This document shows, one piece after another, positions 1 through 64,000 of a stretch of DNA of 64,000 bases. The notes below the pieces were generated by a model. That model was not told where the DNA came from and did no database searches. It saw nothing but the letters and a program-made list of their open reading frames with translations. The stretch covers positions 222,518,001-222,582,000 of the forward strand of contig OX597814.1 of assembly GCA_951406725.2 (NCBI GenBank). Reading direction: 5' to 3'. The first letter of the stretch is position 1. The number at the start of each line of letters is the position of its first letter. The position numbers and the translations under genes were made by a program. This stretch comes from Octopus vulgaris (taxonomy: Eukaryota).

Positions 1-1339
1 GACTAATCAATATATGTAATGATAAAGACAACACAATAAAACTATCTGGTACTTTGCATAATTATAAATTTACTCTATGACATCGGTTCCCTTTCAGTAT
101 TGATTGTTACCATACTTATCGAGACAATATCCATCATTTATACATAATAATCCTTAAACTGACATCTTATATTGCAGTAATATATTATCAGTATTCTAAT
201 TATTATTGCAATAATCGTGTAGTGACTTATGAGAGTTTAAACATATGCCATTAATATTTCTCTTCCTTAATAAGTGCTAAGTCTAACATGTAATGCTCAT
301 TTATCACTGGTATAAATTCTAATTCGTTTGACTCAGTCTATAAACTGAAATTTCATATAATCTTGATACTGCAGGAGTTCTTATTTTCTCTAATAACGTT
401 TACACTGTCTCCCCTGTGGAGAAACCTCATCAATGACCTGGGAGTATACCCGGTATAATACTGTGCTATATTGTATGATATATCACGTTTTGAAAGCAGT
501 GGATATTACTTTTATGATTTGTTATTTCATTTTCACACCCCAACTCAACGATAACTATTGTCATTGACCTATTTTGTATTCAGCACTCGAACCGGATAAA
601 ACATGCTTCATTTTGCCTATAGTGTTAGCCTGTATACTTTAAATATCTCTTACGGCTTGGATAAGACAGACCGTAAGGGATTAAACACTTTTACTGTACA
701 AAGGAACTATTTACTGGTTGAATTTTCGAGGCAATGTGACGACAAGGTAGTGGGACGACGATTTTATTGCATTTTGCTAACATTTTCGTTAAAATAATAA
801 TCTCCTTTTACAGCAAAAGAATTTCGAGCTTTATATTTATTAGTATGTATCAAACACTTTCATTCGTTCCGATGACAAGGAATTACAGAACAGAAATATA
901 TTAGATTCTACGAACCATTCTTGTCCTGTCCATTTCTCTTGTGTTCAAGATCCTAGTATTAATCTTTGTTTCTATTATTCTAATAATGTTTCTTCTGTTT
1001 CATTCTTCAGGTGACTGTTTCATAAATTACAGTCGCCTTTTGCTAGCGGAACGTACTCCGGTTCTTCAAATGAATTGCGATCTAATTGATTTCGGGATGT
1101 GAGAACTATATTAAGTTCCCAGAAAATGGAAATGGAAAGCCAGAATGTTGTTACAGAAATTACATGGTAGTTCATTCCTGTGAGTATTTAAACTCGGGTG
1201 TAAAAACTAGGAGTGGGAAACGAAACCTCAATATGAGAATACTGAAGAAGTACATAAATGTATATTTAATTACATAAACCAAAGTTATATATAACAGGAC
1301 CATTTTTAGTACATATAATCCACTTTTGTTTGTCTGAAG

Positions 1340-1640
1340 TTGCGTGGCTCAGTGATTTAAATGTCGAGCTACAATCGCGAGGTTGTGAGTTCGTTTCCTG
1401 GACCGAGCTGTGTGCTCTCTGTTCTTGAGTAATTCACTTTATTTCACTTGCTGCAGTTCGCTCAGGTGTAGAAATTAGGTACGGAACTGATTGGCGTTTT
1501 CCCCTGGACAACATTGGGGGCATGGTGTGGAGAGGGGAGGCTGGTATGCATCGGCAAGTGCTGATCTTCACAAACTTTTGCTTCGGAGGGGAACTTTTAA
1601 ATGCAATTCCATGGCCATTCGTAACTAAAGGATGTTATTT
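1340..1640 (+). mobile_element. Degenerate tRNA-derived SINE (family D)
   Basis: A-box-like TGGCTCAGTGA and B-box-like GAGTTCGTTTCC in a tRNA-like head, followed by a GC-richer body; no second copy in the window. Confidence 0.55.
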
Positions 1641-1856
1641 TTATTTTAATCTAATTTTTTTTTTGGTACGTATAATCCCTCTTCAAATTTATTCACTAAA
1701 AACATATTGACGTCATAAACATCTTGAATGGGTTATAAGAAATTATTTTCAACATTATGTTATCAATCATGTAACTAATTTCCGAGAAACACATTTGTTG
1801 GAATGCAACTTATAAGATAGATAGATAGATAGAGAGAGATAGATAGATAGAGAAAT

Positions 1857-1910
<54 letters not shown>

Positions 1911-3498
1911 GCCTAATATTTTTAAGAATACAATGACTTTAGTACATTACGGTTGCTTTTCCCTGGAGTTATTTATTTATTTTCTCTGTGTGAAAAGTTG
2001 AGTATCTCAAAAGAAAATATGTTAATTATTTAAAAGAACGTGCGATAAACTTCAGTCAGTGTCAGATTACATTTCAATTAAGATTCGTGTAAAATTTTTA
2101 CTAATTATTTCTTCTTATATATGTGAAGACGAAATGAAATTACATTGATCTTTTTCAATGATAGCATCTAAAATTAAATCTGTGCACCGCTTAAATAATT
2201 AATATCCAGTGTAGAACTACCAGGAAAATAGCTTTGTACATTATAGTGTTACTTGTTGCTTCAGTGATACAAGAAAGTTTTTAAGTTGATCTAAAACTTT
2301 GTTTTTATGATCTTCTCTATTTTCAATATCATGATATATATGGAAAAAAAAACCCCTGAAAATGAGTCGATAAACTGATGGCCTACTTATCAAAAAGTCA
2401 CTGTTTTGAATTCCGTTTCTGATACACTGCTGGAGGCATATTCTCATCGATACAGTTGCAAGTGAGCACTGAATCGGGATATTCCTTCCGATCTATGAAC
2501 CAAATAATACATATAAAATATAAAATATATGCAGGCTGTATTGTGATTGTAAGGTAGTAACAGAAAATTAACCTTCCTGTAATTATTTAATTTATGAATA
2601 AACTGGAGTTGTTTTGGCTTAGCTGTTTTTCTCTCTCCACCCTGGAAAAAAGTCAACGCTACAAACACTACTTCACTTATTTACAGGACTTATTCTGCCT
2701 ACTGCCGTAAATAAGAAATGACTATGAAGACTTAGTGAACTCAGCTGTTATCAAATTATTCGTCATGCATTTAGCTGTTTACTATCAACTTAAAATGTTG
2801 CCGCAGCAACAGGATATAAACTATTGAATGCATTATGCAGAAAGCCATTTGATCACTAATATTTCTAAATCCATATTTAAAAGTAAATGTGTGTAAAGTA
2901 AAAGTGAACTTCCATGGAGTTAATAAATCTACATTATTTGAATTTATCTCTGCAGAAATTTCATTTTACCAGCGTCAATAATAAATTTGAATAAGCAATA
3001 AACGTAATATCAATTCTCCATTCCTGTACATCGAACAGCAAATAATTAATGAGATATAAATTAATATAAATCAAAGTTAAAGGATTCCAGTTCAATTGTT
3101 TAAGCTGCAATACAGCATATATAATATTCGTATCTATAGTGTCAAAATTTCCTCCTCAATGTATTTATTTACGCATATAAAAACTCACGATTCTGAAAAT
3201 TTATTGATGGGTTATGATATAATTCATCCGTAGCTGCAACACTGATTTCTTTAGAAAGAAAATGAGCGTAGTTTTCTTTGGTTTCATGAATAATTAAAAC
3301 ACTATTACAGAAATTATGGATCTATTCATCTATTAAAAAATATTTATCAAAATCCTGAAACATTTTTTACAAACAACTTAGAGTATTTACATGAACGCAT
3401 TCAATGCAAGTAATTCTATGGAATTTCTAATGTAAAGCGAAAAGACCATAGTGTTATATATGTATGCACGTGTGTGTCAGTATATATATATAAAACTG

Positions 3499-3648
3499 TA
3501 AGATAACAAAAGAGAGAAAGAGACCTCGATATTATGTAAATAGAGGGATTTATCTATAAATTTTTTCATAGCATTTTTCCGATGGCCAGATAACTGAAGA
3601 GATGGTGGCGTGGATTTCCACCTCAGCATCCGAAACTCGGAGTTTTAT
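3499..3648 (+). mobile_element. Short microsatellite-flanked element carrying a minimal type I hammerhead motif
   Basis: Bounded by (TA)n on both sides; shares the start TAAGATAACAAAAGA and the hammerhead segment with 37413-37527. Confidence 0.6.
3590..3648 (+). ncRNA. Minimal type I hammerhead ribozyme motif
   Basis: ATAA-CTGAAGA(3594-3600)-GATG...GTGGATTTCCAC...CATC-C-GAAA(3632-3635)-CTC G GAG-TT-TTAT. Stem I ATAA/TTAT, stem II GATG/CATC with one extra C, near-palindromic stem III, predicted GUU cleavage after 3644. Confidence 0.6.
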
Positions 3649-4015
3649 ATATATATATACATATATATATATATACACACGCATATACATATGTGAGAGA
3701 GAGTGTGTGTGTGAGTGTGTGTGTGAAATACATATGTGTGAGAGCTTACATACATATGTAATGTATTCGCGCCCCTTTTCCCACACACACGCAGACACAC
3801 AGTCTCATACACGTTCACTCAAACATATTTATATGTGTGAGTTGGTCTGCTTTTGTGCTATGATTATTCGTTTGAATATTTAATGAAATTTTGTTGAATG
3901 GTGTTATAATTGTCGCGGAGAAAATTAAAAGCAGTAGGACTTTATGTATTTTATATTTTAAAAACCTTGACAACTTTTTCTAATCCGTTTACGCAGCTTT
4001 TATATAACTTCTTGC

Positions 4016-4220
4016 AAGGCTGCAAAGTGGCAGAATCGTTACGGCGCCGGACAAATACCTATGGTTCTTTACGTTCTGAGTACAAAGGTCAACGAGATTG
4101 ACTTTTCCTTTCATCCTTTCGGAGTTAATCAAGCAAGTACCATTTGAGCACTGTGGTCAATATAATCCACTTTCCCTACCTTGAAAATCGTTGAACTTCT
4201 TCCAAAATTAGAAATGATTG
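4016..4220 (+). mobile_element. SINE family C copy (diverged)
   Basis: Similar to 30502-30722 (TGGCAGAATCGTTA...TTACGTTCTGAGT...CCTTTCATCCTTTCGG). Confidence 0.7.
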
Positions 4221-4573
4221 TGCACCTAAATCCTACCAGGATTATAGTTTCTTTTATCCTTTTATAATCTGTCGATAGCTGGGATAAAGTACTGAACTTA
4301 GCTAAATTTTATCCCGGAATTTATTTATGCTTTAGACTGAAAGAACCAAAGGAGAGCTACTGTAACTTTGCAATAGAAGCGCTGACATATCAAACACATT
4401 CTATTTGCAATAAACTAATCGCACTTTAGCGTTTTAGGTATCCACATTTCATAGATAACACTCGGTGTGTAATAAGTGCACAACCTTTTAATCGATATAT
4501 TTATATATATATATATATATACATCTATATATATATACATTTATCTATCTATATATATATACATCTATCTATA

Positions 4574-4617
<44 letters not shown>

Positions 4618-4697
4618 TATATATATACATCTATCTATAGATATATACATCCATTTATCCATATATATATATATACATCTATCTATCTATCTATCCA

Positions 4698-4757
<60 letters not shown>

Positions 4758-5257
4758 ATGCAGTACAGAGTAGTTTTAAATCAATAACTTAGTAATATTT
4801 ACCCACGTTTATAAGCGCACAACAAATCTTCAGAGAAAATTTAGTAAAATATATATTTATACATGTATACATCTTTTCCTCTGATAGAAACGTAATAACA
4901 CTTTGAGTGGGAGATAGATTTTCTAGGAGAAAAAGTTACCGTCTAGATTATTCGGCTGGTAAGTATGTTAAATACTGAAATGGATTATGATTTAGTACGA
5001 GAAGTGGAATGTCTTAAACTGTATCGTAAATCCTTTCCACCAGTATTACATTTAGATTGCCCAAATACATTACTACCTGAATAGTAGTAATGATCATTAC
5101 GTTGAACTTAACTGGGTGCGCATCTATAACATACATTCCAATGTTATAGAATATAAATTCATATGTAACGAACCAATATTGCCTAAAAGAAGAGGAATTC
5201 CAACGGTCACTGGGGGTATTTTAGTTGCATTTGTAATGGCATTAATTTGGTCAGATA

Positions 5258-5750
5258 CGAGGTGTATTCCAGAGGTTTCGAGAGGTTTTCAGGAGAGATA
5301 TTTATTCATTTCACAGACGTAAAAAATGTAATTTCCTACAAAGAAGGATACTTTTACATCGATGTACTTGTTTGCACAAGTCATTTCGTGAAGACTCCAC
5401 GAGAGCCCACAGAATTGAAGGCGTCCAGGATACTTGTCACAGCATCCTTCATCTTTTATTTCAGTTTGGAGGGAGCAAGGTGTGCACTTTAAGGAGGGTG
5501 AAAGCCACTTTTTATGTCCATCTCTGTGAAGTAGTAGTTTACCGTGATGTAATTGTGGACTGGTGCATATTCTCTTGCCTTCTTGAGACGAAATCTCTTC
5601 CTGAATTCCCTAAAAACTTCCACCAAGTATTCTCTTTGTTGACTGAGGGAAGCCACAGAATTTAGATGAAGCCCTTGCTATCTAAAACGGGGATTATCAT
5701 AAGCTCTCTTGTGAACTCGCTTTCCCTGGCCTTTGCGCCAGCGAGAAACA
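5258..5750 (-). pseudogene. Degenerate mariner transposase C-terminal fragment with one terminus
   Basis: Minus strand gives EYLVEVFREFRKRFRLKK and MKDAVTSILDAF, typical of mariner catalytic-domain ends; TA-CGAGGTGTATTCC terminus at 5256-5270; stops and frameshifts present. Confidence 0.7.
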
Positions 5751-6718
5751 GATTATCAGCTCATATAATTTAATCCATAAGCAGCCTAGAACATGTCATA
5801 TTTTCTGTAGCATCTTTGATCAGTTTAGCACGAGTCTTTATTGAATACCGAGCTCGAAATATTTTTAATGTCCTGACTGCATTCTGTAAAATAGTCCGCT
5901 GTGAAAAGTAGTGTTTGGTAGGGTGTATTCAAAGTATTATTAAAGCCGGTATTTTTCAATTTGGAATAGCAAAACTTGGCTGATCATCTTATTCTATGAA
6001 TAGTAATGGTATACTATAATTAAAATAACCGTGAACAATTTATAATTGGGTCTTCTAAAATATCTAAGAACTTGTGCCATACAGCTTATATCGCACTCAC
6101 TAACTGATAGGTTGACCACACACCATGTGACTGAAACTAGAGAGAAGAACACTGGCAGTGTTTTACCTTACATTCGAATGGTTTACACTCCATCATAATA
6201 TACTGATTGACAGTTGAACTGAAGGCTCATGCGTCTTCTCAACGAATTAGATATTAAATCAAAGACAGAATGTTAGGATGATCGCATAACTGAATAATAT
6301 TCATCGAACGACGGAGATCCACCATGTCCATATATAGACGTACATACGAACGCGTAAACACACACACACACACACACACAATTATATGCAGTGGCACAAA
6401 AGTTGGTGTGTGGCTATATGTAAGTATATATGTGTTTGTGTTTGTATATAGGTATGTATGTATGTATGTATGTAGTGTATGTGTGTGTGTGTGTATGTAG
6501 ATTCCAACATAACTCAGCTTCCCATCTGTTGTCTATATTGATTTTCTGAATATACCTAAAAGATCATTTCTCGAAAGTGAATGGGAAAAAAAATAATTAA
6601 TTTCGATATAAAAACGAAGACATGTAAATGTATTATCCGATCGAAGTATTATCCTTCATGTTGAAGCAAATAATTTTTCTTTCTAACATTCTTTCCCTTT
6701 CTTTTTTTATGTATCACT

Positions 6719-6778
<60 letters not shown>

Positions 6779-6897
6779 TAATCTATCTATCGATCTATCT
6801 ATTCAGTTAGCTATATATACTATATAACGTTTTGTAGATATATACACGAATAATTAACACACACCTATTATTTATTTATGTATGAATATATATATAT

Positions 6898-6928
<31 letters not shown>

Positions 6929-6984
6929 AAGAAAAAGAAGATAATATGTAAGATATACGAACATATATGTATATTAGTATGTAT

Positions 6985-7206
6985 ATACTCTTTACTCTTT
7001 TACTTGTTTCAGTCATTTGACTGCGGCCATGCTGGGGCACCGCCTTTAGTCGAGCAAATCGACCCCAGGACTTATTCTTTGTAAGCCCAGTACTTATTCT
7101 ATCGGTCTCTTTTGACGAACCGCTAAGTTACGGGGACATAAACACACCAGCATCAGTTATCAAGCAATGCTAGGGGGACAAACAGAGACACACAATCACA
7201 CACACA

Positions 7207-7270
<64 letters not shown>

Positions 7271-7426
7271 CGACGGGCTTCTTTCAGTTTCCATCTACCA
7301 AATCCACTCACAAGGCTTTGGTCGGCCCGAGGTTTATAGTAGAAGACACTTGCCCAAGGTGCCACGCAGTGGGACTGAAACCGGAACCATGTGGTTGGTA
7401 AACAAGCTACTTACCACGCAGCCACT

Positions 7427-7429
<3 letters not shown>
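6985..7429 (-). mobile_element. SINE family B (tRNA-like head, internal (CA)n(TA)n tract, GACTGAAACAAGTAAAAG tail)
   Basis: Closely similar to 18793-19181, 22830-23290 and 41928-42337; head on minus reads AGGAGTGGCTGCGTGGTAAG...TTCAGTCCCACTGCGTGGCACC. Confidence 0.85.
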
Positions 7430-7461
<32 letters not shown>

Positions 7462-7919
7462 AGAGAAAGAAAAAGAAGATAATAAGTAAGATATACGAAC
7501 ATATATGTATATTAGTATGTATATCTATACGCGTGAATGTAAATGTGTTTATGTATACGTATTTATGTACATAGAAATTACGTGAAAATAGTTTTCAGTT
7601 TAATTTGTTATTCCTCTATTGAGGGTTCTATTAACACATTTTTAAATATCATTTGTCCTTGCTTCGGCGTTTATTAAGTTAATGATTCGGCGGGGTTCTG
7701 TGTATGGTAAACAACTGAGAATTTGTGGAGTAGTTATTTAGTCATTTATTTTGCAGCAAATGCATAACTTTCTGAGATATAAATCGTATGTTTTTTTAAT
7801 AGTTTGTGTTTGCGTAAACGTGGCGCATTCATTAGAAACTGTTATAAGCGAAAAAGCAGTTTATTAATTAATTGGAATTATTTTTATCTTCATGAATTTT
7901 CCTGACGTTTTTATTCGTT

Positions 7920-8306
7920 TAGGCCGCTCTGAACGAGGCTGGTCTTCAAGCGACAACTGACCATTCTTAAAGCGGGAAAACCAGTCGTAAATTTGTGTTT
8001 GCATATGATAGCATCCTTATAAGGTACTTGAAGCATGACAACTGTTTCGGCCGCAGTTTTCCACGTAGAAAAGAGAATTGCACGGAAGCCCGCTGTTTCT
8101 TCGTTTCAGCCATTGCAAAAGTCGACCAACAGAGTAAAAAAACTGCAAAACAAAAAAGCATCACGTGCCAGTACGGCTTCACTAGAAGACGCTGGTCGGG
8201 AGACTGATGTATGAGGGTCGCTTCTGGTGATTTCTAACAGCGGAAGCCTGAACTACTGCAGGTTTGTCCACAATAAGCGTGTCTGGTTATTTTGGGTACC
8301 CCCTGG
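7920..8306 (-). pseudogene. Mariner 5' fragment (TIR plus N-terminal HTH)
   Basis: MAETKKQRASVQFSFLRGK / TAAETVVML / IYDWFSRFKNGQLSLEDQPRSERP across frameshifts; TA-CCAGGGGGTACCCAAAATAACC terminus at 8308-8285. Confidence 0.75.
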
Positions 8307-8329
8307 TATATAATATATATATATATATA

Positions 8330-8476
8330 CTTTATTTAAAGCAGCAGAAAATTCAACAAAACTCAGAGTAACAGGTTTTGTTGAATTTTCTGCTGCTTAA
8401 ATAAAGCATATTACTCTACCACTGGTATTTGAGTACTCTTTTTCTACCTTGTTTCGCATTTATGTGTTTACTCCGG

Positions 8477-8478
<2 letters not shown>
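8330..8478 (+). mobile_element. Short TA-flanked element with fold-back inversion (same family as 16237-16369)
   Basis: Arms 8330-8362 and 8375-8406 are reverse complements; the loop TCAGAGTAACAG is the stem III/cleavage half of the hammerhead seen in the 16.3-kb copy. Confidence 0.7.
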
Positions 8479-8564
<86 letters not shown>

Positions 8565-8764
8565 TGTGCGTGTGTACGTACGTAAGCATGTATGTATGTA
8601 TGCATAAATATATCTGTTATTTTGCAGGAGCTTCGAGATACAAGGTAGGTTAGAAAAATCTGTCTAACCGCGTATCTCAGTGGCAAGAAAATATTACTAG
8701 TTCTTATTTCAATACAGTGTGCATTAAATTATATATTATATATATATGCATGTATATGCAGGTG

Positions 8765-8795
<31 letters not shown>

Positions 8796-8873
8796 AAGAA
8801 GAACGAAAATTCTACTTTTAAAAAATTAGGTTCATTTTAATTTCTTTATATAAATACATTAAAAAATGTTTTT

Positions 8874-8912
8874 GCTTTACATGTTTCGGTTGTTTATAAA
8901 CCTTGTCAAAAT
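8874..8912 (-). ncRNA. Degenerate minimal hammerhead motif
   Basis: Minus strand TTGACAA-GGTT TATAAAC AACC-GAAA-C AT G-TA; stem II and palindromic stem III (ACATGT) intact, core CUGANGA mutated. Confidence 0.4.
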
Positions 8913-9515
8913 ATATACTTAAATGAAATACGTACAGAAAAAAGATTCTTAATAAACTAAAAATTCACAGTGTACTTTTCTTTTTCTTGTAAGAGCACGT
9001 GGTAAATTCTATATATGGCTGAAACGGAAAGACCAAAAATGGCTTGAAAACCATAACATGCCGGCGGAAAATAGCATCACTAGGTGAGACAAGCTGATCT
9101 GAATTAGCTTCGCCGATTGACAGATGACGGTATCGTTTAGAGAATGCGTGGGCTGAGACTACACGCCTTCATTGGTCAATTAAATTTGAGACAGTGTCAC
9201 CTGACAACTTGCTGGGGCTGTTTGCTGGAGCCTATTTGCAGGTATTTAAAGGACAAATTTTGACAAGACAGTCAGTCGCCCGCTGAAACTCGTTGACGAT
9301 ATATCGAAGAGGCCAGGGAACAAAAGAAAGAAGACATGCACCCAACACCAGCGCTGAAGACACCTCCAAAAGGGGGCGGCGCCACTTCAAAGCGGTAGAG
9401 GCGTAGGGGCCGAAACCGGACGTGGTTCCTGCTGATGATGTCTTGAGCTAACTGGATCCTATAAAGGAGCTGTTGTGGTAGCAGACCACGAAACACGGTT
9501 GAAATACCCCATTAG

Positions 9516-9970
9516 TTAGTCAGCTCGAGCAGATGTCTTCCTGGGGCTATAAACTACAGTAGTATCGTCCCTTATGGGTCAGCCACATTTAGGTGGCAAA
9601 TATACATCACGATTTCGTGTTGCTACTGTTTATATCTCGCTCAGAGTTTTATTATTGCTCGTTTCTACTTTTTCGAGACTGGTGGCTTTTCGCCACTAGA
9701 AAAAGTATATGTATTTGCATTGAGAAATCAATTCTCATCCCCAGCCGTTCGTTGTCACACGCTAATAACAGGTTATTACTCAGAATCTCGGGTCCGTGCG
9801 CATCACGTCAGGCTGGAGATGGGATCGATGATTTCTCTTTGTAAATACTGACAGGGCACAGAAAGTGTGTCATTAGCCATCTGGAGGAGATGTCTTCCTG
9901 GGGCTTTAAACTACAGTGGCATCGTCCCTTATGGGCCAGCCACATTTAGGTGGCAAATATTCTTCACGAT
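9516..9970 (+). mobile_element. ~357-nt hammerhead-bearing unit with terminal redundancy (retrozyme/PLE pLTR-like), copy 1
   Basis: Direct repeats 9516-9613 and 9873-9970 (period 357); colinear with 50091-50478; degenerate hammerhead at 9751-9806; ends at a microsatellite. Confidence 0.8.
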
Positions 9971-10699
9971 ATATGTATGTGTGTGTGTGTGTGTGCTTGT
10001 GTGTCTATGCCTGTATGGGTGATGTATGTATTATAGTTAAATAACGAGATACGATGTGTAAGCATGCATAATGAATATTATATATGATAAACACCTGATT
10101 CTGTCAGTTGGTGTGTGCTTGTGTGCGAGCATACGTATTTGTGTGTGATAAACTGCAATGCGCCTCTTGTTGCATTTACTGTAATATATGTACGTTTCCT
10201 GCGAAGAACGAGAGGAACTATGTAAATATGCAGTATTAGTACGTCTCGTTGTTTTGAATTCTTCAAGCTTATACATGTTTTCGTATTTGTACAAAGGTGT
10301 CCATATGCAATGGATTCTTTTGATACCACCAACACACCATTTCTATACATATATCTGTCCACATTCCTGTACAGAGCTATTCAACCATAGTTTTGCTAAA
10401 ATGAGCCATTATTGTGTTATGATTCTATTGCAAATAATTTTACACACGGTTTCATTGCAGATGATTGAACATATTTCAAAGTAATGTGTAGATGCAATAC
10501 AGTACAACTTTTTCTAATATTAATTAATTCGTTTTTATGAATACCGAATGAATTAAGTAATATTTCTGAGTAGATAATATGAGGTGCAAAGAATTAAAAT
10601 GTCTATTTCCAATATGATGCCGTTGTGGTGAGCTCAAGTTAAAGACTCACCAAAAATACGCTCAGTGTTAGTTAATTTGCGCTGTTTAATAATTCTTTC

Positions 10700-10905
10700 T
10701 TTTTGACGCAGCAATAATTTGAGAGGAAAGGGAAGTAGCTTATTTCAATTCTAGTAATCGACTAGCATTTATTCGATCGGCCCTGAAAGGATGAACGGCA
10801 AAGTTGATTTTCGTGGTATTTGAACTTCTAACACAAAGGGTTAGAATCCAAGCTTTTAATCATTTTTATCTCAGGTGGTACCAATTTTGTAAGCTTGCCG
10901 CCTGC
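10700..10905 (-). mobile_element. SINE family C copy
   Basis: Reverse-complement match to the family C core (CCCTGAAAGGATGAACGGCAAAGTTGA...ATTTGAACT). Confidence 0.65.
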
Positions 10906-10959
10906 GGGCCCTATAGTAGTAATTATTTAATTCTTCCTATTATTATGCGTCTGAAGATA

Positions 10960-11178
10960 AGGGGACCAGCTAGCAGAATGGTTAGCATACTGTGCAAAAT
11001 TGTTAGCTGCATTTCGTCCGTCTTTACGCTCTGGGTTCAAATTCCCTCGATGTTGACTTTGCCTTTCAATTTTTCGGGCTCCATAAATTAAGTACGACTC
11101 GAACACTAGCGCCGATCTAATCGACTAGCCCCCTCCCTCAAAATTTCAAGCGATGTACCTATAGTAGAAACGATTATT
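10960..11178 (+). mobile_element. SINE family C copy
   Basis: AGCTAGCAGAATGGTTAGC...TTTACGCTCTGGGTTCAAATTCC...GACTTTGCCTTTCA. Confidence 0.7.
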
Positions 11179-12090
11179 ATGCATGTGATATCACTAAAAA
11201 AATTGCACAACAATTTCACATTTCCTACTCACCTAACAGTAATTAACTGTCACTCTGGCAAATGTTCGAATCGAACCTTCAAGTAACCAATCTCCCTCAC
11301 ATATTACCCTTAATCATAGACTAGGAAACTACTCGTTGACTTATAATGTAAATAAACGGGACGTCATGTCTGCAGCACCTTTGATCTTGTACCAGTTCAA
11401 TGAAAGATTTCATCGGGTGAAGTAAAAACAGAAATATCAATAATTCTCTGCGAAAGTAGCATAAGCATTCTAAACTAATGAAATCTATGCCATTGAACTC
11501 TCTGGCTCATTTTACTTGAATGCACTGAAAGGAGAAAAACATTCTCAGTGGTGCGTCTACGATTCCAGGAACCATGCAACACCCTCCACCATTATTGCAT
11601 TCATCTGAGATATATTGAAAGGACTAACCAAAACAAAATATAGCACTGAATTAGCGATGTTATTTCCATTATATTGGATTTATCAAAGTTGTACTCCATT
11701 ATATAAAAAGCAACATCGTATTATGTGCCTTTCAATGTGTAAAAATAAAAGTCGAAACAATGCAACAATAAGTAAATCCGACAGAATTTCTGAAAGACTG
11801 GCAAAGAAAGAAATGGAATGCATTTCTTTGTTGTTGTTTGTTTTATTTGCTAATAGAGGTGAACGTGTTCTAAATGATGGAGATGATCAATGAAACAGAC
11901 ATCTCACTAAAAATATCTCCTTAATCGGAATCCTCTTTCCAATTGCTGTTTCAAAAGCGACGGAAGTCAGTCGTGTTGCTTCTGGCGTGTATTTTTAGTT
12001 ACGATGTTGACTGTTGAATGATTGAACCGTTCTTGGAATGAAACCTCCGGGATATTATTTAGGTTGAAAGCAGTACTAAACGTGCGCATG

Positions 12091-12143
<53 letters not shown>

Positions 12144-14485
12144 GCATATGGACATACACACTCATGCATGTATATGTGAATCGTAATGGAGTGTTCGTTA
12201 GCAATAATTATATCAAATCCCTGTACATATCAATGAACTCAGCTCATACTTAGACACGCACAGGTATACACACGTGCGTGCACTTACTCATACACGTACA
12301 TCAATGCAAACACACATACATATCTATACACACATGTGTATGCACGTATGTATTTATGTGTATGCGGTGATAGTAAAATAAGTATCTGTTACATAAAGAA
12401 TCAATACTAATTTTTAAATAGCAAACAGTGAAATGTTATTTTGATAGCTAAAATACTTATCCACAGTGTATGTAGTCTCAAATATGGGCACATAATTCAT
12501 AGACTGGCAAGAATATTTCTCAATGCATTGGCAATTTATGAGAAGTGAGCTGTTCAATATTAACTTTTAATACTAGTAATCCTCGGCGCACAGTTGAAAT
12601 CATTAAAACAAAATATCTTCTTAAATTCATTAACGTCTAACTACATACACCAGTGAAATTCCCCACTTCAGATAAATTAAACTGTCACAAAGAAAACAAG
12701 TGGAATCCAGTTTTTCAGTTCTTAGCTTGTGTTTAAAATCGTAACAGAAAATTAAACAATGTTTAGTAACTTCATATGTGAAATATATCCAGTGAAAGTG
12801 GACGAGCAAGTCTATGAAATCTAGCAATTACCATGCCAATAAAATCTCCAACTAAATGCTTTATGTCTATCTAGGTTTAAGGGTGATTAATTGTCATGAT
12901 TTATAAAGCATTTCATGAAAATGTAACTAGTATATATATTTATGCCTTGTAGCTTTCTGACCTCGGATCCCACTACAGTGAGTTTTTCCTTTCAGCCCAA
13001 ATAATTACCAATATTTAACTTTACATCTGTCAGTTCAAGTTTTCATTCGCGACATGTACAAGAGTTTGCTTTGCTGCTGCAACGGGAAAACAATAAGTGC
13101 TAACGACTTTAACACATACCGCTGCCTGTTTACGTAATATATCTACAAAGATTCAAGCTTTTTATCCGCATGCTTTTAAGACTCACTATTTATTTATTTA
13201 AGTATCCCAAGTGTTTACTTTTGTGTCTATGTTTATTTTAACATTCCACAAGTTTAGTACGAATTTGCACAAAAATAAATCTTTAATGTTACTCAGTCAA
13301 AACATAAACTTGTGACGTTCGTATTTTGAAATTTTCTACTGATCACTAACTTGCATTTCCTCTCAAAACTATACAGTGAAGAATGACAGGATTTTAAACC
13401 GAGCGATGCTACGTTTTCTTTCACATTTGTATTCATTGTAGCTGAGAATAACTGCTGGACGAAACACGTTTTCATGAAATCTTTTCGTGCAGATTGCAAC
13501 AATAAGGGAAGCGTTAAGGAACATAAGCATTTGGCTCTGTAAATGTTTAGGCAAATATGAAATACGTCATAAGGTTTGTTATTTGTTTATATGTGTTTTC
13601 TCCTTTTGTAAATTCAGAATAATTACTATCATATATACACCAACGTCCCTGAAAATCCATTCACCTTGAAATCTTTACTCTGAATAAAAATACAATAAAC
13701 AGAAGAGAAATAAATCTCTTAACATAGAAGACAAAATTAAATGACAGTTATATATTCGTGATACGTATTTCTCTCTCCCAACTCTCGTTCTGCCATGAAG
13801 TTAAAATACAATCAAAGGAATTCGTTATAGTAGTTCGTTTACTTTCAGTTTAAAACGTATGAATTTATAAACATTTTGAATTATGTACACACATGATTCG
13901 AAATAAATTATGCAGAGAGCGGTTGTAGACATTTACTTTTTTGTTTGTAGATGAGAGTATTAATAAGCTAATGATAATATCGTGGTATTCATTATTATAT
14001 CGAGAGCAAATGTATGATATACTGAAAATTACACGTGATTCTGCTTTTGTAAATATTACTGTTCCTTTTCCTTTCGTAGTTAGAAATATGAACGGAAATG
14101 AAAATCATATTACTGGTGTTTATAAGGTTTGTAATGTGTATATAAACATGGATGGAAACGCTATAATAGTTTGCTCCAGAAAAATGTCTCAAAGAACGTG
14201 TGTTACAAATGGGATAGCTCAGGACGCTGAAGGATCGCCAGATACGTTGTTTTGACCAACTGTACTCTAGTCAGCAACTACTGACGTTTCAAACCAGGCT
14301 GAAAACACTTTGTCCAGATATAAAATTCTATAAAAAAAACATTCACTGATTTTCGTGAGAGCTAACCAGGCTAGAGTTCAATTAATATATAGAACTGAAA
14401 AAAGAAAAAAACATTAGATTAAAACACCGGCGTGTACAGAATTCATATCTTTATAAGTATGTATTTGAATAAAATCATTTATATG

Positions 14486-14766
14486 TGGAAGCATTCCGTC
14501 GGTTACGACGACGAGGGTCCCGGTTGATCCGAATCAACGGAACAGCCTGCTCGTGAAATTAACGTGTAAGTGGCTGAGCACTCCACAGACACGTGTACCC
14601 TTAACGTAGTTCTCGGGGATATTCAGCGTGACACAGAGAGTGACAAAGCCGGCCCTTTGAAATACAGGTATAACAGAAACAGGAAGTAAGAGTGAGAGAA
14701 AGTTGTGGTTAAAGAGTACAGCCGGGATCACCACCATCCCCTGCCGGAGCCTTGTGGAGCTTTAGG
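14486..14766 (-). mobile_element. 5'-truncated SINE family A with 11-bp TSD
   Basis: Nearly identical to the 3' part of 21357-21741; TCATTTATATG duplicated at 14475-14485 and 14767-14777. Confidence 0.9.
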
Positions 14767-16170
14767 TCATTTATATGAATACCTCAAAGAAACATGTGAA
14801 AGTAACTTGCATGTTATATATAGGAGTTATCACGTTCTATTTGCAAGTAACGTATCAACACCTACTTCGCTCTAACAAAATCTCGGATCTCAATAGATGC
14901 TTCTTGCATCTTACATTGTCTTACATTGTATTCCTAAGCTGGCTATTGATGATACTTGAGTTCTTGTGATTACACTGGGTAAAGAACTGAGGTAGAACGC
15001 TTTATGTTTTGTCTTACGACGTTGATTGACGCCATAATTACCATGGCAGTTTATACGCCAAAGGCACAGGCAAACATTTATTAACAGACGTATAGTACAA
15101 TCGAAGCTATGAACCAGCGATTGATCGGTTGGAAAAGTCGATCAACTATGCTATTGTATATAAAATTGCAATAACAAAATAAATACTTAAATGACAGACC
15201 TTCCGCTTGAATGTAATTCGTAAAAACTCTTAAGTATGCATATTTAAATTTCTTGTAAACTTATAATGCAGACACAGAGAGGCACATATATTTAAGTCCA
15301 ATAAATCACATTGTGTGAAACACACACACACAGACACACACGGACACACACTCACACATACACACACACACACACACTCACACTCACACACACACAGTAA
15401 TTGTCAATTAAGAAAACGTTAATTCTTTTAGACCATTACCACAGATTACTCAGCCATTAAACTAGACCAATTTACAAGCTATTCATTGAAGTAAAACATA
15501 TTTGAGTAAAATGATTGTCATATCTTCTGAAACGGAATATGTAGAATTGTAGTAAGGTTTCAGATATGTAACATAGTGATCAGGAAATAATTTGATAACC
15601 AGAATTTATCCTAGCGATTGACAGATGAAAGCACTCTGGGGACTTTTAAAATCTAGAAGCGAAAAGCAAGATAACTATATTTTCAATCATTGATAAGATT
15701 CTTTTTTCTTTGGTCTACTAAACAATGTTTAGATCTTGAAGATTTCAGCTCATTGTATTATATAAGTAATTCTTTTCCCAATTTGTATTTAATAAAGAGA
15801 ATGATTCCCTGAATTATATATTTTCAAATAAATTGCTAATATTTATAATCAGTATCACGGTATTGGCCTTCTCTCTATCATCCTCCGTATATATACATAC
15901 ACACACGCATACAAACGAATGCCCTAACACACACACACACACACATACACATATATGCATGTATGTAAGCACGTATAAAAGTATGTACGTATATGTATAT
16001 ATATTTATGTGTATATATATATATATATAAAATACCGTTATACAAAGGGAGATTACGGTATTTTCATAGCGTTATCTTACCGTTTTACCAATATGATTTT
16101 GATTGATTTGATGATTTTGATTTTTCCAGTTTCAGCTAATGAGCTGTGGCCATGCTGGGGCACCGCCATT

Positions 16171-16236
<66 letters not shown>

Positions 16237-16237
<1 letters not shown>

Positions 16238-16369
16238 ACCGGAGTAAACACATAAATGTGAAACAAGGTAGAAAAAAGAGTACTCAAATACCAGGGTAGA
16301 GTAATATGCTTTATTTTAAAGCAGCAGAAATTCAACAAAACCTGTTACTCGGAGTTTCACGTTCCCGTT
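16237..16369 (-). mobile_element. Short microsatellite-flanked element with the 3' half of a hammerhead
   Basis: Reverse complement of 8363-8478; minus strand begins ACG GGAA CGT-GAAA-CTC C GAG-TA-ACAG (stem II, GAAA, stem III, UH); the CUGANGA half is truncated. Confidence 0.65.
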
Positions 16370-18579
16370 TATATATGTATAAAAGAAGTCGGTTTGCGTG
16401 TGAAAGGGTACGTTAGAGTAAAAAGCGATATCTGAAAAGCAAATTATACTAATTCTAAACTTATAATACTGGTAATACCACAGCGTTCTAACTACCTGAC
16501 TACCTGCAGCCGTGAATTGTTTATCTTATCTTCTGTTCACATGTTGTTGCCAGACAGTAATCTAGTGTTATTTCTGGTCGACTACCTGCAGATGTCATTT
16601 GTTTATCACATGCCAAGCTGCTCGTTTCTGTTTAACATTAGCTTTATTTCGTTGCTATTCTCCTCTTGAACCCGATTTTAAATATTTCAATTGATCAATC
16701 CAAGGTCGACGTTAGCAAATGGCTTCACGAAAATTAAATTACACAGAGGTTTGAAATTAGCATCTAGTATCCATGTGGAAGATCGCAACTTCAACACTTG
16801 ATAACCTCACAAATCCCACATACTATTAGCGAGACCAGTAACATAAATTCACTTTTATAAACATCAAAAGTAAAATCAATTCCGAAGCATTTAAATTTCG
16901 AAGGCAATCTATGGTGGGTAATAAAAGATGCTTTTTCGAATAATATATTTTTATGATTGATACAGAAAACGTAATGTCTAAAAAAATACCTTTAAAAGAT
17001 ATTTTTTTCAGTTTGAACTGTAATAATTCAATGATAAAAATACTTGTTGAAGTAGGTGTGAAGAGATACGAAAATTGAAATCGATATCTATTTCAAACCA
17101 ACACATGCACCAACAAAATCTGTTATTATCTTCCTGCCACCCAAAACAAGAAAATAGATATACATTTTAATGTAACAAGATGAGTCAACACGATCTCGAA
17201 ACCCGGGGTATCGACTCGAAACACAAAAATATACATCATAGAAGTTTTTAAAAAAAACATAAAATAATCAACGCCGAATGTCGTGACCCCGTATGACATA
17301 AGCAATGATTTACATAATAAATGGATTGCTCACAAAAAATATACTCTCATAAAGCCATGCACATGTAACCTTTTCTTTTTTTTGTATTTCCGTTTAAAAT
17401 TCTCATGTAGATATTAACAAGAAAGAAACTTAGGTTCATAAGTATCTCCATAAGTTATCCTCATATTAAAGGAAAACATCAACAATTTTATTCGTTGTTT
17501 GGCTGTGACATTTAGGAAAAACTAAATATCAACTGATGAGATAAATATTATGGTAAAGGTTGATTTTGCTTTTCTCCTCCTTCCTTTCATATTTCTTGCA
17601 TTATTACATAATCTTATTTTAATCACTGTAATGATTGTTCGCGAAAAGTCAGAGGTTATAGTTTCGTATGTCATATATAAGTTAAAACAAATTAAAATGA
17701 ATTATTTTCCTTATGCTTAGAGAGTTGCTTCCAAAAACAAAAAAAAAATGCTATGGGCATTTTTACGAAGAAAACTTATCATACTTTATCGATTTAACTT
17801 GGAAATTTCTATAGGAGAGTTGAATATTTAAATTCCAAATGGGACTACAATGGGTAACTATTTTTTAGTGTCATCACATGATAAATTGAATACTTTAATT
17901 CATACAAACGAAACGCGCAAATAAATTATCAATAAAAGGCGTGGCAAACCAGAGATACTTTAACCCCTCTTTATTTTCCCGTATATATTACAGTAGACTG
18001 AGTCAAGGTGACCCGCTGCTGCTGAATTTATTTCGAATATATGAGCGCTCACGATTGGAGCATACTGTTGCCGATAATATTTATACCATTCGTGCTAATC
18101 TCAGAACGATTATATCACAACTTCATAAATTTATACTCTCTTTTATGTGAAGCACACTCGCCCAACACATCTTCCCCTAAGGACACACATATACACAGCT
18201 TCATTCTCTACTCATCCACACTCTCACAAATAGAATCACTTCAAAATGTACACACATATTCCTTTGTAGTCTCTCTTACTCTCTTCACCCTTGTTCGTCA
18301 ACTGCACACACTACAACAAATACTCGCCTAAAACTCACGGAAATTACACGCACATGCACATATCACTTAAGCATCTCTGTCCTCATAAACATTTATATCT
18401 TGTCTATAACGTATATAAATTTGCACAAAATACGTACAAACACAAAATCTATTTACATAGCACACTATTCTGCATAATTACTTCCTTACATATGTGATAC
18501 AAATGACACATATACACGCACACTTTTCTACACAAATACACAGACATTAACACAGTATTCATATATGCATGCAATACGC

Positions 18580-18736
18580 GGATATTTTCCTTTTGAACGG
18601 CAGATTTCAACACAATTTCTAGTTAACCAAACACTTTTAAACTTCGTATACTGGTAGAATGTGTCAAAAGAAAACGTTATTTTCACATGGCTTTCTTGAT
18701 AAATTTGTAATTCGTTTGTTCAAAAGGAAAAGATCC
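18580..18736. mobile_element. MITE, 157 bp, 19-bp TIRs, 8-bp TSD (Merlin-like)
   Basis: TIRs GGATATTTTCCTTTTGAAC / GTTCAAAAGGAAAAGATCC (1 mismatch); CAATACGC duplicated at 18572-18579 and 18737-18744. Confidence 0.85.
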
Positions 18737-18792
18737 CAATACGCATACTCTTTAGGCACGTTCACACCTCCCATATATACATATATAGTTAC

Positions 18793-18922
18793 AGGAGTGA
18801 CTGCGTGGTAAGAAGCTTGCTTCTTAACCACATGAATCCAGGTTCAGTTCCACTGCGTTTCTTCTACTATAGTCTAGGGACTTGTGCGTGGATTTGGTAG
18901 ATGGAAACTGAATATACCCGTC

Positions 18923-18968
<46 letters not shown>

Positions 18969-19181
18969 ATGTGTGTGTGTGTGCGTGTGTGCCTGTGTCT
19001 GTGTTTGTCTCGCCACCATTGCTTGACAACCGATGTTGGTGTGTTTACGTCCCCATAACACCTGTTAGGCGAAAGAAACCGATAGAATACATACTAGGCT
19101 TACAAACAATGAGTCCTGGGGTTGATTTGTTCGACTAAAGGCGGTTGTCCAGCATGGCTGAAATAAGTAAAAGAATAAAGG
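18793..19181 (+). mobile_element. SINE family B copy
   Basis: Head AGGAGTGACTGCGTGGTAAG...GGTTCAGTTCCACTGCG, internal (TA)n(TG)n, tail AAAGGCGG...CCAGCATGGCTGAAATAAGTAAAAG; several internal deletions. Confidence 0.8.
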
Positions 19182-19351
19182 AATATATATATATATATAA
19201 TGTAGTGTAGGCACGTATTTATGAATGAAAAACACTTCCACCAAAACTTCAGCCTAGCTAATTTCACTGAAAATGCACCGGTCAGATGCCAATTGTTGTA
19301 GACGATGCATGTGCGAAGTGCTGCTTAACAGAAACGAACCAAGGAAAAGTT

Positions 19352-19353
19352 TC

Positions 19354-19452
<99 letters not shown>
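19352..19452. repeat. (TCTA)n microsatellite
   Basis: Direct read; one of dozens of (TA)n, (CA)n, (GA)n, (TACA)n and (TCTA)n tracts in the window. Confidence 0.95.
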
Positions 19453-21356
19453 GTGTGTCTGTCTGTCTATCTGTCTATATACCTATCTATATATTGCAGT
19501 CTTTATTTCAGGATACTTTTCTTTGGGTTCACTAAAGGAATTACTGGGCAATGGAGTTTATAAAATTGTAAAATATACAATGTATGATGGAGTAATGTAA
19601 TAAACGCGTATCCTAAAATACATAAAACTAGATTTTTGCCTGTTTTTAGTTGTCTACTGCAATACAAAAATGCCAACTTTTGGAAGGTGTCTATGTAAAA
19701 GTATGCGAACTCACTTTAGAATTCTGAACATTTTATGCCGTCTGGAACATCTCAATTGATAAAACACTAAAATATTACACACTTAATCAAAAATTAGATG
19801 GAAAACATTTTTTTTTACTTTTGCGTATATATTCCTAATTGATTTTCTTCTGTGTATAAATTACTTATCGATTAATTGAACTATCGGAGAAATGTTTGAG
19901 TGAAGAATATACTTTTAGGATTAATTTATGATGTGCCACGTATCGATTACTCATTAACATTATGCTGACCAAACATTTCGATCATCTGGAGAGTTAGACA
20001 GCAGTTTCATGTGAAAAGTTTTAATATGGTATATCTATAAATACGTAATCAAAATAAAACTGAGTTTTATTACAATTTAAATGTTACTTTTGCGTTTTAC
20101 TGTAAGTATAATTTGTCATTTAGTATTTGCATTATTTTTCTATATAAGGAGACTGTGTTTGTTGAGAAAATCATATAAAATTTTGAAACGAAATAAAATT
20201 CAAGTGACAAAGAAATTGAAGCCAATAAAGTAACTATGAAACTGAAAACCGCTTGAATTCAAGAGCTTAAGTGTTTACAAATAAATTGTCATCTCATTCA
20301 TTTTATCATGTTTATAAAAATAATTATTGGTCGAAAATTTTTAATATTGCTAAATTCTAAAGTCCTGTAATTAATCTTTTTATTGCTTTAATTAAAATGC
20401 TAGTATTTTTCTAAGTTCAAAATTTTATATAATTAAGAATTATAATAAATATAATTCTCTGAAAGAAAATGTAAAGACAACAACCAAGCTAATTAAACAA
20501 AGTGCAGCTCCATTGAAGTAATATTAGTATAAGTAATGTGAAATTGCTTTAAAGTTTATAAAATAAACTTTGCAGTTTGAAATTTGACTAAAAAACACGA
20601 TACCAACATACTTTAATAAAATATGATGAGAATATTTTGAATGTGACGGCCACTTAATCTTCGAAACATGCGAAAATGAAATTTATTTATATGGCCAAAA
20701 AGTATTCCCAGAAATAGTAATAATGTAGATTACGAAATTTGAAAATAAAACAAAAAAAAAACAACATAACGTACACCTTCCATGACTACTTGAATCTTCA
20801 TGACGGTACAATGCGGAGTTATATACCTAAAGGCAGTATCATACACACTCGATCTTTGGAAATATACGTTGATCTTACAGTTTGTCGTATGGCCGAAGGG
20901 TAAATGAGATGTTGTCTAGACGAAGGTGCTATAAGATTAATAGGATATAGCAGTTTGATGTGGATGTGCCACTAGCTTAGATTTAAATAATATTATTTTC
21001 TATGATGTCTTTATATTGCTGTACGTATTGATGAGATAAAATCAAACGTTCTTGTTGAAATTGTTTGACAAAAATTTGAAAAACTTGCACTATTCATTTT
21101 TAAAGACATCATAAATGAACCATAATCTCTAAAGGACAAAATCGCTGATCTATTTCATTTTATCTTTCACCTATCAAAACGTGTTGTCCTGAAATCTAGT
21201 TGAAACCAAAAAACGAAATATTAATGATGTTGGGAAGTTGAGATGGTGTAATACTTAATCATTCCCAGAATATATTAATAGTCTTAATTACTAGTTGAGT
21301 ACCGTGGTCACGAACTTTTTGGAGATAGCATGCATATATTTAAGGAATCTGGAATC

Positions 21357-21741
21357 TGGAAGCACTCCGTCGGTTACGACGACGAGGGTTCCGGTTGATC
21401 CGAATCAACGGAACAGCCTGCTCGTGAAATTAACGTGTAAGTGGCTGAGCACTCCACAGACACGTGTACCCTTAACGTAGTTCTCGGGGATATTCAGCGT
21501 GACACAGAAAGTGACAAGGCCGGCCCTTTGAAATACAGGTACAACAGAAACAGGAAGTAAGAGTGAAATAAAGTTGTGGTGAAAGAGTACAGCAGGGATC
21601 ACCACCATCCCTTGCCGGAGCATCGTGGAGCTTTAGGTGTTTTCGCTCAAAAAACACTCACAACGCCCGGTCTGGGAATCAAAACCGCGATCCTATGACC
21701 GCGAGTCCGCTGCCCTAACCACTGGGCCATTGCGCCTCCAC
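21357..21741 (-). mobile_element. Full-length tRNA-derived SINE family A
   Basis: Minus head GTGGAGGCGCAATGGCCCAGTGGTTAGGGCAGCGGACTCGCGG with A/B boxes; TTCCAGA tandem tail; imperfect TSD TATTTAAGGAAT/TATTTTAAGAAT. Confidence 0.9.
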
Positions 21742-21779
21742 TATTTTAAGAATATATCATGAAATAATATTCATTTCAA

Positions 21780-22155
21780 ATATTGACGACACAAAGTCAG
21801 TAATTTCGGGGGCTAGCCGATTACATCGACTTCAGTACTGAACTAGTACTTATTTTATCGACCCCCGCCACAGAGTTATGAAAGGCAAAACATTTTACCT
21901 GGTATATTAACGATTCTGTCAGCTCGCTTCCTAATATAATGAAATTGTATCGGTATCACATTTTGGTACAAAGCCAGCAATTTGCGGCGAGGGAGAAAAT
22001 CGATTACATCGACCCCAGTGTTTAACTGGAATCTATTAAATCACAACCGAAAGGATTAAAAGGCACAGCGGAATTTGAATTCTGAAAGTAGACTGACGAA
22101 AGGCCGCTAAGCATTTTTCCCCGTATGCTAACGATTTGGCTTACTCACCCCCTTA
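21780..22155 (-). mobile_element. Two tandem degenerate SINE family C copies
   Basis: CGATTACATCGAC...ACTGA/G...GAAAGG core occurs twice (21780-21930 and 21950-22155). Confidence 0.65.
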
Positions 22156-22480
22156 TGTAATGAAATGATAAGTAAAAAGCAATATTATCATAAATGAATA
22201 TCTGTTGACAAAATCAGAAAGATTATGTGAATTCAGTGATTATGTGAACTTCTAAATGTTTTCTACATTATATAACTATAACAGATAAAGTAATTCTAAA
22301 CTTAAAGTTATTAGTATTTCAATCACAAATTTTAGCTACATAGTGTCGTTATTATATTAAAATGTCTCTAATGTTTTTACAGTTTCTCAGTTTGGATATA
22401 GTTTTGACAAGGTCAGAAACTTATATGATGGATATGAAGATAAATGCTTGAGGTTCATTGCTCTTTACATCGGAGAAATA

Positions 22481-22696
22481 ATTAGGGCAGCGGACTTGCG
22501 GTCGGAGGATCGCGGTTTCGATTCCCAGACCGGGCGTTGTGTGTGTTTATTGAGCGAAAACACCTAAAAGCTCCACGAGGCTCCGGCAGGGGATGGTGGT
22601 GATCCCTGCTGTACTCTTTCACCACTCTAAAAGGCGGTGCTCCAGCATGGCCGCATTCAAATGACTGAAACAAGTAAAAAAAAAAAAAAAAAAAAA
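22481..22696 (+). mobile_element. Chimeric SINE: family A 5' part fused to family B 3' tail, then poly(A)
   Basis: 22481-22627 matches family A; 22628-22680 (AAAGGCGGTGCTCCAGCATGGCCGC...GACTGAAACAAGTAAAA) matches the family B tail. Confidence 0.8.
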
Positions 22697-22829
22697 TATG
22701 TAAAATACTTTCAGACACTTACTGACACTAAGTATTGATCCTTGCTTATTGGAAGCTTCGGACATATTTTACAGAGTTTAATCGTCAGTTTTACAACTAC
22801 AGTATTAAATATAAAAGGTGAACAATGAA

Positions 22830-23036
22830 TACTCTTTTACTTTTTTCAGTCATTTGATTGCGGCCATGCTGGAGCACCGCCTTTAGGCGCGCTAATCGAC
22901 CCCAGGACTTATTCTTTGGAAGCCTAGTACTTATTCTATCGGTTTCTTTTGCCGAACCGCCAAGTTACGGGGACGTAAACACATCACCATCAGTTGTCAA
23001 GCGATGTTGGGGGACAAACACAGACACACAACCACA

Positions 23037-23130
<94 letters not shown>

Positions 23131-23290
23131 GGCGGGCTTCTTTCAGTTTCCGTCTACCAAATCCACTTCCAAGTCTTTGGTCGGCCCAAGGCTTTGGTCG
23201 GTCCAAGCTTTTAGTAAAAGACACTTGCCCAAGGTGCCACGCAGTGGGACTGAACCTAGAACCATGTGGTTGGTAAGGAAGCTACTTACC
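22830..23290 (-). mobile_element. SINE family B copy
   Basis: Same as 6985-7429; has an internal short duplication of CTTTGGTCGG.CCAAG. Confidence 0.85.
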
Positions 23291-24668
23291 AGTTTAATTT
23301 CTGAAATATTTCAAATTTATTAAAACATATTTATGTTCTACTCCTGGAACATAATAGGAACATAACTTGAACATAATAATGGGAACATAATAAATGGTTA
23401 CTTACGTTGAAAGAATCGAAACAGCACGAGAGTCCAAGAAAACCACTAATGATGCATCACTTAATCCTCCTGAGTCATATTTTGGAATTGTCTTAACGGT
23501 GGACATATCGAGAATACTTTAATGTGTTTGGATTCTGACATGTCGCATAGAATATAAATCAAAGTTCTATATGTGTATTCCGCAACTAATTGATGAATTG
23601 ATTAATACGCATTCAAACAAGGTAGATTCTATACTACCTGCAATGCGAATAAACGCTACATAAACAGAAGAAAAACTGAACGCATTACTGATAAATGCTA
23701 CAATTTCATGTTAGCCAGGTTCAGCTTCATATAAGCGCATTTGCGACTTATAATTTTCTACTTTCCTAATAATTATTAGTATTGGACTTTTTCTGAAATG
23801 CATTCGACTACACATAACCTGGTGCACTTAATGCTTACATTCTTCTATCAGCCACATATAATATGAAATCAAATTCTAACAACGGCAGATATACACATAT
23901 TTCAGAGAGGAGATATCGCTACTTATATCGATTCTGTCTTATTGGGACTTCAATTCATGAATCAGGTAAGAATGAACACAACAATCTAATCAGTGTATAA
24001 ATGGATGTAGCTAAATGATACAGGATGTCACCCATTGTATTACAAATTCTATAATCCACCATACAACATATAACATATCAGTTTATAATAAATCGCAGCA
24101 AGTTACACTAAAGAAACAAAAAAATCAAGATATATACTTAGAGCTACACAAACCAATGAAATAGGTACATGGTCAATCAACCTTCTTCAAACAGAGTTAC
24201 ATTCTCTCTCTAAAGGCATCCTAGCATTTTTTTCCTTTCAAAGAACATTTGTGGTCAATGCAGTATGTTTTAGGCTACCTGAAAACATGGAATGATCATG
24301 CAGAAAATGACTTCATCAAACGTATGTTCGAAGCCTCCCACTTGGCGATAAAGGAACTAAAATAACTTAAAGCTAAATCGAATAGACCACTTAAAATTAG
24401 CACAGAATCTTAATTCTGTATTAATTGCATCTCAAGCCAGTAATACTGACCATCAATGTCTTAGTTGAATGCACAGTATGCTTTTTTACAGGGCTGTCTC
24501 TCACTACAGAATACAGATTACGGTATTAATCTGTTACCTAGTGATGAACAGTTATATTAGAATGGAATGCCTTGGACAGGAAACCTGTAATATGTTTATT
24601 ATGGCCATTCAATGAATGCTTTATAATCCCTATACGTACTGAAGTTATATTAAATCGCAATAGATGTC

Positions 24669-24702
<34 letters not shown>

Positions 24703-26488
24703 ATTGTTAGACAAAATACAATCGGAAGCCCGAAAGAATATTAACTGTCATCGTGTTAATTTTTCATAATTAATCTTTGTGGAATAGCAGAATTGTTAGA
24801 GTAGCAGAGGATATGTCTTGTTCTATTTAGTTAGACCTTTTGCGTTGTGAACTGAATTTCGCTTTTCACTCTGGGTCATAAAATAAATTCCATTCTAATA
24901 CTGGATGACCAAATTAACTATTCCCTCTCCACAATAATTATAATCTTGTGCTTACATAAGAAACTACTTAAAAGTAGTATTGTATGTCTTACAAAATGAA
25001 TGTCTTTCAGTATTTAGCAATGGATAGTTACGTTCTGATTTCAAATCCTGCCAAGATCGAGTGACATCAGCCCTTCAGCATTATCATCTTATGATAATGT
25101 TATAATAACCGCAATATAAATAATAACAGAATGTAAAAAAAAAAAAAAAAAAAACTAATCATAGTTTTTCTGAAATAATTTGAATGTTAACCGTATGTGT
25201 TGGCCTGTTAAATATTTCAGAATATCTCATAAATTATTCAAGATATCATGAATATGCAACGGGTTATTTTTCTTTTTTTAAATTTCTAATTATGTATTTG
25301 CTATCTTAATGATTATTCAAAGATTCTTGCACATCAAAAAACACTCTAATATTTTACAGATATACTTATTCAGTTTCCAAGACATATATGTGCGTGTCTG
25401 CTTGCACATGTACTGTACATGTACGTGTGTATATGTGCTTTGAGTATTTTAGACATGTGTCATATAGATTAATATTTTTTTATAAAAATGCCACTTTAAT
25501 ATAATAAACAAATATGAATCAATACCAGATACCCAAACAAACTGCTCAGCATAACTATGTATGAATTCAAGCAGAAAATATATAGTACCCCCACTGACAG
25601 CTCATACAAATCAGAAAGAAAAAAATCAAAGCAGCCAATGTGTTTCACACATATAAACTAACCAACCATATATTGCAGCAACCCCAAGGAAAATTACATT
25701 CAGCAACATACTATGTACGTATATATTTTTTAATAATTTTTCAAAATAAATATATGCTATATATTCCAAGTAATAAAAACGTTTTAACATCAAAGAAAAT
25801 CTTGCATATGTAACGTTACATATTACAAAACATTCAACATTAATATAGGTAACCAAAGACACCAGAGACATATCCAATATCAGATGCTTTGAGAAGTCTC
25901 TTAGAAAAAGTAACTACTGCAATAGTATATCGGCATTTATTTCACCATACGTTTGTTATCGAACGTCATACTTATCCGACATCGCATCAAATTACATAGT
26001 AAAACTACAAGGTTTTGTTAAACATAGATGATCTTTTTACGCAGTCACTGAATCTGCTAGCAATAGCAGCCGACTCACCTCTGAAACCTTGTTCTTTTAG
26101 CAAAGAAAACATTCAATATAATAGTCTCTAGTATAAAAGTAGAAAAGAAGGACACGGCTTGAACAATGCTGATCATAAATCTCGACCAGACCAACCAACT
26201 GACCATTTAATAACAACGCCAATAACAGCAAGAAAATGAAAAACCCAAGTACTAGATTTGGATAGTTTTAGCAAATATTTTATAATGCTGTTATAAAAGG
26301 CGACGTTCAACTTTTAAAGATGATATATAAAGTATTGAAATAAAGGAGTAAAATATATGAAAATGCAAAGCAAATGCAAAACGTTGTGAAAAGCCATCCT
26401 GATGTAAAAACAATCATGATATAACAGCACATAGATTAACAAATTCTCTTTCTGTACATACAAATATACATACATGCACATACATACA

Positions 26489-26519
<31 letters not shown>

Positions 26520-26536
26520 GTGCATACATACATACA

Positions 26537-26589
<53 letters not shown>

Positions 26590-28726
26590 ATACACCTATC
26601 AGCATTGCTACTACAACCTTAATGATAATAACACCATTTAGCACAATAGGTGGTCTCACTATCTACCAGAAAATTAAAACCAGTCGTCACAATAAATATT
26701 ACTCTGGTCACTATAGCTCTAAATATGCAGATGGCGGTCACACCAAGAACACCTTCGCACATATGTCTGCTAGCTCAGGCCTAACCTGGAGATAAATAAT
26801 ACTCACAATTACCACAATTTGCACTACTACTACTACTACTAATACTACTACTACTACTACAAAGCTACGTCATACACACACAGAAATATAACAACAGCGC
26901 CTATTATTATCCTATTATATTCAACGTGATAAATCTCATAACAAAATCCATGGAGGAGGTTTTACGCTAGCAAGATGCAAATTTAATGAGCAGGCAGCGG
27001 ACAGAGAACATCTTCCTACTAACATACACAATAACAGAACCAAGAAAAGCAACTAAACCCGACTTAATCCGTTATTCAGCGAGAATGTTGCTATAATTGT
27101 TGATAGAAATTAAGAATTATTTTGAGTACAGACACTTCCTCTATACATGCAAATATAATTTTTTTTTTCAACTGTAATGAGTTCAATTCCAGCGAAAACT
27201 TCCTGTACAGAACTACTTCACATAATCACACTTACATACTGACAGAGAAAGCTTACGCATAGCCATCAATTCAAAAGACAATTTATAACTTTTGAAAGCT
27301 CTTAACGTCTCTCGGTGAAAGAATTAACAATCATATTGGCAGCATCTACACTTAGGGATGTAGAGAAGGAGAAAAACAACTTTATTTTCATAATTTGTAC
27401 GTGAAATATCCTGGACAAAATCTTCCTATATGTCGAAATATCCGGAAATATGAGGGCATGCGAAATAGAATTTTTATTTATTTCCAAGCTACTAAAAATG
27501 ATACTTAACAGGGGATAAGTGATCTTACCTGGTTTACTCCAAAGGAGCTACTTCGCATGGACAGTATCTGTATGTTCGAAAACATACAATATGAGGTTAT
27601 ACTATAGATGCCCTTTCCTTTAGAGCATAGTTGTCCAGTTTCCATTAATAATATCTCCACTTTGCCACTCGCCACTTTTGAGCAATGAATTCTGTCTAAA
27701 CTGTTCTCTACGAATTCACTAATTCATATAATGATTATAATCTGAACGAACGTTCAGGTTCAACTACATTGTCGAGTAAATTTGAACAGCAACGGTAAGA
27801 AACGGAAAAGAAACACAATGAGATGCTGTGAATTGTACTTGACACTAAAAGAGCAATCACTAGAGGAGGTGACTCCCTAAGATATTTTCTATTTACATCT
27901 GAAGTCGTTTCGATTATATTATTATACATAAAACAATATCCATTTTTATGATACCCGCATAATCTTATAATAAATTGTAATAGTTTTGTCTTCTTTTTAT
28001 TACACCAAAAATCAATATTTCTTCAGTGAGAGTTTCTATATTCTAATTCATTATTCCTGAACCCTTACTTCAAAATTAATGGAAGATTGTTTCTTCTAAT
28101 TAAATAGAGATAATAGTGTCACTGCTGATAACTGCTAGTATGTAGTAATGATAAACCTTACTTGTCACTGCTTTCAACGCCAAGTGGCTATACCGATGGT
28201 TTGAATATAAGGCCTTTCCTAATGGCTCTAGAATACAATTAGCTTATTGACTAATGCAGTCAGCTTCCGGCATGAAACCAAAGGTATGATAATATGGCTA
28301 GTTGAGTTAATAATCACCTGATTTACATTACTCTGAAGTAAAATAGCATGTAATATTTAAAATGGAAAGCAAAAATGAATATAGAAACATAGTATTAATG
28401 CTTAATTTTTTATGTTTTAATATCAATATCAACGGTTTGTATAAAGTACCTCATCTAGTTAAAAGTGAACATTCAGACAATACATATGATAAAATGAAGA
28501 GATCAATACCAATAAAGCAATCACAGATTGCTGCAAGTATAGAATTACTGACTGCGTTATGCTGGGCTCTAATCATAGAGGAGTAACAAAACGTTCTTTT
28601 TCAGTAATATCGAAAAGAAGTAACTGGTTTCTTCGACGTTATGTGTAAAATGGCATAAAACTATGCAATGATTCTGTTTGTTAGAACGTGTGTTTAGAGA
28701 TAATCATAGGTTCATAACAATAATAG

Positions 28727-28760
<34 letters not shown>

Positions 28761-29287
28761 AATAATAATAAAAACTAATGGCTATATAGTTTCTATAGAT
28801 TTTTAGTTGTGATCCACCATTTGGAGGTTTTTACTTTTGTCAGTTAGCATCCTTTTGCTTAGATTGTGATTTACGATCCAAACACCTATTGATTTCTTTC
28901 GTCAGCAGGAAAATAAATTAAGCATTGATAAACTCGACTACCGTTGACATATTTGGGGCGATTATTGATCACGCATTTTTAGTGCAATATCTAACTGGTT
29001 CCTTTACTGTAATGCGCATGGGCGTTCCTCTCTTTATTTTAGATGATATAAAAATATTTAGAAAACTTCAAGATAGCTGTGCTTCCTTCAAAACATAGGA
29101 AAAATTATAACATGCCAGTCCTCCAAATAATATTGCACACATCACAAATATTTCAAACTGGCAATGAATAACGATAACGTTTGTACTAATGAGGATCAAG
29201 ACCGTAACTCCGCAATGCAGTTTTCGTAAAGTATTGAGTAAAATACTTCATTGAATTCTCGTGCGCGCGCGCGGACACACACACACG

Positions 29288-29393
<106 letters not shown>

Positions 29394-30501
29394 TATATAG
29401 AAAGAGAGGCGTATACAAATATTGGATGTGTGTCTGTGTGTCTGTATATACTGTTGATATCATAAGGATTTATAAATGCCGAGTATATGTAAAATAAACA
29501 TTTTGGGAACAATGAATCTCGAAGCACATTCCTTACAGTTCCACTTGCAACTGTTTGGCCACTGATTGCCTCCCTTTAGTCTAGGTTCTTCCCTCAGATA
29601 AGTTTTGTCCCCCATTGCCATTTTCTTGTTTGTACGACGTGGGTCACGTCTGGCTTCAAACCCGCTCAGCCCAGATATGTCTTCTCTGTTGACTTTATGA
29701 AATTCTTTGCCACTTATCAATTGCATGTTGTGGGTGCTACAAATTTCTTACGATCCACTGGGCACTCTAACAAATTCTCAAACCATGCACCAGTGCTGCG
29801 TCATGCCTTTCATATTTCTTCATATCATTTATACGTTTTTATCTCTTTTACAAATTGCAGTTTAAAGTACTACTCTTTAAACAACAAATCACCTTCAAAC
29901 TTATACATAGTTGTGTTATACGGGTGTACAAGCATTGCACGTTGTTTTATCTTCCCATCTACTTCATAAAAATCCTTGTTCTCTTTAATCCACGTCTGCT
30001 ATTTACAGATACACCATTTCAAACCACCGAGTAAACATACGCACACACATACACACACATATACACACGCATACACACATACACTACACACACCCACACA
30101 TCCACGCACTAACATCCAATACATACAAAGAACAAAAACCAACATACTTCTATAGCAGGACGCCTCAATACACCTATATGCATTATACTAAAAGATACTA
30201 CTCTCTCTATTCATATACTTCCAGACACGAAATAATTGCATCTCTGCCCTATCATTCTAGCTTCTTAGCATCGCCAAAAGAACACGATTCTTCTTGCTTT
30301 CTGCGCATCCATACCATTTATAAGTGCTTTATGTTACATTTCCTCTGTGCTTCTCGCTTTCTTCTGATGTAGGAATAACGTCTGAAATGTGGAGGTCCTT
30401 CAGTTTTCAATACGGCGTTACGAAAATATCTTACTTGTCAAACTTTGTTCCTCCTACGTTGCATTTACATTATATGTCTATCTGAATATATGCATGCGTA
30501 T

Positions 30502-30722
30502 AAGGCGGCGAGCTGGCAGAAACGTTAGTGCGCCGGGCGAAATGCTTAGTGGTATTTCGTCTGTCGTTACGTTCTGAGTTCAAATTCCGCCGAGGTCGAC
30601 TTTGCCTTTCATCCTCTCGGGGTCGATAAATAAGGTACCGATTTCGCACTGGGTCGATGTAATCGACTTATTCCCTTGTTTGTCCCCTCTATGTTTAGCT
30701 CTTTGTGGGTAGTAAAGAAATA
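30502..30722 (+). mobile_element. SINE family C (best-preserved copy)
   Basis: AGGCGGCGAGCTGGCAGAAACGTTAG A-box-like, GAGTTCAAATTCC B-box, core GACTTTGCCTTTCATCCT.TCGGGGTCGATAAATAAG; at least 8 related copies in the window. Confidence 0.85.
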
Positions 30723-31198
30723 TATATGCATGCGCAAGTACAAACGTAGGTATGTAAATATTAAAACCTTTTCGTTTGAAAATAAAGTTACTGTTTGTGA
30801 GAATTGTAATGATTCGGCAGTCTTCTATTCATTCAGTCATTCATTCATTCTTTATCTTCTACATTATCTTACTGGGACGTTTATTACAGATGTTCACCCC
30901 CCCCCCGCCTTATACCACAGAAATTCAAACATTAAATATTATATCATTGTCCTCAGTCAGATAACTGGACAAGTTTCACAAATGAGTCTTTCTTTCGTCA
31001 TTTATTCTCGTTCATCTTTTCACAAATGCATATACATTAATCCTAGATTAATATGGTCAAATGGTACTTTTTCGGTGAATATGTATGTTTGAGTTTGCGT
31101 GTCTCTGTGAATGTGTGTATACACTTGTCTGCGCGTGTAGATACATGCTATACATATTTAAGATGCTCATATATGCATATCGATAAATGCGATTAATA

Positions 31199-32451
31199 TT
31201 GTGTTGTCCGGAAAGTTCGTGCCGATTTATAGTAGCTTAACTTTCGACTTATTTTAGAACATGGTTGAGTCCATAAAATAGGATTTGGCGACACCGCCAT
31301 TTAGAGCACAGTTTAAGCTGTCTTTTCGTGGAAGAAGGTTTATGTTCCTATAACCTGTGTTAATTCTGTAGCCCTTAAAAATGGAAGATAAGAAAGTTCA
31401 TTTTCGGCACTTGATGCTTTTCTTTTTCCGCAAAGGAAAAATTCCCTCACAAGCAACCAAAGAAATATGTGCAGTTTACGGTGATGTTTCTTTATCTGAA
31501 AGAACTGTACGGTTGTGGTTTGCAAGGTTCCGAGCTGGAGATTGTTGCCTTATTGATAAAGAGTGATCAGACAGACCATCCACTACAGATGATGACCAAA
31601 TCAAGTCATTACTTCAGAATAACCCACATTACACAACCCGAGAATTAGCAGAAAGTCTCAACCTATCAAAATCCATCGTTCATGAGCACCTGGTAAAGCT
31701 TGGGTACCATATGAGTTGAGTGAGCAGAACCTTTTGGATCGCATTTCCATCTGTTATTCGCTTTATATATGGAATGAAAATGCGCCTTTTTTTAAAGAAA
31801 ATTGTGACAGGTGATGAGAAATGGATTATCTACCGAAATGTTTAGAGGAAGTGACCCTGGAGTAAGCGACATGAGCTACCCTTAGCCACCCCAAAAGCGG
31901 GTCTTCACCCTAAAAAAGTCTTGCTTTGTGTCTGGTAGGATTGGAAAGGAATTCTGTACTACGAGCTTCTCCCAAGTAACCAGACAATTAATTCTGAGAA
32001 ATACTGCACACAACTGGACGAGTTAATAGCAGCAATTCAAGAGAAACGTCCAAAACTGGCCAACAGGAAGGGTGTTGTTTTCCAACATGGTAATGCAAAA
32101 CCGCACGTTCTTTGGGAACCATACAAACATTGCTGCAGCTCGGCTGGGATGTGTTACCCCACCCTCCACATTCACCAGATATTCTGATTTCCACTTATTC
32201 AGGTCTCTGCAGAATACACTTAATGGTAAAAAATATCAATTCCTTGGATGACATAAAAAGATACCTTGATGAATTCTTTGCCATGAAGCCACTTCAATTC
32301 TGGGAAGAGGGTATTTTCAAGTTAAAGGAAAGATGGAGACGCATTGTTCAACAAAATGGTTCATATTTGGTTGATTAAAAATGTAATAGCAAGTACTTAT
32401 TGACCTTTTTCTTTCCTTTAAAAATCGGCACGAACTTTCCGGACAACCCAA
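31199..32451 (+). mobile_element. Full-length mariner DNA transposon (1253 bp)
   Basis: 30-bp TIRs TTGTGTTGTCCGGAAAGTTCGTGCCGATTT (31199-31228) / AAATCGGCACGAACTTTCCGGACAACCCAA (32422-32451), 1 mismatch; TA TSD on both sides. Confidence 0.95.
31381..32378 (+). pseudogene. Mariner DD34D transposase pseudogene
   Basis: MEDKKVHFRH...WFARFRAG HTH, WVPYEL, TGDEKW, QHGNAKPH (catalytic D mutated), HPPHSPDI, WEEGIFKLKERW; multiple stops and frameshifts. Confidence 0.92.
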
Positions 32452-32494
32452 TAGTTATGTACAGGATACAAATATACTTCGAAACTTAATTACC

Positions 32495-32580
32495 ACTTAC
32501 CTGTATATGAATGGCGATTTGTTCAAATTTAATACAAGCGGTACTTACCTACAAAAGTAAAAGAAAAATAATGTTATTAA
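32495..32580 (-). promoter_or_regulatory. Candidate recursive splice site (3'SS fused to 5'SS) with 48-nt RS-exon/microexon (32548-32501)
   Basis: Minus strand: TTAATAAC...TTTTTCTTTTACTTTTGTAG|GTAAGT...ATACAG|GTAAGT. Confidence 0.5.
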
Positions 32581-33428
32581 TTACAATTTGTATGCATATA
32601 CACTACACACACACAGACACATATATAAGTGTGCGCGTGTGTGTGTGTTATTTAAAGTGTATTCCGTTAGGAACGTATTAGAGTACAAAATAGAGCTCGT
32701 TCATCCTTAGAATGTTCTCCTTCCTGTTAACGGTATTTATTCAATTTTGATATGTGTATGTAAAATGTATGTATGTATTTAGGTAGGTAGGTAGGCAAGC
32801 AGGCAGGCATTTGTAGGCATCAGTAATTGATTTATGCAAAGTTGCAAATAAAACGACTAACCATTAAGTGTTGTATAGTTCAAAAGATTTAAGTAGGGTA
32901 TTCCATTTAGGCGGTGTCGAAGTTTGATCGTCGTTGATTTCGACAAACAGCAAATATTTTAGTCTTTTTTTTTTTTTCATGCCTTCCTATGAATTCCATT
33001 TTTTTCCATTTTTTACCCCTTGCTTGTTGGAGCTAGAACCTATAATCCAGTTGCTGTTTAATAATATATATTTTGAAATACTAAGAGATAATGATTTCTG
33101 TATGATATTTGATTGGGTAAGGAGACACAAATATTTTAATTGTGAAATTCCCGTATATTAATACTTTAAATGGAGTTTTTTGATAAATCTATATCAGTAG
33201 ATGCATATAATACAATAAATGTATTACATTCTACAATAGTAATGAAATCACAGAAAAACAATTAAAAAATCATTAATGCTAAACAGCAGATGACAATCAG
33301 TAAATCTTGAAATGTTCTTAACAAAAGTGAAATTCACATCAAAGGAAGAAAAAAATGAAAGTAAGAACATGTGAAAACCTTCAATCTAGAAAATCTACTG
33401 CATCACTTGACAAAAAAAACGAAGATAA

Positions 33429-33484
<56 letters not shown>

Positions 33485-33573
33485 CTATGCGTATGTATGT
33501 ATTAGTTTATAATTATATGTATATACATCCATGTACATATACACACCCAGATGCACAGACAGACACGCATACT

Positions 33574-33635
<62 letters not shown>

Positions 33636-34446
33636 TGGCGTAACATATATTTGGGGTGTGCTAATCCAAGATTAGTAGATACGAAGGAATGGTTGGATAA
33701 ATGAGGCATTTGGGCCTTATCTAAATATCAATGCATGGAAGATAAACACCAGAACACACCCAAGTGTCAATGTTCACGAGAATTATATAGTTAGCGATCT
33801 GTTAAGATCTATAAAGCCTTAGAATAGTGATGTATATCAAATACTAGAGCAGTACTTAATATCTTCCAATAATTAGTTTTGATTATCGTTATTCACTCAT
33901 TGCTGCAGTAGAATATTTCCTATGAATTCATACGTAATCGATAACGTAAGTTTTAATCATAAAGCTGGTATATTAAATAGACTCTATCATACCCATTCAA
34001 CGTGCCTAAGAGACATTCCTGTTTAAATGCGCAATCATTAATCAATGAATCCTCGTGGCTGTTACATAGACTAGTTGATGTATAACTACGCTCAAAAAAC
34101 GATTGAAAGAGCGTAGAATATATCTAATATATCCCAACGCTATACCGTGTAAATACCACCGTATTCAATCCTCACGCTCTAGTTAATTGAATACTCGATA
34201 AATTCCGTCTTCAGTTCAATATAATACCGTGTATTGTTCATTAGATGACCTTTTATCGAGGCAAGATATGATATTAAAGTATATAACTACATGATTATAT
34301 AAATTCATCAAAGAATTTTCGGTAATAACTGTGAAAGACAAGCTCTTAAGTACGGCTTCTCTCAATCGCAAAGTCTTTGTCTTCCACTCTGAGTTTCATT
34401 ATATTTGTATTTATGTATGTACGTATGTATGCGTCTCTCTCTTTCT

Positions 34447-34531
<85 letters not shown>

Positions 34532-34650
34532 TTGTGTGTATGAATATATATATATATACATACACACACACATATATATATGCATATATGTATGTATACA
34601 GACATATATATATGCATATTTATTTATGTTTATGTATATAACTGTATATA

Positions 34651-36934
34651 TAAACTTAGATAAACTTAGATATGTTTCGACCAAAGATTGGTCCAGGCCA
34701 TGTCTAACTTAATAGCACCACCTGATAGGATTATTCGAATCCTGTTTAAGTCAAGTTTTGTTCAAGTAGTGAGTTCTTGTTGGGTGAGTTGTATCCAATT
34801 ATGGGTGGCTTATCTGGTATTCTTTGAAGGAATCTATCCAGACTCTGTTTAAAGTTGATGGGATCCTTTTCCTCTTTGATCTCTCTCGGGACAATGTTAA
34901 ATAGGGCAGAGCCTGTTGAGGAAAAGAAATTATGTTGCAGTGTACATGTATGTTGTGATCTTGAATTGGGCAGGGGACGTATAGCCCGTGGTCCCAGTCT
35001 TGGATGAACCTTGAAGCTAATGTTTAGGTCGTTTGGGCAAAGTTGGCGGTATATTTTCCACATCGTACAAATGATGTACCGCTCACGGCGACGCTGGAGG
35101 GAGTAAAGTTTCAAGGCTTTAAGGCGATCCCAATAATCGAGAGCAGCCATGCCTTCAATGCGTTTAGTGAGTGCCCTCTGGGGTGACTCAATTCTGGAGA
35201 TGTTTTGTCTTGTGTGAGGAGACCACAGTGGGCAGCAGTATTCAAGGTGTGGCCGTACAAAGGAGGAAAAAGTGGTATGATGACACCTTGTTCTCTGGAC
35301 CGGAAAGTTCTTAAGATCCAGGAACTCATCCTACGAGCTATATCGACCTTCTTGTTGATGTGTGCACTCCAACTGAGATCGTCATCAACAATTACACCCA
35401 GGTCTCTGATATTGTTAGAGGCTGTGAGCGGTTCCCCTGAAGGAAGAGAGTATGGCTGTTTTAGTGAGGAGTTTCTTCCAAAATGCATCAGCTCAAATTT
35501 TCCCTCGTTCAGTTGCATTTTGTTTCTGTCTGCCCATTGACTCACAGCATATAGATCAGACTGGAGTTGAGTTCGGTCTGCTTCTTCATTGACGATTTGC
35601 TGGAGCTTGGTGTCATCAGCAAATATTTTCACTTTGCAGTAATGTACGACACTGGAAAGGTCGTTTATGTAGATTATAAAGAGTAGCGGAACCAAGACAG
35701 TCCCCTGGGGGACACCGCTGGTGACTTTTGCTGGGCTTGAGTGGACTCCATCAACTACAACATGTTGTGTTCTATTCGCCAGGAAATACTTGATCCAGTG
35801 TAGAACTTTTCCACGGATTCCAACATTTGCCAATTTAGAGAGTAGGATATTATGGTCTACCCTTTCGAACGCTTTACTGAAGTCAAGATATATGACATCA
35901 GAGTTCGAACCTGTTCCCAAGGCTTTGAGTACATCTTCAATGTGGTGTAAGAGCTGTGTTAGACAGTCCCTGCCACAGCGAAAGCCATGCTGATTTGCAT
36001 TTAGGAGTTTCTGGGTCTCCAGGAAGTCAGCCATCCTTGATCTTAACACTGTTTCAAACACTTTGATGATGTGGGAGGTGAGTGAGATTGGGCGATAGTT
36101 GAGTGCGAGGGATCTGTTTCCCTGTTTGAAAACCGGGATGACTGACTGGGATAGAAACTGTTTTGGTATATAACCTGCATCTAACGAATTTCTCCAGAGG
36201 TTGGTCAGAGGGACTGCAAGTTGGTGTCTACATTCCTTCAGGAGACTAGCGGGGAATCTATCAGGGCCTACAGCAGAGTAGTATTTGACCTCATTTATTG
36301 CTGCTACGATGTCAGTGGGAGTGAAGGTTATGTCTGAGATTTTATGTTGGGAGTCAACTTCGTTCGCTTCTCTTACGTCAATATCAGTGGGAACACTAAA
36401 GACAGAGCAGTATTGTTTCTGCAGTATTTCTGCCATTTCTTTAGCATCGTGTTGGGGAATGCCGTTAGCATCAATTAATGGCCCAATGGGTGAGACAGTG
36501 GTTCTATGCTTATTTGCATAGGAATAGAACACTTTTGGGTTCTGTTTGATGTTTTTGATTACCCACTGTTCCTCCGCAGCTCTTTGGTTTTCAATGGAGG
36601 TTTTCATGTCGTTCTGCAGATGAAGTTTTTCCAGCTCTAGCCTTTTCATTGTTGTTGAACGTGGATGTTGTTTGTGGGAATATTTTAATTGGTTGATTTT
36701 TTTGTTAAGTCTTTTGATGCGCCTGATGAGTGTTTTCTTCTTTTTAGGGAGCCGATTTCTGTTTGTGTTAGTAGATTTCGTGGGAGCGTGTTTAGAGCAT
36801 GTATATGTGACAATGTTTTCAAAGTGCTGCCATGCGGTCTCAATATGGGTGGAATTGAGAGTAAAAGACCAGTCGATGAAAGACAGATCCTTTCTGATTG
36901 CTCCCCAGTCCGCTTTATGGAAGTTTATGTTATC
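34651..36934 (-). mobile_element. 5'-truncated CR1-group LINE
   Basis: RT ORF with YRPISLTS, QHGFR, YLDFSKAF, GVPQG, FADD and IRDLGV motifs; 3' UTR hairpin GACCAA/TTGGTC and (TCTAAGTTTA)2 tail; 5' end truncated into a (TA)-rich tract; endonuclease absent. Confidence 0.93.
34746..36934 (-). pseudogene. LINE ORF2 reverse transcriptase (one frameshift near 35265)
   Basis: Track ORFs 35111-37072 and 34746-35150 join into one RT/C-terminal domain (RPHLEYCCPLW...LYSLQRRRERY) after a frameshift; the N-terminal IY repeats of the long ORF are microsatellite. Confidence 0.9.
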
Positions 36935-36983
36935 ATACGTATTTGTATATATGTATGCATATAAATGTATGTATATATATACG

Positions 36984-37045
<62 letters not shown>

Positions 37046-37088
37046 GGTGAGAAAGTTGGTGTGTGAAAGCACGTGGTTGAATATATAG

Positions 37089-37197
37089 AAAATTGTAAAA
37101 AGTGAAAAAACTACAGAAGGCTTGTTTTAAAAGGTTAAAAAATATATATTTGAGTCATTATGTCTGAAGAATGTTATAAATTTTTTTCCTACAATAT

Positions 37198-37251
<54 letters not shown>

Positions 37252-37370
37252 GTATTTGTATATATGTATGCATATAAATGTATGTATATATATATACGTA
37301 TATGACTCAAATATATATTTTTTTACTTTTTAAAACAAGCCTCCTGTAGTTTTTTCACTTTTTACTATTT

Positions 37371-37371
<1 letters not shown>
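37089..37371. repeat. ~70-bp inverted repeat pair around a (TA)n tract
   Basis: 37089-37158 is the reverse complement of 37302-37371; also a ~54-bp direct duplication at 36935-36988 / 37248-37303. Confidence 0.85.
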
Positions 37372-37405
<34 letters not shown>

Positions 37406-37412
37406 ATAAATA

Positions 37413-37527
37413 TAAGATAACAAAAGAAAGAAAGAATAAATCCAAATAGGGAAATTATTTACAGGGTCAAGATAAAACTCTGAGTTTCAGATGCCGAAGT
37501 GGAAATCCACAATCCATCTATTTTATT
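37413..37527 (-). mobile_element. Second copy of the 3.5-kb hammerhead element (core degenerate)
   Basis: Minus strand AGATGG..GTGGATTTCCACTTCGGCATCT-GAAA-CTC A GAG-TT-TTATC matches 3601-3648. Confidence 0.6.
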
Positions 37528-38517
37528 ACGCTAGTAAAAACGTTATGAAAAATATAAAATATTATTAGAGACAAAACCACTATTTTTCGTCATAAACATT
37601 ATAGAGAAATACATAAATACATAAATAGTCTTATATATGTAAATACACGTGCGTGTGTGTGTGTAGCTGTATGTGTCTGTGTTTATCTGTGTATGTCTGT
37701 GTCTTTGTATTTGTGTTTGTGTATGTATGTATGTATGTATGTATGTGTGTATGTATGTATGTATGTATGTATGTATGTATGTATGTATGTGTGTGTGTCT
37801 CTGTATATATGTATCTATGTATGCATACACTTGAAATATCTGTACAAATTGTACGGTGAAACAATGTGTCAACGTTAGGTATAGTCGTACGAATTAAGTT
37901 ATTCATGCTCTGCTGTATGCTATTGAGTACTTTTGTTTGGTTCGTTATTACTAGCTTAATATACATTTCTTTGTGTGTGTGTGTGTTAAACAAATATATG
38001 TAACTGGAATTTAGGTGTGTGTATACATATGTGTGTATACGTACACATATGCATGTGTGTGTGAGAGTCTGTGTGTGTGTGTGTGTACGTAGAGAGAGAG
38101 AGAGACAGACAGACAGATATAGAAAGGGAGAGGGTGATGTTCATTGTTACCCATACAAACAGACGAGGAAGACGACTGCTAGCAGAATGTTTCGTTCACA
38201 AACCAAAACTATTCGTAAAACTTGTCGAAGATTATATCGATTCTAATTTATGTCAGACGGAGAAGGCTTTACAACGAGGCCAAGACAAAACAAAATCGAA
38301 ATGTATCTGTAGGCGCTTACAATCTTACAAATCAAAGATAGATGCATAACAACTCAAATGAGACAACAACTGGAATTTAGAAGGTCTGTTGTTATGTTGA
38401 AGCTGAAAGTAATATAGAAAAGAGAAAGAAAAGTAAAAACAGTCTTTTTTTAGGCTCAAATTCTATTCATCCTTACGATTTCGAACTTTCTGTAGGGTGC
38501 GACAGTTGTTCAATGTC

Positions 38518-38600
38518 GTTTCAAGATTTCTCGCCAATAGAGAAAGAGTTGGCGTATAGTCTAGATCCACGGCTCCATTGGAATTTCAACATCAAGAACA
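38518..38600 (-). repeat. Dispersed short repeat (related to 53270-53375) next to a (TATG)n-like tract
   Basis: TCAAGATTTCT.GCCAATAG...CTAGATCCA.GGCTCC...GAATTTCAACATCAA is the reverse complement of 53270-53347. Confidence 0.6.
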
Positions 38601-38797
38601 GGGTACTTTTATATGTATGCATGCATGTATGTTTGTTTGTATGCATGCACGTATGCATATGTGCATATTTGCATGTTTTCTTTTATCTATGCAGTCTCTG
38701 TTTTCTTTTATCTATGCATATAGTTGCATATCTAGACATGCACATATATATTTAAATGGTAAACTTGTGCAAAGTTTTGCAGATTTTTACAGTTCCA

Positions 38798-38847
<50 letters not shown>

Positions 38848-39045
38848 CATACACATACACACACACATACACACACACACATATATATATATACATACAT
38901 ATACATTCACCTACACACAAATATGTATGTGTATATATTTATAGATATGTGCATAACAAAATACGATATACATACATATTGACATATTTATACATAAAGA
39001 GGCATTCGTTTAATGATATCCATATTCTATGGCACGTGCACATAT

Positions 39046-39153
<108 letters not shown>

Positions 39154-40240
39154 ATATATATGTATGTTGTAGTATGTATGTATGTATTCATGCATGTATG
39201 TATGTATGTATGTATGTATGTATGTATGTATGTATGTGAGAGAATGCAAGGGCGTGCATCTATTTATGGCGGGCGAAAATGCCAGAACCCGTTCCATACC
39301 ATTATCTGCAATACACATTAGATTTAGTTGCATATATTTATGTATACCATGTTAACCTATGCATAAAGATTCTGAATGAGCTGAAGTACTTTTGTAAAAA
39401 CATACAATTTCTGTTAGAATTCAGACAGGGCCAACTTTAGTGATATTTTCACCAACGTTCGCACACACACGCATACACACACACACACATGTAAATGTAT
39501 GTATGTGTCTGTGTATGCATGTATGCATGTATGTGTGTGAGTGCTTGCATATGTGTATATGTTTTTATATGTATGTACTTATAGAAACACACACCGATAA
39601 ACGCATCCGTTATAAAGTTTAAAGAAGTGTGAAATTCTAACAGACGTTAGCTGTTTCTTCAGGAAATATGTCTAAATATACCAGATACGTTTTTAGCTAG
39701 AACCAGCATTATTTATTATGCCGTTAGTAACGCATGACTGTGTACTACTTCCAGTGCTGGCGTTTGGAATTCAATTTTCTCACAAGGATAGTCAGTAATT
39801 GTCGAACGACATGTGACATACACTTTGATAACAATTATTCACGCGTGGCTATTTATTGATCACCTGAACTGATCCAAGAATTTTCTAGCTATGACAGAAT
39901 ATTTAGAACATATAAGGAAACGAATACAAATAGTATTTTATATTTGATAGTCATACTATTCCATCACATTCTACCATATAAAACATAGATATATTTACGC
40001 AAAATTTTGTATTAAGACGGTATCATTTCACTGGAGTTTATTCACCCCTCGAGGAGAATATAGTGTCATTACTTCCCTTTATTTGATACTACTGCCAAGG
40101 ATTTATTAATAAATGTGGATTTCTGGCGATAAGAGCGATTAGATAAACAGCTTCTAATTTCAGATTCCCATCGGGCTATCTCTAGTAAACGTGATTATCT
40201 ACATATAAACATATGTATAAACACAGACACGTTTGTATGC

Positions 40241-40274
<34 letters not shown>

Positions 40275-41770
40275 TACAAAAAATATATACATCTATACAT
40301 ATATATATATACACACACACACATATATATGTATGTTTATGTATATATATATATATATACACATATATACATACACGCATGCATATATATGTGTCTGTAC
40401 TGCACACACGTGCATATATACATATATGCATACATACACACATATGAATATGGATATATACATGTATGTATATATAAATACACTCACACACACACACGCA
40501 CACACACACACTCGCATATATATGATCGTTTTCCCTACACGCATATAGAAAACATGTATGTATTTAAATATGTTCGCATATCAGCCTCTTTAGTAATAGT
40601 AAAGCAAATTGAACAATTTTTTTTAATATTTTGTAGCTAGTGTGATGAAATTAAAACCGATAATTTTATGATGTATGACAGTGAAGGACTAACATCAAAA
40701 GAGTATATAAAAAAGATGCCTTCAAGGAATACACATATCTGTATTTCACCAACGGATATCGAAATATTATTAGTAACAAATATTTAAGAAATAAAATCAC
40801 AGATATGCGATCTGTGAAATCGCATGTGTATTTAATATCTTGTAAAGTCTTATGAACATATTTTCCTGTAGAGGCTGTTAACTCTAACATCAAAGGATTA
40901 TCGCTAGAGCGATTTAGAATGATTTACATTTATTCCTTAATTCACACGAAGGGCCTTTTATAGAAGTTTCAGCATTTAGTAAGGGATCCACTTTATATTA
41001 ATCGCAACAGAATCCTACTTCATGGCCCATCAAAGACATGGCGTTGGAAATATAATTACCGAATTTGGAATACTTTGATCATTTACTGTCACCCTATCTA
41101 ATTTATGCCCTGCGCACACGTACATACATATTTATAAACACCCTCACTATCATTAACATATACTGTGCATTTTCTTATCCAAATCATACGAAAGAGTGGT
41201 TTCGTCAATCTATCTTCACATCAGCAGCTATTTAAGCTTCATTTCTTTGTTCTGACTATTTGCATGAGATGAAGTTGTTGATATCATTTATATCGTTTAT
41301 ACTATTACATATCAATCTGAAGGAGGCTTGCTTCTTTTATTATTCCTTATTGGATTTTTCTTTCTTTGGTGGCGTGGTTATAGAGAGGTTCTGCTAGTAT
41401 TTTTCTGTTGACTTTTTCCTATTGACCTTTGGAAGATTCTCGTTACTGATGTTTTTTGTTATCTCTCTCTTTTTTTTTTTTTTTTTGGCTTATGGACGCA
41501 TTAGAGATTTTCGTAGCTTATCATTTATTCATACTACGTCAAATTATCTGTGAATTCAGAGAGACTTCAAAAGTTCAGTTATACATGGAAATGTATGTTA
41601 AATGATGTTTTCATGATATTCTCGAAATGTTTAGACATAGGACTCTGGAAAGTTCAAAATTTGATTAGGTAGGGCAGTTAAAATCATAATAAAACGTTGA
41701 AGCAGGCTACCCCACAAGAAATTTCCTCTAAAACTCTCTCCCAAATACATAAACACACATACACGCAAAC

Positions 41771-41833
<63 letters not shown>

Positions 41834-41840
41834 AGTATAA

Positions 41841-41884
<44 letters not shown>

Positions 41885-41927
41885 ATATATGTATATATAT
41901 ATATATACATACATACATATATTCTTC

Positions 41928-42144
41928 CACTTGTTTCAGTTATTTGGCCGCAGCCATGCTAAAGCCTCTAGTCGACCAAATCGCCCCCCCCCCCAGGACT
42001 TATTGTTTGTAAGCCTAGTACTTATTCTATCGGCCTCTTTTGCCGAACCGCGAAGTTACGGGGACATAAACACACCAGCATCTGTTGTCAAGCGACGTTA
42101 GGGGACAAACACAGACGCAAACATAAACACACACACACACACAC

Positions 42145-42177
<33 letters not shown>

Positions 42178-42337
42178 CGACGGGCTTCTTGCAGTTTCCG
42201 CCTATCGAATCCACTCACTAGTCTTTGGTCGGCCTGAGGCTATAGTAGAAGACACCTGCCTAAGGTGCCACGAAGTGGGAGTGAACCTAGAACCATGTTG
42301 TTGATAAGCAAGCTACTTACCTTACACAGCCACTCCT
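41928..42337 (-). mobile_element. SINE family B copy
   Basis: Same architecture as 6985-7429. Confidence 0.85.
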
Positions 42338-43012
42338 ATATATAATATATATATATATATTTAAGGTATAGAACACTGATACTGCGTCATTGCCGTTGAA
42401 AGGCCCTCTCATATAGGGGCTTGGTGCATAAAAAAGCACACACAGACTAGCAAACAAGAATTCTTTGTAATCGGCACAGGAATTCGCATACCACGTGATT
42501 TCATCCTATTGGAAATTATCAGTGGTACATGTAAGGTCACTGCATACCAATCAGACATCGCTGCTACATTGTATAGAATATCAGCTTCATTTCAGATACT
42601 AGTGTCGAGAATAGCCACCAGGATTATTAAAATTTAATCATTGGCGACAGAAGCACTACGAATGCTTTAAATGTAATCTTTATATTCAAAATAACTTGGA
42701 TATCTGATAAGTATGCTTATCGAAAGAAAAGATGTCGAATGCTATATAATTAACTAATGTGTTTTATGTAACAGTTATCCGTAGCGTTTCTTCACCTGCT
42801 TTTCGGATAGCAGCCAAAAAGCAGATCTCACATCATGTCCCCAATTATTCTTGGATAAGCTGTCATGCTATCTCTATTGTAATTTAAGTCTACATCTGCT
42901 TAACTCCAGTAATATGCTTTACACTTAGTTGTATTCTAGATGTCTCTTTTATTCTGATTCTCCGATACCATTAATATTCTGCGTGCGTGTATGTATATAC
43001 ATGCATACATAC

Positions 43013-43163
<151 letters not shown>

Positions 43164-43180
43164 TATATAATATATATGCA

Positions 43181-43234
43181 CTAGATATGTCGAAACGAAT
43201 GTCGTGATTAATAATAAATTCTTGTATTTCATTC

Positions 43235-43283
<49 letters not shown>

Positions 43284-44535
43284 GTATATATATGTGTGTA
43301 TGTACGTATGTATGTCTCTGTGTGTATTTATGTATATATTTATATATATATATATATATACATATATTTATATATGGCGAATGAAATACAAGAATGTATT
43401 GTTAATCACGACAATCGTTTCGACATATCTAGCAATTGAAAACACCAATTACGGTCGAATTGTAATAGTAGAAATACTCATGATATAGCTAACACGTAAC
43501 AACGTCGGTAAATGGAGTCGGAACTGCCTTATATACAAATAAATACGATAAATGCTCATGCAGGGAAAATCAAAATGCCCATTGATGAAACTCTGTATGA
43601 GAACAAATCTTGTATACACATGTACCGTCCACGCAAGGGGTGTGAGGTCGTATGTTTACATTGGGCAAAAGCTGACTCCTTTAAGAATCGTTATCGTAAA
43701 CACATCACCAGGCCTAAGATAATGAACAAGGGTCATTCAACATCTTTGACCGATGCTGTATGGCGACTGAAGAAATAAGTACAGCATAAGCTGGTCCATA
43801 ATAAGACATGCGAAACCATACAATATAATTTCTGGGAGATGTCATCTCTGCTCGGAAGAACCCCTATCTATTCTGTCGACTAATGAGAAGATCATTAATA
43901 GAATTTCTGTAAATCTCTCGATATGCCTACTCGCATAAAAATGTACTTTTGCACAATGCAGTAAGAATGAATTTTGAGTAACAGTTAACGATTTATATTA
44001 GGGTATGGATGAATTAGGTTTAATTTTAACCTCCACATTCTTATAAACACCAAGTAGATATTTAACTTGCTTTGTGATCGTGAGTGTATCAACCGTAACA
44101 GATGCGTATGCTCACATTTTCGCGGATGCTAATATGAGCGTGTGTACACGTGTTATGCAGCTTATGTGATAGCGTTTATACCTACACATTTGTTAACGGT
44201 TATTTTTAATATTTGTCTCTCTAAATTGCCTGTTCGTTTCCTTTTCTATATGTTATATTACTTTAGACGTGCGTAAACGAAGATATTTCGTCCATAGTGC
44301 TGCTTTCCTTTCCACAAAATGAAAAGTTGCATCTGCACCGCCGGATGCTCCTGAACCTGTTGTTGAATGTCCCACCCGTGAGGGAATGATGCTAGATGTA
44401 TCGAAACAATTGTCGTGACTAATAATAAATACTCGTATATTCCATCTTCCGTCTTTCAATGGGCATATCATTGTGAAAGTGACCGTGCTTAACCAGTAAG
44501 CTACCAGGTTTAAACCATTCGTTTTATTATCCAAT
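43181..44535 (+). mobile_element. 5'-truncated Penelope-like element (Naiad-type) with inverted pLTR pieces
   Basis: GIY-YIG relic plus three copies of a pLTR segment CTAGATRTRTCGAAACRAWTGTCGTGA.TAAYAATA: 43181-43239 (+), 43374-43432 (-), 44392-44450 (+); embedded in (TA)n tracts. Confidence 0.75.
43540..43960 (+). pseudogene. PLE GIY-YIG endonuclease fragment
   Basis: Across frameshifts: CSCRE / KCPLMKLCMRTNLVYTCTVHARGVRSYVYIGQ / SFKNRYRKH..STSLTDAVWRLK / WSIIRHAKPYNIISGRCHLCSEE..INRIS..C. Confidence 0.85.
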
Positions 44536-44576
44536 ATATGTATGTATATATGTATGTGTATGTAAATGTATACCTA

Positions 44577-44687
<111 letters not shown>

Positions 44688-44847
44688 GTTTATATATTCG
44701 TTTAGCAAGATTCTGGATATGAATTTGTATTGAAACAAATATTGTTGTATTTGGGGATGGTCATGTTGCCAGATTAGTCATTAAAAACACATGCACTATA
44801 TATTTGTGTTCACTTGCTTCAGCTTTATTTTATATTAATTGTATTTC

Positions 44848-44892
44848 GGCCAGAGTTCTTTCGTCACACTTCTGCGACCTCGTCAGTGGTCC
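44848..44892 (-). ncRNA. Minimal type I hammerhead motif in a ~200-bp TA-flanked element (44700-44903)
   Basis: Minus strand GGACCA-CTGACGA-G-GTCGCA GAAG TGTGAC-GAAA-G AA C-TC-TGGCC; stem I GG(A)CCA/TGGCC, 6-bp stem II with one extra G, 1-bp stem III. Confidence 0.6.
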
Positions 44893-46599
44893 TTTAGTCC
44901 TTTATATATATAGTAAACAAATAATTGTAATGAATTCTACTGGTGTTGAACGCATGTAGAATTTTCATACCATGTCAGGCCTATGAAAGCATTATTGGGG
45001 ATCATGGTTTGATACTTGTATTTTGGTTATTATCTGAAAAGCACCTGAAGAAACACAGAGCTCTATGTCATAAAGTATGCTGGTTAATTATATAACATTC
45101 GATATATTTTCATTTGATAAGTATATTTATCGGTTATATCTCTTTGCTGCTTCATGCAGATTTTCAACGAGAAGTAGGTTTTTATGAATTAAACGCAGTG
45201 TCTCGAATGAAAATATGTGTATGATTATGTCTTGAGACTGTTGTTCGATTGTACATTTTGAACTAAAACCAAACTGATATCAATAACACGTTACAGTGTT
45301 TTAAATGATTTGCCTAAATAGAAATACCGATCACTGCTCATGCATACAAAACTTCTTGTTGGATGTAAACTGAGATTACATGTTCAGCACAGAACTGGAA
45401 AGATAAACTTTAAGATACCCTAAATAATTTCTTGGTATCTACAATTTATTTGCACACAATAATACGGTATAACCACCGAATTAATTTCAATAGAGAAGCA
45501 TTTTGTTGTGTTTAGAAAAACATAGCTATTTCAAAGAGATTAGGAATTTCGTATTCATTTTATAAATATATTACTTGAATATGGTAATACAATATATGTT
45601 TAGCTTTTACAAACACGGAGCTTGCATGTCTTCCAAATTGGAACAGAGACCTATATTTATGGAGGGTGCACATTTCCTTCAAAATGCCTAAAATTTAATG
45701 AAAGCATCAGATGATACTATAAGGTTCGCTTTGATGATGGCCAATCATAAGATTCAATCTAAATGTTGAAAATCATAGTAAAACTAAGTTGGAACCAAAT
45801 TTACTGAACAATGGCAGTCATATAAATAAGGCCTGGCATTTACACTGTGGTTGTTCCGATTCTGAAATGCAACACGTTTTCTAAATTTCAGTACGCTAAA
45901 TCATAATTTCTTCCCAATAATCTAAAAGAATAATACTGCAATAGAAATACACCATCGAAAGAATCTATGTTATAATATTAAGCGAGTAGTATTATCTACT
46001 CAGAATTGTTGTTCAGTAAAGTTGCCCCTAGCGTAGAACAGAGAGAGGCAAATATCATAAAACATTGTCCGGAAGTAAGCTGTCTCGAACGTCTTCACTG
46101 ATCTATTAATCAATAAAATACTTGGTGTTTTTGACAATATTTATATTTGAATACATAAAAAAAAATCCAAATAGCTCCAAATATCACCATGGCTGTTTAC
46201 ATTACTGAAATGAAAATAAAGTATATGATTCTATAAAAAAAAACTATAAACTAGATGTGTGTAAAGCTGAAGAACACGTTTTCAATAGTATCAGTTGGAC
46301 TTCTGATGCAGGAATATTATGGTTAGCTAAAGGTATAAGAACAGCTATTTAGCAAAGGCCTATCATAAATATCAGTTACTATTAATGAATTGAGTGACGT
46401 TTATTACAGAGCTAAGCAAGTATATATGTCTAAATAAATTGATTGGACGATGAAACTGCTTATCTTAGAATTGTATGCGTGGTATCTTTTTGAATAAAAA
46501 AAAAGGTGTGTATTGCTGCAGACAACAACAACAACAGCATCAACAATAATAATAACAACAACATCAACAACAATAAAAGTCCTTTCTAATAGAAAGAAT

Positions 46600-46708
46600 G
46601 AAAGGCAAAACCGATATCCCAAGAGTTTGAATTCGTAGCATAAAAACGGAAGATATGCCGCTAAGCATTTTCTCTGTTGTGCTAATAATTATGCCATCTC
46701 TCCAGACC
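46600..46708 (-). mobile_element. SINE family C 5' part
   Basis: GAATGAAAGGCAAAA...TTTGAATTC...CCGCTAAGCATTTT...GCTAAT..TATGCCA.CTC matches the family C head on the minus strand. Confidence 0.6.
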
Positions 46709-46712
46709 AGTG

Positions 46713-46770
<58 letters not shown>

Positions 46771-46772
46771 TG

Positions 46773-46827
<55 letters not shown>

Positions 46828-46864
46828 CAGCAACAACAACAACAACGACAGCAGCAACAACAAC

Positions 46865-46934
<70 letters not shown>

Positions 46935-46969
46935 GCAACAACAACAACAACGACAGCAGCAACAACAAC

Positions 46970-47057
<88 letters not shown>

Positions 47058-47099
47058 GCAACAACAACAACAACGACAGCAGCAACAACAACAATAATA

Positions 47100-47165
<66 letters not shown>

Positions 47166-47199
47166 GCAACAACAACAACAACAGCAGCAGCAACAACAA
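46713..47199. repeat. Compound (AAT)n/(AAC)n microsatellite with higher-order unit
   Basis: Four blocks of (AAT)n followed by AACAGC(AAC)n(G/A)ACAGCAGC(AAC)n. Confidence 0.95.
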
Positions 47200-47214
47200 A
47201 GGCAACGGATAACG

Positions 47215-47815
47215 ATTCAATGCAGAAATGAAAGAGTTGAAAGGAAGGGATACTATAGATAACTTAGCTTGATACTGAAAACCGATCTCAATGCGGAAAA
47301 CAAGATAATAGGTATTAGTACTGTAGCCATCACAGGTACAAGTCACAAGATTCTTAACTGGACAATAAATGAACTAACCAAACTAAACAGGAATGAAAGA
47401 AAACTAATAACAGAATTCAGAATACTCTACCCAAAATCTTACATACAAAGGTTATATTGAAAGCGAGTTGAATGGAGGTAGGTGCCTTATACAATTTGAA
47501 AACTACTATGTAATATTCACCATAGGATTGCAGAAATATTTAACTCAAAATCAAAGAAAACTGGTGCAAATAGCCAAAGAGCATGCGCGAAAAGAAAAAC
47601 TGTTTTCCGTCGTGAAGGAAGCCGAAAAACACAAGAAAGAAGTCATAATACCTGACAACTATGAAGAAAAAGAAGGAACAACAAAAGCCGTAGAGCAACT
47701 AATGTCTAAGCTAAAATTTGAACTACAAATTGTAGAAAAGCCCTTTCATGGGATAAGCTGAACAGGAAAGAAATAGACAAAATATAATCCTAACACTGGT
47801 TGAGAAACTAAGACA
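47215..47815 (+). pseudogene. R4/Dong-like (RLE-class) non-LTR retrotransposon fragment, post-RT region
   Basis: LILKTDLNAENKIIGI...NWTINELTKLNR..RKL...YPKS.IQRLY.KR..GGRCLIQ...KPFHG resembles the R4/Dong RT thumb region; abuts an (AAT)n array. Confidence 0.7.
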
Positions 47816-49578
47816 CAAAGCATATTAAACACTTCAAAGTGTGAAGAAGACTTGTTTTTGACTTTTCATTCCTTCAACAAAGAAGCTTCAGTCCGAGATG
47901 TTCTTGTTGAAATTAAGTGTTCCATAAAAAGAAAATAAATAAACTCACAGGTATGCCACACAAAGCGTGAAAATGATCTCCAGAAGTGTATATCTGTACA
48001 CCTGGATCTGACAGAGTGACAGTTCAGTTGTCTAACATGATTGTAGAGTATATATAAACTTAATCACTGCATTCCTTTTCTCCATAGCTACTCTGAAAAC
48101 CTGTGTCAACATGCTTATGTAGACACCATCTTATTCTTCAAACGGTGTGAAAGTAAAAACCGACACATGCAAGCATACATACATGCATACATCTACAAAT
48201 CGAGAGCGAAGCCGAGTCTCTTTTGTCATTAAAGAAAACTCCTTAAGTTGCACGCTCTTTCGAAAATACCTTTGCCGTTCCCTTCAAGCTTCCCTTGCAG
48301 GAATCGATCTATTAATGGTCCCACTGAACAGCAGCCGTATCAATATTATTAGTATCACACGACGTAGGAAGAACATGTACAAACCATAAAACTATCACTT
48401 TTATAGAGATGGTATATGTTTACGAACATTGTTATGAAAATATATAAAGTATACTACAAATATTTGGGATTGTATATTTGTATGATAAACGTTGTGCATC
48501 AAGAAGTAAAATCCATGTGATCATAGTCTATGGAATATATTGATTCCTGTTTGTATGCAGTTCATTACTTATTTAATACGCCATGACGTAAACGTCGCAA
48601 AATCTCGTTCTTCCCATCGGATTTTTATGCTATTTGCTCTAAAACAGAAATCGTTATTAACATTCTGCCCTTGTTGTTGATTTTATTGCATTTACTGCTG
48701 CTGAAGTCGCAGCTGAGTCTGTTGTTGCTGAAATTTAGCTGTATATTGTTGCTGTATTTAGCTGAAAGTAGCATTTATGCAAAATATGAACTCTAGCCAC
48801 GAATTCATTATTTCATTCTAAGTGAATATTATCCAACATGACCTTGAATGATTTGGCCATCACTGTGTTGTTTGAGATGCTAATTCTGTGAGGACAAATC
48901 CCGATGGAAGACAGATGTTCCATTGACGTCTCATTAAACATTGTGGTTTCAAGGTGTACGATATGATATGAAAAAATAAACTAAGCGCCACCAAATTTAC
49001 TTATATCAGTAATGTAATCGGTAAAACTAGCAACCTCTTAGCTAAACATTCACTTCCGAAGGAGCTGAAACATCATGTCTAAATAACGAATAAATATTCA
49101 GCTTATTTATTAAATATTCGTGGACAAACTTCCAATACTTGCCATCTTTGTTTGCTGATTACTTGATAATCCTGATGCTAAAGAAAAGGATTATTCCAAA
49201 TACAGCAATCAGATCTTAATCTGCAAACAAATGTTCATAAACTGCTTTTAATGCCAGTTGTATAAATTTAATCTAGTATTTGCAAGAAATTAATCTCTTA
49301 CGATCACATTCTGATTTTCTAATGATAGTTCCACCGATATTTACGAGATAACAATAAGAACTGCATTGCAATTGACACTGGGAAACAACAAGGAAAGCAA
49401 ACATTTGTATTTGGTATCTCATACACAACATATGGCACCTTAAACAACTGGCAGTGGGGATCAATACAGTTAATAGCGAATCAAAACACTTTACAGATGG
49501 TCTGGACAGTATACGGTTTGTTCTGACCCTGTGCATTGTATGATTGCGCGCGTTTATGTAATATGTGTGAGTGAACGG

Positions 49579-49615
<37 letters not shown>

Positions 49616-50035
49616 TGTGTGTTGGTGTGTGTGTTTGTATCTGTCTGTCTGTCTGAGTTTAGGTAGAGTATAGTCAAACTGCAGAAGAATCTTGTATGCA
49701 GCCACTTGGTTGCGGGATTATTTCCACTGCGTGGCATCTATCATTTTGGACATCTATCATTTTGTAAAGCATTGCTTCTGTTATATAGCTAGAGTGAAAT
49801 TGGGAAACAGAAACTACATAGAAACCGATCGGGTAGATTGCACTTTAACTTCAAAAGACGTACAGTTTTGTAACATACTCTATCAAGCCAACTCTGCTAG
49901 AGAATGATGTCATACTTCCCGGAAATACTCGACCACAGGTACCCTTAATTCAGAAGAAGGTAACTCATTTGCTTGCATGATAGAACAATACAATCTTCAT
50001 GGGCGATCGAACAATATAATATAATATTATATATG

Positions 50036-50473
50036 TCTAAATATGGCTAACCACTAAGGGTGGATGTTAATGTAGCTTGTAGCCCCAATATGGTTAGCCA
50101 TATTTAGATGACAAATATACTTCACATTGTCTTGCAGTTACTGTCTATACCTCATTCAGCGATTTATTATTGCATGTTTAAACTTTTTCAAGATTAGTGA
50201 CGAAAAGTCACTGGAAAAAGGATATAGGTATTTGCATTGGGACCCTTCCATCGAAAACCGGTGATTGTCGTGCGCTGATGACGGGTCAATACCCAGAAAC
50301 TGCAGTCCGTGCGAATCACTTAGGTTGACGAGGGAAGGATGACCTCCCTTTGCAAATACTGATAGAGCATAGAAAGTGTGTCAATAGCCAGCTGGAGAAG
50401 ATGTTCTGCTGGGGCTACAAGCTACAGTAACATCCACCCTTAGTGGTTAGCCATATTTAGATGGCAAATATAC

Positions 50474-50478
<5 letters not shown>
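50036..50478 (+). mobile_element. ~353-nt hammerhead-bearing unit, copy 2, with 35-bp terminal redundancy and 5' inverted arm
   Basis: 50091-50125 repeats 50444-50478 (period 353); 50036-50087 is the reverse complement of 50410-50461; colinear with 9516-9970; flanked by TA-rich and (CA)n tracts. Confidence 0.85.
50260..50320 (+). ncRNA. Type I hammerhead ribozyme
   Basis: GGTGATT-GT-CGTGCG-CTGATGA(50275-50281)-C GGGT CAAT ACCC A-GAAA(50296-50299)-C TGCA G-TC-CGTGCG-AATCACT. Long bulged stem I, 4-bp stem II closed by C.A, palindromic stem III ACTGCAGT, GUC site after 50307. Confidence 0.8.
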
Positions 50479-50516
<38 letters not shown>

Positions 50517-50684
50517 TTAAATACATCCAGAGATAGAAAGGAATAACCACAGCAGTTATGACGTAGACGTTACATACTTATAGACGTGCATGCTGACAAT
50601 TCTGAAAGCTGGCAACTGTATACATATAATATGCACTTAATAAGCGTGGACCATATTTCCTCCAATTATTATTAATAACTCTGA

Positions 50685-50900
50685 GGGCGGCAGCAAGAGG
50701 TCTGACTCGTTAGCACGACGAGCAAAATGCTGAGCGGAATTTCCTCCGTTTTTACGTTGCAAGATCAGATTCCAACGAGGTCCAATTTGCCTTTCATCCT
50801 ATCGGAGTCGTAAAATAAGTACCAGTTGAACACTGGGATCGATGTAATCGACTTACCTCCTCCCAATATTGTTGGCGTCGTGCCAACATTTCAAACCGGT
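50685..50900 (+). mobile_element. SINE family C copy
   Basis: CGTTAGCACGACGAGCAAAATGCT...TTTGCCTTTCATCCT.TCGG...GTACCAGTTGAACACTGGGATCGATGTAATCGACTTA. Confidence 0.75.
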
Positions 50901-51025
50901 ATTAGAAATACATTTAATGTAATTTTAAAATTATGTTAAAAACGGGAGAGTAAGATTTCTCATGAGTATATTCGTCCATATTTTGTAAATATGTCTGTGT
51001 GCAAGCGTGGGTATGTGTGATTATA

Positions 51026-51407
51026 GGAGCACTCCGACGGTTGCGACGATGAGGGTCCCAGCTGATACGATCAACGGAACAGCTTGCTCGTGATATTAAC
51101 GTGCAAATGGCTGAGCACTCCACAGACACGTGTACCCGTAACGTAGTTCTCGGGGAGATTCAGGGTGACACAGATTGTGACAAGGCTGGCCCTTTGAAAT
51201 ACAGGTACAACATAAACAGGAGGAAAGAGCGAGAGAAAGTTGTGGTGAAAGAGTACAGCAGGGTTCATCACCATCCCCTGCCGGAGCCTCGTGGAGCTTT
51301 AGGTGTTTTTACTCAATAAACACTCACAATGCCCGGTCTGGGAATCGAAACAGCGATCCTCCGACCGCGAGTCCGCTGCCCTAACCACTGGGCCATTGCG
51401 CCTCCAC
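51026..51407 (-). mobile_element. Full-length SINE family A with 13-bp TSD
   Basis: Matches 21357-21741; ATGTGTGATT(A/G)TA at 51013-51025 and 51408-51420. Confidence 0.9.
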
Positions 51408-51800
51408 ATGTGTGATTGTACTTGTATGTAAGTGATACATATGTGTAAAAATATGAGTAGTGTTTGATTTAAACATCAATTTTTAAGTCTTAGACTGAGA
51501 TTTTATTAACAAAGTTTCAAAGTTATAGTCTCTTTGGTATTTAACGAGATAAAAAGTAGATTGAAAACCTTCCTATGATATTTTCAGATATTTGGTTTAA
51601 TTAAATTAAATCTAAATGTATAGATTAGCTTCCAGACATAGTAAGCTGTAAATGTGGTCCAATTCCTTTCTAGTTATTTGCGTTGGTACAAGGTGAAACT
51701 TTTAAATAATAATTTGATCGGGGTTTGGAGTACAGTGCTGTAGGACCCGGTATATTTTCCTCATTACACACACACGTACGCGCACAGACAGATATATATA

Positions 51801-51867
<67 letters not shown>

Positions 51868-52254
51868 ACAAGCACACGCATAGACACACACGCATGCACA
51901 CAGTCATACGTTCTTATGATGCCCTTTTGTAGAGTACCTCCATAAGGAATGGCTGTGAAATCTTCGAGCTGGTGAATTTGACGGTCATGTTGGTCAGCAA
52001 TTTTGTTAATTTCATCTAACCATAACGAAAGTGAGAATTAAATTTATACTTATCTCTCTATCTAGAACGAATGTAACATCCATGTGAAGTGTAACACAAC
52101 ACATATAACAACAGCAATAGTCTTTGATGCTTGTCTTTGCTCGGGGTTTAGAATATATCAGAAAATTACATTATATTCGGGATAATTTGATTATTTACTA
52201 TGTCTCCTTCAGATACCAATTGATGGATTGGTGGGCAGTCGATGGTACCGGTGA

Positions 52255-52850
52255 GCATAAAACTGCAATTTGTAGTTGTGTAAATGTAAGCTGAGATGGA
52301 AGTGTGGAAACCCTCTGAATATTAAAAAGTGTTCCTGACTGTTCCAATGATTCGCGCCGTATGTCTGAATGCCGACATCATGGCTATTTCCCAATCCTCT
52401 GTGAACGCTGTAAAGGCTGTAAGACGTGAGATGGGTGATTACAATGGAGACTACGAAGCCGCGGCCAGCAGGAGAGTCATGGTCTTTCGGTTTGTCTGCA
52501 TTGTGTGACGTCATGCCACCCATTTTTGTGCCGGGTCTTGGCTCATTTCAGATGGTTACGTAAAGCTGGTGAGACTGCGGTCACACCATGACTGAGGCGA
52601 GATACTACTGGAAGATCATACGCGAAGCAGCTGGATTCGGTTCCTGCCGTATGTCCGAAAAGAAGTAGAAGTAGTTTTCGACAACTTACACGACTCCTCC
52701 AGCTCCGATTTCTGGCGATCTAAGGACCATGATTGTAAGATTACTATGTTCGGAACGCGGTTGTGAAAGACAGCAAGCGCACTGTGTGTAACAACAATGC
52801 CTGCTGGTGGCCAAGATGAAGAGGCATTCGAAGGTCTTCCCGCAGCTCAT
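52255..52850 (+). pseudogene. Degenerate Tc1/mariner (maT/DD37D-like) transposase catalytic fragment
   Basis: Remnants of VMVF..V...DVMPP, GRSY..QLDSVP, F.P..SPD..DYYV..AVVKD and LVAK motifs, heavily frameshifted. Confidence 0.55.
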
Positions 52851-52924
52851 TTGTGAAAATTGTTATCTCTATGACAAAATTTAGTTTATATTTTTGATCT
52901 TTTTATTAAACTCATTCAACTCAT

Positions 52925-53198
52925 TCAACTCCTTCCGAATCTTCTGCACTTTCCGTAGATCGATACCTAAACACGCTGAGATGTTCGATTTGGAGCTTCC
53001 GGTGCGAATGCCAAGCAGTACAGCAAGTCGTTTCCGAGTTTCTGGCAGAGTGAATTGCGTCATGGTGTTGTTTTTCTCACAGATGGTACTCAACCGACCT
53101 TATTATACTGAGTAGTCGACAAAATCAAAAACAAACAAAACGCATGTGCGAAATTAAAAATGTAAAATAGCGACAATTTACCCATCAGACACTTTATA
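52925..53198 (-). pseudogene. Tc1/mariner-type 5' end (TIR-like sequence plus N-terminal HTH)
   Basis: MTQFTLPETRKRLAVLLGIRTGSSKSNISACLGIDLRKVQKIRKEL is HTH-like; terminal TA-TAAAGTGTCTGATGGGTAAATTGTCG. Confidence 0.6.
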
Positions 53199-53656
53199 TA
53201 CATGCATGCATGAATGCATACATGCATACATACATACATACATACATACATACATACATACATACTCAGTTGATGTTGAAATTCAAATAAAGGAGCTTTG
53301 GATCTAGGCTTGAATCCTACTTTTTACCTATTGGCAAGAAATCTTGAAATAAAAGTAAATAATGACATACATACATACATATTAATTATAACATGCAATG
53401 TGGCAGGGTGTTCCGGAGTTTTTATAGCATATATTTTTGCATGGGTCTTTGCTAGACCGTTTCCCGATATTCTTTCGTTACTGAGGATCTAAAATACTCA
53501 ACTAATTCTGTGAGAAAAGAGACGAAGTGACACGAAACCGAATTATTGCCCGACATACAGTGAAGAAACACGAATTGTATGCCAGAGATGTAAAAGTTAC
53601 AAGCTAATACTTCTATCTATCTACCTATGTAAGTATCTAACAGGATGCTCTCTAAG

Positions 53657-53725
<69 letters not shown>

Positions 53726-54934
53726 TTAAATATCTATCTATCTATGTGTGTGTTTGTATATGTATGTTTCTGTGTTTGTAAGTGTGCGTAAAATAACTGA
53801 GAGTGAGAGAGATAGCGAGATTTATAGAGTACACACAGATACACGTGAGTGTGCTTGTGATTAGTAGTGGATGTGTTCATACTGGTGTGTTTATGAATGA
53901 TTATTTGTTATATAAAAAAAGAAGAAAACCCATGTTATTAATGGGGGCAACGAATGGCCAATAACAATATATTGAAAAGCTCTATTTACATTTAGGTCTG
54001 TAAGTTATGAGAGATGGTGCCAATATCTACAGCTTTCCCAAATGTGCAAGCACGAATTTTTCCAATCGACTTCTGAACACATCCGGCAGTGGTTCAGAAA
54101 GCTGATCTTCCGTTTCGAATTAAGGCACGCACAGGATAAAACGTATTTCAAGTTTTCTGCGAATTATATACTTTTATCATCTTTATTTATTTCTTTTGGC
54201 AGGTAGGCTATAGCTGTAGGTGAATATATTGAGAATCTTTAGAAATATGTAGTTTACTTTAGAAGATTGCTTCTTTACACACACGCTCGGCGGTTCACGC
54301 GCACGTATGTAAACATATATGTGTGTGTGTGTATATGTATGTATGTATTTATATTTACGCAGCCATTTGTATTTGAGTTTTGTAAATCTTCAGCAACAAA
54401 TAATGTAGAATATTGGCGCAAAGTTTGATCACAAAAACTGCTAGATGCAGCGGCTATCTTTTTAATCTTTCTGCGTTTTTCCTAGATAATGCACTAACAT
54501 TTCACATCGGAAGGAAACTCTGGATAATTTCATTCCACAAAATATGAATATATATATTTTTATTTAGTTTATATATTTTATGAACTTTGTGAACTTCGTG
54601 ACGCAGCAGAGAACCAAACTATTTACTTGAAGACATTTAATTTGATCTTCTTTGCTTTTTGCTTTTGTAAATATATTGCTGCTATCGCTGTTATTTAAAC
54701 CTTGGTCATCCTGATCAAATAACTCTCTTTGTACTATATACCCCATTGAAGGCATGGGGTATATATTTACAGCTTTAGATTTTAAAATAATTTGTGATTT
54801 GAAGGAGATATGGCTTCTGAATAGCAAACATCTGCGGAGATGCGCCATCGTTGGTTTATTTATTCTAGTCATGTATCTCAACAGACGTTCGAAGGTTATA
54901 CTGTTTTTAGATCTACAACATCTTAATACTAACC

Positions 54935-55147
54935 CTTTCTGCTATAGGCAGAAGGCCTGAAACTTGGGGCAGGAGATAAGTCGATCGCATCGACTTCAAT
55001 CCGTAACTGGTACTTATTCAATAGACTTCAAAAGAATGAAAAGCAAAGTCGACCCTGGCGGAATTTGAACTCAGTATGTAGCGACAAGCTACAGGCCAAT
55101 AAGTATTTCGCTCAGCGAGCTAACGATTCTACGATCTCGCTGCCTTA
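54935..55147 (-). mobile_element. SINE family C copy
   Basis: AAGTCGATCGCATCGAC...AACTGGTACTTAT...GCAAAGTCGACC.TGGCGGAATTTGAACTCAG...GCTAACGATTCT...CTCGCTGCCTT. Confidence 0.75.
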
Positions 55148-56712
55148 CATCGCCCTACTAATAATATCATAAAATATTGATTACAATATTGAATATTTTA
55201 CAACAAACTAAAAGACCGTGTTGTGTAAATGACATATCTTTTGAGGGTGCAGAGTTGGAGTATAATGAACTGTGAAAATAAGTCAAGGAGTGAACATCTA
55301 CATTGTCAGTACACCGACAATAGATGAAATCAAACTTCCCTCATAATCATAGAAATATGACACACACATAATGCTTTTAATGTAAATCTTGAAAAAAAAA
55401 ACGATAAAAGGGAAAGAGATGTGATGTTCATGAATGCAATCTTGTTCGGCCATAATTGTACGCAACGAAGAATGACTTTTACAAAACAGTCAGCAACAAA
55501 TATAAAAATTCGAAACGAACAGGAAATAAATATCATTAGTTCCACCATGACCACCATTCTGGTAATGTACCTCGCATGAAATATTACTCGGTATTTAGAA
55601 TTTATGCCTGTATTTTTCATTACATAAATCAAATAGGTAGACGTTCTATTTAAATAAACTCGTATACATAAATAAAACTTGCGTTATTTGTTTCAGTTAC
55701 GAAATAATTTACACTAGTCATTCCTATGTAGAAAATCATTCCATGCTTAATCGCCCCATCTACAACTATCTTATATGATGTCATTCCTGCAATTAAGAGA
55801 ACAAACAGTAGGTAGGTTTAGAGAAGTTTGCCGATATTTCTAACAGCTCTAGAGAATATGTAATATTCGTTTGTCCACTCCTTCGAAGGGGATAAGAATT
55901 TTAATTGGCTTATATATTTATAGGTTTCGATTAAAAGAATCTGCCATGCATACTGTTTCTGCTATGCACATCGAGTTCTCTTTCCAGTTGTTCATTAACA
56001 TTCCGTCATGACCGCAAAAGATTGGTAGAAAGATTTGAAAATTTGTAGGTCTTTAAAATAATGTAGCCCCACAAATAGTAGGAAAATCTCACGACTGTAG
56101 CAAGTGAATGACTCTGGATTTGCACTCTGCTTTTAGTATTTGACTAAACTTTAGGAGGTATATTATATAGTTTTATACCAAGATCATACTTTTCCACCTG
56201 TTTTTCCTTCTTAATTTATTTCTCATAAATATTTAAACGTCTAAATTTATCCTCCATTTTTTGTATTAATCAGCCTTCATTAGTGCATACTTTGTTTTCC
56301 AGATGTCATTGTCCCGATTTGATAAAAACAATTCTATATCGATGTGACTAACATCTTGAATAAAGCGGCTGTATATACTTCAAAGAAATTTCCATTCCTA
56401 CAATTTCAGCGTATATATACAAGTGTGTGCGTTTGTACGTGTATCAGCTCATCTGTAAACATTCAAATTATGTAGACCCTCAACATGCATATATATTAAT
56501 ATATATGCAAATGCTCAGATTACGTAGACCCCAGAATCTAATTTCACTAATGGAAGCATTTATAATTTTAGGAATCGCTATTTCTTTGAAGATTATAAAG
56601 TTGCTATATACAAGATGTTAGTCACTTTGATATACATATACAATATGTGTACGTGTGTATATATACTTATGTATGCACATACACACACACGTACACATAT
56701 ATATGCATATAT

Positions 56713-56779
<67 letters not shown>

Positions 56780-56799
56780 TGTATATATATATGTATATG

Positions 56800-56843
<44 letters not shown>

Positions 56844-58870
56844 TGTATATGCTTATGAATGCTTGTATTTTTGCGCGTGTATAGCCAAGGCAAGAGAGCC
56901 AAGATAGCCCAAAGAAAGGAAATCTGTGATGTAATTACATAGCATCGAGAGTGGGAAATGGAATCGAATGTTAAGCTAAAAGTGAAACCAACTACTTATC
57001 TAAAATTCGTAAATATGATGAACCTTTACTCGACATTAGCTCAATACATATCAGATTAATGTTATACGTAGAATTTGGACATTCTAATTATTTATCTTGA
57101 AATGTTATTGGCATTTACAGTTGACTTGATTTCAATCGGAAGTTCTTTTTTATGTAATTATTCACTAAGATAATTTGCGAGAAACCTCTTTCATTCATCA
57201 AGTCGAGGGTGGAATTAAATGTTTGGTTTGGAAAGAGTGCGAATCATTATTAATTCAGACAGTTATCTTGGACAGTTTGATTCAATGTGATACCAATCTG
57301 ACGTTATTAGCGAAATTGATTTTCCTAAAGCTAAATAAGATTGAATGAAAGGTATTCGAATGCCTATAGATACACTTGCCTGCGATGTCTCACCTCGATG
57401 ACTTTAATTTTCTATGCGTTTAACAGTACTCTCTATCCCAAAGAAGTATAAACATGACCTTGCTGACAGCTCTGGTCAAAGTCCAATGGAATATCAAGGT
57501 TCTTCTATTTAATTTACGTATGCAGACTTTTCTTATTGACTATAATTGCATTTTTTGTTTGTTTTTTCTTGTCATTTCCTTTTGGTTTTTACAACAATAG
57601 TTATTCTATTTTCGACGACTTTGATATAAATATTTATTGCTTTCTTCCGTTTAAAATTACTTTCAGAATATTTTACATTTTGTTTCTTGCTTATTTTTGC
57701 CTACATTTCCTGAAATATACAGTTATTCTTAAACGTGAAATAGTTATTCAACTAAAACTATAATGGAAAAGTGACGTCGTCTTCATAAACCCCAAATTAT
57801 TTAAAACACAAAATTATTTATACTTCAAAATGACGTGAAATCAAAATATAACGTGTTCTTATGTTTGCAAATATATTCATAAAGTTGCGATATTTGGTTA
57901 TTCAATATTTCATGTGATATTTTCGAAAGAGGTAAACTACTGAAAAACAACTTGTTAATGTAATTACTTTCTCATGGTAAAATAACTTGCATTTATTAAA
58001 TCAGTAGAAATTTGAAGTAGTTTTCCAATTACTGTAAATCTCATGTAGCAACTGTTATACATTTTCTAATTAATCTTATCAATAAAGTTTGTATTCTCTC
58101 ATAATATACATAATGAAATGTTCCTCTTTCAGACTATGATAGAATCCAAAAGGGAATGGACACAAAAATGCTATGAATATAAAAGTAAAATGAATACATA
58201 CAAATTTTGAATGCTGACTCTTCGGTGTGCAAACCGTGAATTGAGTTATTCGTAAAATATAGATTTAAATACGTTAAAAAATTAGTATAAAACAACACCG
58301 AGACAACAATATAAAATAGGTGGAAATAAAACATTTTATGCAATTCTTGCAATATTTACGTATAATTTAAATTTGAAAATAATTATTATAGTTAATGTTT
58401 GATGAAAAATAGCACATAGCAATAATAAAATTGCAAAGACATAGGATGGGCACGGACAGCAATAAGAAAAAGACAACGAGAAATACTATGAAACTCGAAA
58501 AAAGCATTTCCATCCAGGACTGTGCATCATTATACAAGGCTATGGTTTTCTTCTAGTATAAAGGAATTTAATAAAAGATTGTATATGTACATCTGCTGAA
58601 CAACGGTAAAAGTTGAAAGCTATTCGCCAGAGAGAAGAGTGAAGAAAAAGATAAGCATTAAATAATCATTGGAAGATTTTAGAGCAACGATTACATCATT
58701 ACACTGGAATATGTAAGTCCCTGTGCGCTTGTGTGCGTATGATTGTTGAATGTGCAGCATAAGTGAGTGAAGTAGTTTTTTATATTTCCTAGTCTTTCAA
58801 ACAAACATCATTATATAGATGTGTGTGTATATAATATGTATAATATGCGTACAAACATACACATATATAT

Positions 58871-58948
<78 letters not shown>

Positions 58949-59921
58949 TGATATTATGTAATGATTCATACACACACAACTGCTTACCAAAAGGTGAATA
59001 GATACAAAAAGAAAGAAGCACAAAATAGGATAAAACTGATAGAAGAAAAAGAAAACGAAAATAAATAATTTTCAAAGAAAAGCGAAACTTATCCAGACAT
59101 AAACAATCATGACACGATACAAATTTGCTTCAGAGAAATGTTTAGCCAATAAATCACCTCTTTATCGCTCTCCTGTTAGTTCCTAACAGTTAGTTTACTA
59201 ACCGCAATTGTCAGTGAGCATTAAAGTAAATAACATGCCGTTGTCTTGTAGATTTGACTAAAGTTATTGCTCTTATTTTAATGCTTTTTTTTTTCCTTCT
59301 TTCATGATAAAATTGTTCGTGTTATCGATGCTGTAATTTTCTTGGCTTTAGATTTCTTTATTCATATATAAAGGTTTTGAAATCTTATGTTCTTTGTTAT
59401 CGTGCATGTTGGCTTGCTTAATAACATTCTTGTTATGGCCTCTTGTTATATTTCTTTAGTACTATTACACTGGTGAAAAGAACAATGCGACATTTAAATA
59501 GCTTCTTACTATTGTTTATTGCTCTTCCCATTTTTGTTTTCTTTCATCGATTACTTCAATTTATTGTCTTGTTTTGTCTTTATACAAGTCTTCATTAACT
59601 TTTAATGTCGCTTCTTTTCTGGAAATTTCTATCAATTGAACTTTGTAATATTATTGAATATAAACTTTATTATTTATCTTTTTTATGACATGGCCACTTC
59701 ATTTTCCTAAAACAATAAAAGAGGCATCGGAGCTCCTTGATAATTGTCTTGAGATTTAGCATTATTCTACCTTTGCTTGCATATCACATATACACGCACT
59801 CATATGTACATACACACTTTTGTGTATACATATGAACGAAAAATTATATGAATGCGTATAGGTGCATAGGACACATACACGCATATATGTACGTAGGTGT
59901 ATGCATATGCAGCGAATATAC

Positions 59922-60011
<90 letters not shown>

Positions 60012-60899
60012 TGGGGTGTATGTGTGTAGTGAAAATGTTATCATTGATGTGGAGGGCAAGTGGTTGGTAGAAACACTAAGTACCTCATAGAAGTTATCTC
60101 TCTTTGTCTTCTAAATACAAATTCTGCATGAGTCGATTTTTCTTTCCTCTTTCGTGCACACTGATTGATACAGTCATGTGTTCGCTTCACAACATTGCAA
60201 AACATTGTAGTGCTAATGTGAGAATTGCCGGTTTGTATTAGAACCATTATTATTATATTATTATTATCATCAAGTTTATAATCATATTATCATTACATTC
60301 TCAAAAGTTTCACGTGATTTCTACTTAATCAATGGACTGTAATGTTGCTTTGTGTTTACAAACTATTAATACCATTCACAATCGCATGTATCGCATGCTT
60401 TTTTCATTAAACTAACAAGCGCAAATCTGAAAGTTTGGTACGTACTTTGCTGCAGTTTTTTTTTGTGTGTGTGTGTGCACTTAAATATATCGTGTTCCTA
60501 ACTGGAACACAATCCTTTTTGGTTAGAAATAATATTCTGACCTTCAACAGGTTCGTATCTGATTCCAAATCCATATCGAAAAATAAGCTACCCAACGACA
60601 ATATTGCTATAGCAATAGCAACACTTCTCCCGGAAATAAATTGGTTTAATTTGTTTGTTTTTTTTTGAGAATTGAGCAGAGCAACATTTGTAATATTACA
60701 TATCAGTGACAGTTGCTAGATCTAAATCTTTATTAATAGTCACTGGAATATCTTTCAGATCATGAAAAATTGTTTGTTTATGTACTTCGTTACCAATGTT
60801 CGTGTTACTTACATAACATGGAAATATAACGTTCATCATCATGTATCACAGCTTTTTTTTCTTTCTGGCTTGAGATAGAAATAGAGTTTATTGCGGTTT

Positions 60900-62100
60900 A
60901 TCGTCTCTTTCACACCAAATCCAAAACTGGAACTAGAGATTCACGTCACACATTTACTAATTATGGCATGTGTCTTCTTACCAACGTAATTAGATTAAAA
61001 TATTAATCTGAGTAACGCATTGTCGGCAACTAAAATGCATGCTGCTCAAATATTCACTAACATTAAATTTACTTTATAAATATTCTTTTAATCTGTTTTA
61101 AAACTTGCGACAATTCTTTTACAAATTCCGTTTTATTCTGCATGGCACAGGAATCTTTTATGGTCTATCCCACAATCCCATAAGACATTATCATAAAATC
61201 CACAGGTTTTACCAACTACTTATATCTCCAGAATACTGCGAGAGAAAATGCTTTTCCTCATGTGTAGGTAATTGTTAGTACTTCTTTGTTTCTAACTCTA
61301 AGACCTGATCACCAAATATATCAAAACAGGCTTTTATTTATGTTAGAAACATTTTTATATATACACGGACCATGTTTTAATTACATTTTCACATATCAGC
61401 TGAGTGGTTCTGATCTGGTATTGAACTTGTAGCCATCTTGATAATATGGATACCTCACGTCTAATAATTTCAACAGTATACGTGTAAACTTTGAACCACA
61501 GCGTATATCATGATGTAGAGCTCTTATCACTAATCTTTTCAAGCACGTTTCTGCAAGAATTAATTTTCCATTATACACATTCAAGATACCATCTTCCAGT
61601 CTTAATGCATTTTTAATGGCTCAAAAATCATTTTATTGTATATCATAAAAAAAAATATATACACTTTATATTTTCACATCCTAAATCATCAATATTCGCA
61701 ACATAGATGACAAAATCCTAATCGTAAGTTCATGCAAACCAGTATTTTTTATAAATTCCTGTCGTCTTAATACATCAATATGTGGTATTCTGTGTAATTT
61801 CACATGATATATTTCATATCCCAAATATTGTCATTTTAAAATACATGACATATTACATCTGTTACTACAATATGTTTTATTAAAAGTATATCCTACTGAG
61901 TCCAATTCCTGTCAATATATAAAGAACTTTCCATTGTAGTTAAAACTCGACATATATAGTTCTTGATGACCAAGCTGTGAAACTCTTCCTGATACAGCAT
62001 TTTCAATCGTATGAATATAAGCCCCTTTCATAAACATATAAATGTGGACCATTGCAAAATAGAGATCCATATGTAAAATCCTCAATTCTTTCACTTTCCT
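60900..62100 (-). pseudogene. Ancient Gypsy-type pol relic (RNase H, then integrase)
   Basis: In order on minus: ENAVSGRVSQLGH.LYMS (DAS..ISG.LSQ.GHP), YNGKF, GYEIYH...IPHIDVLRR (PHADALSR), NGKLIL...LKRLVIRALH (integrase Zn region), FDIFG, CGIDH, NGICKRIVASFK (NG..ER). Confidence 0.6.
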
Positions 62101-62712
62101 AAGATGTTGATTTACACATCATTTTGTTTTCTAATTTAATTTTTAAACGTACTAACTTTTGAAAATGAATTGATATATCTTTAATATATTGTGTTATGTA
62201 TTTCGTCGAAGGTTTGTAAATACACACCTACATCCTTCATATTTTGTAACCTTTTCAGCATAGCATAGTTGTATGTATTGGTCCTTGCGGCCATTAAAAA
62301 AAAATTAGTATCACTATTATTATTTAATGTTGACATCCAAACATTAGACGCGTACAGAATCGACGTGTGTATATTTCTAAATTGTTTAAAAAACACAACT
62401 TAATAATATAATAACATAATTCCTTATTGTTTACACTTGCTCTTCATAAGTGTGAATACGTTTTTCACTGAAGCTTTTTCACTACGTTGATCAGTTATTA
62501 TATATATATATATATATAATTCTACGAGATACCACCATGCTGAAAATAGTAACCATGATCTGACTCTAAAACCACCATAATTGGCCATATATCCACCGTA
62601 GATACCCTAATTTATAATTTTAATAATTATTACCTTTGAAGGTTATTTTTTCCATGCTGACCACTTGATAAAATCGTTATATTATTTTTAAATTAACGAT
62701 CATATCCTTATA

Positions 62713-62776
<64 letters not shown>

Positions 62777-63065
62777 TTCCATTGATGAATGTTATATCAT
62801 AGCGTACTCTACAACGCGATTACACAATAGTTTAATAGTTTGTTTCCTTACGATTATTTTTAAACCTAAGATGTACATTGGTAGGTTTTATGAATCATAG
62901 CATTTATATCCATATACAATCATCAACTCTCATAAAGTATACCCACTAATACTTACAATCTAATTCTTGAACTCAGACGCATATTCACTTTGCCGCAATA
63001 TTTCTCTAGCGATTCAAATGTATTTATATGTACATAAATAGACACATGTACACAATCAAGTTTGC

Positions 63066-63119
<54 letters not shown>

Positions 63120-63753
63120 ACACACACAAACACACACCAAATATACATAATACATACATATATATTTCTATCTTTGCAATGTTTCTTACTGAAATTAGAT
63201 TTTCTTTCGCGTTAGGTAGATAGAATGGAGGAGTGAAAATAAATAAGAGGAAGAGAAGAGAATGACAGAGTGAAAGACAAACTTTCACACTCATATATTC
63301 AGTCCAGCAGCGCAAAATACTTCATTGGCAGAAATTCAAAGTCTGATAGCGAGCAGATATGAACAAAAACGAGAAAGCTGGCAAGCGAAAACATCGGAAT
63401 GGGGAAGAAAAAGCAAACAAGCAATAACTCGTGTTCACTATATACGGTAAAATTAATATATGTAAATATTTGGGATCTCACGATTGAATATATTGGAAAA
63501 ATGAAAATAATTTTCTTTAGTTGATTTATCTATCTCCGAGTACCTGCGAAATTTCCGATTAATTCATCTTTTTTAAGAGATGTTCTATATCTGTGTGTGT
63601 GTATGTGTGTATGTGTGTGTGTGAGTGTGTATGTATGTCTGTGTAAATATGCACATATATGTATATACATATATATACATTTATATGTGTGAATATACAC
63701 ACACATATATATATGTATATGTAAATATACGCATATATATATAAATATACATA

Positions 63754-63806
<53 letters not shown>

Positions 63807-64000
63807 AGAATGATGGGCAAATAAATACAAATGGACAGACTGAGGAGTGAAGGCGAGAGAAAGAGAGAAAGAGTGAGAGAGAGAGAGACAGGAGAGACAT
63901 TTAGATATTTTAGGTATATTGTTTATATAAAATATAGATATATATATTCATATATCACTGAAAGTGTTTGTGTGTGTGTGTGTGTGTATGTGTGTGTGTT

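Follow-up and report, generated by a model that had tools for sequence, protein, structure and literature searches.

Non-LTR retrozymes of animals have been described from coral, mussel (350-390 bp), and axolotl (330/350 bp), and Penelope-like elements (PLEs) have been proposed to mobilize them (PMC7229834). Circles, again with proposed PLE mobilization, are also described in PMC7761336. Vertebrate retrozymes are reported to be non-autonomous PLE sequences, and the Xenopus units are tied to pLTRs by homology (Li, Clavereau, and Pollet, 10.64898/2026.07.22.740005). In the arrangement published for PLEs, tandems are partial, one copy is inverted and 5'-truncated, a tail of 30-40 bp sits at one of the ends, and insertion is biased to microsatellites (PMC8557442, PMC3846280). 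Copying of a circle for more than one unit was proposed for PLEs in 2014, in the same group of papers (PMC8557442, PMC3846280, PMC4209133). The retrozyme class and the rolling-circle/PLE model are already published for coral, mussel, axolotl, and vertebrates. We did not find a published octopus retrozyme family in the literature outside Repbase, Dfam, and the supplements of the key papers. The way in which animal retrozymes and PLEs integrate has been proposed, not shown, and the octopus family described here offers countable genomic evidence on it.

The window is a 64,000-nucleotide stretch of the Octopus vulgaris genome (contig OX597814.1, positions 222,518,001 to 222,582,000). It carries two copies, A and B, of one non-coding unit of about 355 nt. 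They are 74.8% identical over 393 columns (E 6e-68), and the longest Met-ORF is 45 aa at the copy A locus and 31 aa at the copy B locus. Both terminate at unit 1-3, directly past AAATAT.C.TCAC, against microsatellite repeats. Unit coordinates are counted from window position 50126, with the full unit of copy B as the reference. Copy A (9516-9970, plus strand, from alignment) is a single-armed insertion of 1.28 units that runs from unit 258 to unit 3 of the next lap. Its period is 357 nt, and self-alignment places the 98-nt terminal redundancy at 9516-9613 and again at 9873-9970 (89.8% identical). (TA)/(TG) repeats adjoin the 3' junction from 9969. Copy A belongs to the oldest subfamily and is 87% identical to the subfamily consensus. 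Its type I hammerhead, recognized by its letters and helix pairing, lies at 9748-9806 on the plus strand, with CUAAUAA at 9762-9768, GAAUC at 9783-9787, a UCGG loop, and GUC at 9792-9794. This motif is predicted to be inactive and is probably dead because the core has three substitutions.

Copy B is a member of the youngest subfamily (96% to the consensus) and has two arms. The direct arm of 1.1 units (50091-50479, plus strand, from alignment) runs from unit 319 to unit 1 of the next lap but one, with a period of 353 nt and a redundancy of 36 nt at 97.2%. Head-to-head with it, with 3 nt between them, is a 52-nt inverted arm (50036-50087, minus strand, unit 285-336) that self-alignment shows to be 98% identical to the reverse complement of 50410-50461. 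One full 353-nt unit (50126-50478, plus strand) has 43% G+C and folds much better than its shuffles (z -4.2). The first 50 nt of this unit (50126-50175, plus strand, from mapped ends) form the tail region, an alternative 3' end of the family and the best-conserved part in a 360-nt sister family. The type I hammerhead at 50261-50319 (plus strand, from letters and pairing) is intact, with CUGAUGA at 50275-50281, GAAAC at 50296-50300, and GUC at 50305-50307, and cleavage is predicted after 50307 (unit 182). It has a helix I with an internal loop, a 4-bp helix II, and a 2-bp helix III closed by the palindromic UGCA. At the short 3' end, comparison of the subfamilies identified a hairpin with a conserved terminal motif (50450-50478, plus strand), in which a C-G/U-A compensatory pair distinguishes subfamilies. 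A (CA)n(TA)n microsatellite (50476-50516) forms the 3' junction. We could read no target duplication at copy A or copy B. Both copies are inert. Each has only one hammerhead motif and therefore neither would release a monomer. A preliminary description of the window had proposed a shared, ORF-free unit in copies of more than one unit that end at a common point against a microsatellite, and the anatomy above bears this out. It had also taken 50036-50478 as the extent of copy B, of which the tandem part stands and the inverted arm falls outside the tandem, and had placed one type I hammerhead at the same position in each copy, which is right for the position and for an intact core only in B.

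Several other elements lie in the window. A 5'-truncated copy of a different repeat family occupies 9007-9508 and ends 7 nt before copy A. This family has 1974 candidates at 88-90% identity and a fixed 3' end, and its other copies reach further 5'. The 9007-9508 element has two core-like CUGAnGA...GAAAC pairs (9354 and 9432) without clear hammerhead stems. It was considered as a part of copy A and ruled out, as 14 other copies have no adjacent unit. A core-like CUGAAGA...GAAAC motif at 3594-3645 stands immediately 5' of a (TA)n run, as at the 3' ends of PLEs. On the minus strand, 34749-37126 holds a 671-aa LINE reverse transcriptase frame (RVT_1, E 4e-29).

The family extends across the genome, which was searched as 2.8 Gb in 227 contigs. 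Sequence searches returned 3188-5150 first-look candidates. A 19-nt motif from the 3' end has 635 exact matches and a 33-nt hammerhead pattern has 299, and the reversed controls have none; thus the motif is not a chance occurrence. A lower bound of ~1,700 copies follows from the 635 matches and the presence of the exact motif in 42 of 112 pieces. Random DNA contained one piece in 600 kb (95% range about 120-26,000 genome-wide), and pooled sampling, with three pieces in 836 kb, gives about 2,000-29,000. The family probably totals a few thousand pieces, with wide limits. From 91 full units we distinguished three subfamilies of 353, 356, and 358 nt, mutually 79-89% identical, and a fourth subfamily has a UCGA loop III. 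Units are 353-358 nt long with 43-44% G+C and longest Met-ORFs of 31-92 aa. The family is not young, since the median identity to consensus is only 89-94%. Remoter relatives of the unit at L385:3257-3740, L416:3232-3599, and L362:3454-3630 are 60-75% identical, and therefore the superfamily has further branches. One insertion (L026:2077-2927) contains a 17-copy minisatellite built from 50 nt of the unit (126-176), which correspond to the 5' part of the hammerhead. A hairpin at unit 69-88 (window 50194-50213) has the loop GAAAA in the youngest subfamily and the reverse complement in the older ones, which reads as a loop inversion between inverted repeats.

The ends of the copies were mapped in a sample unselected for length, namely the 84 loci that contain the first 100 matches to the 19-nt motif (of 635). 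There are two fixed 3' end points, 45 nt apart. Among 130 pieces, the short end accounts for 58 (mostly at unit 1-3) and the tail end for 51 (35-57, mode 45), and 21 stop elsewhere, so that 109 arms are canonical. These have a median length of 185 nt and a maximum of 500, and 17 of the 109 attain one full unit. The 5' ends are variable, as in truncation, and not LTR-like. Head-to-head pairs number 70 over all loci. Both ends are canonical in 46, of which 43 pair a short with a tail end, three are short with short, and none is tail with tail (p 2e-10). Tail-to-tail pairs were likewise not found at the 84 motif-sampled loci. In 104 of 237 cases there is a (TA)4 no more than 30 nt from the 3' end, compared with a background of 5.7%. 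Repeats of 7-14 nt flank 30 of the 84 readable non-microsatellite insertions, compared with 5.9% of shuffled pairs. Among about 290 pieces, sampled with a preference for long copies, ten contain two or three hammerheads each. The longest is 1006 nt, or 2.85 laps. No arm with two motifs occurs among the 109 of the motif sample, and long arrays, in which retrozymes usually occur, were not found for the studied subfamilies. This footprint matches the published PLE arrangement cited above. Mobilization of the family in trans by PLE-type machinery is very likely. Clusters of 5' ends at unit 207 and unit 82 were also considered. They are partly alignment artefacts, and remapping to the three subfamily references erased most of the cluster at 207. 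A cluster at unit 75-94 (11/31), near a hairpin, persists after remapping.

The hammerhead was assigned from the letters of the core, the pairing of the helices, and the conservation of the motif between copies. An Rfam search with the motifs of A and B gave no match at the gathering score and, with the threshold relaxed to E<=10, still no hammerhead family. Of 144 complete motifs, 100 have an intact core. None of the 15 core positions differs between the three subfamily consensuses, compared with 76 of 353 positions overall (P 0.024). When the hammerhead and the 3' hairpin are imposed as the structure, 92.6% of cells are paired, and slid controls give 17-49%. For two-sided changes the count of cells exceeds all shuffles and the count of pairs (6) does not (275/500 shuffles), and the covariation traces to few founders (three or four subfamilies). 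Applied to 30 decayed copies, RNAalifold gave a weak consensus that differs from the hammerhead fold. Units folded as circles are much more stable than shuffles (z -4.1 to -6.9), and the minus strand also beats shuffles, less strongly (z -2.5 to -5.5). The unit of about 355 nt carries a type I hammerhead that is predicted to be self-cutting.

Helix III of this hammerhead consists of two pairs and a tetraloop. Loop III is self-complementary in 125 of the 144 complete motifs and, by eye, in 96 of the first 100 of the 299 pattern matches. The self-complementary loop takes four forms: UGCA, UCGA, CCGG, and UCGG. It brings no gain in the monomer fold (-7.6 vs -7.9 kcal/mol), and pairing between two loops would give 8-bp duplexes of -8.9 to -14.9 kcal/mol. 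In the published account, the geometry of a helix III duplex allows cleavage as dimers and protects monomeric circles (PMC4209133). The persistence of self-complementarity in four variants of helix III fits a scheme in which dimers cleave, the product is ligated, and the resulting circle is reverse-transcribed.

The reading that we prefer, and hold to be probable, is that A and B are old insertions of a protein-free repeat, made by a PLE reverse transcriptase and endonuclease acting in trans, probably on a circular RNA of one unit. The initial transcript would come from a rare source copy that, at about 1.6 units or more, holds two hammerheads. Judging from the structure, its two motifs would pair through the self-complementary helix III and cut after GUC, freeing an exact monomer, within which the lone motif would cut poorly. 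A host ligase would then circularize the monomer, as inferred for published retrozymes. Synthesis of cDNA would start at one of two AU-rich points (unit 1-3 or about 42-50), on cut ends in (TA)n and often on both; here the footprint is observed and the enzyme would be that of a PLE. It would travel back on the RNA, pass the cleavage junction unstopped, and end at random. The two arms would be joined head-to-head, and the majority of the products would be dead fragments.

A tandem cluster of five U6 genes lies at G000:C1:139423726-139428422, and these genes share a ATGCAAAT element at about -78 and a TATA at -30. For a U6-type promoter in the unit, the host U6 upstream element would have to precede a TATA box by about 48 nt. 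By eye, the look-alikes in the unit form a stem, are without the required spacing, and differ among subfamilies. Contigs (78-138 per run) from four runs presumed to be RNA contain unit-derived sequence, mostly of the 3' half and with none spanning the stretch, and strand, ends, level, and circles are not readable from contigs.

The strongest alternative, which we regard as unlikely though worth serious attention, is a non-autonomous PLE derivative that is copied from linear, mostly uncleaved read-through RNA of rare 2-3-unit copies. The enzyme would jump between templates, the hammerhead would serve another PLE step, and no circle would form. This accounts for the PLE footprint as well as a circle does. 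The preliminary description took the 1.1-1.3-mers to fit a circular RNA template. A partial tandem is a normal PLE shape too, and therefore is by itself no proof of a circle; the 1.1-1.3-mers are the long extreme of a 5'-truncation series, and what does point, indirectly, to a circle is that 5' ends show no accumulation where the RNA would be cleaved. The tabulation of end phases and copy numbers that it had called for gave two fixed 3' ends and multimers, and most arms are below one unit.

The cleavage site is where the two templates can be compared. It is crossed by 48 of the 109 arms. Of 51 arms at risk, six end within 10 nt of it, at a background hazard of 0.123 (p 0.61), and we found no indel hot spot or scar there. 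A template of cleaved linear RNA would make the arms end about 171 nt from the short end, and they do not. A conserved cleaving motif together with unimpeded passage of its cleavage site is most simply explained by a ligated circle. Seamless crossing is equally expected of uncleaved linear transcripts, and the absent stop is therefore accounted for by the linear alternative as well. Poor cleavage in vitro also favors it: this is reported for PLE hammerheads (PMC4209133), and eight of nine Xenopus retrozyme dimers are reported to be without in vitro cleavage (10.64898/2026.07.22.740005). The autonomous PLEs of this genome have variant cores with palindromic loops (CAUG, CCGG), so that a palindrome is not specific to circles. 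Against a linear template, the canonical core is constant in the three subfamily consensuses and in the 62%-identical sister family, which suggests that cleavage matters. Sources that cleave would give templates ending at the site, where there is no pile-up, and no jump scar is seen at the cleavage site or at either 3' end. Laps within an insertion also resemble each other more than other copies: they differ by 7.3%, compared with 11.0% between insertions (60/66), and the arms of one pair differ by 7.8%, compared with 11.3% (43/48). The laps or arms of one insertion share about three times more non-consensus letters. We read this as one template per insertion, and the shared variants may partly reflect finer subfamilies lumped in the consensus.

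An extension of the circular reading is more speculative, and we think it doubtful. Beyond acting as a cleavage switch, helix III may be a handle that pairs two circular RNAs, supplying a pair of PLE enzymes with a template on either side of a double-strand cut, one primed at the short end and the other at the tail. The family would then be a free-standing lineage of circular-RNA parasites with no pLTR parent left, several radiating families, and a targeting LINE of its own. Two LINE-like 3' fragments that are related to each other (71%) occur at L181:1030-1500 and L225:913-1329; they contain a reading frame and have AATAAA at the end. They are inserted at unit 125-133, just 5' of the hammerhead, with a 9-nt duplication in L181. 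A Pfam search with their short frame gave no match.

It is also conceivable, and very improbable, that the copies are no independent element at all and are 5'-truncated pLTR remnants of a PLE with an ORF, one that is rare, has been lost, or falls outside the sample. Xenopus retrozymes are reported to be related to pLTRs (10.64898/2026.07.22.740005), and the sampling covers about 225 loci out of a family of some thousands, together with about 100 PLE loci. Screening with PLE proteins found no PLE ORF joined to the unit at any of 225 family loci. PLE protein matches occur near the unit at nine of 205 and three of 20 loci, all at least 480 nt away. The two nearest ORF fragments have their own ends, with (TA)n between them and the unit, and five of 60 random 10-kb stretches hold a PLE ORF fragment as well. 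The ORF fragments near these 12 loci are separate insertions. The UCGA-loop subfamily was considered as an ORF-linked form and ruled out (0/18 loci). All long copies run upstream into more unit, up to 2.85 laps, and not into an ORF. The 124 free 5' flanks have no upstream sequence in common beyond two local duplications and one LINE pair, and no common non-unit 5' flank. The preliminary description had proposed a non-autonomous hammerhead repeat of the retrozyme kind, probably served by a PLE in trans, and named as its refutation that every copy be attached to a PLE ORF and that ORF-free multimers be missing. The proposal is sustained by the PLE footprint and the lack of a joined ORF, and ORF-free 1.6-2.85-mers are present.

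A partner was sought with a GIY-YIG family search and two PLE protein searches, over about 100 PLE loci of several families. Intact ORFs with RT and GIY-YIG are present in the genome, in families of 781, 784, and 775 aa and others. No homology of the unit to PLE ends or pLTRs was found in these loci, and five unit-related pieces near them are separate insertions. The 784-aa family also has short and tail ends in (TA)n, two of each among the four copies listed. The names returned by a homologue search with the 781-aa ORF were uninformative. The loci L136:2245-5700, L368, and L407 represent at least three PLE families that are young and have numerous intact ORFs of 775-784 aa. By eye, the 3' ends of these young families carry variant hammerhead-like motifs, which combine a UUGAUAA core with a palindromic loop of CAUG or CCGG.

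A SINE-like or satellite repeat, with redundancy from local DNA duplication and a chance hammerhead-like motif, would suit the missing Rfam hammerhead and the broken core of copy A, and is scarcely credible against the two-phase fixed 3' ends, the inverted arms, the target duplications, the paired cells (92.6% vs 17-49% in slid controls), and the 299 motif matches against none in the control.

The octopus family most closely resembles the non-LTR retrozymes of animals as described in PMC7229834. The two share a non-coding unit, here of about 355 nt with 43-44% G+C and one type I hammerhead per unit, a weak helix III with a palindromic tetraloop like HHR_Amex1/2, a highly self-paired predicted circle, duplications of >4 bp, and coexisting PLEs. 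The family fits the traits of retrozymes (150-450 bp, G+C under 50%, non-coding, duplications >4 bp), and tandems with at least two hammerheads are seen at the family level only, not in A or B. It differs from the retrozymes of that account in the form of its copies, nearly all of which are inversions with two arms or fragments that are truncated 5'; dimers are rare, and the longest copy is 2.85 units. For the vertebrate retrozymes (10.64898/2026.07.22.740005), the conclusion on origin and mobilization is the same, and families with a high share of monomers are reported there too. The difference is that a homologous pLTR was not found for the octopus unit, and the 35 genomes of that study, as presented, are without a mollusc.

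Like EN+ PLEs (Neptune-type), the family has partial tandems, an inverted 5'-truncated arm, a tail of 30-45 nt that may be present at one end, insertion into (TA)n, duplications of 8-10 bp, and a hammerhead near the 3' end (PMC8557442, PMC3846280, PMC4209133). Unlike them, the unit has no ORF, and its canonical core and extended helix I differ from the variant minimal motifs of the PLEs in this genome. To the published model the family adds a PLE footprint on an ORF-free hammerhead unit, arms that run past the cleavage site without stopping, and a helix III loop that is self-complementary in four independent versions. The nearest relative is the 360-nt hammerhead family in the same genome (L343:5483-6986), which is 62% identical over 709 columns (E 1e-52) and 87-95% identical in the tail region. 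The two families share the 3' hairpin, the palindromic helix III, and the two-armed shape. The sister is younger, with 98% identical units in arrays of 3-5, whereas the family of A and B is older and shorter-armed. The age of the latter, at 89-94% to consensus, therefore makes the younger 360-nt sister the better bench system.
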